Origin: Zygnema circumcarinatum SAG 698-1b
Taxonomy: Eukaryota; Plantae; Zygnematophyceae
Assembly: GCA_037447605.1 (NCBI GenBank)
Contig: CM074804.1
Span: 3,449,909-3,513,908, forward strand
Length of the DNA stretch: 64,000 nucleotides
Direction: 5' to 3'
Shown here: positions 1 to 64,000 of the stretch, piece by piece
Layout: each line of letters begins with the position of its first letter
Numbering within the stretch: position 1 is the first letter of the stretch
Notes under the pieces: generated by a model
The model's input: only the letters and a program-made list of their open reading frames with translations
What the model was told of the DNA's origin: nothing
Databases searched by the model: none
Position numbers and translations under genes: made by a program

Positions 1-1919
1 CCCAGCAAGTGATTGCAATCATTGACTGCAGTAAATGCATCATACATACTGTTTTCTAGAAGGAAAAAAAGTAGCTTTGAAGGAAGGGAATGTGCTGCTC
101 ACAGATCAATGTAAGCTGCCAGTCGGTGGTAGTCCGAAAGAAGTGGGCTTAATTCTCTCATGCTAAGGTGGTTTGGATCCACCTGAGTCAGATGCAAACG
201 TGCTGCCTCTACCGCCTTCTGCAAACATGCTGTCAACAAATGAAAAGAAACGCACGGAGCTAGAAAGCTCTCACTGACTTAAATCTGCTAAGTTGCGCAC
301 AGCATCTGGTGCTTTTCTGTTCTTACTGCGGGAGAAATCTTTCTAGTAGCGGCCTCATTCGTTTGCTGTGCTGAAAGGATGCGTAGCCCTAAATGGACGA
401 GCTCGCCATCATCCAAGCCATGCACCGAGCGCACTACCCCCGGCGCTGCAGATGGCGGTTTTTCAGAAAGCTCCATTTTTTTCCGAAGGGAAGCCATAGA
501 GCTGTCGTCTGGAATCTGTGCATGTTCCAGTTTTCGACCAGCCAATTCACCTTCATGACTTCCATGGCCATCACTCCATCAAGAATGCAATGGATCGCAA
601 CATTTGCATAGGAACTTAAAGCATCCAAATAAGGAACAATAAATCAATAAATAGAGCGTGAGTAGAGTCTTCCGTCTGACACATAGAGAACTTACAAAGT
701 TTGTCCCTATAGCTGGTTTGTGCTCCTCTTCAAGCTGAGGAGCCATAGCTGCCTTTTGCTCCGCTTCACGCTGAGCCGCCTTTTTAGCAAGAGGATCATC
801 TGCCATGGTGAAAGACCAGTTCAATTCATGCATGCAAGGCTACTAAAGAAAAAAAATCGGTGAAAATGAAAAGAGTTCAGAGTTCCGCTCCCAGGAACGT
901 AAATCAGGAGCTCAAGACAAAGACGATCAAGGAGGGGAAAGGAAGGAGGAGAAAGGAGTGGAGATTAGAATACAAACCAGGCAGTATATGGGAACCCGAA
1001 AAGAACGTATCATAGTTAGTAGGGAGGAAAGCGATGCACAAAGACGGATTCCTAGAGTTGGTTTTGAAGGCCTCCTCCTCTCTACGCCCTGAGAAAATTG
1101 CCCAGGGCTCCCATCATGCACTCACCATCGGAAACCAGCCACCAAATGTCATCAAATGTCGTCTTCCCATCGAAACCTCCCATTAGCAGCAATCGTTTAT
1201 CGACACGTGTCATTGTGTGATAAGCACGAGGAGGTGGCGGCTCGCTGCTTATCGCCAACTTCCGCCATTGGACAGTTGCTGCTCCCATTCATTCCCATCT
1301 TCCCGATAGATGTTTAGTGCCTCAGCAAAAGGTACTGGTCCAAGAAAGGTTCTATGTTCTAACTTTCATCACCGCTCTTCAAAGCAATGCAACATAGACC
1401 TCTCCCGCAGAGAAGCCGCAGCAAGCGCACCTCTATCCAGTACAACGCAGTCATTAAAGTACACGTCGTACCGAGAGATCCACCCTCCCGTACCATGGCC
1501 TCCAAAGATAACTACCTGCCCTCATGGCAAAAAAAGGTTCTCAATACGGTGAAGGGCCACCAAGAAAAAGCCCCTATTTACCGTGACCATGTCTCGTCTA
1601 CTTACAGCTCATGTGCTGCCAAAAGTAGGACTCTTCATTCAGGTTCTGGGAGAACCCATGACTTTTGCGCCTCAAAGAATAGAAATATGATTACACCCTC
1701 TGAGGACAACCTCGCCAATGCTTACCAGAGTTCCAATAGCGGAAGATGTATGGCCACAGCGGGCAGCCGGTGAGCTTCCCGGAATTTTTAAATTGGTCCA
1801 TGCAACTTCCTTTTCTGCCTTAAACCAGCCTCCAGAAACCTGCCACGAATCAGCAATTGCTCCTTTTCCCATTAAGACTACAAGTTCCTGCGAATTCTCA
1901 GACGTTATTACTATTTCCT

Positions 1920-1950
<31 letters not shown>

Positions 1951-4708
1951 AGGAAAAAGCTCGATTTATGCCCTCTCCATCAGTAGAATACCATATATGC
2001 ATACAAAATCTCGATTCTTCATTATTTGCTCCTCTGCTCCCTTCATAAGCATACGCATCAATAATAAAAGTGCATTATTGCAGGTGCCTGGCTATCGCTC
2101 ACCATCGTCAAACAGGCCCTTCAAGGCCCAGAGATCGCCCATAATTGGGCCCCCACCTCCTGCTCACCGCCAGACTTATTACATTAGTTAAATACTGAGA
2201 AAAAAGGGGAAGGAAGGGAAAGAGGGGCCTGGAGAAGGGAACGAGAAGCAGAGATTCCACCAAACGGGAAGAAGAGAAGAAAGGGAAGAAGGGGAAGTGG
2301 GAGACGAAGGGGGCTAAGAGGAGGATGGAGACCAGGTGGAAGGGGGAGGAAGGGGGAGGTTAGAAGGGAAGGAAAAGGCAGACGAAACACACTCCTACAG
2401 TTATCCCCTCCGCTGCTTGTACGCTCCTTCATCATTTCTTCTCTCTTGCCTACTGGCTTTCCTCAATGGCTCTGAAACTAGGAGACACACACTCCACAGG
2501 GAAGGTAAAGAAGGCCTTAAAGTGATAAATTTACCGCGCCCTCCCAATATGAGGAGACGCTTCTCCACCATGATCGCAGTATGCCCACATCGCGGAGCAG
2601 GTCCTCCACCATTCACGGTTAGCTGCCGCCACTCCAGTGACACTGCACACGCAGCAGAGATGCATACGTGCACTTCCATTTAATTAAGGTCAAACCAAAT
2701 TATGCACTACTATGCTAACGATAAGCGGCTTGAGTTAGTCATCTGCCAATCAGGACCCGGACCATGTTGCGCACTTGAATATAACGTGACTCCCCATCAG
2801 AAACATGCCATTTGCCTACAGCAAGCACAGTTACAGTTCTTGGCGCCTGCATAGAGATACCATGGATTCTTCCTAACGACAGTCTTGGGTGGGAGAACTC
2901 ACTTGTATCGAGGATGCAGATGTCAGACAACCACTTGGACCCATCCCATCCGCCGAATCTGCAAAATCAAATTCGACAAATAGGTAAAAACCACTGCATG
3001 AGGATTTAAAGTGAGAAGCTGAAGTGATTACTAACAGCAAATCCCCTTTGAAGTTAATCTTTCACTTAATTTATCACGATAATCGTTCATCTGTCAAAGA
3101 CTTCAGCAATTAGGCGCCCCTTTCTAGTCCTATGCGAAAGGCTTAGTTCATGCTACTGTTCTCCAACTGATTAGAGAGACACTCACAAGACAACCCGTCC
3201 ATTGCCGACTGCAGTAGAAGTCGCAAAATCACGGCCAGGTGGCTGCTCTCCATAACTTGATAGGTCTGCCCACTGCCAAGTGTCTATCCCAACCCCAAAT
3301 AGGCAGAAATCCACTACATATTATCAGCAACAAAGTTTGCGATATTATGGAAAAAAACCCACCGCCAATATCTGAAAAGAGACACCCGGCTCGCAACTTG
3401 CCTGTGTCCAGCATCCAGAAATCTCCAAGCCTGCAAATTCCAAACAAACCGTCCATCGTTTTAGCATGAGAGTTCCCCCCATTAAATTGCATCTGCAACT
3501 TCAGCCAGGACGAATCCAGACAGTAGACTTCTTGATGCAGCTGGAAGCAACTTCAGCCCCCTTCCACCTTTGGCTAAATCCCAACCCATAAAAATGGCAA
3601 ATCTATCTTTTGCTTTGCCAAGTAATTCAAATATAAACTAAACTAAACATTAAACTAAATATCTCAGTCGTCATGGTGCTTCTGCGTACCGTTTCTTCCC
3701 GCTCCTGCCCCCAAAGAGAAGCATATGGCAGTCGACAGCCACTGCTGTGTGAAAGGCTCGAGGGCCGGGCCCTACTATGCCGTCCTTCACGCTGCCCGAG
3801 CATTGCGGTCGATACCAAAGATTGTTTGCTGATTGCCCAGCATTCTACCAATGAATGGTCAGGACTGATTGCCTGTGGCTGCAGAAAGTTTCCCTCCCTG
3901 CCCAACTGAGCTCCTTTCAACACCATTATCTTCGCAATAAGCACAGAGTGCTGTACTGAGTAGGTCCCTATTTTCAGCGTTACTTTTTCTACTATCTGTT
4001 CGGCTCAATCCAAGTACCTTATTGACACCGTTAAGAAAATAAGTTGCATTAGACAATGTGGCGCGACGACAGGGTTGGCCGAATCAGTTGCATTTGAAAC
4101 TAATCCAAATGAGTTAAGAACAGCAAAAAATGTGTCACGAAAAAACTAGCGGCCACGCAATTAGCATTGCATTAAGGCACCACGTTGATAGGAGTGCACA
4201 CTGCCTTTAACTTAAATCCCATATGTTGCTTCCCTTTCATAACGACCTCCAGCAAAAATTCCCTTGCAAATGTCAACTCTCCAAGCAAACGGTCCACGTG
4301 TACAAACCCTAATCTGATGTTCTCTGCATAGTCCATAAAGTTTCTCTCAACATCCCAACTCGCTCCCCTCCCATCGCCAACAAACTCGACTCGCTCCCCT
4401 CCCTCCCCGTCCCTCCCCCCACCCTCTTCCTCCTACCCTTCTTCCCTCTCTCGAGTAAAGAAGCAGAGAGCTACCTCACCTGCATCCAGCACGATGATGT
4501 CATCAAGAAACACTTTGTCCCGCAGGCCCCCGAAAACCACGAGCTTTCCTGCACTCGTCACTACTGCTGTGTGGCCGCTGCGCGGGCCAGGCAGCTCCCC
4601 TGAAAAGTCTCCTGCTCGGGCCCGCACCCACCGCATGCTCGCCTGCGCGCCCCCGCCTGAAGAGTCGGCGGAGCGCCCTCCAACAAGGCCGGAGAGGAGC
4701 CCCTCCAT
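1..4708 (-). CDS. Kelch/galactose-oxidase-repeat protein (At2g36360-like), multi-exon; 3' end runs beyond the left edge
   Basis: ATG at 4708. Exons read [44 protein letters not shown] / [10 protein letters not shown] / [21 protein letters not shown] / [35 protein letters not shown] / [18 protein letters not shown] / [35 protein letters not shown], which are kelch blades with GG and W motifs. The last visible exon (103-~235) encodes [12 protein letters not shown] and is followed by a GT donor. Confidence 0.9.
1922..1950. repeat. (CTG)9 microsatellite, intronic
   Basis: Direct read: ctgctgctg...ctgct. Confidence 0.9.
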
Positions 4709-5174
4709 GGCTCCCTCCTACTCCCTCTCTCCCTCTCTCTCTCCCTTTCCTTAGGGGGAGGGCTCCCTCTCTTCAACGTCCCTCGCTCTCCTGAAAGGTG
4801 TCCCCTTCCTGAATAGGGATGGTCGCACGAGAGAAAATAAAATCCTAGTTTTTGTAAATAGGGGATTACTATTGACACACCTTATTGTAAAGATACACAC
4901 CTTAAAAAAACCCCAAAAACCATAATAACCCTCCAAAAAAATCTGATCGGCAAAAAACGGTGTGTATCTAGACAAAAAGATGTGTAATTAGCATTTTCCT
5001 TACAGTTACAGTACCGTAAAACCGAACAGGCTGAGAAATTGCTAAGCGAATTTACGTAATTTCTCAATTCTCACCCCCAGAGAATTGACATTGAACTTGG
5101 ACTTCAAACACGCCAGGTCGAAAACAAAAAAGTTCAGAGGGGAGCAGGGAAGTCGGGGAGGGAGGGAGGCAGCC

Positions 5175-8100
5175 ATGGCGGTCGCCGTGCGGCAGTTCTC
5201 CGCCTCGCGCCCCGAGGTCCTGCTCTACACTCTCGCGCGGGGCGGGCTGGAGGCGTCCGTGTGCAGCCTCGGAGCCACGCTCACGCGCCTGCTGGTGCCG
5301 GACGCCAAGGGAGAGCGGGCGGACATTGTGTTAGGCTTTGACGATTTGGAGCCATACACGGTGAGCTTTCATGCTCTGATGACTCGCAATGCGCCATCTT
5401 ATTCGTATGTTATTCGTTCGCCTTTGCATTCTCATCTTCAGTCTCCCTTTGCTTTCTACTTCTCCCCTTCAACGTCTGCTCTTGAATCTTGTGTCCACGC
5501 TACTCTTCCCTTCGTCCCCTTGTTCCTGAAATCCCCGTCTTTCACCTTTCTCGCTTTTTTTTTTTTTCATTCGCTCGTCCCTCTCTTCTCCACACTTCTC
5601 GCCTTTTTTTGCTCTTTTGTCCTCTCACTCCTCATCTTTTACTTGTCCCTACATTTTCCATACTATTTTTCCTCCTTCTATTTTTCCTCTTCATATTCCC
5701 TCCGTCTTTTTTTCATTCTCCTCTTTGCCTTTCTGCATCCCACTCTCCTCTCCACTATTTCTCCTCGCTGCTTCTTTTCTCTATGTTCCTCTTTTCGCTC
5801 TTTCCCCTCTTCCCGCTTCCTTTCCCCTCTCCTCGTCTGGCGTGTCCCTTCCCTCCTCTCCTCCGCGTCCTTGCTGGTGTGACTCGTCAACAATTCTAGT
5901 TTTGGCTTCATTATTCCTCACAAAATTTCCAAGATATTCTTGCAATGCCTGGCCCCCATCAATCTGGCTATGGACCAATCTGTTGCACCAATAAGTCGGT
6001 GAAAGTGCCGTACCTGACATGTTAATAGCTCTTGGAAGTAATAAAGTTAGTCAGTTTCAGTAACAAGCGCTGATGGGGAATGGCAGGGGATGCATGGGCC
6101 CAGGACGGCACTTCTCCGTATTTCGGTTGTGTGGTTGGTCGAGTGGCTAATCGCATTGCAGGAGCTGCGTTTACGTTGGATGGCAAGCACTACTCTTTGC
6201 CGGCAAATGATGGCGCCAACACTCTCCATGGTGAGCTCCTCCCTTGCGGGCAAAGTTCAGGGCTGGATACATGGCAACATGGTCTTATGGTCTTGCTTCA
6301 AGTCTCTGCACTGAAGATTATGAAGGCGTCGCTGCAGCAAGATATCTTGTCATGTGAAATTCTGACCCTTGTATCCTGAAGGTGCTAGGCAGAAGATATG
6401 GTATCCTTTTAAAAGAAGGTTCTGCGACCATACTTCAAAGTAGAAATTAAAAAACTAAAGCGAAGCCCAGGCCGGTTTGGTTGTTCCGGTGTTAAGGTTA
6501 GGACGCTCGCTACCGCTTGACGTGTAGCATTATTGAAGGGGGGCCGAGGGCACTTTTGTGACATGTGAGCAGTCTGCTGTTTGTGAACAGGAGGGAAGGT
6601 GGGTTTTGACAAGGTGGTATGGGAATCCGAGAAGGTAGACTCTGTGGAAGGGCCAGCTGTCCGATTCACACACCGCAGTCCTGATGGAGACCAAGGTAAG
6701 CTCTCCGAATGATGAGGCCTCGGTTATAAACTAGCAGGAATTTTATGAATTTCAGGATAATGATAATGTTATGTGTTGCTTTTGTTACATTCTGTTAAGA
6801 GATCGACGGCATTCAAACAGCCAACACTGAAATTGGAGCTGCAAATGGTGCAGGTTTCCCGGGGGAGTTGGAAGTTACTGTGATGTACACGCTGAGTGGT
6901 GACAATGAGCTGCGGACTGTCATGGAGGCGCGCGCGCTTTCAGTAGCAACTCCTGTTAATCTCGCCCACCATTCGTAAGCTCGACCTGCTCATCTCCAAG
7001 AAGGCTTGCTCCCTATCCTTCTATTGATGCACTGGAGAAATTATTGAATTATAAGATGAGATAGGAACAGATTAATCCTTCTTGACGATTTGAGAGATGC
7101 TAGTTCTCTATGATTGTACAAGTTATGGAGGGAAGCTCGAGGAGTTTTGGACGGAGTATAGAGTAAGAACGCGGGAGAAAAGGAGCCTCAGCCATTGGAA
7201 CCAGCTGCTTCTACTTTGCTACCTTTTTCTCCCAGCATTGGTTTTCTCGATGTTTTACAGTGACTCTTTATCTACTGGATTACAAGTCTCTGTAAGGAAT
7301 TAGTAGTGCATCTTTTCTGTTTACTATGGTGAGCTATGTTCACTGGTTTGCAGTGCTCCGCTTGGTACAGCTATTGGAATTTGGGTGGCCACAGCAGTGG
7401 TAGCGTAGCTAACCAGCTGCTTCGCATTTCAGCTTCCCACTACACACCAGTGGATGCCAATTTGATCCCTACAGGCGAAATAGCCTCAGTGAGCTCCTCT
7501 ATTCCTGCATGCTTGCTTGTGGCAATGGACTAAAGGGCATCATTTTTACTTCCGCAGCTAATCATTCGTCTGTCCATAGTTATGCATAATCGTCAATGTA
7601 ATGCAGCAGGATTGTAAACTTTCTCTTTTTTTGTCGAGTCGATGTTTAGGGAGGAACATACTTTCTGCACAAACATCCTCAGCAGCCAAAGCACCGTTAA
7701 ACACTCAGCAAAGGGAGTGTGAATGAAATTTAGTGATGTGGGTCAAGGTGGCAGTCTGAAGTACAAACCTCGGCTAGGGCAAATAGATTGGATTATGCAT
7801 TTACTCTTTTCCTGTGCGATTATTTGAGCTCTGCGTGGACTTCCTTTTTTGTTGTGAAAGTTTCACCATGTCTTGCTTACAGCTAACCTGCCGTCAGTGA
7901 CAGCTATCCAAACTGAGAAGTTATTGCATGAGTATGGTGTAAAGTTCCAAGCCCGTGCCTGTCATCATGCGCAGGTAGAAGCCACTCCCTTTGACTTCAC
8001 AGAAGAGACTGCTATTGGAAAGCACATAGAGGAGGTGCCGGGAGGGTATGATCACAACTATGTGTTGGATGATGTTGCACCTTCTCAAGCAGCAGATATG

Positions 8101-9406
8101 CAAGCCAAAGGTCCCTTGAAGATTGCGGCACAGGCGAAAGATCCAAGCAGCGGCCGCGTCATGACGCTTTTCACCAATGCGAGCGGCATGCAGTTCTACT
8201 CGGGAAACTTTCTCGATGGCACTTTTCGAGGTCGGTTGTCGCTTCCTGTAGGAACCTGCTCTTGATGCTGAGGATAAGGCGTTGCATTCCTCTTGGGTCT
8301 GATCGATACTCTCATTTAACAATGCAGTATCATCATGGCTGGAGATGGACTTTGCTGCTGGCAATCTCGAGCCCCCCCCTTTATCTGTAATTGCATGGTG
8401 TGGCTTCCTGCTGAAAAGCAAGTGCTTCAACACGAATGTTTCATCTTTAACTCCCTCCTCGCAATTCTGCAGCTCATCAGCTTTGCCCGCAGAGGGCCTG
8501 ACAGCGGACGCTTGGCTCTTGGGCTGCGTGCAGGCAAGGAGGGTGCTACATATCCAAAGCATTCAGCTTTCTGCCTTGAGACTCAGGTGCAGTGGCTTCT
8601 TCTCCAGTTCCAATTGCATGGTTCACTGGCAGCAGATTTAGCCCTCCAGAAGGAATTTTCTGGTTATGACATGTTGCTACAGGATCTTAGTGGAAGCAGG
8701 CATCGTTGAAACTAATGCCTGAGTCAAAGCTCTTTCAATTCTGAACCTTTGGAGCGGGAAGGGATGGCTGTGTGGATGCAGGCCTTTCCAAATGCGGTAA
8801 CGAGGCACTTCTCCATGCCGTAACGCAGGGCATGGACTGATACATGTCTATGGATCTCAGGATGCATTTAACTGCTGGATTGTCTAGTAAATGGGTGTGA
8901 TTGCATGTGAGCCCTGTTCTATTCTTACATAGATTGCTCAAAGTTACTGTTTATGTCATGAACGCGATGGCATCCTCTAAAAGCTTTTGGGACAATTAAA
9001 TTGCTCACACATCGTTGTAGGGAGCAATTTTTTTTTTTCAGCTCATTTGTTTCTGCATTTATAAGCTTAGAAATTGCCGTTAAGTAATAGTAAGTGCAGC
9101 TAAAAGTCCATTGTAGAAAGTTTGCCACATCCGCTAACCTCCTTTAGGGCTATTCTACATGCTGCAGGTGAATGAGCCCAAGTTCCCCTCAGTGGTGCTT
9201 CGACCGGGAGAAGTGTATTCGCATGTCATGGTTCACAGGTGGGTGAAGCGATTTTGCCTGCATCTGAAATCGTTTCAATCGATCTGTGCTCCTTGTCCTC
9301 CTCTTCAGTGGAAAGCAGCTTCTGTGTGTACTGTCTGTGATTTGTCACCTTGTTTGCTTTAATTTGTTTTTTGTTCTGTGTCAGGTTTTCCACATGTGTA
9401 CCGTAA
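5175..9406 (+). CDS. GALM: Aldose 1-epimerase (galactose mutarotase), about 11 exons
   Basis: gcagccATGG start. Motifs [121 protein letters not shown]. Stop TAA at 9404-9406. GT-AG junctions are in phase. Confidence 0.95.
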
Positions 9407-9994
9407 TTGACGTCGTTCCTTTGTCGGGAGAACATATCGGACATATTAGCTGTTGAGCCGTGTAAACTGTCAGCAGATGATTTGCCCTTTCTGGAGATTA
9501 GGCAGGCGCTCTGTCAGAGTTAGTATTCCAGTTTTGCAGTTCACTGAGAACAGGAATTTTTTATCTGGGGGTGAAAGGGTCGAGGAGGACGTGCCCCACA
9601 TTGGCGGCCTTCGCAGCTGCTTGGATAGCTGTGTCGTTAGTCATACACCCAGAGTTCCACGCATAGCCTTTCTTTCGTGCATAGGTCAATTGTAAGCAAT
9701 TGACATAGGTACCATGTTTTGTCTTTGTTCATGTTACATTTGATGGCTTCCCATCCTGAGACCAATTCTAGTTCACCTCGCACTCGTACATAGGGCGTTT
9801 CCCTCAAAGGTGACTGGTGTAACGTATGATGAACGGGTGAGAATCTACATTCCCCTATCTTTGTGTTCCCAGTTGTGTAAGTCATGCAAATGCAGATTAC
9901 TGGGGATTGTTTCAACTTGTGATAATCTTTGTTTTTTTCTTTTGAAGCATTTTTCATGGAAGATAAAAGCCTTTACAAGGCACCCAATTGGACC

Positions 9995-12839
9995 TCAAGT
10001 TCTTTCACTGTCTGATTCGCTTCCGTGATTGCTTGTGTCACTTTCATGGCTGCTCATGTCACTCCCGCTGCCCTCGGGACAGTCTATGTCAAGCTCCTCG
10101 TCGGAGTCGGCCACATTCTCAAAATCATAATATGCCTTCGCCTGTTTTCACCCACCCTCCCCAAAAAATATTCCCTCAATTAGTACCTACACATTGTCTG
10201 GCATGAGAAGGCCTTCAGTGGAGGGAGAAAACACTCCTCTCTCTTTCTACCTCTCTCCTCTCTCTCACTCTCGCTCTCACCTCAGGGCGTGGCAGGACAG
10301 CCTCAAAGCATGTGAACTCGGGAGTGCTGAAATCAGGCGGGCGCAGAACTATGTACGCTGCCTTGTTGTTGTAGCGCTGCTTTCTTGCCTGCACAGGATC
10401 AGCCAAGGGTCGCCAATCACCACTGGCAGAAAAGGAAGCACAGGGTTACCCTCTTTTTCCAGATGTTGCCTCCCTTAAGAAGCACCTGTTAAAGGCACAA
10501 TCCAATGCCAGGTTTATCATTTCATCTTTTCAGAGCTTGAAGGAGCAAACGTACTGAGGCTATGTTCAGCGGGTTGGTCTGGGGCATACCTGGAACTGCG
10601 GGTAGTCAGGGGCACTGAACAGAGTTATGAGGCGTCCTGCCGGTACATCGTGGTCAATCGTGTAGCCATGTGCCATTGGAGCCATTTCTGGTCGCTTTTC
10701 ACGTGCATCTGGGCCTTCATGAGAGCGGACGATGAGCTGCAGAAGCGAAGAAAAAAGTTGACAGCCAGATCAAAAGCCGACACAATGAACCAGCAGGTCA
10801 TTTAATGAATGATCGGAGATCTGGCACTCAGTGAACCAGCCACGTCAATTGATGAATAAAAGGAGGTCTGTGACTTTAATGGAGATCGTCAATAGATGAC
10901 TGAGAAATGGTCGGAATGAAACTGAAAGCGGCCTGGGTTATTTCTCAGACTGAGCCTCCACTCAAGGAGGTGGCACGCTCTTTCAGCAGATACTTCCTAG
11001 CCTGCTACGACTACTTTCCCATAAACATCCCTCTACCTCCATGCACTTCTATACCTTCTCATTCAGCCAAATGGTCAATCAAAAGACTCTGCATGCTAAA
11101 ACTCAGACTTAAAACTTTTCCTCCTTCACTTCTGCAACGAACCAGATTCCCTGCGAATGCAGAGCAGCTTTGGCAACCAAAGAAATGAGAGGGGAGGGTT
11201 TGGCGTACGAACCTTAAGGTCGTTAGCCACCAAAAACTCCTGCGTGCAGTCGGGCCCAAACACCAAACCAATGCCCCGCCCTTTGTTGGGTGCCAAACCC
11301 GGGCATGGCTCAGGACATGGGTCTGACCACAGGATGTCTGCAGGGACGGCTGTCAGCCCTGTGCCTGTCGGGTCGAGAACTGTCCTTCGCACATGCGCAA
11401 GGTCATGAAGGTCTCCCAGCTGGAGGACAGGAGGCTCTTTCTTCCTTCTCGCTCCTTTACCCCCTTTACCCCTTTTGCCTCCTTTACCGCCTTTGTCCCC
11501 TTTGTCCCATTTGTCTCCTTTGCCTTCGCCTCCCTTCTGTGTCGGCTTTCGAAAAAGGCCGCCATGGCATACATAGACAGAGCCAGCAATTACTGCTGCG
11601 AGGGGGTGGGACTCGAAGCAGGCAAGGAACCAACGGAACACATGGCGGGCATCGGAGGCAAACTTTACTTTTACTTCCTGCTCAAAGCCGTAGTTGCTAA
11701 CACAGAATTTAGTTTCATGATTACCCCGCAGCAAGAATAGACGGTCGGGCAGAAAAATCTGCACAGAGGTAATTCAAGGCATTCAACCCAAATTAGTATC
11801 TGAAAAAAACCAAAATGCAGCGAAGCAATTTTGGAGGTCTTTCTCATGTGCCAAAACGAACGTACACGCTGATGTAATTGCTCCGATTGGTAAAGCAGTT
11901 GCATAGTTATTAGTGCGGCAGAATTGAACCACTTTAATTGCTTCAAGGACTACCTGCTTGATAGAATTCATCTATCACAAGTCCAAAGAATTTATTTCAT
12001 CAAAGATTCTGGGAGCTTCAGACAGAGCAATAAGCCAAACTAGTCGAAAGCGATCAGGTCTTTTAATCCGAATTTAAGTGATTTAGTGAGTGAATTAATG
12101 CAATTTTCAAACGAGAGGATTATTTTGAATGCAAAACTTAAAAGTGCAAGCGAAAGGAGTGTTCCCGACGAGTGAGAGCATCTACAAGGGTCTTAAGAGT
12201 GGTACTCAGAAAAGGAGTTGCACGCTAGACTGAAGCAGTAATGAAGCAAATGGAACTGGAAGCAAAAATATTGAGATAACCCTCCTTGAAGTTCCAAGGG
12301 TTCGATGAACAACTCTCCTTGAATCCCCCGGCGTACCACAAAACAACTCCCATAAATCACCCGGGGTGTGATAAAGGAACCAGACAATCCTCCAACCAAA
12401 CCCGCCACCAATGCGGAATTCAACATCCTCTTTCCCACCTGCTCCAAGTACTCACCTTCCAAGCGAGCAGATAGAGATAAGTCTCCACCCCCCAGGCCCC
12501 CCGGTCCACATAGTCTCCATTGAAGACAAAGAAGGAGGAGCGGTTCGGGAGGCCTGCAAGGTCGAAGAGGCGCAGGGCGTCGTGCAGCTGCCCGTGCAGG
12601 TCTCCCACGATGGTCACAGAGGCGTCCTGCACGTCCTGCGGCCGCACCTCCACCATGGTGGCCTCGCCATGCAGGACGCGGTGCGCTGCTCGCAGGAGGG
12701 AGCTCACGGTGCTCACAGGAAGCGCCTGCGGCAGCCATGGCGGAGGCTCCCTGGAAGCGCTCTCCAAGACGCCGCGCAGCTCCAACAGCCACGCCTCCGA
12801 GAGCTCGCCGTCGCCGGGCCACTGCAGGCCCTCCGACAT
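9995..12839 (-). CDS. PP7: Serine/threonine protein phosphatase 7 (PPP family, plant PP7), 5 exons
   Basis: PPP motifs GDLHGQ, GDYVDRG, RGNHE, HGGLF, DILWSDP, RSHEGPDAR, TLFSAPDYPQFQ; plant-PP7-type C-terminus AYYDFENVADSDEE. Exons 12839-12456, ~11757-11212, ~10737-10591, ~10392-10279, ~10141-9995. Confidence 0.93.
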
Positions 12840-12931
12840 CCCACTCTCCCCTCCCTCTCGTCTCCCCCTCTCTTTCTCTCTCTCTCTAGTAATAATAATA
12901 TATCTCCTCTCCTCTGTTCTTGGAGGGCAGA

Positions 12932-15825
12932 ATGTCTTCTGCGGGGGTGCCGTCGCTCTTCAGCCTCTCCCTGGCAGTAGTGGCGCGGGATGTCCCTCGC
13001 TTTGCAGGGCGCCTGCATGCGCTCTCCCTGGAGGTTGGAGAGGCCCTCTACAGGGCGCTGCCCCAGCCCCGGCTGGAGGACCTGCGGGCGTTTGCCTGGG
13101 CTTTCTGGCGCCCTGTTGCTTTATCCATGGTTGGAACTGAAGGCCTGAGCAGTGCAAGCTTGCGGCATTTGCACCTGTTTTCCACGTGCTTGCACCGGCT
13201 CGACCTTAGCAACTGCAGGTGGTTAAGCGACCTGCAAGCTCTCGAAGGTTGCGTTCTGGCCTCCCCTGGAAGGTATCCTCAAAGATGGTCATGCCTTTAA
13301 GTCCAACTTGCACTGTGTTCGAGGTTCTCCAAAGGATGAGGCAAAGGGGTCTGAATTATGGTGTCTTTGGAAGGATCTTCCGCTTGACTACTGCAGCTGC
13401 TCCGTGGCGCCTTCGTCTTTTCTTACAATCGTTTGGTGTGTGCAACAGGTCTTCCACTACTGGAATGCCTCAACCTGCGTTGGTGCATCAACCTCGACAA
13501 TGACTCTCTGGCATATATTCAGCGTATAACTTCATGTCCATTCCATTCCTTTGCAGTGCTTACTTTACTTTAGGTGGCAGCATGTTAAGTGTGAAGAGTG
13601 GCCAAGCATGTTGGCCAATTGACGTTCATCGAGGCATAGAGATCCTGAGACCAAATGGGTTGTTGAAGAAAAGGTTGCTCTTTTGCTGGAATTCAAAAAA
13701 TAATTGGCGTTTGTCATCTGGGTGGAACAGTATGCTTGCTCTGCGAGAAATGCCAACTTCATAGACTGACAACTGTTTTATGGTGCACTCCCTTCATTAG
13801 AAATTAAGATTCAAGAGAATGTATTTGGGTCGTTACATGAAGGATATTAAAACGAGTGAAAGGCAGGTACAAACAAAATCATCGAAGGTGCAGATAATCA
13901 AAGTTGAATGCGGAGTTGTTTTCGGACAAACGTAGTTTATCCACTTCGGCAAGGCTAAACTCATGACAGGAAGATTGCAAACTTGCATTACAGTTATTTT
14001 CATCGAATCGTTGTTGTCGCAGGCTTGCCGTCACTTCGTTGCCTTGACCTCGAAGGAGTGGCGTCAATTTCAGATGCTCAGGCAGCACATTACATCCCAG
14101 GTATAAAGACCGCAACTGCTAATGTAAGCCATTACAGATCGTCTACATGCAAATTTTCCAGTTTTGGATTATTGTCACAGCTTTCAGCGAGTCATATGCT
14201 TCCTTTAACTTCAGTAAAGTCAGCAGGAATTTTTTTGCATTTCGGATTTACACAAAGCACTCTTGACCTTCGATACATGCTAGGGCAGGATTGGAGGAGC
14301 TGCTAGTGCAGCCGCTAGGTAACTCATTCTTTGAGTTTCAATTCACCCTTTAAACCTTGTCCAATTTCCTACATAGTTTAAATGCTTGATCCTTAGTGGC
14401 TGGTGTAAAATGATGGAGGTTCTGCAGGCATGCGCCAGCTGAGTGCCCTAAATTTGAGTGGCACTGCAGTGGGTATGGCTACACTGGAAGCTATCACCTA
14501 CGGCCTTCGCCTTCAGAGGTGGCGGCGGGAAGAGGAAGCATCACGCAAAGCGACTCAGGCTGCACAAGTTGGTGCGCGCTCACCTTTTGTCTGTAGAGAG
14601 AAAGAGTTTTAAAATAGGTCTAATGCCTCGTTTCCCATTTACTGTCTCTTGTGAACAGCAGCGGACAGACCAAAGGTTGTCAAAGGCCTATCTTCTCTTG
14701 GAACCAACGTCAGTCTTCAGGTCGTCAAATATCTTATCGCATTCCCAGATTTGCCAAACCTTCCCCTTGTATGGCAAAACATACAAGGGGAAGGAAGAAA
14801 CATTTTGGAACTGTATTTCTCACAATTGTGAAGTCATTGTTGACAGAGGACGCCTCAAAGCCGTTCTGGGAACGTGACCCGCAACAGAGTAAGCGCCGGC
14901 GCGTGGCGGTGCCGGTTGGGTCCTCCGCTACTGCTGTTGGCTCGGAGGCAGACAAAGGTCCATGGCCATTGTCGAGGATAGTGTATCTCCGTTTGCAAGA
15001 CACCAGCATCACGCCTGCAGCAGTGGAGCATTTCTGTGGTGAGAGCTTACAGCCGACACCCACTTGGCAAATTGCATTTTTTGTTTAATTTTACAGTTTC
15101 ATCATAGTTTTTCTTCTTTTTTTAATTCTCCGGTGACAACGGTTATGCTACTTGTCTCCAAGTTATGTGAAGGGCTGTCTTCTTGCATACAGAGAGCAGG
15201 GAATATTTCGATGACAGCGGAGGGGGTTGAAGCTTGTCATTTTCGAGTTACAAAAGGGAATTGAATGGTAATTCTGACAGGTGCAGTTGGAGTGTGAGGG
15301 TGGTGCACATGGCGCAGTGTTGGATGGTGTTCAGCTGGTGGATGTTCGAGGAACTAAAGTTGCAATTCCAGGCGTGCAACCCTTGCTTGGTTCGTCCCCC
15401 TTTCCTCCTGACATCTCTAACATGTGCATTCTGAACCTCTTCAATGTCGGAACTCAATTTCTTGCATTTCTAGGTTTACCACGTCTACTTGAAACAGGCA
15501 GAACTGACTTCCGGTAGGTGTGCTTAAGTAATTGCTCTGTGGGTGTTGTGACAGTGCAGGCCGTTTCAATCTCACACATCATCCGAATGAAAAGAAGCTT
15601 CTTGCGCGCTCGAATGCAGTGCTGATTGCAGCTATGCAGGGCGCCTGTGGATGCTCCGCAATGGGACTGGCAATAGGAACGAACCCTGAAGGCATGGAGG
15701 CAGTGCTGGCAGACAGAGCGAAGGCGCCCTGGCTCAGAGGGTGGGAGCAGCAGGGTGTTGTGCAGCTGCTGGGAGAAGCGACCAGAGAAGACAGTAAACG
15801 GCATGCAAGGGCGCAAGGCAGATAG
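12932..15825 (+). CDS. Leucine-rich repeat (RNI-like) protein, multi-exon
   Basis: LxxLxLxxC-type repeats: LHRLDLSNCRWLSDLQAL, LPSLRCLDLEGVASISD, LSALNLSGTAVG, IVYLRLQDTSIT. Exon boundaries are only partly resolved; probable stop TAG at 15823-15825. Confidence 0.65.
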
Positions 15826-16493
15826 ATAGATAGATAGATAGTTCTCGAAGGTTTTTTCTGTTATCTGGCTTATTTGGGTCAGGGGAAGAGAGGGGCTCGT
15901 CTACTGGTAATCCATCTGTAAGAAGGTCGATCGATGACCATCAAGTTTCACTTTAGCAGCAGATATGTCCACCGTACTCAATACTCCCTTGAGAGCAGTG
16001 ATGGAGTAGGTATGTCGACATGTTTTGTTACTCGAGAACAAGTTGACATGGCATCTAACTGATTGGCCAATTTCCAGCATGTCCCATTGCTTACCGCTCG
16101 TTGGAACCGCGTCCAACTTTCTTCTTTCTTCCTTACTTTCTTAAAAAAGTACTTTCTTGAAGTGACCGAGCAGACGAGTGCCTCAGAAAAGCAAGAAGCA
16201 TCTCAGTGAAATAAAGACGACATTGGAACTGTCATTTTGGTCTGATCGTTGCCTTTGCTTGCGCACCAACGAAAAGCCTTCGAAACAATTATTGGGACTT
16301 TTACGCTCACCTGGTTCGTTGGTGCGTCTCTCAACCTGAGGCCTCGTCACATACGTGTATGCTGTGAGAGACTGAATATTCCAAGGCCCATTTTCCCGTC
16401 AATGCACTTTTCTGCGCAGTGCAGTGCAGTGCGGAAGTAAATGTAGAAATGGGACCACCACATTCGCTCACTGCAATGCTCTGCTCTCGAGGC

Positions 16494-16566
16494 CCCTCCC
16501 TCCGTCCCTCCCTCCCTCCCTCCCTCCCTCCGTCCCTCCCTCCGTCCCTCCCTCCCTCCCTCCCTC
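16494..16566. repeat. Imperfect (CCCT/CCGT)n microsatellite upstream of the UBC promoter
   Basis: ccctccctccgtccctccctccc... read directly. Confidence 0.85.
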
Positions 16567-16973
16567 CGTCAGCGGCCGGTCGCTCTGTGGTGCGCGCCCT
16601 CCGTGACCAGGTCCGGCGGCCGTAAAGATTATCCCATGGAGGGAAGCGCGCCGCGGCGGAGCCAAACATAGAACATGGCGTCGGGGTCAGGTCAGGTCCG
16701 GTCCGGTCCGGTCAGCCTCCCACGACCTATTCCGACTACGACAGGGTCCCGACTCCAGACCGAGGTCATGACCGACTAGCTAGCTAATGACCGGCTAATA
16801 AGTCTCTCTGACTATTGATCGTGACCAAAGACCAGGTCCTCTTGACCTCCCGGCCTGACCAGTGACTGTGATGGCTGGCAGGCGGGGCAGGCGCAGGCGC
16901 AGGGGGGAGCGCTGGAGCAGGAGCAGGAGCAGGAGCGAGTGGGGAGAGAGAGCCAGGAGCGCGGTAGGCAGCC

Positions 16974-18568
16974 ATGTCGTCGCCCAGCAAGCGCCGCGAG
17001 ATGGACGTCATGAAGCTGTGAGAGACCTCCCTCTGCTTCCGCCTTCCACCATGCGTTCGCCTGCCTGGCCAGCTCCTGACTTGCAGGTCTTGTGGGTGGG
17101 GTGCAGTATGATGAGCGATTACAAGGTGGAAATGATTAACGATGGCATGAGCGAATTCTATGTCGAGTTCTTGGGTCCGAAAGACAGTACGATCGTTTCT
17201 TCCCTACCTCGCGTGTCCCGGACAGCCAGACATTACCGCGCATCACGTCCTTTTGGCCTGGCTCCCTGCTGAATTTAGCATGCGTAGATGCTTACGTTCT
17301 ATATGCAGAAGAGTGCAAGAAGGCTGTCGCATGTTCCCTGGTGTTTGATAAAGTAGGAAAATGCGAGACACTTTTTTAGGGTTTTCTCATCTGTCGCTCT
17401 TTCTGCAGCGCCTCGCAATCCTGATTGAATGTTCAACATGTCTTTGACAGGCCCGTACGAGAATGGAGCTTGGAAAGTGCACGTGGAGCTTCCTGACGCT
17501 TACCCTTACAAGTCACCTTCCATTGGCTTCGTAAACCGAATATTTCACCCGAATGTCGATGAAACGTATGGCTCGTAACTCATATAAGGGAATTCTTCAA
17601 AAGAGCTCCATTATTTTGTTTCGTTTCTTATCCCTTTATCAGCTAAACCTACTATAGTCTCTGCCTTTGGGGCCTTACTGACAGCACAATTTCTCACTTC
17701 TATATGCAGGTCTGGGTCTGTCTGCTTGGATGTCATCAATCAAACTTGGAGTCCGATGTTTGGTAATACTTCTTCCCATCAAACTTCTGCGGTGCTACTC
17801 TGTTGCTTCAGGGTGAGGTGGTGTTGTGGGTGTCTTCTAGAGCTTATTGAAACTGCTTGACCCTGACGTTTGATATGTGTGACAGATCTCATAAACGTGT
17901 TTGAGGTGTTCCTTCCTCAGCTTTTGCTGTACCCAAATCCCACAGACCCGTTGAATGGAGAGGCTGCTGCGCTTCTCATGAGAGAGCCCGAACACTACAA
18001 GCAGAAAGTTAAAGGTGAATAAGAGTCTCGCTTTTATCAAATTCTCAAGCACGCTTCTTGTGTACAATTGCAATTAGGTCGATTTTTGCGTTGAAGCGCA
18101 AAAGTTGAAATGCACGGTCCTCTATTGCTTGCAATTTCGCTACGGTGGGCCCATTCCCTTCTAGACGCCGTTCCACTTCTCTTTGCTTCTCGTAAGTTTT
18201 TGCTCGGAAGCACCAAGGCTGCCGTCGTGCTCCTCGGGATGCTATGCAATGTGGATTTTCTGAGTATCACTTATTGGTAAAGGAATCCTACTGTAACTCT
18301 TTTGATTCTGCCTTGGGCTTTATCCAAGTCATCCTAAATGGGGGCGTACTGTGGTGTGAGTGAGGTTTTTGCTCTGCTATATACTGCTGCCTCATCTATT
18401 TCCAAAGGAACTGCGGGGCCTAACAAGGTGCTGTTGGGAGCTGCAGAGTACTGTGAGAAGTATGCGAAGGTGGAGTCACGGCCACAGGAGGACAGTGATG
18501 ACAGTGAAATGTCTGACTACGATGACGCCTCCAGTGACGAGGAGATGGCGGGGCATGCTGACATGTGA
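16974..18568 (+). CDS. UBC5: Ubiquitin-conjugating enzyme E2, UBC4/5/6 (UBE2H/Ubc8) class, 6 exons
   Basis: [15 protein letters not shown] / [27 protein letters not shown] / [38 protein letters not shown] / [17 protein letters not shown] / [30 protein letters not shown], followed by an acidic tail. The paralog number is uncertain. Confidence 0.95.
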
Positions 18569-19795
18569 TGGACGGCATGCCATTCCTGTTAAGTTCACTT
18601 AGATTGTTTTGCTTGTGCATCAGTAGTTTCTGCGTAGGCAGCAACAGCAGGTCTCTTGAAGGTGTAGTCATGTACAGAGTGCTGCGAGCGGGTCCATCAA
18701 ATTGCTAGAACAGATTGTATAGAGAGGGGCTTCATTGTTGCCAGGAGCATGTGGACAGGCACAGGTCAATTGCTGACAGTCGACCTGATTTCTGAAGATG
18801 CTCTCTTGCCAGCATCCGCTGTATATATCATTCAGATGTCCTCGCCGAGGCATCTGCATAGTCTCATCGTGGTCAGAGGTAGGACATACGTGGGACCGAG
18901 GGGAGGGCCGTGCCTCTTTTCCTGACGCTCTGCCTTGTGAGGAGTGAATGGTGTTGCACTTGGAGCTGCTCAAGTTATGACATAAGAAGGAATGTGCAGG
19001 TTCATGTCAGGATCAGGTCCTGGACATGGACCCTTGCGCTTAGTCAGGTTGCAGAGGGAGTGGGCAAGGCTCGTTATGGCAATGTCTCTTCGTAGACGGC
19101 CCCGCGAGAGTAGGGCAACGAGTAGGTAAGGCGTGTACACTCAGATACTTGGTATTTGTCTCGTACGGACATCGTATTTCTCCTATTATTGCATCGATGG
19201 TGCAATTTATTTGTGTTTCCTTTCCTTCGGTAGACGTCATCCCTTTATGAATGGAATTGCGCAAAGCATAAAGCGCACACATTCTGAGCGAGGAAGCATT
19301 GCTTTTCGTAATTGTGTGTGGGCTTGAAAGGGTTTGAAGAGTTTTCCATTTTTTACCACGACCTTCTGTCCCTTCCTCGACTTCTTTGAATGGATATGTG
19401 ATAATGAAAAAAACATTCAAATGAAATAGTGACATTGGATTGCTGTTGGCCAGGAGTGAGCGCCTGTTGTCACGCAGCAATTCGTTCCACTTGGCCAAGA
19501 GCGCAACATTTTGCGGTATATGCCTCTTGCAGTTTGGGCAGAGGGCGACATGTGTTCTCTATGGCCATTCAGTGACGAAAGCCTCGTTTAACAGATACTT
19601 TATCCAGCTGATTTGTAACAAGTGATCGCATATGATCATCGCAGATAAGTGAGACAGTTAAAACGAATCAATAATTATAAGGCAAATCCTTCATTTCCTC
19701 GAGAAAATTTTCTTATAATCTTAAAGTGAAAACTAACCATATATTTTTTATCATCTCATAATTTTCAACACAAGCACCCGAAGGTAACGAGAGAG

Positions 19796-19828
19796 ATGTG
19801 GCATTGACCTCACGATGGCGATGCCATC
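19796..19828 (+). repeat. Dispersed-repeat motif with GATGGC-N3-GCCATC hairpin (copy 1)
   Basis: atgtggcattgacctcacgatggcgatgccatc matches 53255-53286 (atgtggcattcatctcacgatggcgatgccat) and 43714-43739. Confidence 0.75.
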
Positions 19829-21459
19829 AAATAAAAATGGCCCGCAGGCAATCTTATCTCAGATGCCTTTTATATAAAGGCGATTACTTTATATATAATA
19901 TTGATAAGTACATTATCAGATGTAATGTTAGTTATGCAGGTTCATACGCTAACACTTCTGTGTTCAATCCAATAAATATAAACAAAAAAATTTAAAAAAG
20001 TATTTTATAAGGCGAGATAAAAGGAGAGCGAAAGAGGACGAAAAATAGTACAAATAGAGGAGAAGTTGGAAAAGGAGAAGTGACAAAAGATAGACAGATA
20101 AAACTTAAAAGTGAATAACAAAGAGAACGACAGAGGGAGAACAACAGTACAAAGAGAGGAGAGAATGCGGTCGAGGCAAACCGCCGAGAAGGAGAAAAGT
20201 AGGGAGCGAACGAGGAGCGACGGCCGGCAGCAGCGCCGGGCCGAGGGCAGAGGGAGGGAGGGCGGGCACGCGGAGAAGCAGGGCGGCAGCGCATCCTTCG
20301 GAGAAGGAGGCGAGGTCCCGGGAGGGCCTGCCGCCTCGCGCCGCCGTACGGTACGGCCGACCTGCAATGCAACTTCGCGGAAGGTCAGAAGGTGTCACTG
20401 GACGCGATGCTCGCGGGGGAATGATCCTCGATCGTGCGAGCTCCGGTGGGGGGCCGCCTGGAGGCGCCACGTGGCCGCCTCGCAGGGCAGGGCCGCTCAG
20501 GGCGGGGGAGGGACTGCCTGAGGGGGGAGGGAGGGTTGGGGGCACGGGCATGCCCGGGAAGGGGGGGGAGGTCATGTCCGGGGCACGCGATCAGCCGTGC
20601 CCGGGGCACGGAAACCCGGCAGAACCGTGCCCCTCGACCATGCCCCCGACGCCCGGGGCCGGGACGGTGACTGCTGACACGGAACTCCCATGTGGAGGCG
20701 GTCATCCATCCATCCCACGGTCCGTACGAATCGTACCATTTGCACTTTCCGTACTATTTACCGTACCAGTCGTACTGCGCCACGTACGGCGAGCGCGGAC
20801 GGCCCGGGCCTGTGCTCCCCCGATCGCGGGAGATGGACGGTCGGTCGCGGCCGCGGGGCTGCGGCGGGTGTTCATAAGAACTGTTTTGTGTGGTCACGTC
20901 ACGGGGCACGAAAAGGGGCACGGGCCCCGGGCATGCCCCCCTTCGGAGGGCGGGGGGGCACGTGCCGCGGGGCACGAATTGGGCCGGGATCGCACCTCCA
21001 GCCCTAGAGGGAGGGAGGGAGGGAGTCGGGCCCGAGAGCAGTGACTCCTGCTCCCTCGGTCGTGGGACAGTCACTCGCTGGGTGGAGGAGAGGGGCAGAT
21101 CGGCGCGCTCTCAGGTCGGGGCGGGGGCCAGGGCAGCTGCGAGAAGGGGAGAGCTTGCTTGGGCGTTGGCTTCCCGGTGGTACTGTCGCCGTCTGGCTTA
21201 AAGTCTGGGTTGCAGAGCTGCTGGCATCGGAGCTTTCTGTGATTGCTCAAATGACGCAGCGACTGCTTGCTTGAAAAATTGTTAAATGAAGGGCCAATGT
21301 TTTGTCGCAATGCAGTAGGCTACTCGAGGAGCTGCTTTTTCTATATCCAAGCGTTAGCACGCGGCTGTCGGGAAAAGAGGAGGCTTTCTTCATTGTTCTG
21401 ATTTGACGGAGGATTAAATCTCTGGGGGTTGGCCCCGACCAGCCACTTGTCTGTGAATA

Positions 21460-23850
21460 ATGGCAAGCATGCTCAGAAGGGAGCGCCTTCCAGTCACTCA
21501 GGCCGAAGAACAGGCTAAGGTAGCCACAAGCGCTATATTTTTGGTCGCTTGTCCTTCTCATCAGGACTTCAGACTGCTGCCTGCATCGACCAGCGATCAG
21601 CATCATTGTTTCCTCCTTTGCGCTACGGAGAGCCACATTTTTTCTCAAAAACACGATCAACATCTAGCGTTTTTTTGGCGCCGTGTTGCAGGTGAAGCAG
21701 CTGAGGGAATCCATGGGGCTTTTAACAGGACGGGAGGAGATTTACTGTAGCGATGCGTGCCTGCATCGTTATCTACGAGCCCGGAACTGGAATGTGAAGA
21801 AAGCAGAAAAGATGCTGCAAGACACGCTCAAGTGGAGGGCAGTGTACAAACCGGAGGAGATCATTTGGGTAAATAGGACGTGCACGTTAGTATCTTGGAT
21901 AGTCCCATAATATCCATCTATGGTTTTAAAGGCTACTTGTCACCAAACGTAGGAGCGTCCAGTTATCCAGCCATTGGATTTCTCATAGCTCCAGATTGAC
22001 ATCCAGTCCCTTGAAGTGGCTGCGGGCTTTATGGCATTGAAGGAACCGACTCTTATTTTCGAGAGCGCTATGATTTCATGAGCTTGCGGCATTTCTTGGT
22101 AACCTAGATATACAGGCTGAGCCCATAAAAGCTAATCGTGTAGAGACTTCATTTATATGGCTGCCTAACGCATCGTTCGCTTCACTGTCTGCATGTAGCC
22201 TTTTTTTTTTTTTACCTCCTAATAACCGATTAGCCGGATTTTGGCGTGTAGGACGAGGTTTCCCACGAAGGTGAGACAGGAAAGATGTACCGCACGAATT
22301 TTCTCGACAAGAATGGCGACTCTGTGCTGGTTCTGTGCCCTGGACGCCAGGTGAGATGACCCACCAGTCTCTTGATTTATTTTTTACTCCAGCGATCCAT
22401 AGACGAGGGAAGTTTCCTTGTCTTTTTAAAAAAGAAACTTCAGTTATATCCAGCTGTACTTTAAACACGAAACGAATACTGAAAGTCGCGTCACTATTTG
22501 GCTGACGGAATTCATGCTATACTTTTTCGAACCAAACCGGAGAAGCCGCAGGTTTTATAGCATGGCTTTTTGCCGCTCACTTATTGGAGTTGGCAGAGTC
22601 CCAGTGGTGTTTCCCTGATAGACTGAGCTGAGAAGTGAGATTTGATGTGTGCCGCAGAATACACATGATCACAACATGCAAATCCGCCATTTAGTGTACT
22701 GTCTCGAAAATGCAGCGATCTGCCTTCCAGAAGGAAGAGAGCAAATGGTATGGCTTCTTGATTTCCGTGGCTGGACGTTGAGGATGTCACCTCCTCTAAA
22801 GACTTCTAGGGAGACACTCAATATTCTGCAGAACCATTATCCAGAGCGACTTGCAGCTGCAATCTTATACGATTCTCCACCCATGTTTGAAGCATTTTGG
22901 AAGGTACGCACGAGGAGCTTTCCTCTCTACCTCATATCGAGGATGCTCTCGTAAGACATGTCCGGTGAGGTCGTCGCTTTTCAGTCAAAAGGACTTCAAT
23001 GCATTGCAACTTGGAACTTCGCAATTAGAATCAGTTAACAGAGTTATCGTCAACAGTCTTTAACTGTTACTCGTTCATGATGGTGATAATACAGTGCACT
23101 GAGTATCTGCAAGTATGTGGAACCCGTTTTTTGCTAGTGCCGTGCATTGCACAAACAGTCGTCCCATAATTTCTGCCGTTAAGAGTCTCCCCTTTCACAC
23201 TGCATACATGGTCTACCTTCAAAGCACAAAGTCAGCTGCGAGATATAAGTTGATTGATAGATTGTTGACAGATTGTTCTGCCTCCAGCTTCCTTCGGTTG
23301 AACCTCCAATGTTTCTTGACAAAACTGACACAAAACATGACCCAATATGTACTATGACTGAATCTACCTCTCATACTCTGTCACTTAAAGCTTTGGCTTG
23401 AGGGTTCTTTTTTCCATCATACAGGTTATTCGACCATTCATGGATCCAAAGACTGTGAAGAAAGTGAAGTTCTTCAATTCAAAGCAACAAGAAAGCTTAC
23501 AAATGTTGGAGGAGTGGTTTGATCTCGACACTTTGGAAAAGACATTTGGAGGCAGATCTACATGGGTGTATGACCATGAGGCTTTTGGGAAGATGATGAA
23601 GGAAGACGATAGGAAAACTGCTCTTCACTGGAAATTGGCACCCAGAACCAGCCTAGCTGATGACGCAAGCTCAGTACCTCCAGTTTTTCCAACGTCAGAT
23701 GCCCCCCTGGGCGAGGAAGAGGAGGAACATTTTCATGAAGCTGAATCAGATGAGACAGACAACAATTCATCGATGAGTAGCCAACTGTCGCAAGAAAACA
23801 CGAACAAGCTGGATGAGAGTCGTCCCATCCCAAATCTCGTCACAGTCTAG
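21460..23850 (+). CDS. CRAL-TRIO (Sec14/Pdr16-like) lipid-binding protein
   Basis: CSDACLHRYLRARNWNVKKAEKMLQDTLKWRAVYKPEEI (CRAL-TRIO N), EGETGKMYR..DKNGDSVLVLCPGRQN, HLVYCLENA, MVWLLDFRGW, NILQNHYPERLAAAILYDSP..FEAFWKVIRPFMDPKTVKKVKF, LEKTFGG. Confidence 0.93.
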
Positions 23851-25908
23851 GTGTTCACATTGGAAACTAATGCTCTCTGTGTCTCGTTTATGGAGAGAGA
23901 AGTTCGTATGGGGTCTCTGGTCAAATGGGTACGCACGTTTCATTAACGGAGGTGGATAACTGATCGGGTTCAAGTATGAGTGGAAACCAGGCAAGGAGGC
24001 ACAGAGCTGAAATGCAGTCACAACGTACCCAACAGTCTCGAAAAAGCGTGATCAAGGGTTTGTCAGCTCAAACGAGTCCTTGCAGTCTCAGAACCAGCGC
24101 CTGTTCACATTAATCCAGCAGAAGCCCAGGATCCAGGTTTTCCTATTAGCTTTTTTCGCTGGCTTGAATTGCAGCCAGCCGCCTGTTTTTTTGTCAGAAA
24201 TGTTCTGGCGCTTGGGACTGCAGAGTGTAGATAGCAGGTCCTGAAGGTCTCTTTGTGTTCTGCAAAGAGAAGACGTCATGCAGAAAAAAACTGAAAGCAT
24301 GAGGTTTCTATTGGCAGCCCCTAAATATTTATGTCCTAGTCCCCAGCAAGAAAATGGAAGGCCATTTTCCATCGTGGGTAGCAGGTGAAGGCATTTTTCC
24401 CGCCATATTCTAGGCAGCAAAGGAGACGGGAAAGTTTAGACTTCGCGTTTTGATGGCCATGGTAGAGTCCGCATTGAGTCAACAGAGTGACTATAGCCAG
24501 ACGCCTTATAAAGACAACGTCCTCTTGCCGACCCTTTCCCTGGCAATAGTCGTTGCTTACAATTCGTTCCAGAGGGGAAGACAGGATTTTCTGAACCTTT
24601 CCCGCTTGTAACAACCGGCTGCCTTGTGAGCCGCATCCCTATTTTCCATTGACCGTCGTTTGTCTCATCTTGCTCTTTCAATGGTGGCTGAATCCCTTTG
24701 CGCTTTGCGAAGCGAGCAGCCAGAAGCTGGTTTCAATTGTTGCAGATTAGTTGTCGTTCTGCTGCCAAATCTGTCTGTGAATTCTCATGCTAGTAAAGCT
24801 GGCGCTGCTCCTTACTACTGCAGTGCACACCATGGGAGGTCTATCCATGCTGTCATATCATTCTCTACTGACATGCTCATTGGTTTTTGCATCTCCTATG
24901 ACATTGTAAGGGGTCCCAAGGTTGACAGCCGGTGCTGGTAAAGGTTCACAGAGGCATTCGTTTTAAGCAGATCCCAACCGTTATTTCTACAAATTTTATT
25001 CGCATATTTTTGGCAGAAAGTAGTCAGATTTGACACATTCCTAGTGTTTGGCTTTTCATTTCAAACATGACATCACCTATTGGGCTCGCGCCCCGTCAAG
25101 CTCCTATACCTCTATCTCTCCCCCCCCTCCCCCTTCACCCGAGCCCTAGAATGCAAGGCACCCAAAATGTCCTAAAGCTGCATTGATTCACCTCCTTGAA
25201 CGGGACAACATCTGTTCCCATAGAGGAAGCTGACAGCCACCATACAACTCTGACACCTGGCTGCGGGAATCTCAGAAGAGCGAGACGCGAAAACCACACT
25301 CATTTGATCACCAGCCGGTCATTTTTTATTTTCGCAGCATGAAAAGCAACAAGTGTCGGCAAAGGTTGTAGCTGTAGGCTGTAGCTATTTCAAATCAAAT
25401 GAATGAAGGTACCAGAGACAGGCTCCCTGGCTTCAGAGTAGGAGATTATTTGCGCAGGGCCCTCCTCATTGAGGCACCTGTCCTTATCACCAGGAATATT
25501 TTCTGAAATGCGAGCTTCATCGTTGCCTGTCATCTCACAGCCACAGGAACCCATAGCTGCTGTCTAAAAAGATGTCTACGCTGACTACCCATGAAAACTA
25601 CTTCCAATGCCGCATCTATGACTTCCGCAGTTGCTCCCAGCAGGCCTTGGGCAACTGCCCGCATTAGTCATCCCTTACCAAAGGCGTCGATTCTGCACTC
25701 ATTGCAATTAAAAACGCAGCCTATCTTAAACGTAATTGTCGATTAATGCTGTCATTCTCTTGGTAGAGGCAGAGAGACTAGACAAGCGATACTAGCTGAC
25801 TTACTTCAAATAAATACTCAGCAACCATCCAAGCTTATCTATTTGGTCTTCGAACATCCCATTAACTACATGGCATGATCCTAGAAAATGTAAAGGTCCC
25901 ATTGTCAT

Positions 25909-27093
25909 TTAATAACTATCATCATCATCATCATCATCCAACACTTCTCCTACAACATAACCTCCAACAGCCCCTATTACAGCAGCTTCCACGAGCCCAC
26001 CTGCCACGTCTCCAGCTCCACCAAATCCTTCCCCTCGGTTCCTTTCGATCCCCTGCTGGTTCTGGTATGGTCCACCTGGGGGATAACCTGCATAGCCGCG
26101 CTGAGGAGGAGCAACACCAGGGGATGGGTATGGGGGATAAACTGGCATACCATAAGGCGGGGGCCCATACCCACGTGGGGCATAACCGGGAGACTGAGCC
26201 GGTAAATAGGGTGGTGGTGGCCCTTGAGTTGGATAAGGTCCTGGCTGGATGGGCTGAGCAGAGAGCATGGGTTGGCCAGCTTGGACTGGTGCTGGCTGCC
26301 GAACCCTGAATTCAGGACCGCTGGTTGGACCTGGCTGGGACGACGGGCCAGGGTGAGGCCCCGGAGAATAGACTGGGCGGGATGGGGGCCCACTCGGAGA
26401 ATAATACGATCCATTGGCAGGTCCAGCAATATGATTTGGAACAGGGTTAGCCTGGTTCACGTATGGGCCAGGTATCGGGCTGTGGCTTTGTGGGCGGAAA
26501 GGCATTGAACCTGGCGATGCCACAGTTGCAGGCACAGGCCCAAGTCCCGGCCGTGGTTCCATGAACCTGCCAGAGCCTCCCCTTACAGGTGTCTGCATTG
26601 GCCCTGAAGCCTGCTTCTGAAGAGGCACAGGCTCACCCGGTAGTGGGGGTCCATAGAGTGGTCCAGGCAAAGCAGATGATGGGGAAGGAAGAGTCACTGG
26701 AGCACGAGAGCGGGGAGCAACGCTGACAGCTATTGTTACAATTCCGCAAGGCTTTCCCTCAGCAAAGAGAGCGTAGCTGTGAGCTTTATTGTAGTGGTCC
26801 ATGGCCGTTTCTAAGGAAATTACAGCTGTTCCCAGGAGGCCATCCAGTGCTGGAGAATCGAATATGTCAACCCTAATGTTTGTTGCCTCGTCACCTGAAA
26901 TCAGCTCCTCGTCCACATAAAAGACATGCCGTGCTTTCCATACGGGGTCCTCGCCTACACCTGGATTGGTCACAAACCGTTCGTTGCTGCCCTCAATGCT
27001 GACCACTGCTACCGGGGGTGCAGTGACGAGCCGAAGCTTTCTCAGGTTCTTTGCAGCGAGAACGGTCACATCCACTGGACGCTTCGATGCCAT
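25909..27093 (-). CDS. Single-exon C2-domain protein with Pro/Gly/Tyr/Gln-rich tail (SRC2/BAP-like)
   Basis: 394-codon intronless ORF. N-terminal VDVTVLAAKNL..PVAVVSI..GEDPVWK..IRVDIFD..GLLGTAVISL is a C2 fold; it is followed by a PYP-rich low-complexity region and a GAVGGYVVGEVLDDDD end typical of SRC2-like proteins. Confidence 0.85.
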   Translation of the reverse strand: MASKRPVDVTVLAAKNLRKLRLVTAPPVAVVSIEGSNERFVTNPGVGEDPVWKARHVFYVDEELISGDEATNIRVDIFDSPALDGLLGTAVISLETAMDHYNKAHSYALFAEGKPCGIVTIAVSVAPRSRAPVTLPSPSSALPGPLYGPPLPGEPVPLQKQASGPMQTPVRGGSGRFMEPRPGLGPVPATVASPGSMPFRPQSHSPIPGPYVNQANPVPNHIAGPANGSYYSPSGPPSRPVYSPGPHPGPSSQPGPTSGPEFRVRQPAPVQAGQPMLSAQPIQPGPYPTQGPPPPYLPAQSPGYAPRGYGPPPYGMPVYPPYPSPGVAPPQRGYAGYPPGGPYQNQQGIERNRGEGFGGAGDVAGGLVEAAVIGAVGGYVVGEVLDDDDDDDSY

Positions 27094-27280
27094 TTCGCCC
27101 AAACTTCAATCTATTTATTCTACCTGGCACAAAGCACGATCCAAAACAAGCACAAACAGAATGAAGCATCCGCTAAACAACACCAACGCAGGAGACGAAT
27201 ACCCTTACGCTAAGCCTGCGACATGTAAGTGCCTTAGGGCATCTGACCGGACCTGTTTATGCGAAGGTAGAGATTACAGG

Positions 27281-27711
27281 TCAAAATTGACCAGTAATCT
27301 TCTTAACTTCTTTAACCAGATACTGCCGATTTCATAAGGTACATCTCAATCAAAGAAATAGACGTTTGCAACATTCTGATGCCTTGAAAGATTCTACTTG
27401 TCGGGTATATTGCAATCCCTCCAAGCAGACAGCAGCAAAGGTGACAAGTCTCTTGGACGAGCTAACGATCGTTCCAGCCTTGCACCCTGACCCGAGATCA
27501 TCATAGCCTGTATTTGGACAAAAAAACTGATAGTGATCAGCAGTCCATAGTGAGAACATAACAATAAGAAAGAGATAGGGCTAACTCACACAAAATGGAA
27601 AGAAGAATAAGCTCGCGACTCCGCCCTATCACTTTGCGCATTCCTCCTTCACGATCGTCTACAAAGACCTGCATTCAAATCTCTCAGCAAAGTTGCAGTA
27701 TATGTAACCAT
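27281..27711 (-). CDS. Small 3-exon ORF, 64 aa, unknown function; possibly a uORF or first cistron of the C2 transcript
   Basis: gcagccATGG context, as at the GALM, UBC and APRT starts. Exons 27711-27669, 27507-27398 and 27322-27281 join in phase via GT-AG introns to give MVTYTATLLRDLNAGYDDLGSGCKAGTIVSSSKRLVTFAAVCLEGLQYTRQYLVKEVKKITGQF*. Confidence 0.4.
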
Positions 27712-27964
27712 GGCTGCTTTTGAGCTGCTCCAAGGGAAATGCGCTGCCGACAGCTCGCACTAAAAGCGCCTGCAAGACTCTGATATTTCAAGGCTTGAAA
27801 GGGCCTTGACAGAATGGACCCTCATGAGGGCGGGCAGAGCTCCGTGAGAAGAGCGGCCTCTGTCGCTGCCGAGACGCTCTTCAGGGCGCAGCGTCTCTTC
27901 GGTTTTCGAAGCGAGCGAAAGGAGCCGAGGCGGCAGCTGGACCCGCCCTGCAAGAGGTACTGCC

Positions 27965-30900
27965 ATGGCGGCTTCCCTGGCTGCAGGTGGAGGATGTGAC
28001 CATGCTGCATTCCACTGTGTTCGACCGCACTGTGATTCTGGGATTTTAGGGTTCACCTACAACTTTTCTCTGTTCTTCAACATGCTCTATGCTGAGCAAC
28101 TCAAGTATACGCATGTTTTGTAGGGGCCTGTCCTTGCAGTGCGCATGCCAGCCATGGCTCGCCTCATCTGCGTTGGGGGAGGTTCTCCTTGCACGACGCG
28201 TCTTGGCATGAGTCTCTGCAACACCATGAGAAGCAAAGCATTGCCGTTCTCTTCTCAGGTAATTCTGCCCTGGCCATACCTTTCTGTTTTGTAAGTTAGC
28301 CCGCAGCTCGCTTGCATTAGTGGCCGAGTGGTTCAAAGCGACAGACTGTTATTCGAGTGCAACAGTAGGGAATGTAGCACTTTCAAGTTGCTTTGGAGTT
28401 GTCTTTGCTACTATAAATTCAGCGTTGTAGCCAGCAGTTACTAAACTGCCAATATTTTGACTGATTAGGGAATTGATCATCTGCGTCTAAAAATGCCAAG
28501 GATTCTGGTAACCTTTTCGAGTAAGCAAGCTAACATTCCTACGGAATGTTCACTTGCAAATCTAAGATCGCAAGTTGCAATCACTTATTTCAAAACTCCT
28601 ACTTTTCTGCACAGTTTTCAATGTTGATGGCTGCCAATTCTTTGCTGTGTGGTTGAGCTGCGGTTTGAATGTATCCCCATCTGCATTGCAATGACGACCG
28701 TCTACATTTAACTCGCAGTTCTTTTTTGCAGCCTCAGCAGAGAAGGAACCTTCATATCGCACCCCTCAGGGTCCGTTTGGATACCGACTTTGTGCGTTCT
28801 CCAAGTTTGGGAAAGTCTACGCTTTTCAACCCACTGGTATGGCTAATTTCCTAGTCCGTGCCCCACCGACCCTACTTCGTTTCCCCACGCCTATCTGCCG
28901 TCTTTGAAAAATGTTGCAATTGCAACAAAAGACTTTTCTTTAACTCTAGAGTTAGAATGCATACTTCACGCCGGTATTGAACTGGCCTTCAACTATTCCT
29001 TCTTCCTTACATTGGTATCCTTTTGAGGTACAGAGAGCTTGGAAATGCACCCACCTTGAGTCAGCTGTTGAAGCTGGTCTATTGTGTTCTAGGGTTTAAG
29101 CTAATGCGACTTATGTTCAAGCCTGATAGTCAATTTGTCACGGAACCAGAGGCTTTCAAGTTTGTCTCCATCATCAACTGACAACTGTTTGACATATAGT
29201 TACAGTGAAATGCTGGTGCTTGTTGCTTTCTATCACGTTTTCCATTTTTGTTCTAAGTGCAGTTTGTTTGTGCAGCCTCAAAAGAGATGCTTCCACGCAG
29301 CACGTATCAGCATGAGTTTGTGCACAGGCATTGTTGGACTTCCTAACGTGGGCAAGTCGACATTGTTCAATGCATTGGTACCATCGCACCACTTACACCT
29401 CCGCCTACCTTAGTATGCAACCTTAACGTTTCAAGGAGGGAACCCTCAAATTTTAAATAGGCTCAATAGTGTTCTCAGATGCTTGAGAGTAAAAGTATAA
29501 GTTGCTTCAAGGAGGCTACTAAAGTAAGACCACCAGATGGTTTACAAGGGGCTAATGGTGTGTTAAATTAAAGAACGCAAGTGATGTGCATTGAGTATGC
29601 CTTGTCAATTGTCGATGTTTGACAACCTGAAGGTTTTGCTCTTTCAATGTGTAAACGAGTTCAGATGTCACATGTAGAGGTGTCCCATGCTATGCATGTC
29701 TCTACGTCTTAGGCAGAAATGCCTCGCTGACAAATGGGCTGGAGATGGGCATGTAGGTGGAAAATGGCAAAGCCCAGGCAGCCAATTTCCCATTCTGCAC
29801 TATTGAACCCAATGTAGGGGTAGTGGCAGTGCCGGATCCACGCCTGCAACTGCTGAACGAACTGGGTCGATCCCAACGCATGGTGCCCGCGGTGGTAGAA
29901 TTTGTGGACATTGCTGGTCTGGTCAAGGGAGCTAGCCAGGGAGAGGTGAAGCTCCATCTGAGCCTGCACCTTTCAATCACTTCTTTCCTCCTTCAATACT
30001 CATGTTCTCATCCTTTACATGTGCCTTCTCGCCTCTGTTTGTGCTTGCGACTTCATCTATTCTCTTTAACTATTTTTTCATACTTATAGAAGTGTCATCT
30101 CCAATCTTCGCTCTGTTTATTAGTATGTTGGATTGCCTTGACTCAGCCAAGTATCTCATCTCACTACATGCCTGACATCAGTTCTTTATGACAGTATGTT
30201 TTTCATTTTTCATGGGGAATTTGCATCATATTTTCCTCCAGTCAGCTTGTACCTCTGCACATCTGTGCTCAGCATGCCTGATCTCTTGCTGTTTTTTTGT
30301 AACGTACCTAAAGTCTGTGCGCACCACTCCTTGGCGATATGCAGGGTCTTGGAAACAAGTTCCTCTCACACATCCGGGAAGTGGACTGCATAGTGCAGGT
30401 GAGGTTCCTTGTCTAGTTTTCCTCTGTAGTCTTCTATCAGTGGAGGCACAAGCTGCAGGATACTGAACTGTTTCACTAAAACATGGAAATGTTTAATTTA
30501 AAACCTGAAAGTTCAGTTTCGGAATTCGAACTCTTATCCAGAATGAGAATCCCGAGATAAAAATCGAAATCTAGTGGTCGAACTATTCGAAACATTTCAA
30601 ACATGGGGGCACCATAGTTAAGTAATCCAGACAAGCTCTATTCTTGTAGTTTTCGCTACCTCACCCCTCCAAACGCTTGGAAAGTCTTTAATGAAAACAC
30701 TCTGAGCACAGTGATTTACTTAACATTTGTGCATTACCTTAAGACTCCATCCCGGAAAATCTATAACTGCATCACCTCTTCCTGGCCATTCGGCAGAAAC
30801 GTCTCATTCACAGTCTATTTTTGGCTTTCAGCAAATTTATTGGTTTCTTGTCCGGTCGGGTAGTTCCACTTGCCCTTCACCTGAAAGGACGACATGCATT

Positions 30901-33900
30901 CCCGCAATCGCAATCGCAATCGATTGTGCTGTTCACAATTGTCAAGTTCCTGCAGTGTAGTGAAGATCTGCGGCCTCTTCCCTTTTCCCAGTTTCCTTGG
31001 GTCACAGTCGTAGCATACAAACGGCACCCCATGTTAGAACCTCCATTTTTCCTCCTTAGTCACTATTTTTTCTAATCCTCGAAGGCCCACACTTGACTGG
31101 AGTAATGTCTGTTGTTGCGCAGGTTGTGCGATGTTTCGAGGACAACGACATCGTGCATGTACAGGGGAAGGTGGACCCTGCAGCGGACATTGACATCATC
31201 AATTTAGAGCTGGCACTTGCTGACCTCAGTCAGGTTAGTTCTGTTGGAAGTACACAACAAAATCGCCGGTGTTAAGAGGTAGAGACAGCTACAACTAGTG
31301 GTATCATAGTGAGTGCTCAATGTTCTCCATGTGCTGGTTGATAAGCAGATTGAAAAGCGAATGGAGCGGTTAAAAAAGGGGCGAAGCAAGGACCCGAAAT
31401 TGAAAGCCAAGGTATGTGCAATTCTTGTTTTGAGCAACAGCAGTCGACTACTTTTTTTCTCGGCAGGTTTACAGGCAGAGCTATCCATAATCTGACACTG
31501 GTTCTTTCTGCATACGACTGCGTGAGTCAGTTAATATAGCCCGTTCATACTGGTCACCTAAACCTATAGCAACTGGAGCTCAAACTGAGGAACCTTTGTT
31601 GTTACTGTTCTGCATATGGGTCTACTGAGCCCATTCGATTTGAAATGCATTCAATATTTACGCTAAGCGTCGAAGCCTATGCTGCAGTCAACGAGGGATG
31701 GAGAGAGGGAGATGCGCAGCTTCAGGGTGCAGTAAAAAGGCACATGCTTGTCTGTCAAAAGCCAAAGTCATTTGCTTGCAAATTAAGGCAGGGAACTTTG
31801 GCTTTCTGGATCACTTGGCCGTGTGCTATTTAAGCAGTGACATTCAGCAAACGATGCAGAACAGTCACACTTTCCTTGAGGCATTATGGAATTGTAGGAG
31901 GACACAGAAGCTGCTGCATTGGAGAGAATTTCTGAAGGCTTGCTAGCCGGCAAAACAGCACGTACAATACCCCTGAACGATGAGGAGTTGCCGGTGGTTC
32001 GCCAGCTGTGCCTGCTTACCATGAAGCCCATCATTTATGCTGCCAACGTCTCAGAAGGCGATTTGGCGGATCCTTTCTCCAACAAGCATGTGCAAAAAGT
32101 TTCGGAGATCGCAAAGACGGAGGGCGCGGAGTGTGTTGTGGTCTCTGCTCAGGTGGGTTCCATGCCCCACGTGGACGAGTTAAGTGTGTTCATTGATGTG
32201 TCTAATTACTACACTTACGACATTTGTCTTGCTTGTCCTTAGAAGGAGAGGTGGAGAAGATAGACTCATGACGTTTGTTTGCCTATGCAGGTAGAGGCTG
32301 AACTAGCAGAGTTGGATCCACAAGAACGGAAAGAGTACCTTAATTCTATGGGTGTTGAAGAAGGTGGCCTGGGCTCGTTGGTCCGGGCCACTTATGCAAT
32401 GCTGGGTCTGCGCACATTTTTTACGTGTGGCGAGAAGGTTAGAAGACCTTCCTTTGGTTAGCTTGTCGGTAACTTCTTGGATCGGGGTGCATTATATCCT
32501 ATTATAAAGTCGTGTGAATCCCATTTCAGTGTTTCAAATGCCAGACACAATAGTTCGTATCCTCGTGCCACTGTACCACACGGTCAATAATTGCATTGCA
32601 TACCTCTTGCAAGAAACAAAGTCAAAGTAAAAGTGCTTTGCAGTACACATGACGTTTATCTCCTTCAAATGAGAAGGCGAGTCCCGCTTGATCCGTTGCA
32701 TAGAGCATTCGCTTCGACTCCATCAAAATTAGATCTTGAAAGGGATGGATCTGACGTTAGTTGAACGAAGGAGACCTTGTATCCGGTGGACTTAGGTCAG
32801 TTTTTTTTTTCAGCAAATCTTTTTGAGAACGTTCTTATTGAAATACTTCACCTGGCCTCATGCCCCTTTATGAATTATGTTGCGATTTTGTTGGAGCAGG
32901 AGTCAAGGGCCTGGACCATACGTGCAGGCATGACGGCTCCACAGGCTGCAGGGGTCATCCACTCTGACTTTGAGAGGGGCTTCATTCGTGCTGAGACGGT
33001 TCGAGTCTGAACCTTTCGTCACAGTTATGGATGATCTGCTTCTGATAGGGTTAATCTTGTTTGCGTCGTCCTCTGCCCTCTAGACTCCAGCCAAATGTGT
33101 TTCAATCTTCTGTTTCTCATTTTTTTCGGCTACTATCCGTGGCAATCAGTAAAGGCCCACAGTGTGAGATCTCTGAGTGCTCCTCTGCACCCGACCCACT
33201 TTCATTCAAGCAGAGACGACTGAAAGTGTCGTTTCCTCCCTTTGCCATCTGTTGGCCCTTCCTAAAGTCCTTTCATGCTGACTTTTCAAAACATCCAATT
33301 GCTATTTAATCTTGACTTACATCTTGGTTATTGAATAAGAAGAGTGGATGAGAATAACTTGAGATTTTCCTTCGTGTGCAGATTGCATATAATGATTTTG
33401 TTGAATCAGGCTCACACAGTGCGGCACGGGAGAAAGGTCTGGTAAGGAATCTGCGCTCTCAATGCCCACTCAAGAAAGCAGATGGTTTGGAAAGTGCATG
33501 TGGGATATCATTTGAACACGATGGTAATTGTGAATAGAGGCTTGATGGAATACACTCATAAATTGTGCTGCTCAAGGATTGGTTTATTGTTGACTCTTAA
33601 CATGTGGAATCATATATGTCGCATGCATCCTTATAACTCTGAAGAACCTATGGATAAGTTTGAATCAGCCGGGTTATAGCAGCTGGATGCCGCATGTTGC
33701 AAGTTAACAGCTATGGGAACGAACTCAATGAAGCAAAACTTTCTGCCTGCCATCTGATGGTGGAATGAGGAAACACTGGACTGTAACACAGTGGATGGGA
33801 AGCCATGCGTTGTTGTGCACATGGTGCGGCAGGCCAAGGCTACGTGAGCATGTGACACTCGCAAGCAACTGACTGGTTGTGCGTGTGTCGGCTTGACAGC

Positions 33901-33968
33901 TGCGCTCTGAAGGCAAGGAGTACATCGTGCAAGAAGGAGATGTGCTCCTCTTCAGATTCAATGTATGA
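27965..33968 (+). CDS. ychF: Organelle-targeted ribosome-binding ATPase YchF (Obg family)
   Basis: Exons 27965-27986 and 28140-28258 give a transit-peptide-like [16 protein letters not shown]... Then [17 protein letters not shown] / [39 protein letters not shown] / [14 protein letters not shown] / [11 protein letters not shown] / [44 protein letters not shown] / [22 protein letters not shown] (TGS domain end). Confidence 0.95.
28732..28836 (+). CDS. Duplicated, diverged copy of the YchF P-loop exon (candidate mutually exclusive exon)
   Basis: ttttttgcag|[35 protein letters not shown]|gtatgg; 105 nt, phase 0-0, open frame. 17/34 aa identical to exon 29276-29377. Confidence 0.7.
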
Positions 33969-34821
33969 TTAAGGCCATGGCCATATTCCTTCATTCGCTT
34001 TTCTGGAAGGCTATTCTTTGTGACGGTGTTGACTTTTTCATCACTTATCAAGCAATTTTGCAGCTTTTCTGTACATGCTGTACAAGGAGCGTAGTCTCTC
34101 GGCTCTCCTTTCTGAGGGTCTTTTAATGTCGAGAAATAAATCTAGGTGTCGCCTACGTTGAAGACCTTATAAAGTTCATTCATCAGCCATCCTCGTCTTG
34201 ACGACTCCTTTTTCAGTAGGACCGGCTGTTTTCACTAAGCACTTTATACAGTATGGAGTGCTGATTCCCACGTTCATTGACATGGTTATACTGGTACTAC
34301 ATGCACAAACAAATGTGAGGTGGAAAAAACCGATGATTGACAAGAAGGTTTACAAAGTTGAAAACAGAGAATTGAACTGAACTGCGATGGACATGGACAT
34401 GGACCACAGCAACTGCAATCCTAATAAGAGCACGATAATCGTCAGCGATCACACACTTGCTTGGGACCAACTTCACTGTGCAAAACAACTGGACTGAAAA
34501 CTGGCTGGCTATGAACATCAAGGAAACCCTACGGCGCATATGACAGACGAGCCCTCACTACCTCTACCAACTTGAAACCAGAGGCAGGGAATCCTCACAG
34601 TACTGATAACATAGCTGACACCCCTTGCAGCCCCCTCCAGCTCAGCCCTACACACAACATGAGGTTTCCTGCTTTGGACGGAACAAACATTTATCTGCAA
34701 GTTGCCGCCCTGTGAACCTTATCACAGCAAGCGAGGGGTAAAGAATCCCGCCAGAAACCTGCTGCCCACCAGATCAGGCTACGATGTTTACAATGAAGCG
34801 AACATAGCAGCAACGCCTCCT

Positions 34822-37800
34822 TCAAGGTGGGGCTGATACCAGCATAGGGTCTTTCCAAGAGAGGCCATAGCGCCCATTAGACGTTGGCTTGCTCTCTGGT
34901 GCCGCTCCATTTGCAAGAGGTTGAGAAGCCGCATCAGTAGGAGGAGTTTCCGTAGTCTCCATCACCGTGGCCAGAGAGAAAATGCCTGGAAAATTCAATG
35001 AGGACATTCTGACATTAGCATTCTGAAAAGTGCCTGCGTTTGACCCATGCAGGACGTGATGGCGACATGTAATGGAATAGAGGGAAGAGGCCTGACGTAA
35101 CGCTTACCAGAACGAGCCTCATCTACAGAAGACCCACCAGATTTTGGAGCCTCGACCCGCCTCGATATGTCGTCTGCATACTTTGCCTGCCTGCAGAAGG
35201 CAGCCATAGGTGTCAGACAATTATGAAAAACACAAGCAATTATATTCGAGTTGAACCGCTACTACTCTAAACAACATAAAAACCTCCTCTTCCAGCTCAA
35301 ACATACAGTCTTGTACATCCCTGACTAGAATATCACAAGAATATCAGCCACTCACTTCTTCTCCGTCAATTTTGGGCTCGGCCGATAATACTTGAGGTAA
35401 CCATCCCATGGTACTTTCTTTATGCCAGCACGGGTCGCTATCATGTCACGTACCCTGCAGAAAGCTGTCTGGCCCACTTAAGAACTTGGGGCGTCCAGCT
35501 CGGAATAAAAGCAAAGATTGCAATGCGTTGCTCTCTGGGTACATTGCAAACTTGTGAGAACCAAGGAGCCACACCTTTCTGCAAACTCAATGGCTGTCTC
35601 GTCTTGGCGTCTCTTTTGGGGCTCCAAATACCAAACATCGCAAACGACAGCCCAGGAAGTCATGAGTCGCAACAGATGCATAGTAAATGACTGTCTGCGA
35701 GGAAAACCGTGTTAAAGGAGGAAATTAGGTATCTGCACACACAAGGACCGCTGCGTGTGGAAGGAAGGCCAGTGAACGAGAATGATGACTTACTTGCGAC
35801 TGTTCCAAAAGGCATCGACAAAAATTTTGTTGTATTTGATAGCGATGGGACAAACCGTACAGTCCATCTCGAAGGCCCCCTATTGACAGCCAACCGCCGA
35901 GATCAGCACTTGCATTTTCACTTGCTCCGCATTGCTGCACGCTCCATAAGATGAACTATGCAAAAGCCACAGCTTCAGGTAGGTACCTTCTTGAACATGA
36001 CAGTATATTCATTGTTCACACACGTTCCCTCAGGAAAAATAAGAAGTGGATTGCTGTCAGGATCCTGGACATGCTGCTTGATTCTGCACCAGCAGCCCCG
36101 CACAGTTTCAAAACTGTAGAAATAGTGGCCACTTTTGATCAGCAAACAATGCCAAGGCACAAACTTGAGTCCAATATGAAGCAGATAACCAAAAAGGGAG
36201 TCGCCTACTTTTGTCCCACCAATGCCCGATCTTTCGACTCAGTACGGTTGAACCAAATACAACCAAGACTTCCCAGGATTGAAGTTTGCACCAGCCCTGT
36301 CAAAAAGGCAAAAACCCTGCCAGATGATGAGTACAAATTCTTCATACAACATAGAACATAGAATAAACTGACTGCATGCGTCAGCCAAGCAGTAGAGGAG
36401 TCAGCGCGCACCAACCCAGCCCGGATGCTTCTGCATGATGACAGCAAACGCCGTCATTTGCTCCAATATTATAAAATCAATCATGGAGGTGTGATTGGCC
36501 ACCCAGACCTGACACAATGCAAATAACACAGAAAGGCTGCTTGTCTCAGCTCCAAGCACACAGCAAGAAATAATCGTTTGCATCGGCAAACAAGCTGGCG
36601 TATACAACTGGTCAGCCGAAGGCTGCAATGAAGGTTGTCTGCATGGCTGTCATAGAGATAAACTACTACCTGATAGAGTAAAATTGAAGTCATTTCACTC
36701 CTTCGTTCTGTGGAGCACTACACGAATTGTTTAATTGACCTAAAAGATCTATTGCTATGTGCATCGATGTAATGCATGCTGAAATTTTGAACTAGCGGAA
36801 AATCCGTTGAAGTCGGTAGCTAGGACCTCAAACTTTCGAGGGCCCTGTCAGCTTCGCTTGCTGCAGAAAAGGTGACCTCCTTCTTTTCCAAGAAATACAA
36901 GTCTTACACACGCAAAACAATGTAAAGGAACAACTCAGCTCTTCTTACATGGTTAGTGCGATTGCTAGGTCGAGGTCCATGGTACTTCACGACTCCAGTC
37001 CAAGAAGCCACAAACACGCTGCACATCATTTCCACCATGCTCCTCTGCAGATTTTTTCACAAAAAAAATGATTTTCCTCAGACACCTGTATAGGTCAAAT
37101 CTACATCAGCCAATTTAACACGGCATTTTTATTTTTCCAATCCTGTCAATCATTTGCATGAAAAGGATGACAGAGAAGCTGTACAAATTCTTTTGACCGT
37201 CCCTACGAAAATCTACTCTATCAAGTACCTGAAAAAGTCTTGAGACAAATGAAGAGAATGTACCTCCAAGCTTTTCCGCAACTTGTCATGTCCTTTCAAA
37301 GCAAAATGCACCGGCAGGAAAAACAGTAGGAAAATTATCCATCCTATAATGACAAGTAGAAGCCTGCATCGACAAACGCTCCCGAAAGTTTTCAAAATGC
37401 AGATGCGAGAGAAGGTAGTGAAGAGCAAAATGTTGTTGCCACCCTTTTCATACGACATCTCAGAATAAGTCACGCGGGAAAGCCTTCAATTGGCTCCCTA
37501 CATGGTTGATGAGCAGCAGGTACAAGATATTGGGCTAGGTAAGGATATGTAAACCGACCTACATGGGAACAAAATGACGTAGCGAACAAAAACTCCCATA
37601 CACCAAAGAGGGAAGAGGTAGATGTTCCAGTTCCATGGTTCTGGGGCATTGGACTTGAAGCAGCGCGTGAAAGAGTCCTGCAAGCCCCAATGCAGTTTCT
37701 ATAAGGACCTTTGCTGCGTTAGAAAATAAGGTTGAAGGAACGTTCTATCTTGACCCCCTACGGTGGCTTCGGAGGCGGAACTTACATCCACAATAGCGCT

Positions 37801-38655
37801 CGCTGCTTCATTCAGCGTTGGGGAAATATCCAGTAGTTCGTTTCTGATTAGAAAAATGGGGTCAAGGACTCATCCTGATAATATCTTCGTGTGCATCGTC
37901 ATGTTGACAATACTTAGGAAATATACGAGGAAATGCCTGCAAGTTATTGTTTTAAGTTACATGTCCTGGATACACTTTTTTTTTTTTAAAACTCACATTA
38001 AAGATGGGCACCCAGCCCGTGATAAAGCTTATTATTGCATTGTTAACACCAGCTAAATGGGCACAGGCCGCATTTCTACGTGTTACTCGATATCCGGATG
38101 ATGAAAATCCCTGATAAAAGGCCGGGTATACTTTTGCTTTCTTGCCAAAATAAAAGTGGCAGCAGGACTGATTCAAGAAATTTTCCAAAAAGGTGACGTA
38201 TGGCGTCACATCTGCATAAGCGATGAAGTTAGCGCTTCAAAGAAGACTAGAAGCGGATACAGAAGACTCTTCCCCAGTCCTGCAGTGTCCGTGGAGCTCC
38301 CCTCCACCAGCATCTCTTCCACATGCTTCTCATACAAGTCAATCTCCGATTCCGAGGGTCCAAACAACGGCGCGTCGCGACTCTCGCTGCAAACGATCCT
38401 CCCCCGTCCTTGAAATGTGAGAAACAACATCCCTCAGACATGCCTGGGTCAAATCACAACTGTCTTACGAACCGCACAGGCCTCACTGCAATGGCTGCCC
38501 TCGCATATTTAAGCTCTTCAGCACGGCGCGCCAGGGCTAGCAACAATATCTGCAAGACTAGCTACAGAAAAAAAATCTTCTAATCCAGGACGGAGTGAGA
38601 GGCCGTGCAGCGTGCAGCGTCACCTGGAGCGCGCGGCCGGGCGGTAGACTGACAT
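34822..38655 (-). CDS. GPAT9: Glycerol-3-phosphate acyltransferase 9 (ER GPAT9/LPCAT-like)
   Basis: ELLDISPTLNEAASAIVD / DSFTRCFKSNAPEPWNWNIYLFPLW / HGPRPS / VWVANHTSMIDFIILEQMTAFAVIMQKHPGWVG (HX4D motif) / NPLLIFPEGTCVNNEYTVMFKK / KKVPWDGYLKYYRPSPK. Probable ATG at 38655 (MSVYRPAARS, spliced in phase to ESRDAPLF). Confidence 0.95.
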
Positions 38656-39267
38656 CTTCCTCGCCCTCCCTCTCCCCCTCGCTCTCGCTCAAGCTCTGTG
38701 CCCTGTGCGCCTCCTCCCGCCTCGGCCAGCCATGCACGCGACTTCCGCAAGCCCGCTCGGCTCTGTTCGGACGTGCGCGGCCGCCATCCCATCGCCTGTC
38801 GGTCATGGCCATGGCCACGACCATGCCGAACATGGCTCATGGCCGTGGACCATGCATGATGTCTGACGTGGCACAGCCCCCTGTTCGATGTCGGTCTCTC
38901 TGTCGCGTCAAAGCCGCGATAAAGGTCAACATCGGCAACCGAGCCCGTACAGTACGGAAGGTCAGGTCTGTCCGACCGTCCGACCACACGTGACGTGACC
39001 CCCCCAGTGGGATTCGAGAGGCGGTCCGAGCGGGAGGGCGGAACTCGCCTCGCCCCTCTCCGTGCTCGCTCGCCTCCTGTTCTGTCGGCGCTGTGAGCTG
39101 CGAGGGAGCGATCGACGGACGGCCCGGAGGCGCGGGAGGGCCCGATCGGACGGCGGAGAGTGCAGCCAAAGGCTGCTCAGCCAGGCCGGGCCGGGCTGGC
39201 CCTGGGGCGGAGGCAAAAAAGGCTGCCTCGGGCCCCGGTCGCCTTGAGGCGTGGGGGGAGGGGCCAC

Positions 39268-39452
39268 ATGGAGCCGTCTCTTCAAGAGCCGTCGGCTGCC
39301 TCACCCTCGGACGGCGGGCCGCAGGGGCAGGGCCAAGGGCAGGGCCAAGGGCAGGGCGGGGAGGAGGAGGCGGATGTTGACTACGGGCTGCTGCCGCAGT
39401 CGCATCATGGCGTCCATCAGAAGCATGTGCACCATCATCAGCCCGACCTCTT

Positions 39453-39485
<33 letters not shown>

Positions 39486-42271
39486 ACCGGCGCTCCAGCC
39501 GCAATCGAGTCATTTACAGCAGCATTCCGCGCATCTGCAACCGCAACCGACGTTTATTCAGCAGCAAGCAGGTCACCTGCAGCATCAGCACGTGCATACT
39601 TTACAGCAGCCACTGAGCCGTTTGCAACAGCAAGAAGGCGGATTGCAAGAATTGAATGGACTGCAATCCGGCCAATTTCAGCAGCAGCTCGTCCATCTCG
39701 AGCAACAGCCCGGTCATACGCAACGGCAATCCGATCACTTTCCACTGCAGTCTATTCACCTGGAGCCGCAGCCCAGCCATTCCCAGCAACAACCTGGTCA
39801 CCTTCAACAACTGCAAAACCATCTTCAACAGACTAATCACTTGCACCAGCAGACAAACCACTTTTCCCAGCAAGCAAGTGACATCCACCAGCAACCTAAC
39901 ATTCTTCGGCAACAGTCAAATCATCTTTCCCAGCAGGGTGATCTGCATGCAACTTTCTTGCGGCTAGGACAGAGTCAAGTCCAGTTGCAGAATCATTCCC
40001 TCGACGAAGGACTAGAACAGGGCCCTTTACAGGCTGGGAGTATTGACCAGGCACAGCAAGTGCTCGGGCCCAAGGATTCTAATAATGTGGAGGAACAGCA
40101 GGCCTTGTTGCAACTTGAAGGAGGGTCAGGCTCTGTGGGAGATATTGTGGAAAGAGAGGCCGACGAACAAGACATTTCTTTGCACTCATCAAACTTGGGC
40201 CTCAAGCAACAGCGAAAGATCTATGGCTCACTTGCTACAGTGTTCGCTGCAGCTATATACTGTGAAGCCCAGGAAGGGGATGGGGTTCTTTGCACCCCCC
40301 GCGATGGAGACCATCCGCAGAATGGTCGCTATCTCTTTCAAAAGTATGTAGGAAAGATCAGTCAACACATGTGGAGATCATGTTTATTGGGCGCTTTTTC
40401 TGCGCTTGATGGAACTTCAACTAGTCGCATCCGTTTCAAAGGTGTACAGGTGCATGTGTTTCAGGGAATACGCTTTCGAGATGTTGCGAATCCAGAAGAG
40501 TGCGCCCGGTTTCGACAAGCAGTCTCTCGTGTTACCTTGAAGCCTGGCTTGACAGTGGGAGAACTTGAGCAGGACCTTGCCAGTTTGGCTTCGGCATGGT
40601 CTGTGATATACACTTCTCGCGAAAGGCGAATACCCACGCTGCTTCCGATTCGGGCAAATTTGCCTAGCATACCCGCAAGTCTGCACTTCTTTTCCTGTGC
40701 CTCCTATTTTTTGAACTCCGTTTGCTTGCCATTTGAATATCCCATGAAACTCTGAAGGTTAAACTTGTACGTTGACTTTTTTTTAGCACAACTTGGTGAT
40801 TTTCAATTGTGAAGCAGATGTACTAAGAATGAAGATGAAGCTTACGTAATGGAGTTTATTCATTCTGCTGAACTGATTTAATCGAAAGGTTTCTTGCAGA
40901 CTCTAAACCTGGCCGTGAAGTCAACATGTTGGATTTGTCACAAGCTAACCAAGATTCAACGATAGCGGCATTGTTTGGTGGTGATCGAATGAAACAACAG
41001 CCAAACAAAAAACAGAAGCTGCACAGAGCTTTACCTCAGCTTCTTGCCAAAAATTTGGCTGTTGCAAGGTGATTGTTTCACTCAAACCTCTTCCAAGCTC
41101 TTTAGTTCTACTTAGCAAATGGATGTTGTAAAGGAGACATGCTATGTGCTTGGTCCCCTTTCGGGAACTTGGAAAAGCAATCACAGTTGCAAATTAAATT
41201 AATGAACCTCCAGTCCGTCTGCTGCAAATTTCAAACATCAACTATTAAGGAGTACAAGGTGCCTAATCCTTGTAGAACATATCCTGATTGAACATGAAGC
41301 AGGATATGAGTGGTTCTGCTCTTGTGCACAATTGCTATACAGCCATGTAGCTAATTTACTCTTTGGAATAGGAAACAGTGCATACGTTCCAAGAAATAAG
41401 AAATAAAACAAGTCAACAGTACTAAACAGAAGCTGGCTGTGAGCCGTCCAGGATAAGTATTCAACAATCGACTACGAGCTTCCCAAAGTCCAGGATATTC
41501 ACTTAAAAAGGCATATTAATGTATTAAGTGTCTGTACGAAACGCAAGTGGTTGATATTCCTTGACAGTGAACTTTTTGGAAACAATCCGGACAAGTCATC
41601 ATTAGTTAATGGACCTAAGAATCATACATTCAACTCTTTTTTGCCTTCGAATTGTTGTATTCACTTTTTTTGTCATGGAGAAACATAATTGCTCTTTGTA
41701 AAGCAGGTCAATAGCAGGTGGAGAATTCCAAGAAACTTGCTAGCAGAAAATTGATGACATGGGATGCCGCTCTTTCTGACGCAGGGGCGTGGTACCTGCA
41801 CAGCCAATACGGATTCAATATGGTGTGGGAACTACTGACGATCCCAGGGCTTGGGTTCGGCCTGAGACTGCCCTTGACAAGCCTGCATACCGTCTTGGTC
41901 CAAAGCAGGAACAACAGGGGAAGATTCTGGTGTTCCGACTCACAGGGCTTCGAGAAGGCCTAGTCATCAATGGCTTCCACGTTAGCTTTGCCCTGACATC
42001 AGGAGGCGGTCCTGTGACTCTCGATGCACAGCTCAAAAGCCTAGCGGTGAACGTCAATGGTAGCACTTCAATCTCTATCGTCTGCTCCATGGCACAGGTA
42101 GCACTACGGCCCCTATCTTCGCAGCAAGCCAACATGTCGGGCACTGCGGGAGCATCAGGGCTTGTTGTCCCTGTGAAGGAAGGTATCACATATTTTGTAG
42201 AGATAACTGGCGCAACTGCTGTCGGCGCTGCAGCCACTGTATACAATGTAGATGTCACTCTTACTGACTGA
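39268..42271 (+). CDS. Unknown protein: polyQ/His-rich N-terminus, RFX-like winged-helix domain, basic linker, C-terminal all-beta domain
   Basis: Long ORF from ATG 39268. Candidate exon 40900-41068 (DSKPGREV..PNKKQKLHR..AVAR) splices in phase 2 to 41785-42271 (GVVPAQPIRIQYG..YNVDVTLTD*). The exon 1 to exon 2 donor is unresolved, so 41785-42271 could belong to a separate gene. Confidence 0.6.
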
Positions 42272-42915
42272 AGATATCATGCCAATTGTATCACAATACG
42301 TCAACTCCAGGGCACTTAGTTTTGTTATCGAACTCCCACCAGCATTCATGTACATGCACAAGGTAGGCTTAATCCATTTTCAGTCATTGTCTGACCTTTT
42401 CTTCCAGCCCCCTCTGTGAGCCAGAGGGAGCTTCCCTTGGCATTTCCCTTGCTGTATAAATATGATTTGAACCTTCGTTCTGACACTGGTTCTTGTGGTA
42501 CTGCGAGAAGATGTCCAGTTTTGAAATTTTAAAAACTATTATCGCTATAGAGTTTCCCTTTGCGGTATGAAGCCGTGCCGCGTGTCAGAGATGTCCAGAT
42601 TTGTATCTTTACGGCCAAAACGCATAAGTATTGCAGTTCTCTGTGATTGCACCGCTAACGACGCGAGCGAGCTTGTATATCTCACGGCCCCGAGATATTA
42701 CATACAGCGGGTGTTCGCTTCATCTACAGTTCAGAATCGTAGCTCACCTCAGCCTGCGGTTGAGGCTCACAACTCCAGCATCGAAATCTGAGGGCAAATA
42801 GCGGTGCCGTAGTGTACTGTACAGGTCGGACCATCGGATTAACGATTGGAATGGTATCGAACCATTAGGTCACGGACCATGAGTTGCCAGAAGTTGCCAA
42901 CCATTGGCATAGGAC

Positions 42916-43290
42916 TATAGATCCGTATGTATCAAACGCGTGTATTAATACACTGTATAATACATGCGTATTATACAACATTTTCAAAATACAGTGTATT
43001 TTTAATGTATTTAACGTATTTTTTTTATTTTCGTGGTTAGTTGAACAAAATCTGATTATAATATTGAAATTCCAGCACTTGCCAAGTCACGTCACTTGCC
43101 AAACACTCAACACGTGTGACTTGGCACGTACATGTTCGTACACCTATTCCGTATATGATTTCCGTACGGATATATGTTCCGATTGTACGGCTGTTAACAG
43201 TTGCGTTAAGGTATTATACAGTGTATAATACAGTATTAATACTGTATTATACATTGTATCGAACCTCAAACTGTATAATACGGATCTATA
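42916..43290. mobile_element. AT-rich MITE-like nested inverted repeat
   Basis: Terminal IR tatagatccgtat (42916-42928) / atacggatctata (43278-43290); inner IR atacactgtataatac / gtattatacagtgtat; central hairpin gccaagtcac...gtgacttggc. Confidence 0.55.
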
Positions 43291-43713
43291 CATAGGACAC
43301 AGCCAGCCATTGCCAACGGACCATCGGACCAAGACCATCGGATGCCAGTGGTTGCCAACCATTCCAACGGTTGCAAACCATTGGCCTTAACTTTTGCCAA
43401 AAGTTACAACCATTAGATTCAATGGTTGGCAACCATTGTCTACAGACATTCTGAACGTTACAAACTCTTTTGCTGAGTTTTTATCGTAATATGCAGGATA
43501 TTGGTTGAAGTGTGTCGCTACCATGACACAATATTCGACGAGGATTCAAATCATCTATTCTGTGCGCAACATTTTCCGCTTTTTAGGTAATGATTTATAA
43601 TCATTGCAATGGTTGGAACCGTTGATGGGCGGACTAGTCAACCATTGGCAATCTGGATGGATGGATAATTCAATGATGGATGGATGGTTGGATGCAGAGC
43701 GGGGGGATGATAT

Positions 43714-43739
43714 ATTGAACTCACGATGGCAAAGCCATC
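43714..43739 (+). repeat. Dispersed-repeat motif with GATGGC-N3-GCCATC hairpin (copy 2)
   Basis: attgaactcacgatggcaaagccatc: same stem, loop AAA instead of GAT. Confidence 0.7.
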
Positions 43740-43931
43740 AAACGTACATGAAGGAAATCAACATCGGGAACCAAAGGGAGCGGTCACAATGGACGAAAGG
43801 TCAAAGAAAAAGTTGGATGTCAATGATTAACAATCGTTTAATGGTTGCCAACCATTGGCTTAGAACCCAATAACCCTTGCTAATTGTCGCCACCATTGGA
43901 TGCCAATGGTTGCCAGCCATTGGACGGCCAA

Positions 43932-43962
43932 CCATGCCATGCCATGCCATGCCATGCCATGC
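43932..43962. repeat. (CCATG)6 pentanucleotide repeat in the APRT upstream region
   Basis: ccatgccatgccatgccatgccatgccatgc read directly. Confidence 0.85.
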
Positions 43963-44133
43963 AATGGTCCGACATGGGCAACGCCATATCTAGAGCGTAC
44001 CGTATCGCCAGTGCGGTATGGGCCGTATCGAATAGCGGCTCCATCCCATGTGGTCCCCCCCCTTCCTCCTGCACCACTCTCCCTCAATCCTAACTCCCCC
44101 TTCCCTCCCTCCTGCCCTCTCCGCCCTTCAGCC

Positions 44134-46445
44134 ATGTCCGCCACACAAGCGGGCGATGTCCGCGTGGCGCGCATAGCGGAGTCCGTGCGTGCCATCCCTG
44201 ACTGGCCTATACCCGGTGAGAGCGCTCGCCTGTGCAGGGCACGCTCCTCCATGGCGCCACCTCAGGAAATGGCCCGAGGGAGGATGCTATTGTGCTCGTG
44301 TTGCCGTTTTTGGTCTTTGGCGCTCCACCTGCATTCGAACAGGGCATTTTGAAAGTATGCGAGCAACTTTGCGTGTTTGAATGAGCAGGAATTTTGTTTC
44401 GCGACATTACCACGCTGTTGCTTGATCCTCAGGCCTTCCGCGACACCATCGATATTTTTGTCGAGCGCTACAAGGACTACGGTCTGACTGCTGTGGCTGG
44501 TATGCATAGCCTCTGCACTTGTTTGAGTGGCTGTGGGAAAACATTGGCCTGCATTTCGATCAGGGGATCGTTGTGGTGGCCAATGCAGGGTTGGGGCGCA
44601 CATGTTTACGGACAAAATAAACGAGTTTGCAGACTGGCGTAATCAAGAAGCAAACATTGTTGACAACTTGGAAGGAATAAAGTAACCGGGGTTTATGTCG
44701 ACTGTGCTGAAACCACACGTTCGAGGATCTTTGTATATCAGAGTTAATTAAGGGCCATTCAGCGGAGTTGACTCGTAAATCGTAGGATCTATGGATTTGT
44801 AATCAGTTGAATCATCAGGTGCAATTTGTGCATCTGGTGTAGCCTAGCCTGCCCGACTCTTCAGCGTTGGGGATTTTGAATTAACACCATTTTCGTAAAC
44901 TGCTCTCTTTCATACCGGCGATTCTCGAATTGACAGTGGTGCCGCCCAGAAAACAATTAAATGGACCGACGTGTTGCTGAAGTTTGCAATCACGAAGCGC
45001 CGTCTGCAAGTTATAGCTACAGTATATTTTCAACTTTACTATGCTTGTTTTTCTCGTAAAAAATAGGCCGTCCTTCTTGGATCTATCTAGTAGACACAGA
45101 CAAGGTTATACCTTGAGCAGACATTCGGCACTGAGGCGACATCAGTACACTAGTTACCTTCTGTGAACTATTGCATATTTCACAAATCTACCATCGTCTC
45201 TCCATAGCATATGTTCATTCAGATGCAATTTGGTCTATTAGAAGCATCTTCATTTTTTTTCTGCAACGCTTATTCTTTATGGCCTCCGTGTGCTGTTGTT
45301 CGGCATGCAGGTATAGAAGCACGTGGCTTCATTTTTGGGCCACCGATCGCTTTGGGATTGGGAATCAAGTTTGTCACTCTGCGAAAACCCAAAAAACTTC
45401 CCGGTAAGCCTGGTTGTGATATGCCGCACCTTTCGGGGCTCGTATCTGGTTGACTTCCCTTTATGCAGAGGAGTTCTATTGGTCAAATAGATACAGAGGC
45501 TGATATACTGCGGATGGATGAGCGAGGGCTGTGGAAGTTGTCCATAAGAGATCATGCGAACCGTTTGCAAGATTATGGACTGTATCTTTTTATGGCCTGT
45601 GAAGCAGTTCCTCTTGTAAACCTTTTCACAGCGTATGCCTTTTCTGACCTCCCCCGCTAAACACCAGGCGAGACCATATCCGAGGAGTACGCTTTGGAGT
45701 ATGGAGTAGATAAGATAGAAATGCACAAAGGTGCTGTAGGGCCTGGAGACAAGGTGTTATTGGTGGACGACCTTGTGGCCACGGGTGGTACATTGGGCGC
45801 TGGCATTCGTCTATTGGGTGAGAAGCCGTTTGTGATACGAATGCAATCGCTGTCATGCTGCTGGCATCGCCCTATGCATTCTCTTGCACAACTTGCCCAT
45901 ACAGTTCGACTTGAAGTTCCTGAAGTGCACGCCATCATTTATATCTCAATGCACACTAAGTCTGTATCGTATGCACGCTTGTTGCTCGCTTACCAAGAAT
46001 TGTAAAATCTGTTCCTACCTTTCCTCCGATATGAGAATGGTTGAGTCAGAAAATGATCCACTGAGCCATAAGGCCTGATCCAAAATTTTCTTTTTGTGTC
46101 TCAGCATTTGAAGAGGACACCACGTGCAGCCTTCTTGGATATCAGATATTGCTTGTCTTTGCCATTGCAATGTGTACTGACAGTCAATCTCGTGTCTTTT
46201 TGTGGAGCAGAACGAGCGGGGGCTGAGGTGGTAGAGTGTGGCTGTGTTATCGAGCTGCCTGCCCTCAAGGTATTTTCACTCTTTTCCATTGTCGCTTGGA
46301 GACCCCTTCCCTCCTTTGCCTTAAGGCCACTGAAGTCCACTGCTCTGGTCCGTACCAATGTTTGGAGGCTTTTCTGTTGCTGCAGGGGCGGGAGAGGTTG
46401 GGATCAAAACCACTTTTTGTAGTTCTGGAATTCGACGGTCACTAA
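44134..46445 (+). CDS. APT: Adenine phosphoribosyltransferase, 6 exons
   Basis: [14 protein letters not shown] / [14 protein letters not shown] / [23 protein letters not shown] / [27 protein letters not shown] (PRPP-binding motif) / [16 protein letters not shown] / [19 protein letters not shown]. Confidence 0.96.
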
Positions 46446-47136
46446 GAGATGCCTCAAAAGGACTTGAAGCTGTGCTTACAGCGACCAAAGGGTGACAAGC
46501 TTGGCTTTGGAAGGCGTTGGTGTCAACCAAATTGACTGTGGCTAGTTATGAAGTTAATGTTATTATTCTCAGGCTTCATGCGTAATAATAAGCTTCTTAA
46601 GCAAACTATGCCCCCACACTCTTGAAATGCGGTTCGTCTCACTCTTCATGTCCGTAGACAGAGCTGATGCTGCTTAGCGGTTTCCAGGCGAAAGGCTGCT
46701 TGTGCAGATCCGTGATGATCAAGATCACAATGTGATCAAAGATAAGCGCCGGTCAAGAGATCGAAGGCAGAGTACAACACCAGGAATGAAAATAAGAGAT
46801 TGTCAAGATGCTTCATCTTGTCAAGATAATTGCAAGTGGCAATCAACGTTGAATCCGATTGCAGCACATGTCCCAGTCGCAACACTGCTCCCCACCCGCA
46901 ACCTGTACAAAGTCTCGAGTTCATCTGGCTATCTCCATGCCATATGTGATTGGATATAGTGCTGAGATCTGGGCTTCCTGCATCCATCTCACCATACCCG
47001 ATGTATTTATTATTACAACAAGAGCCCTCGTTTAGCGTACTCCGCCAACAGAATGCCATGCTTGCTTTCTTTGATTCTCCCAACACGCTTTCATTGTTGA
47101 CTCAGGACGTTGACATGCCTAAATCCCCACCCGAAG

Positions 47137-50100
47137 TTAGGTCCTGGCAGGGGTGCCGCAGCTGCCCTCGGAAGGGAGCACTTTGTAAGGGTTCAGAATG
47201 CCAGCGGAGTCCAGCAACGCCTTCACACTGCGCATAATGCCGATCTGCCCGTTCGGCCATTCCCTCCCCATCCACTCAGTCGCAGGTATCCCATTTTCAC
47301 AAGAAGGTGCAGCCAAGGAGAAGGCAAGTAGTGGGCATTGCAAAGGATAGAGAGTCAAGAAAAGCAAGCATACCCTTTCAAACCATTTAAAGAGAAACAG
47401 AGTTGCTCTAACAAAACTGTGCAGTGTGAAACAGAACTCACAGCCTCCGGCGATTTGCTGTAATGGATGGCCGATGCCTTCATGCGGCCCAACCCGTGCT
47501 CCGCGCTTATGCTGCCTTTCTTCTCCGCAGTCCACTCATACACAAACGGCTCAATCTTCGACAAAATCTGCATGGCCAGCTACTTCCAAGTGTGAGCCGA
47601 ATGCGTTACCCCTTTGAACAATCGTTGGTGCGGTGCATCGATTATGGGATTATGGCACACCCTCTGGAAAGGTTGTCATACAGGTGACAGAGAAGCACCC
47701 TATCAGATTGTTTACATTGGCCATCCGAGGGCTCTCCAAGACTCACCTGCTCTGTGTATGAGGCAGCCGACACATTCAGGTGGAGGTTGCCATCACCCAG
47801 ATGGCCATAGCCGACGACCAGAGCTAAACCGTCTGCAAGCGGGCCAAGTAGTCGAACATTTTTCAAGATTGTGACTTATAGGTCGATGAATTGGGCAGAC
47901 TTCACACTGTTGAAAGTGTTAGGCTATAACTTCATATTGCTAAGACGACAGGACTCGGAGCCCATGTCCATGTACATGTCCATGCTCATGGTGACCCTAG
48001 CGAAGCCTCCCAGGGCCAGCAAGATTACTTAACGGCTCTTGCTCCGGAAAGCGAGACTGGAAACATGAGCACACAAGTAAAACCTCAGACGAGGGACGGC
48101 GAAAATAGAGGAAGAGACGAGTGAGGAATCGAAGCACATCAGCATAAGGAACGGAGAAGTGTTGCAGATCGCACCAAGTCGCAGGCGCATTGCTTCAACG
48201 AGCTCATAGAGATGGCTGACTGGCACCGAGAGGTCATATTTGTAGACGGCTCCTGCACGTTGTAGGGCCTCCGCCACTCCCTGCAACAGTGCCTCCATTT
48301 CAATAAACTCTCATTCTCTCTCTCTCCAAGATACAATATGCATGGCAAGACATTGTAGGAGCGAATTTGGGACAGGCAGAATCCTCATCTTCACCTCACG
48401 TATGCGCCAAAGCGCGGCCGCCTGCTTGTGGTCCTGCGCCACTACACCGTCAAGCAGAAGGCCGTCTCCCAGAGCGCTCTCCAAGAAAGCTTCAAGCTTC
48501 TCCCTTTTCACCATTCCTTTCCCACGCTCGTCAGTAGCCCTCCAACAACCTGCTACTCCTACTGAGCACTAGAACTTACTATGTCATTAGAAAGGCTAGA
48601 GGAGTTTAGAAGAAACACATCAACTGGAAAACTATTAAATAGCTTCAATTCCACGATCAATAACAGATGCAAGTCTGCCAGTCACACACTTTCACAGACG
48701 CAAAAGCGCTATCTTATCACCTGTCATGGGCTGCATTGCTGCCAGATGTCTCCAGCAGTAGGTAGAAGGGCGCCTCTGTGTGCGGCAGTGGGTGACGTGT
48801 CTCATCCAGATGTTTGACCACCTGCACCCTCTTTCAATAGCTTATTAAAACATCGATACCACCTAATTTAGAGGAGACCAGCGTCTGAATTTCGAAGGAA
48901 TGGCCGTACCAAGCCTATGGACTGCTGATCCAAAAACTCAAATGCAGAAAGGACCTCGCCAAGCTGCCGCCGTGCCTCCACAAATGCAGCCTGAAACACA
49001 GAAAATCAAATCGGCATTCGTCTGTTGACGCGTTCAACAACCGAAATTACGACGTAGACCAAGAGAATAAAAAAAAATTCCTCATCATCAACATTATCGG
49101 AGTCAAGATTGGAAAGTCTGGTTCGCAGTCCTGAAGGTAGGCTCAAAGACAAAGCTCTGACCCTGCACAGCACAGCTGGCAGGAGAGGTTACCTGAACAG
49201 CAGAATAGTCGCTGCATGCAAGAAAGGCCACGTGGACAGAGGTGGGCCGTGGAGGAGTCAAAATGGCCACCTTGGTAATCACTCCCAGAGTCCCTTCTGC
49301 CCCTGCGGCGCCCCCTCCCTTCTGAACTACTCATAATTCTGAGGGGGCTCAAATGACAAGTGCGCAGGTAAAGCCTGGAGGAGGCGCCCACCGATGAAGA
49401 GGTCCTTGAGGGCATACCCCGTGTTGTCTTTACGAAGCGCACTAAGCAGGTCCAGCACTCTGCCATCTGAAAGCACCACTTCCACTCCTGCACGTCCCTG
49501 CCTCACCTCTCTCATACGTCAAACAAATACAGTCGACTTTACAAGGAAAGAGAGCAGGTCTTTGAATATTAAGGACTAACTGGAAGCACTTTAAAGGCGA
49601 ATACTTGAGACAAGCACTGTGCAGCCACGATTGGCGACATTAACAGCCGTATCAAGATGCAATCGCCAACTAACCTCACCGACTGGTCTCTCAGTGAGGA
49701 AGCTTGACAGCCTTTTACTTTCTAAAAAAGTAAAAATGAAGAGTTTTAGCAGAATTGGCACCGCACCGAGAACAGTTCCATGGAGGGAGCCGTAACGCAG
49801 CAGCCTAAGGCCGCCTGCATTTGTGGCAACATTCCCACCAATATGGCAGCTGCCTTTGGCACCCAGATCAAGCGGCATCATAAACCTGCAGGCAGCACGC
49901 AGGACCCCAGTGACATGTCATTGAACATTGAATGAAAACTTAAAGCAAACTGAATTCAAATATTCTTTGTGAATTCAAGCTAATAAACCTCATATTTTTT
50001 AACGCAAGGAGTCAAGCGGCGTACCCGCGGGCTTGGACGAACTCATTCAGCTGCTCGAGGATGCAGCCAGCCTCACACAGCAGGATGCCGCTCACCTGCA

Positions 50101-52267
50101 ACTTTCCACTGCTCTTATCAGCATCCACCTTCACTATCTTTGTGACATGCGAACTTGGCGTCCGGAGTGCACAAATATGGACACAAGGGCAGGCCTTCAG
50201 AGAGCACTCTGACCTCATCAAAAGAAATGATACGATTCATGGTGGAAAGGTTTAGGATAACCTGCAACCCATGTCCTTCCCAAGATTTTTGCACCTCAGC
50301 ATGGCACATGTCTGAGTCTCAGAAACGAAAAGGAAACTGAAAAACCAAAAAAGGCATATAGCTCAACCAAAAAAAAAAAAAAAAAACAAATAGGTTATTG
50401 GAACACTAACTTCCTAAGCAGCCGTACACGACCAGCACTCTAAACACCGTTCAATGGAAGCACAACGATAGGAGCGGATGGTGGCAGGGAGAGGTTCGTC
50501 GCAGCTAGACCTCGTCAAACACAGGTACGCTGCCTCCTACAAGGCCAGTATTCCCGCCCTGAGGCACCACAGCCAAATTCCTCTCTGTGCAATACCTCAG
50601 AACATTGGACACCTGTGGAAGCATTGAGGAGGCGCAGATGATCAGTGACAGGTTAGACTGAATACTCCACTTACATCAACTAGCTTGATACTTGCTCACA
50701 GCCTAGTCCAGATTTTTAAGAGCCAGAACTACTGCTTACAAAAACACTGCCCTTCGGTCCACTACAAAAAAAAAAAGAGGAGATCAACTTGAATATTAAC
50801 AGCGAACTACACTTTTGTGATTGCCTTGTCACTTCAAACGATGTACAATTAATGGCTTTGCTTTAACAAACTGGATTTGCCTGTACCAACTCACACTCCC
50901 CTAGAAACGTGTACATATTGATTTTTTGCTTTTAATGGCACTAATAGAACGATTAAAGCCAAAAACCAAAACAGGAGAATTAAATAACGAGAAATAGTCC
51001 TTGGACTACATATCAATATTGTAGATTTTCAGAACTCATTGTTCATGGGGTATTGAGTCCATTATCACGGAGTCCATCATGCAGCTAAACAACATATCCT
51101 TGTACACTAAGATACGAGCTGAGTCTATTAATTCATAAATTTCCTCACTTCTAAGAAAATCAAACGGCTAAGGAATGCTACTTGCAAACAGAAAGCCTCA
51201 CTCATACTGCTTCACCTTAAGGAAAACCACGCGTAACCGCGTTCTCGACATATTCCAATCCACGACAACCCTTTTCCCCCAAGAAATTTGATAGTGTTAG
51301 TGCCTCTAGCAGACGTCTCCTCCTTTTCACCATCTGAAATTGACATCAAAGAGGTAAAACACACAGATTGCAAAAAAATCTGAAAAGAGCTAAAAAGCTT
51401 AAAACTCCATTAATTAAAACAGAAGTGGTTACATGTCATAAGTTAGGCATATAGCCTTCCTCTATCACCCCTTAAACCTAAATAATAATCCTGAGTTATC
51501 CCAACTCCCATCTCCTTTTGTTTGCTTCAGTGTAGTCAAGCCTTGTGGAGGCTAAGTGGAGGAGGTGGGAGGTAGGATAACTCAAGATTTATTATTCAAG
51601 TTTAAGGGAAGGGTTTAGGTGATAGAGGAAAGCTGTGTGCCTAACTTACCACGTGTAACCACCTCTACTTTTCTAAATGGAGTTTTAGGCTGCTTAGCGT
51701 TTTCCAAAAGTTTTTGCAATGTGCATACTTTATTTCTTTTCATGATGTCATTTAAATGGTGAAAATGAGGGGACGTCTGTAAGGGGCACTAAAACTATCA
51801 AAAGCTAGAGGGAGAGCCCTTACCTCCTGAGTGCTCTGTGGTTTTAGGAGCAGCTTGCTCGCTCCAAAATACTTCCCCATCCAATCACGGTTTGCCACTT
51901 GAAGAACATCGGGGTCTTGCACAACAGCCGACTCGCCGAGGAGTTCTCTGAATTTTGCAACATCGCTCTCGTTCACCACTCCAAAGCGCGGGTCTCGCTG
52001 AAATGCAGCGGCGCCAAAAGTGCGCAGTGCCAAAGGGAACTTCCACTGAGTGCGGTCACAAGAAAAGCTTGCAGGCCGACCAGAAGTTGAAAACTTCTGC
52101 AAAGGCAGGTAAGGCGGGTGCATTGAGGAGGGAGAGAAGCCTGAAGGAGGCAGAAACGAGCTCTCCCCTACGCCTGTCCAAGCCACCATTCTGCGCCAGT
52201 TGCGCCATGCCTGGCCGCCATGCCTGCTACAATTAAACCGCGAAGTGGCCATAGCAGGCGGCAGCAT
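47137..52267 (-). CDS. D2HGDH: D-2-hydroxyglutarate dehydrogenase, mitochondrial (FAD-linked oxidase)
   Basis: Presequence-like N-terminus; [24 protein letters not shown] / [21 protein letters not shown] / [14 protein letters not shown] / [34 protein letters not shown] / [16 protein letters not shown] / YKYDLSVP / [13 protein letters not shown] / [10 protein letters not shown] / [14 protein letters not shown]. Confidence 0.96.
51389..51698. mobile_element. MITE-like fold-back (~310 bp, long imperfect TIRs) in D2HGDH intron 1
   Basis: Left aaaactccatt..agaagtggttacatgt..taagttaggcata..ttcctctatcacc..taataatcctgagttatcc pairs with right ggataactcaagatttattatt..ggtgatagaggaa..tgtgcctaactta..acgtgtaaccacct..aatggagtttt. 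Confidence 0.75.
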
Positions 52268-52443
52268 ATCCCTTTCCCTCGGCTCCTTCCCTTTTCACCC
52301 GCCTGCCCGCCTCCACATTCAAGCAGCCCGCCCGCCCGGGGGAGTCGGGGCAGCAGCCGGTGGTTGCCACGTGGCCCACCCGGCGTCGGCGCGCGACTTT
52401 GGACTTCTGGCGCGGACGCGTGGGATGGGGAGATGCCTGAGGG

Positions 52444-52780
52444 AGTACAACCATTGGCAAGCAATGGTTGGTTGGCCAGTGGTTGCCGGATCGCGGAGGC
52501 GCGAATCGCCGGTTTGAATGACCCGAGCAGAGGAGAGCAGAGGAGAGCAGAGCAGAGGGACCAGCCATTCGAAAAGCTGCCAACCGTTGCCAACAGTACA
52601 ACCATTGGCAGGCAATGGTTGGTTGGCCAGTGGTTGCCGGGTCGCGGAGGCGCGAATCGCCGGTTTGAATGACCCGAGCAGAGGAGAGCAGAGCAGGGAC
52701 CAGCCATTCGAATGGCTGCCAACCGTTGCCAACGGTACAACCATTGGCAGGCAATGGTTGGTTGGCCAGTGGTTGCCGGC
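52444..52780 (-). repeat. Tandem array of 139/151-bp units (left arm, ~2.3 units)
   Basis: gtacaaccattggca recurs at 52445, 52596 and 52735. Confidence 0.92.
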
Positions 52781-52883
52781 CCACTGTGCGCGTGCGTGCG
52801 CCGCGAGCTGGCCCCGCTGACGGGAAGTGAAGGCAATTGGCTCAATTAAACGCGGTATGTAATTTAATATGCACTCTCCACTC

Positions 52884-53004
52884 GTGGTGCGATCATACCT
52901 AGGCTACTACGCCGGATCCCATCAGAACTCTATATCTAAGCGCCTGTGGGTCGGAAAAGTACTGAGATGGGTGACCTCCCGGGACGTCCCGATGTCGCAC
53001 CCAC
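52884..53004 (+). rRNA. 5S: 5S rRNA gene copy, left, more degenerate (possible pseudogene)
   Basis: GTGGTGCGATCATACC..GGATCCCATCAGAACTC..TAAGCG..GTACTGAGATGGGTGACCTCCCGGGA..GCACCCAC, followed by TTTT at 53009-53012 and preceded by an AT-rich TATA-like tract. Substitutions fall near box A, the IE and box C. Confidence 0.85.
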
Positions 53005-53624
53005 GAGCTTTTGTTTCGATTTTGTACGCAATTGGGGGGTTCACGCTTATCCAGTATACGAAAAGTCACTTTTTTCGTGTACTTAAGTCTGAAACCCAAT
53101 GGTGCGACCCAGTCACCCAATCTGGTGATGTCTTTTCACAAGATTTTCGAAACATGAACCATTATCTCCGACTATCATCGACCATAATGGGTCAAAGCAC
53201 GGGTACTTGACATATGGTAATATGGTACTATGCGGCTAACCATGTAAACTGAAAATGTGGCATTCATCTCACGATGGCGATGCCATATTGGCCGATGCAT
53301 GTGGCTGGCATCGCCATCGTGAGATGAATGCCACATTTTCAGTTTACATGGTTAGCCGCATAGTACCATATTACCATATGTCAAGTACCATATTTCCATA
53401 TGTCAAGTACCAAAAAAAAAAAAAAACCCAAGCGTGACCGATTATGGCCGATGATAGTCGGAGATAATGGTTCATGTTTCGAAAATCTTGTGAAATGACA
53501 TCACCAGATTGGGTGACTGGGTCGCACCATTGGGTTTCAGACTTAAGTACACGAAAAAAGTGACTTTTCGTATACTGGATAAGCGTGAACCCCCCAATTG
53601 CGTACAAAATCGAAATAAAAGCTC

Positions 53625-53745
53625 GTGGGTGCAACATCGGGACTTCCCGGGAGGTCACCCATCCCAGTAGTATTCCGACCCACAGGCGCTTAGCTGCAGA
53701 GTTCTGATGGGATCTGGCGTAGTAGCCTAGGTATGATCGCACCAC
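53625..53745 (-). rRNA. 5S: 5S rRNA gene copy, right, close to canonical streptophyte 5S
   Basis: Reverse complement reads GTGGTGCGATCATACCTAGGCTACTACGCCAGATCCCATCAGAACTCTGCAGCTAAGCGCCTGTGGGTCGGAATACTACTGGGATGGGTGACCTCCCGGGAAGTCCCGATGTTGCACCCAC then GAGCTTTT. Helices pair (TAGGC/GCCTG, GTCGG/CCGAT). Confidence 0.9.
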
Positions 53746-53828
53746 GAGCGGAGAGTGCATATTAAATTACATAGCGCGTTTAATTGAGCCAATTGCCTTC
53801 ACTTCCCGTCAGCGGGGCCAGCTCGCGG

Positions 53829-54275
53829 CGCACGCACGCGCACAGTGGCCCGGCAACCACTGGCCAACCAACCATTGCCTGCCAATGGTTGTACTGTTGG
53901 CAACGGTTGGCAGCCATTCGAATGGCTGGTCCCTGCTCTGCTCTCCTCTGCTCGGGTCATTCAAACCGGCGATTCGCGCCTCCGCGACCCGGCAACCACA
54001 GGCCAACCAACCATTGCCTGCCAATGGTTGTACTGTTGGCAACGGTTGGCAGCTTTTCGAATGGCTGGTCCCTCTGCTCTGCTCTCCTCTGCTCTCCTCT
54101 GCTCGGGTCATTCAAACCGGCGATTCGCGCCTCCGCGATCCGGCAACCACTGGCCAACCAACCATTGCCTGCCAATGGTTGTACTGTTGGCAACGGTTGG
54201 CAGCTATTCGAATGGCTGGTCCCTCTGCTCTGCTCTCCTCTGCTCGGGTCCTTCAAACCGGCGATTCGCGCCTCC
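53829..54275 (+). repeat. Tandem array of 139/151-bp units (right arm, 3 units)
   Basis: gtac anchor at 53891, 54030 and 54181. Unit: ccggcaaccactggccaaccaaccattgcctgccaatggttgtactgttggcaacggttggcagc..ttcgaatggctggtccc(tctgc)n..gggtcattcaaaccggcgattcgcgcctcc. Confidence 0.95.
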
Positions 54276-54379
54276 CCGCGACCGCGAGGCGAGGCGAGGC
54301 GCAGGGCGCTCCTCTCCTCTCCTCTCGCGCTCTCGGGACTGAGGGAGCGCGAGCGAGGCTGCTCTGCGGGGGGGGCGGC

Positions 54380-57300
54380 ATGAGGAAAGGGGGGAGCGCT
54401 TCAGGGGAGCCGGCCGTGCCAGAGAGGCAGAGGATCTGGCGGTTCTCCAGCGATGGAGGGGAGAACACCGGAGAGAACAGCAGGAGACGAGGAAGGGAAG
54501 ACTCGGAGGAACATGGCACAGCAAAGAGGTTACGAAGCATGAGTAGGTAGGCGAATTCCTGCATTTTTGCTGCAGCATCACGCTGCCAGATGGCATTCTC
54601 TACCGCCTCTAATACGTAGCCAACCGATGATTGCTGTTCGACCTTCATTCAACTTTAAAGGATTCGACGTTGAGTTCTAGGGCATGAGATAGCCCGTTTA
54701 TTCTTGTAGCAAGTTTGAATTGTTTTTAGGAGGCGCTTCTGATTGTTTTTGGATTCTACAACATGAATAATGCTTTAAAGCTTGTGCCGTGGGCGAACTC
54801 AATCCCAAAATTGGTGTGCGTGCAGGGGTGAGGATGATTACCTGCCAGGCAATATCCTTTCCATCGAATTGAGGAACTTCATGACTTATGACTATATTCA
54901 GGCGGTTCCAGGGCCTCGGCTCAACCTGGTCATAGGGCCTAATGGAACGGGCAAGAGTTCATTGGTCTGCGCTATCTGCATTGGCCTCGCTGGGGAGCCA
55001 AAAGTGAGTCAAGGCGGTGAGAGGGGTGGAGGAGGGAAGTAGAAAAAATGAGAGCAGTCAGCCGTGGCTCTGCCATTGCAATCCAAAATCACAATTGACA
55101 GGCCAGTTAATTCATTTAATGCAGTGGAGGAAGAGCCGTTCTACTTTGTGCCAAGTATGACACCATTGGTGGTCATAAGGTGGCTCGTTGTCAAGCATTG
55201 GCTTTTGACGTTTGACTGCGACGTATTGCAACCATTATCACGGTTAGTATTGCGACTCATTATATGTGGTATTTTTCAGCTGTTAGGAAGGGCCACGAAT
55301 ATCGGTGACTACGTCCAAAGAGGCCACGAAAAAGGAAGGATAAAGATTACCTTGCGTGGACAGTCCCAACATGAGCACATTGAGATAATCAGAGAGATAA
55401 CGACAAACAACAAAACCGAATGGATCGTGGATGGTGAGTTACAGTCCAAACTCAAAAAATATAAATTCATTATCGCCTTTTTATAATTGAAACCTCATTT
55501 TCTTATTATCATTTGGCGCAGGGAAGCCGTCTAGGAAGGAGGATGTGAAACAGCTCATTCACACCTTTAATATTCAGGTCGGGAATTTGACACAGGTGAG
55601 TATTCAGTCTTAGTCGCCTCTCCTGCCCCCGCCCCCCCCCCCCCCTTCTTTTTTTTCTCATTTAACGATTGTTTTCCTTGTTCGTTTATTATCAATGCAA
55701 CGTAGTCAGCTCAAAGAACATCTCAATTTACTTCTGCCTACTGCGTTTGGTGCTTTAGCTTACTTTGCTCTTTCTGCCATGTTGCGTTCAGTTCCTTCCC
55801 CAAGATAAAGTGTGCGAGTTTGCAAAATTATCTTCGACAGAACTACTGGTGGAAACTGAGAAAGCAGTGGGAGACCCTGAGCTTCATCAGCAGCATATGT
55901 CCCTCATAGAGAAGCAGGACAGTCTATCAATACTTGAGACGGTAGGTATATGAATGCCAAAGTCAACAACTTGCAATTTTCCTGTCAGTCAGCATTTACG
56001 AAATCATCATCATTTCTTCAGCCTTGAAAACTTGTGAAGTTTGTGTTGGGCATTTACGATATTCCATGATTTTTTGGTTTAAGTCCAAGGAATATATTAT
56101 CCTAACAATGGTCACTTACCTTAATTCGTGGTATAAAAAATTTTGGAGTCCGTTTCTTATAATCAACATGTTGTCTGCCTGCTGGTGGCAGACAGTCAAA
56201 CAACACGAAGAAACCCTGCATCATCTCAAGACAGAGAATTCCAATCTGGAGAAGGATGTTGAGCGCATGCAAAAGCGTGGTGAATTGCTGAAAAAGGTCA
56301 GCGAAATTTCCGTTTGGGTTTGTTTTGCTACAGTGTTGTGTTGTTGTCCAGACAACTCAATTCTAGATTTCATTTGTCGAGTCATACAGGATGAATTTGG
56401 TACCCTCACACCTTCACAGCGCTACATCTGTTCAAGCAAATGCTTGTCACGTTTTGTATTTTCAGGCCAAGATAATGAAGATGAAAGAGCCTTGGTTGAA
56501 GTATGAAAAGGTGAAGGTGGAGTATTTAGAAATCCAGGAGCAAGCAAAGGAGGCAAAGAATGAGATAAGCGAAGCACACGCGCAATTTTTAGCGTCACAA
56601 GCTCCATTTTTGTAAGTATTTGTTTCAACTCTTCATTTGACAACGTGAGTGATGGAAGGTTTGAACCATGTGAGTACCTGGCCTTGTGTTTCTTCTATTT
56701 CCGCTTTTCATTCCATACGTTGCTACTTATTTATGTCCTAATCTTGATGAACTCAATAAGGGGGCTTTGGTTGCTGTCACTCTCTAATTTATAATGTCTT
56801 TGCCATGCTCTTGCACCACCATCAATCAATTGTTGACTCAATCTTAATATTGGACTCTGATTTGTGCTATTTTTTTCTGAGCTTTTTTTTTTTGAATGGA
56901 TGGTGAGGCTAAGGAAAGAGGAACTGGTCCATTATTCTTGAAAAGGTTTTGAAGCAACTGGTCCATTATTCTCCAAAACCTTTAAAAGCAACTTAAAGCA
57001 ACTTAAACTTTCAAAGCAACTCAACATCAACAACATCCTCCAACTTAACATTTACGCCTGTAAGGTTTTGCTGCATATGCACTGCTGCAGGAAGGCGAAA
57101 GACAAGTTGTTTGCTGCCATTGCTGAAGTCAGCAAAATCAACGCAGAGCTTACATCACAAAAGGAATATCGTACCAAGCTGACAGCTGAAGAAGATGAGC
57201 TGGTTAGCATAACAGTTAACCTCTATTAAGTTCCATTGCTGAGGTGGACTGGGAGGGAGGAGGCTACCTGCGTGGTCATTAGTGCAAATGTGGATCAGTA

Positions 57301-60300
57301 ACTTCAACAGGTTTTTCTTTACGTGTGGTCACAGGCTAGCAGGGTTCAAACAGTAGAATCGGAGATCGAATCGCTCGATCGTCAAGCTGGAGAGCACCAA
57401 TCAAAAATCAGGCGTGCAAAACAACAGTATGAGGCAGTATTGGAGGAGTTGAACAACTACGTTGTGCCTGAGGCTCCGATTGCATCGCAAGTATGGCTTG
57501 TGTTTCAAAGCCTTCAACTAGATGGACGCTCTTTCCTGTTCTTTTGAAGCGAATCATTTACCTTTCCCCAAATGTTTGAACTCATGTTACCATAGTTGTT
57601 GTGCAGTATGCTTTGGAGATATGAAATTTCCAGACGACAGGCATCATGTATTCTAGCCTATTGTTTGAAGAAGAATTTATTGAGTCCAAGCTGCACCTTA
57701 ATTGACATTCTTTATGTGGTTTTTGAGAACATGGCAGGAGAGCATGGACCAAGAACTAAACAACCTGAGAGATGCTGCCGATGATATGGAAAACAAGAAA
57801 AGGAGCCTTCGCCATGCTATTGGCACTAAGGCGGAGGAACTCAAACGCTGCAGAGACAGGTGTGCATTTTTCTGGTTTGGTTGTTTAGAAAATTTGCCTT
57901 CCCTTCGTTTTTTTGTATGGACCAGTGAAGGACGGTGAGGGGATTAGATGAGAAATGATTGAGAAATGCCACGCCCACCATTCGAAGAATTAAGCGCCTT
58001 GGGAAAATTGCCCATACTTTGCTCGATCAAACTTGCAACTTGCGAGGAGATTGGTTAACCTTAGTGTGTGGTTACGTCCGATTTGTACTGGATGTTTATT
58101 TGTGATTATGAATTAAGTTCTATTTCTAGAGTTGAAACTAGTAAACTAGTACTTTAGATTGCCATCCATCCTGAGCATCAGTCGTCAAAAAGGGAATTTC
58201 TGTGTCAGATGTGCACGACCTCGTGTAGCGTTTATTCAGAGTTGTCCAACTGTGTATCTACAGCTACCTAGATTTGTTCGACCGATCTATTCTTTGTTAC
58301 CTGAGAGGATTTACTAAAGGAAGACGTAGGAGCAGCACACAACTTACAGTATTGTGTTCAGGGAGTCAGGCTGATATTGTGAGGACAAATCATTTCTTAA
58401 ATGAGCTGTAGAATGTACTCTAGTAGGCTGCCTTTGGTGAAGTTTCCATAAATTGACTCTGCTGAAATGGCGTTGATGGATGCTCGTGATTTTGCAGGTT
58501 GAATGAAGCTGAAAGCTTGAAGAGCAGAGTGCTACAGGCACTAGTAAACGAGGGCAATGACACAAAACTTCAGGATGCCTTGAATTGGTTGAAGGAGAAC
58601 AGGGGTATGCTGAAAGAACAAGTTTTTGGGCCTGTGGCGATTGAGGTCAGTCACTTCCTCGTGGTTTCGATGGTACTGTGCTCTGTGCAGTAGCTGCCAT
58701 ATGCCCTCAGTTCCTTCCAAAGCTGTTGGATTGTAAACCGTTATCAAATCTGAAATTCTGTACCCTGAAGGTTTCCGGCTTGCTGATTGACCGATTGTGA
58801 TGATCAATCCAGTTACAATTTGCGTTAACAGATCCTTAGCCTTTCAGGGCTGTTTTGATGAAGGCCACTACAAGTAACTGTCTTGTGAGCTGTCTATTTC
58901 CTAAGGTTTGCAAGTGATTGATCTGAATCAATGACTCAACCTTATGCCTAGGTCAGTAAGGCAGGCAGGTATTTTAGCCAAGGCATTCAGCCTCTCAGTT
59001 TTGCACCACATAGAAGAGATCATTCACGTGCCACAAATCGCTGGAGGTGTCTGGGTAGGTTCACATTCCTGACTCCCAGCACGCGCAATTCCTGGAGAAT
59101 CATGTTCCGCGGTGGGCTTGGCAGGTATACTCTGATTTTCATTGTTGGAATTCCAGATGACTGAGATTCTTTTTGGTTACTCTATCGAGGAAACAGCACC
59201 TCTGACGATACACCTGAACAAGTTACGGTAGTATGAGTTACGTATGTTCATGTAATGTTGGAACTAACACGCGGTCCTACTTATACTTATGAAGAGATGG
59301 AGAGATTCACACTTCTTGGCATATTGCTGATGCACGCTTGTGTTTCTCAACCAGGCCTTTATTACCACTTGTGAGGAGGATCGTGATTTGCTTGCCAAGA
59401 ACGTCGAAGCAAATGTTGTGAACTATAAGGCTCAAGGGAAACATAACTCTCGGAGTATCACAGATGAGGTAGGTTCGAGTGTAAAGTCGGGCTACTCGGG
59501 CTTCTCTCACCTCTTCTTCTTCTCGGGCTTTCTCTTCTTTCTACTTCAAACATCATGTGTCTTGTTAAGTCAGCAAAACCTTGCTCGTTTGAATGCTCAT
59601 CTCCTGACTGAAAATGTGACATTCAGGAACGAGCTCTGGGGGTAACGCATACCCTCGATCAGGTGTTTGAGGCCCACGAGATTGTGAAGTCCATGCTATG
59701 CAGCACATCAGCACTTGAAAAATCAGTAAGAAACCCACCGCTTTCCCAGCTCAGCATATCAGTTTGTGCTGTTTGGTTGGAGTGGAGTGTTGGCCTTCTT
59801 ATGCGGCCCATCGTCCACTCGACTCATTTTCTGTGAGAGATGTCGGGCTCGGCTCGTTGCAGTTTATCGGCACAGCGGTCGCTGAAAGGAACGCGCAAGC
59901 GCTCGCGGATTTAGGGATACCGGATCTGTGGACTCCCGCGGTGCATTTTCGGTGGTCGAGATCCGATTACCACAACTACAAGATTGGGATTTCGCATGCA
60001 GTGCGGCAGTGTCGTATCTTTTCCAGAGGTGAGATTTTCCTCGTGCAGCGCCATGTGTTCGCGAGGATTTACGTTTCTTTCGTATCATCTTGTATCCGAA
60101 ATGGCAAAAGTTTTCATTTTCATGGCGTTTGCAGTCACTCTGTCGGCATCTGTGGGTTTCTACTTCTCGCCCTACCATGGATTGGCAGTCATGTTAGGAG
60201 GCGTAAAGCAACCTGGAACTGAAAAACATGCTGCTCCAATTGAGCCTCCTTGTCTTCTTTGTCCTCGTATTATTTGTCTGTTGCAGGAATTGCGGCAGAA

Positions 60301-63147
60301 GAAATTGCGCAGATTCAGCGGTTAGGCGCACAGCTGGATCAAGAGCTGCGCGAGATGGATGAAGAGATCAAAAGTTTGAGTGCACAGCTCAGCGAAAAGC
60401 AGCTCACGATCAGGAAGCTTGAAGATGAGAGGGTATGTCATAGTCCACACATGTATGGCACGGAAGGAAATCTTCTGAGCCTAACCCTGCCAAGCGTTGC
60501 TACTCTCGACATGACAATCTTACATTCGCATCTTTTTTCCTGGCAACCTTTCGTTGACCAAAAACGTGATGTTCTCAAAAATTTTGAATCTGCTTGTGTG
60601 ATGGAATTTTTTTCTACGATGTGAAATGAACTGTCTCTGACATTAAGAACTTGGAACTTGTTCAATCGAAAGATTGCTGAAGGCTTGTTGAGAATAGCTG
60701 AACAAGACTTAGGAAGTGTGTCCGTGCTGAAAAATTAGATAAGGGAACAACTAAAAGGTTGGATGTGACTGCATGGGAGAGTACTGAGAATTCGCGTGTG
60801 GTTGCGTGCAAGGGTTGCAGTTGAACTTGAGCAGAAAATTTGCTGCTGCCAAAAAGGGCATTAAGGAGCTTGAAGCAAAAGTTGGTAAGTACACATAGTG
60901 CTTATTGGAAGAGTTTTTTTTCATCTAGTATTCAGAATTGCAGTTGATAGCCATTTCCTTGAACAAGATTTGGCGGATTTTGCTTGTTTTTCAAGTCGAA
61001 TGGATTGTTTGATATGGGTATTGCGTAAGGTCTTTCTTCGAACAAGCCATAGCGTTGGATTGCACATATCCTCATTTAGGTCAATTTCTGTTTTGCATAC
61101 AGAGAGAATGAAGAATATGGTGGAAAATCTCCAAAATGCCAACGATCCTACGTTGGCTCAGGACAAGCTTAGAAACGTTATCAAGAGCCTCAATCTGCAG
61201 CGTGTGAAGAAAACTCTAGGAATGCAGGTCAGTGGATTGCAACATATCAATTCCCTTCATTTTGTATCGGCTCCTTTTTCAGGACTGTTGGGCTGAAATG
61301 TGTTGATTTGGTGGTCTAGACCTAACCCTTCCCTTGCCGCTCTCATGCTTCGTCAAGTTGTGGCCAATGCAGAGACAACTTGTCGATATTGGAAACAAAC
61401 AAAAGCAATTGGCTCTCGCGGAACTGGCAAAGGTTGAATTTGCAGCCAAGGTGAGTTTATCAAATGCTGATGGTGTTTCTCCAGAAAGGCTACAATATGG
61501 GTCTGTGTTAAGCAAAGCCATGTTGATTGAAACTCGTTGCGCGTGTCCTGCAGGTGGGCGAGCTGGAAGGCCTCTACAAGTTGAAAGAAGAGGAATTCAA
61601 GGCTCGCCAAAAGCGATGTGAAGAATGTGAGCTGAACTGCAATATCCCATCGTTTGCTGAAAGAAAGGCTGACCCTTAATCTTCGGAGCTGCTTAACCGC
61701 CGGTACTGATCATAGACCACTGTGTTACGTATTGGCTCCCAGTTGAAGTCGAATATGCGCGTCTAAAACAGGAGCTTCGCCGAGCACTCGATGAAGGCAA
61801 CAAAGTGGTTGATTTAAGAAATAGACCGGATGTTCAAGAGCTTTTTAAAACTGTAAGCCCCACATGCGACAGGCTGCATGCTGTGCATGTTGCTGCTCGT
61901 TCCAATAGCAGTTAGGAATGGTTCACATTTCTGGAGTGAAGCGAAAGCAATTGTTTCTGCCCTTGTTTGGGAACATTTCTCAGTCATGACGGTTCTAGGT
62001 TGATTGAAAATGCTCATACGTCAATGTTTTCTGCTCACAACAATCGCAATGGTGTTCTGAAACGTCATGCATTCACAACGTGGCTAATATTTTATGCAGT
62101 TTTTGGTCGCTTCTCCTCTCCAGGCTTGCAAGCACATTGTAATCATTGCTGGTGCTATTTGCAGATTCCTGACACTTTGGAGGACCTGCAAGCGGCCATC
62201 CGGGAAGTTGTGGAGGAAGCCAACGCAATCCTTTGTCGGAATCCGCAGGTGGTGGAGGAGTACGAAAGGAGGCAGACTCAGGTAACCCACGCTTGCAGGC
62301 TACAGAGCCTCATCATCATGATCTCAGCAATAAGCTGTCTTAATCATGAACGTAATTATTGGTATGTGCTCTTCTGGAAGCAGTTATCCTTTACCTTCAG
62401 GTACCCAAACCAAGCGTTTCTAAGTCTTGAGGCAGGGGAAAAGTTGAGTTGGGTGGATAGTTGACACACAATGCCCACGCTGTAGTTTTACTGAAGGATT
62501 CAAAGATTGCCTTTGGGAAAGGGGTGGCGCACTTGTCTTGTTGAAGCGTTCTCCACAAGAATTCTGTAACTTTGTTCAGCGTCATCCCGTATAACCGGGT
62601 CTAGTTCTGTGCGCTCAGTGCTTCATAGTTAAATTCACAAGCTCGCCTTCCATCCTTGCTCAACTGAAAGTCACTTTTTGGCATTTGCTGGATGGGTGGG
62701 CTGCGTAGATCAATGACCTAGAGGAAAAGCTCGACGCGGAGAGATCTGATCTGGAGAAGATTAGGGTGGACATCGAATCAATCAAGGTACTCCCGAATCG
62801 GTTACTCAATGCACCTTCCGAGCCGGAACCCTCTTCACGACTAGTCGGACACCTAGCAATGTAGCCCACGCATCTTGATGTGCAGTGTTTCAACCACTCT
62901 TCGCAGGACTGCCTTCCTCTCGATTGCAGTTTCCCCCTCCCTTTGAGTGCTCGGCCTGTTGACCGCAGAGTGCGTGGCTCCACCGCCTGCGAGGGCTTGT
63001 GCGCACAATCGACGAGGCCTTCAGTCGGAACTTTGCGCAGATGGCGGTGGCAGGGGAAGTGAGCCTTGGTAAGGGCAGCTCGCCTTCCCCCTTCGTGCAG
63101 TGGGCAGTATTTGATTTGTATTTGCTGGGTTCACCTTTTCATTCGTA

Positions 63148-63192
<45 letters not shown>

Positions 63193-64000
63193 GTCTCTGT
63201 CTGTCTGTCTGTCTGTCTCTCTCTAAGTGTTCTGATAGTTGGAGGTCCAACAAAAATTACTGTTCGAGCAAGACGAACTAGTTTTACGAAATAAAAACCT
63301 CAACCTCAATTGGTAATGGACATGATGAACAGTGCTGCTCATTCTCTATGGTTGGTCCCTGAAGTGACAAAGCTAACCAGTTCTGAGTATCCCTATCTGA
63401 AGGCCCACGATAGAAGGCCACTTCAACTGATGGGTTCATTTTCTAATGTGATGCTGCAGAAGAGCATGATTCGGATTTTGCCAATTACGGAATCCTCATC
63501 AAAGTGAAATTCAGGTATCTGTCTTCTTGCCACCGCTAATCTTTGCATCTTTTCACAATGTCTCAAACCCCTAGGCATCTGACAAGAGGAAGAGGTGCAT
63601 TGCCCACTTGCTTCACTTGGACTCAAACAACAAGGAAGACAGTATGTTTGTATTCTTAAATTGGTTTAGGTGTATCGGTGTCTTCTGTATTTCTGGATTG
63701 ATTTATCTTCATATCGGTGCTTATATTGTACTCCTGTAGAAATGGAGAAGAATTTTGCCATGCTATGCTTTAAGATTCACAAGTTTTCCAATATTTGAAA
63801 ACACGAAGTTGCAAAAAAGAAAAAACTTGTATGTCTTGTTCAGTTGGAACACTATAGTCGTGCACGAGAGTTACTGGTTAAGCCACATACATGGGAAGCT
63901 GAGGTCCTTTGATGTAACCTTTTCAAACATTTCACCGGTGGGGATATGCAGAGAGGCTGGGCAACTGCAAATCCTCAGCGCGCAGCATCAGTCAGGAGGG
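54380..64000 (+). CDS. SMC5: Structural maintenance of chromosomes protein 5; 3' end beyond the right edge
   Basis: [51 protein letters not shown] (Walker A) / LLGRATNIGDYV.RG / FNIQVGNLTQFLPQDKVCEFAKL / FGPVAIEV / AFITTCEEDRDLL (hinge) / coiled coils / IDEAFSRNFAQMAVAGEVSL. The Walker B exons are not in the window. Confidence 0.96.
63153..63223. repeat. (TC)n/(TCTG)n compound microsatellite in an SMC5 intron
   Basis: Read directly. Confidence 0.9.

Follow-up and report, generated by a model that had tools for sequence, protein, structure and literature searches.

The window analysed here, to which all coordinates refer, is a 64,000-nt stretch of DNA from Zygnema circumcarinatum SAG 698-1b, a green alga related to the land plants. 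It carries a bacterial-type YchF gene on the plus strand, at approximately 28145–33968. Residues 1–363 of Escherichia coli YchF (query from NC_000913) are matched in order by tblastn between 29312 and 33965. This same-order similarity to the reference, together with a G1 motif, places the gene in the YchF family. Exons were used singly as search queries.

Exon 1 (28145–28258; 38 codons, donor CAG/gtaatt) is taken at the limits given by an earlier sequence-only reading of the window. As read from its codons, it is rich in Ser, Thr and Arg and contains no acidic residue, which is presequence-like. Further upstream on the plus strand, reading of the sequence points to a possible coding mini-exon at 27965–27986, running from ATG to CAG/gt (ATGGCGGCTTCCCTGGCTGCAG followed by gt). 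Joined in frame to an acceptor at 28139/28140, it would provide a typical MAAS.. transit-peptide start. Two related exons follow on the same strand. Exon A (28732–28836; 105 nt, 35 codons, donor CTG/gtatgg) is a degenerate copy of the P-loop exon. Exon B (29276–29377; 102 nt, 34 codons, donor TTG/gtacca) encodes the last residues of the presequence, the beginning of the mature protein and G1. The mature protein begins at ISMSL.. (level with Met1 in the alignment to E. coli YchF), within exon B and downstream of A. Angiosperm YchF homologues, of about 420 aa, consist of a presequence followed by ISMSL... Exon 3 (29757–29945, plus strand) is the downstream partner common to A and B and is 70% identical to E. 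coli YchF residues 28–84. About eight further plus-strand exons, with approximate borders, extend from 30345 to the stop codon at 33968 and match residues 84–363 by tblastn.

Two other features lie near these exons. On the minus strand, 25912–27093 is an intronless open frame of 394 aa, divergent from YchF. By eye, its N-terminus is C2-domain-like and its long Pro-rich tail ends in a run of Asp; no exact-sequence record of it was found in the assembly collection. Within intron 1, 28316–28340 (GTGGCCGAGTGGTT..) is similar to the 5' half of a tRNA. Neither ARAGORN nor Rfam makes a call at this site, and the introns yielded no tRNA and no Rfam element.

The sequence-only reading had described A and B as a tandem duplicate of the P-loop exon, and the coordinates and sequences that it gave for both are correct. 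Each exon is preceded by tgcag and followed by gta, and each is in phase 0-0 with exon 1 and exon 3, also as described. The proposed homology is real: A and B derive from an old tandem duplication in which phase and splice sites were kept. Their peptides are identical at 17/34 positions, the value first reported, and align with z = 15.2, none of 2000 shuffles scoring as well; the local DNA alignment reaches z = 9.9. Of 34 codons, 20 agree at the first position, 26 at the second and 14 at the third. Silent divergence is saturated (pS 0.80), against a pN of 0.29. Most identical residues use different synonymous codons, a pattern that we recover with a slightly different count (12/17, where 11/17 had been claimed).

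On the 5' side, the similarity extends some 20 nt beyond the AG; on the 3' side, it stops at the GT. The best-kept part is a 29-nt acceptor block on the plus strand, composed of GCAG, a T-rich tract, a second GCAG and the exon's first 12 nt. The block of exon A (28715–28743) and its counterpart at exon B (29259–29287) are identical at 24/29 positions. This exceeds the identity of the remaining exon (52/90; Fisher P = 0.015).

Exon B is, as judged from its sequence, the canonical exon, predicted to supply the working P-loop. It is 82% identical to E. coli YchF residues 1–22 (tblastn) and matches Pfam MMR_HSR1 at 28.4 bits (cut-off 21.9), with seven P-loop families matched at E ≤ 10. Exon A is 62% identical to residues 7–22 and matches zero Pfam families, even at E ≤ 10. 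For a motif comparison we used 223 YchF instances, made up of 155 plant-type proteins and 68 bacterial loci; some of the bacterial contigs come from gut metagenomes and served for the motif count only. The 17-residue motif of B hardly varies in this set: it occurs in just a dozen forms, nearly identical to each other. The exception is a bacterial fragment with a frameshift (P0110), which is the sole instance with Arg at the first Gly.

Exon A deviates at 7/17 positions of this motif, and its residues at these positions occur in 0/223 YchF sequences, barring the frameshift artefact P0110. As the sequence-only reading had noted, the G1 motif changes from GLPNVGKS in B to RSPSLGKS in A. The first Gly of Walker A (GxxxxGK[ST]) is replaced by Arg, and the A peptide no longer has this consensus. 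Both Gly flanking strand 1 and a family Asn are also lost, and a Pro is placed inside helix 1; the strand GIVG of B reads DFVR in A. The A peptide lacks the family-invariant residues of a functional YchF P-loop, and several of its specific replacements are to Arg, Ser or Pro. What it retains is the core GKSTLFN, comprising the phosphate-binding Lys and Ser and the start of helix 1, with silent changes.

Five streptophyte relatives were compared with the window: one Logan contig (L003), Closterium (GCA_947470075.1; L005) and three further loci (L086, L087 and L089). All five have one P-loop exon per locus in genomic DNA by tblastn, and an A-like copy was not found by tblastn in up to 10 kb upstream of that exon. 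On this evidence, the duplication is specific to the window's lineage. The intron immediately before the P-loop exon is common to L003 and the window. At 18 positions fixed in the five relatives, A has changed 8 and B 0 (P = 0.008).

The introns around A and B have no residual similarity (local alignment z ~0). Intron identity on the A/B diagonal equals the 0.26 background, and the 40 + 40 nt adjoining the exons are also at background (22/80 identical). Saturated silent sites and decayed flanking introns indicate that the duplication, lineage-specific by this comparison, is nevertheless old.

Two observations concern repetition around this exon. In Closterium, a 26-nt unit is reiterated 10.1 times at 97% identity in L005:10044–10306. 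Each copy combines the final 20 nt of the YchF P-loop exon with its donor GTGAG. The array follows directly on the orthologous exon and presents ten 5' splice sites in tandem, which suggests that the same exon end is duplication-prone in a relative. In the window, 28187–28220 in exon 1 is similar to the 5' half of exon B (29289–29324; 27/35 nt, RLGMSLC against RISMSLC). The spacings of this likeness are about 560 and 544 nt, and it is marginal (z ~2.2, P ~0.03–0.05). The exon 1 segment may descend from an earlier, partial duplication of the P-loop exon, as a third copy recruited into the presequence.

The losses in A could mean that it is a silent relic, a decaying pseudo-exon skipped in essentially all mRNAs, with exon 1 spliced to B. 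We consider this possible, if rather doubtful. The seven missing family-invariant residues, the absent Pfam match, the strong asymmetry in rate (8 changes in A, 0 in B) and the lack of an A-like exon in the five relatives all fit a relic. So does the failure to find an A-like peptide of 34–107 aa in the protein collection or any in JGI metagenomes. A low rate of validation for exons predicted from sequence points the same way: in a human survey, 1,399 of 6,541 predicted candidates were validated by at least one junction read and 855 by at least three, a share of only 13–21% (PMC5740500).

A protein search with the open frame of exon A returned no candidate, and a representative protein search with the variable exon as query returned fragments only, at no more than 67% identity. 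A protein word search with the open frame of exon 3 found nothing closer than 87% identity, and hence no protein of this alga in the 60–192 aa range. A profile of a Cannabis scaffold and single window exons recovered angiosperms only. A metagenome scan for A-like DNA found none, and a scan with the variable exon found bacteria only. In a literature search, no paper was found on YchF splicing in plants or algae.

The sequence-only reading took the synonymous-codon pattern as a signature of purifying selection. The copy is indeed old, as that reading held, but synonymous codons are no proof of constraint on A. The pattern is not diagnostic for A, since silent changes on the B lineage can by themselves give rise to it. 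With B protein-constrained and A neutral, a simulation gave both 17/34 identity and the observed codon-position pattern at ~0.3 changes per site, as a relic would predict. Silent differences between twin exons prove no constraint on the spare copy; for that, an outgroup or a neutral flank is required.

The flanks are less favourable to a relic. With their identity at background, neutral change of up to 0.4 per lineage is rejected (P = 0.0085), and at 0.45–0.5 the 22/68 first and second codon-position differences of A are too few (P = 0.023–0.0025). The GKSTLFN run also counts against it. Unbroken in A with 5/7 codons silently changed, the run has P ~0.007–0.06 under neutral drift, depending on the rate, and P is 0.001–0.03 for the run together with the absence of a stop codon (neutral simulation). 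Exon A is open in all three forward frames (28695–28904 and 28712–28843), and the missing stop codons therefore carry little weight.

Composition and splice signals further argue against a relic. Exon A is exon-like, with a GC content of 51% and 27% T, compared with 42% GC and 33–35% T in the flanking introns. The acceptor block is conserved (24/29), and the splice signals of A are intact and stronger than those of B. Both the pyrimidine tract of A and its donor (gtatgg) surpass those of B and at least equal those of the gene's other introns, while the donor of B (gtacca) is the weakest in the YchF gene. Since a duplicate begins with its twin's signals, skipping of A would require an unseen silencer. 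Together, the decayed flanks, the GKSTLFN run, the base composition and the splice signals give modest support (P ~0.01–0.05) to the view that A has been retained as an exon, probably under a protein constraint much weaker than that on B.

A retained exon might be reached by a separate start. Transcription could begin within intron 1, with an in-frame ATG at 28669 and reading through the acceptor into A, and such a product would lack the exon 1 presequence. The open frame 28669–28851 does start with ATG and is continuous with the frame of A. An in-frame ATG is unremarkable where all three frames are open, however, and the acceptor block has kept the form of a splice site. We regard an alternative first exon as very improbable. 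The chance that some reading other than those considered in this work applies is similarly slim.

A and B could instead be true mutually exclusive exons, with mRNAs containing A or B and never both. One product would be canonical YchF. The other isoform would differ from it at the end of the presequence and have a P-loop that is altered or impaired. The pair has every property by which such exons are predicted from sequence, namely length, phase, splice sites and homology (PMC3228551). The GKSTLFN core is kept with silent changes, and skipping of B is conceivable because its donor is the weakest in the gene. Against this, the pair is not frame-locked, as A + B is in frame. Frame-incompatibility is seen in 71% of a set of 28 human genes that have validated pairs and for which the Drosophila orthologue has such exons too (PMC5740500). 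The A product would carry Arg at the first Gly, a DFVR strand and a Pro in helix 1, which are found in 0/223 YchF sequences (artefact P0110 aside), and A has no Pfam match.

No enforcing mechanism emerged for exclusive use of A or B among the three considered, which were frame shift, steric hindrance and competing RNA structure; one mediated by proteins is conceivable. The A–B intron, at 439 nt, rules out steric hindrance. Docking-site pairing with selectors near both exons was examined in intron 1, the A–B intron and the B–3 intron, and its energies equal those of dinucleotide shuffles. The best docking/selector duplexes are interrupted by large loops, and simple inverted repeats are at chance level. 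A docking/selector RNA structure governing the choice between A and B was rejected as a candidate because it showed no excess over the shuffled controls. We consider mutually exclusive use of the two exons unlikely.

The reading that we tentatively prefer, without calling it probable, is that A precedes B in the mRNA, either constitutively or as an optional cassette, and lengthens the presequence. A tandem exon copy starts out with the splice signals of its twin. The duplication would have given A the same signals as B. Strong signals, a length of 3n and a place upstream of the mature N-terminus would then make exon1-A-B-exon3 the default product. In that product, A would contribute 35 added residues of cleaved presequence, and B would not be replaced. 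The orphan strand and P-loop copy would be free to degenerate, with selection still acting on frame and splice sites. We infer the splicing of A, and its joining to B, from these features of the locus.

Several properties of the locus agree with joint inclusion of A and B. At 105 and 102 nt, both exons are multiples of 3, and exon1-A-B-exon3 is in frame as a result. The A–B intron is an ordinary, T-rich intron. The loss of seven invariant positions and the 8 changes in A, against 0 in B, fit a piece freed from nucleotide binding. Joint inclusion would account both for the lost invariant residues of A and for its preservation as an exon-like sequence.

Other properties speak against joint inclusion. 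It leaves the GKSTLFN run unexplained, and such a run is unexpected in a mere presequence. Asp is uncommon in transit peptides, and exon A holds three. The presequence with A would be long, at ~85–95 residues.

What the locus would mean differs between these readings. Should A merely precede B, the locus would show how an organelle presequence can be extended in a simple way, by a first exon that is duplicated and afterwards decays; the evolutionary interest would be modest. A relic would be an ordinary finding. Use of A in place of B in some mRNAs would be a rare case in the plant lineage of mutually exclusive splicing on the catalytic motif of a conserved ribosome-associated ATPase, and would supply a natural allele with an altered Walker A. 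One plastid YchF gene might then yield two proteins, depending on whether the intact or the remodelled Walker A exon is chosen. The second isoform would bind nucleotide differently or not at all and could act, for example, as a regulator or a ribosome-binding competitor. We think it quite unlikely that the gene works in this way.

Mutually exclusive exons are the nearest known system. WebScipio-type criteria predict them from tandem exon duplication (PMC3228551), and the substitutions of tandem-duplicated exons have been treated elsewhere (PMC9741552). A and B resemble such exons in being adjacent and homologous, near-equal in length (105 vs 102 nt), in the same phase, with conserved splice sites and encoding the same structural element. 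Their exclusive use is conjectural, however, and they are not frame-locked. Established pairs usually keep both copies functional, whereas A has lost family-invariant residues. The position of the pair also differs from known cases: it lies where the presequence meets the mature protein, and joint inclusion would be tolerable there.

Docking/selector RNA competition is known from Dscam and 14-3-3 xi, and an evolutionary model has been proposed (PMC6071210). Tandem duplication could in principle make two selectors for one docking site, a likeness to the A/B locus, but the introns around A and B show no pairing beyond dinucleotide shuffles. As for the host gene, its counterpart is the bacterial-type plastid YchF/OLA1 Obg-like ATPase of plants. 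The window gene aligns in order with E. coli YchF residues 1–363, and B has the near-invariant motif of the family. YchF loci of angiosperms, Closterium and three other streptophytes have a single P-loop exon, and a second, degenerate copy occurs only in the window genome. From its sequence features, the A/B pair is best filed among the known class of tandem exon duplicates.

Follow-up and report, generated by a model that had tools for sequence, protein, structure and literature searches.

A near-palindrome of two complete 5S rRNA units between divergent protein genes of Zygnema circumcarinatum, and its possible origin by inverted duplication in place

Here, we describe a chromosomal near-palindrome in the streptophyte alga Zygnema circumcarinatum that carries two convergent, full-length 5S rRNA genes, one per arm, each with its own mirrored array of 151/139-bp repeats, TATA-like tract and T-run terminators. 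The structure measures 1.74 kb (52444-54185 of the window, the whole 64-kb stretch of DNA analyzed), or 1.84 kb with an extra unit on its right-hand side, and it lies exactly between the transcript starts of two divergent protein genes. The near-palindrome is not an assembly artefact, and the small divergence between its arms suggests that it is young. We lean toward the explanation that it was produced by the inverted, in-place duplication of an orphon-type 5S cassette around a hairpin, and we give this a little better than an even chance of being correct.

The 5S genes were called with the Rfam RF00001 covariance model (gathering score 38 bits), and domain matches for the flanking genes come from exon ORFs searched singly. 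The assembled sequence was compared with short-read (Illumina-based) contigs from three DNA studies (runs X1, X3 and X6) and from one RNA-like run (X15). The features, from left to right, are the following.

51822-52422, minus strand: first exon and 5′ leader of the left flanking gene, a FAD-linked oxidase, D2HGDH-like (X15 contig)
52444-52779, plus strand: left tandem array, made of a 151-nt, a 139-nt and a 46-nt partial unit and rich in CAACCATTGG-type words
52780-52884, plus strand: left upstream module, with a GC-rich stretch, a CCAAT-type word and a TATA-like tract at 52856-52871
52885-53003, plus strand: left 5S rRNA gene, the divergent copy (Rfam 79.7 bits)
53004-53194, plus strand: left tail; the T-run terminators are at 53009-53023, a mini-hairpin of 25 nt at 53057-53081
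53195-53201, plus strand: 7-nt junction between the left tail and the hairpin (arm alignment)
53202-53389, no strand assigned: perfect central hairpin with 84-nt arms and a 20-nt spacer at 53286-53305
53390-53434, plus strand: 45 nt present in the right arm only, consisting of the second copy of a 22-nt tandem duplication, an A15 run and a short junction
53435-53625, minus strand: right tail with T-run terminators (arm alignment, contigs)
53626-53744, minus strand: right 5S rRNA gene, the canonical copy (Rfam 91.9 bits)
53745-53849, minus strand: right upstream module with a TATA-like tract (alignment, X3 contig)
53850-54185, minus strand: right tandem array, the mirror of the left array (46, 139 and 151 nt)
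54186-54283, minus strand: extra, more diverged partial unit, right arm only (unit positions about 43-151)
54381-54544, plus strand: first coding exon of the right flanking gene, an SMC-type ATPase, SMC5-like

The two arms of the inverted repeat (52444-53194 and 53435-54185) are 751 nt each and 97% complementary, with 19 substitutions, and each arm follows the same order of tandem array, GC-rich/CCAAT module, TATA-like box, 5S gene, T-run terminators and 190-bp tail. The start codons as read here (52267 on the minus strand and 54381 on the plus strand) are 2114 bp apart, and the palindrome takes up 82% of this gap, or 87% when the extra right unit is included. An earlier, sequence-only reading of this DNA had described an inverted-repeat cassette with two convergent 5S genes filling about 80% of the gap; alignment, Rfam matches and short-read contigs agree that the structure is real. 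Indels are confined to one hairpin-arm junction, where the right arm has 45 nt and the left arm 7 nt, accounting for the 38-nt indel that had been noticed. Substitutions are concentrated in the 5S genes, with 9 of 119 sites differing inside them versus 10 of 716 outside, a roughly fivefold difference (Fisher p = 5e-4), and outside the 5S genes the arms are 98.6% identical. The upstream modules of the two arms differ at 3 of 105 sites.

The tandem arrays record the order of events within the cassette. Neighboring 151- and 139-nt units of one arm are only ~91% alike and are separated by a 12-nt indel; between the mirrored arms, a single site of 151 differs in the outer 151-nt units and a single site of 139 in the inner 139-nt units. 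Unit-specific variants are thus mirrored between the arms, which bears out the earlier suggestion that the cassette was inverted after its units had diverged. The mirroring of the arrays holds for the units up to 54185, but the right array runs on with a further, more diverged partial unit, about 0.7 of a unit with no left counterpart, to about 54283, a point that the sequence-only reading had missed. The left end of the palindrome falls at unit position 1 and the right end at about unit position 43, with 98 extra nt.

Centered exactly between the 751-nt arms are inner arms (53202-53285 and 53306-53389) that are 84 nt long, 100% complementary and 20 nt apart. Folded as single-stranded DNA, this hairpin has a free energy of -109 kcal/mol (z = -23). 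Its perfect arms, asymmetric spacer and central position are those expected of a palindrome seeded by a short inverted repeat, the fold-back anatomy that had been proposed from the sequence; no microhomology was found at the palindrome junctions. The inner 32 nt on each side of the hairpin are a dispersed motif, present at ~100 times single-copy depth in the short-read contigs, and an abundant RNA contains a variant of it with one mismatch. Within the window this core of about 32 nt recurs at 19796-19827 and, in degenerate form, at 43712-43741, so that the claim of an apex hairpin shared with two other repeats stands for the core at two sites and fails for the hairpin as a whole. The miRNA precursor MIR6140 (RF04228) was considered for the apex and rejected, as the match scores 96 bits on both strands, below the gathering score of 140, and is a generic long-hairpin match.

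Palindromes are a known artefact of long-read data, and one segment of this one, the inner left tail at 53112-53235, has no short-read contig and is present in the long-read assembly only. A fold-back chimera of sequencing or assembly, in which only one arm would be real, is nevertheless hardly credible, since the Illumina-based contigs of three studies contain bases specific to each arm as well as the apex, the right-only 45-nt insert and the junctions with the two flanks. An 80-nt contig spans the apex (53256-53335) in X3 and X6, which derive from two 2019 studies, at about single-copy depth. A contig across the right-only insert (53306-53576) is present in X1, X3 and X6, with an A-run one base longer in X1 and X6. 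Contigs specific to the left arm (52781-52910, 52959-53081 and 52750-52810) carry the left-arm bases with zero differences, and contigs specific to the right arm (53643-53744 and, in X3, 53718-53848) likewise carry the right-arm bases with zero differences. At the left flank, contigs in the three DNA runs enter the left array and end at 52490; at the right flank, contigs in three runs start at 54216 or 54246. The argument against a chimera that had been drawn from arm-specific substitutions is therefore confirmed by contigs of both arms. Moreover, the 19 substitutions do not look like errors, with half of them clustered in the 5S genes.

Both 5S copies match the full RF00001 model (positions 1-120). 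In the left arm, the TATA-like tract occupies -30 to -15 relative to the G at 52886, and T4 runs at 53009-53012 and 53020-53023 lie 6 and 17 nt past the 3′-end of the 5S gene; the tract and the runs are present in both copies. A TATA-like box near -28 together with a downstream T-run are the Pol III signals of plant 5S genes, as in Arabidopsis. The right copy keeps helices I-V of the three-way junction and has a canonical minimum-energy fold. In the left copy, additional pairs of helices II/III are broken, and the minimum-energy fold differs from the canonical three-helix junction. At 52932-52935 the left copy reads ATAT; the right copy has GCAG there (53697-53694 on its own strand). An outgroup 5S gene on a Logan contig (L001) is 95.9% identical to the right copy and agrees with it at 8 of the 9 sites at which the arms differ, making the left base the derived one. 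The right 5S is probably a working type-1 Pol III gene, judging from its sequence. The left 5S appears to be a decaying or variant copy, because its eight derived changes disrupt helices II/III and reach into the internal control region; the decay of the two genes is asymmetric. The changes in the left copy most likely go back either to other divergent 5S orphons that converted it in patches or to mutation linked to transcription while constraint was relaxed. The contigs of the RNA-like run X15 gave no coverage of either 5S copy. Elsewhere, a homology search with a spurious ORF spanning the 5S gene and tail matched only foreign 5S loci. The 5S genes of two Logan contigs (L001 and L002) are 96% identical and have unrelated flanks, those of three metagenome contigs (L003-L005) are about 80% identical, and all five are solitary genes without a palindrome.

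Copy number distinguishes this cassette from the main 5S genes of the alga. In contigs of the three DNA runs, the 5S core has a depth of roughly 550-2400 times single-copy. At an identity of at least 95%, the flanks of the cassette 5S genes are present at about two copies versus hundreds for the 5S core; the depth of the arrays fits the 5-6 units of the locus at 52444-54283, and that of the tails is about 1.2-1.5 times single-copy. At this identity, the arms have the copy number of this locus only. The sequence-only reading had allowed that the cassette might be the ordinary 5S array spacer of the species; with flanks at about two copies at this same identity, the cassette is not the spacer of the main 5S array, in keeping with an orphon. 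More diverged relatives of the cassette may exist elsewhere in the genome.

The palindrome sits between two genes that are both represented in the RNA-like run. The X15 contig of the left gene ends at 52422, 22 nt short of the palindrome, and those of the right gene start within the bin 54228-54351. Over the palindrome itself, for which roles as a source of dsRNA, a cruciform or a Pol III insulator had been suggested, X15 has contigs at the 32-nt core only. A downstream exon of the left gene matches FAD_binding_4 just below the Pfam cut-off, and its exon-1 ORF gave no match by exact look-up or homology search. The right gene has an intron at 54545-54823, spliced from 54544 to 54824 in X15 with GT..AG ends, and its next exon matches the AAA_23 and SMC_N P-loop models. 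No tRNA genes are present in the 64-kb window. Because the arrays adjoin both transcript starts, and the same kind of array words also fills a promoter region upstream of another gene (42898-43912), it is conceivable that selection keeps the palindrome, with the mirrored CCAAT-word arrays acting as a symmetric bidirectional promoter and the Pol III genes as an insulator. In yeast and mammals, tRNA genes are established examples of Pol III genes with barrier activity. Such a role seems improbable here, given that the structure appears young (1.4% arm divergence outside the 5S genes), that one of its 5S copies appears to be decaying, and that the CCAAT-N9-CCACG promoter module, which is not above chance in the 64-kb window, is absent from the palindrome.

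How the palindrome formed, like its parent arm and Pol III activity, is something that we infer. Under inverted duplication in place, the starting point would be one complete Pol III cassette at a dispersed ("orphon"-type) 5S rDNA locus of a streptophyte alga. A short hairpin already present would have served as the center about which the cassette was copied in place and in inverted orientation, likely through fold-back primed by the hairpin or through template switching during replication. Since the canonical 5S gene and the extra, older-looking outer array unit are both retained in the right arm, that arm is the likelier parent. We prefer in-place duplication to a mobile element because there is no target-site duplication of at least 5 bp at any pair of candidate ends, no inverted similarity in the flanks, and the ends are unequal. 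No ancestral empty site was found; all three DNA studies carry the palindrome.

A different route to the same layout would be the separate landing of two copies of the 5S cassette, tail to tail, at a hairpin that formed a hot spot. The dispersed 32-nt apex motif does show that the center is a separate repeat, and the two hairpin-arm junctions are unequal (7 nt versus 45 nt). Even so, two landings are very unlikely with symmetry that is unbroken from the arrays to the center, unit-specific variants that are mirrored, 98.6% identity outside the 5S genes, and no further copies of the cassette at an identity of at least 95%.

The structure could also be a non-autonomous foldback-type DNA transposon that carries a 5S gene in each long TIR, lies in a bidirectional promoter, and has partly lost its left terminus. 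Like the foldback elements FB of Drosophila and FARE-type of Arabidopsis, it has inverted arms of subrepeats, unequal arm lengths, a tiny middle and a strong hairpin; tandem subrepeats, unequal in unit number, make up the ends of the long inverted arms, a middle domain is almost absent, and the CAACCATTGG-type words recur in the promoter region at 42898-43912. Unlike those elements, it has neither a target-site duplication nor matching termini, its arms are not multi-copy at an identity of at least 95% in the three DNA runs, and there is a complete Pol III gene in each of its arms. The CACAG termini described for the known foldback family of this genome are absent from the palindrome sequence, and a truncated terminus would be odd beside arms that are 98.6% alike. 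We therefore regard a transposon of this type as possible but doubtful, and the "5S-mobilising fold-back element" suggested earlier is not supported, given the unequal ends, the locus-only arm depth and the missing target-site duplication. Unequal arms of tandem subrepeats are typical of foldback transposons, an observation that counts against the in-place reading.

In-place duplication around a hairpin has its closest parallels among palindromes seeded by short inverted repeats. In the rDNA palindrome of Tetrahymena, much longer mirrored arms are likewise centered on a short, perfect inverted repeat whose spacer is not palindromic, and the template-exchange palindromes of fission yeast and human fold-back inverted duplications have the same central short inverted repeat. 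The structure described here differs from these in being small (1.8 kb), interstitial and chromosomal, and no sign of a break point, an extrachromosomal form or junction microhomology was found for it. The extrachromosomal rDNA palindrome of Dictyostelium also holds 5S genes in mirror-image arms, but that element is an 88-kb, multicopy, linear molecule with all rRNA genes, whereas this one is a single-copy, 1.8-kb chromosomal palindrome with 5S genes only. Cassandra TRIMs and SINE3 share with it a 5S-related Pol III sequence outside rDNA arrays. The LTRs of Cassandra are direct, with a primer-binding site and a polypurine tract between them, whereas the repeats here are inverted, contain full-length 5S genes, and enclose a hairpin and two tails, and a Cassandra identity was rejected. 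A SINE of SINE3 type, considered from the A15 run that lies 420 nt downstream of the left 5S gene, was rejected as well: SINE3 has a 5S-derived head without a terminator and a 3′ tail, whereas here T-run terminators directly follow both 5S genes and no target-site duplication is present. The sequence-only reading had rightly set this layout apart from both families.

Dispersed 5S genes are known from Neurospora and Schizosaccharomyces pombe, and orphons are solitary members of a tandem family. As in 5S orphons, the units here are complete, have their own upstream and terminator signals, stand among protein genes off the main array, and have diverged from the canonical sequence. Unlike the known orphons, they converge on each other as the two halves of a near-perfect palindrome that lies within a bidirectional Pol II promoter. 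For the green lineage, the normal description of 5S genes is either tandem (S-type) or 35S-linked (L-type) (PMC3692318), and how they move between these two states is the "restless 5S" question. Our search of the literature returned no description of a streptophyte alga with palindromic or foldback 5S genes, and the Zygnema genome paper and its supplements contain nothing on 5S or foldback elements.

Taken alone, the locus is a single structural curiosity with an unusual layout and candidate roles only; it is also a verified and young palindrome in a chromosome, with complete 5S units that lie within a bidirectional Pol II promoter. If 5S palindromes recur in the genome, they would provide a concrete, datable intermediate for 5S dispersal in a sister lineage of land plants. 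It is unlikely that the 5S genes of Zygnema circumcarinatum systematically sit in, or generate, fold-back palindromes as a 5S-bearing foldback cassette family (word-rich array, CCAAT module and 5S gene) that spreads, or arises again and again, at promoters. Were such a family to exist, it would explain how 5S genes left their tandem arrays in the algae most closely related to land plants, and divergent gene pairs would gain symmetric promoter or insulator modules. The locus further offers a natural test case in two respects, as one mirror copy of the 5S gene appears to decay while the other stays canonical, and as a perfect 84-bp hairpin is stable between two expressed genes. Finally, X1 has the left-arm base at 53496, and the arms therefore still exchange or mutate between strains.

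The intergenic region between the two divergent protein genes holds a near-palindrome that extends from ~52444 to ~54283. A repeat search of the window resolves it into arms of 751 nt (52444-53194 and 53435-54185) that are 97% complementary, and an inner pair of 84 nt (53202-53285 and 53306-53389) that is 100% complementary across a 20-nt spacer; this apex hairpin by itself has a predicted fold of -109 kcal/mol as single-stranded DNA. Rfam places a full-length 5S rRNA gene in each arm, and the two genes are convergent, which confirms the palindromic 5S pair proposed by the sequence-only reading.

Features of the palindrome; the five arm parts run from the outside inward and are present in both arms
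52885-53003, + strand: left 5S rRNA gene, full length, Rfam 79.7 bits (gathering score 38)
53626-53744, - strand: right 5S rRNA gene, full length, Rfam 91.9 bits (gathering score 38)
Arm part 1 (outermost): tandem array of 151 + 139 + 46 nt
Arm part 2: GC-rich module of 105 nt; includes a CCAAT-type word and, at -30 to -15 of the 5S start, a TATA-like tract
Arm part 3: 5S gene
Arm part 4: T4 runs 6 and 17 nt past the 5S end
Arm part 5 (innermost): 191-nt tail with a 25-nt mini-hairpin

The outer 151-nt units of the left and right arrays are one site apart, as are the inner 139-nt units, whereas adjacent units inside one arm are ~91% alike, with a 12-nt indel between them. Because these array variants are mirrored between the arms, the inversion is later than the divergence of the units, bearing out the proposed order of events. 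The mirrored layout does not extend to fully equal ends, since the right array continues to ~54283 through a further 0.7 unit, which is more diverged and has no equivalent on the left. The junction between tail and hairpin is 7 nt in the left arm versus 45 nt in the right, where it consists of a 22-nt tandem duplication followed by A15.

Such a structure could in principle be produced by sequencing or assembly, and we aligned Logan short-read contigs of four runs, each from a different study of one organism (DNA runs X1, X3 and X6 and the RNA-like run X15) to 51500-55200. The apex is crossed by an 80-nt contig (53256-53335) in X3 (depth 20.5) and X6 (33.2), for which unique-flank depths are ~28 and ~70, respectively, and a contig spanning 53306-53576, including the 45 nt peculiar to the right arm, is found in X1, X3 and X6. 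Contigs specific to the left arm (52750-52810, 52781-52910 and 52959-53081) and to the right arm (53643-53744 and 53718-53848) carry the arm-specific bases with 0 differences, and contigs from the two flanks run into the arrays on either side. The stretch 53112-53235 is free of any Logan contig, so that the inner left tail is known from the assembly alone. An artefact is very improbable on this evidence; the palindrome is real. At position 53496, X1 carries the left-arm base, making the arms identical there, and X3 and X6 carry the window base; the A-run at 53412-53426 has one additional base in X1 and X6; both are strain-level differences inside the palindrome. Because these features vary between runs, the samples do not simply duplicate a single data set. 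The genome paper (PMC11096116) and its supplements make no mention of 5S or foldback elements, and a literature search found no publication describing palindromic 5S genes in streptophyte algae.

The same alignment puts the 5S core at ~550 to 2400 times single-copy depth; array depth is what 5-6 units at this locus would give, and the tail is at 1.2-1.5 times single copy. Since the parts flanking the 5S gene are at locus-level depth and the core is hundreds-fold higher, the cassette does not serve as spacer in the main 5S array at ≥95% identity; that was the ordinary explanation that the sequence-only reading had set against its own. The locus is an orphon-type 5S.

Two short motifs within it are dispersed. 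A 32-nt core at the inner hairpin ends (53255-53286, mirrored at 53306-53337), a small hairpin in its own right (stem GATGGC...GCCATC), reaches ~100 times single-copy depth in the three DNA runs amid many different neighbouring sequences. It recurs in the window at 19796-19827, with 2 mismatches in 30, and as a degenerate copy at 43712-43741; the whole apex hairpin was not found elsewhere in the window, and thus the claim that the hairpin occurs in two other repeats holds for its core only. In X15, contigs of 31-35 nt with one mismatch to the core have a depth of 500-540, versus 30-86 for the adjoining genes. The motif may represent the terminus of a transposon or belong to an abundant RNA. 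The mini-hairpin (53052-53082, mirrored at 53547-53577) is a low-copy dispersed repeat of 25-31 nt, from which contigs in X1, X3 and X6 exit into several other sequences. Two contigs switch between the palindrome arms at this element.

The 19 differences between the arms are unevenly placed (array 3/336, upstream module 3/105, 5S 9/119, tail 4/191, hairpin 0/84), with 9/119 inside the 5S genes versus 10/716 outside (Fisher p = 5e-4). As outgroup we used a 103-bit 5S gene on L001, a Logan contig of another run with unrelated flanks; the right copy matches it at 8 of the 9 arm-differing 5S sites. The left copy thus has 8 changes where the flank rate predicts ~0.8 on one lineage, a clear excess. 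They include GCAG to ATAT at 52932-52935 and break pairs in helices II/III, and the left 5S has a minimum-energy fold other than the canonical three-way junction, into which the right copy and the outgroup both fold. One copy looks intact and the other is a decaying or variant one. The excess likely reflects either patchy ectopic conversion by other divergent 5S orphons or, in a gene under relaxed constraint, mutation associated with Pol III transcription. L001 (335-453) and L002 (295-413), contigs from two other public runs, each have one isolated 5S gene, at 96% identity to the right copy, with unrelated flanks and no second 5S found within 1.5 kb; in both, the word GACACTTGGC is repeated five times downstream of the gene.

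Arms built of tandem subrepeats in unequal numbers are classic foldback anatomy, and a decayed foldback element that carried a 5S gene would account for them. We consider this origin rather unlikely, as no pair of candidate ends has a target-site duplication of at least 5 bp, the flanks have no inverted similarity, the left end falls at unit position 1 and the right at about unit position 43, and arm depth at ≥95% identity in the three DNA runs is that of this locus only. We lean instead toward an in-place inverted duplication of the orphon cassette; the short central inverted repeat and its spacer have the layout expected of hairpin-seeded fold-back or template exchange. The right arm would be the likelier parent because its 5S is canonical and its array has the additional, diverged outer unit. 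Like other dispersed 5S genes, this one lies outside the main array, but it forms a hairpin-centred inverted pair; the palindrome is an unusual variant that combines a dispersed 5S gene with a hairpin-centred inverted duplication.

X15, although recorded as "DNA?", behaves as RNA, with a splice that joins 54544 to 54824 and has GT..AG ends. The spliced contig confirms intron 1 of the gene on the right (54545-54823). X15 covers the first exon of the left gene up to 52422, 22 nt short of the palindrome, its coverage of the right gene begins in the 54228-54351 bin, and between the two genes it covers the 32-nt core only. These coverage edges place the palindrome exactly between two divergent transcript starts, which would sit only tens of bases apart without it. 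The exons on either side are compatible with an FAD-linked oxidase (left) and an SMC-type ATPase (right), for which the sequence-only reading proposed the names D2HGDH and SMC5.

Array words of the CAACCATTGG type number 24 in the window, versus 1.6 expected, and are confined to the palindrome arrays and to 42898-43912, upstream of an APRT-like gene. A promoter role for the arrays is conceivable, as are putative insulator, dsRNA and cruciform roles for the palindrome. The intergenic region 42840-43980, upstream of the APRT-like gene start at 44136, is dense in GTTGCCAACCATTGG-type words in both orientations and has an apparent nested AT-rich insertion of ~390 bp with inverted ends (~42905-43300); it shares short words with the palindrome arrays and no alignable sequence. 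In the left flank of the palindrome (52356-52383), a G-box-like CCACGTGG lies beside 13 nt that match the array unit; the match may be chance or the remnant of an older unit.
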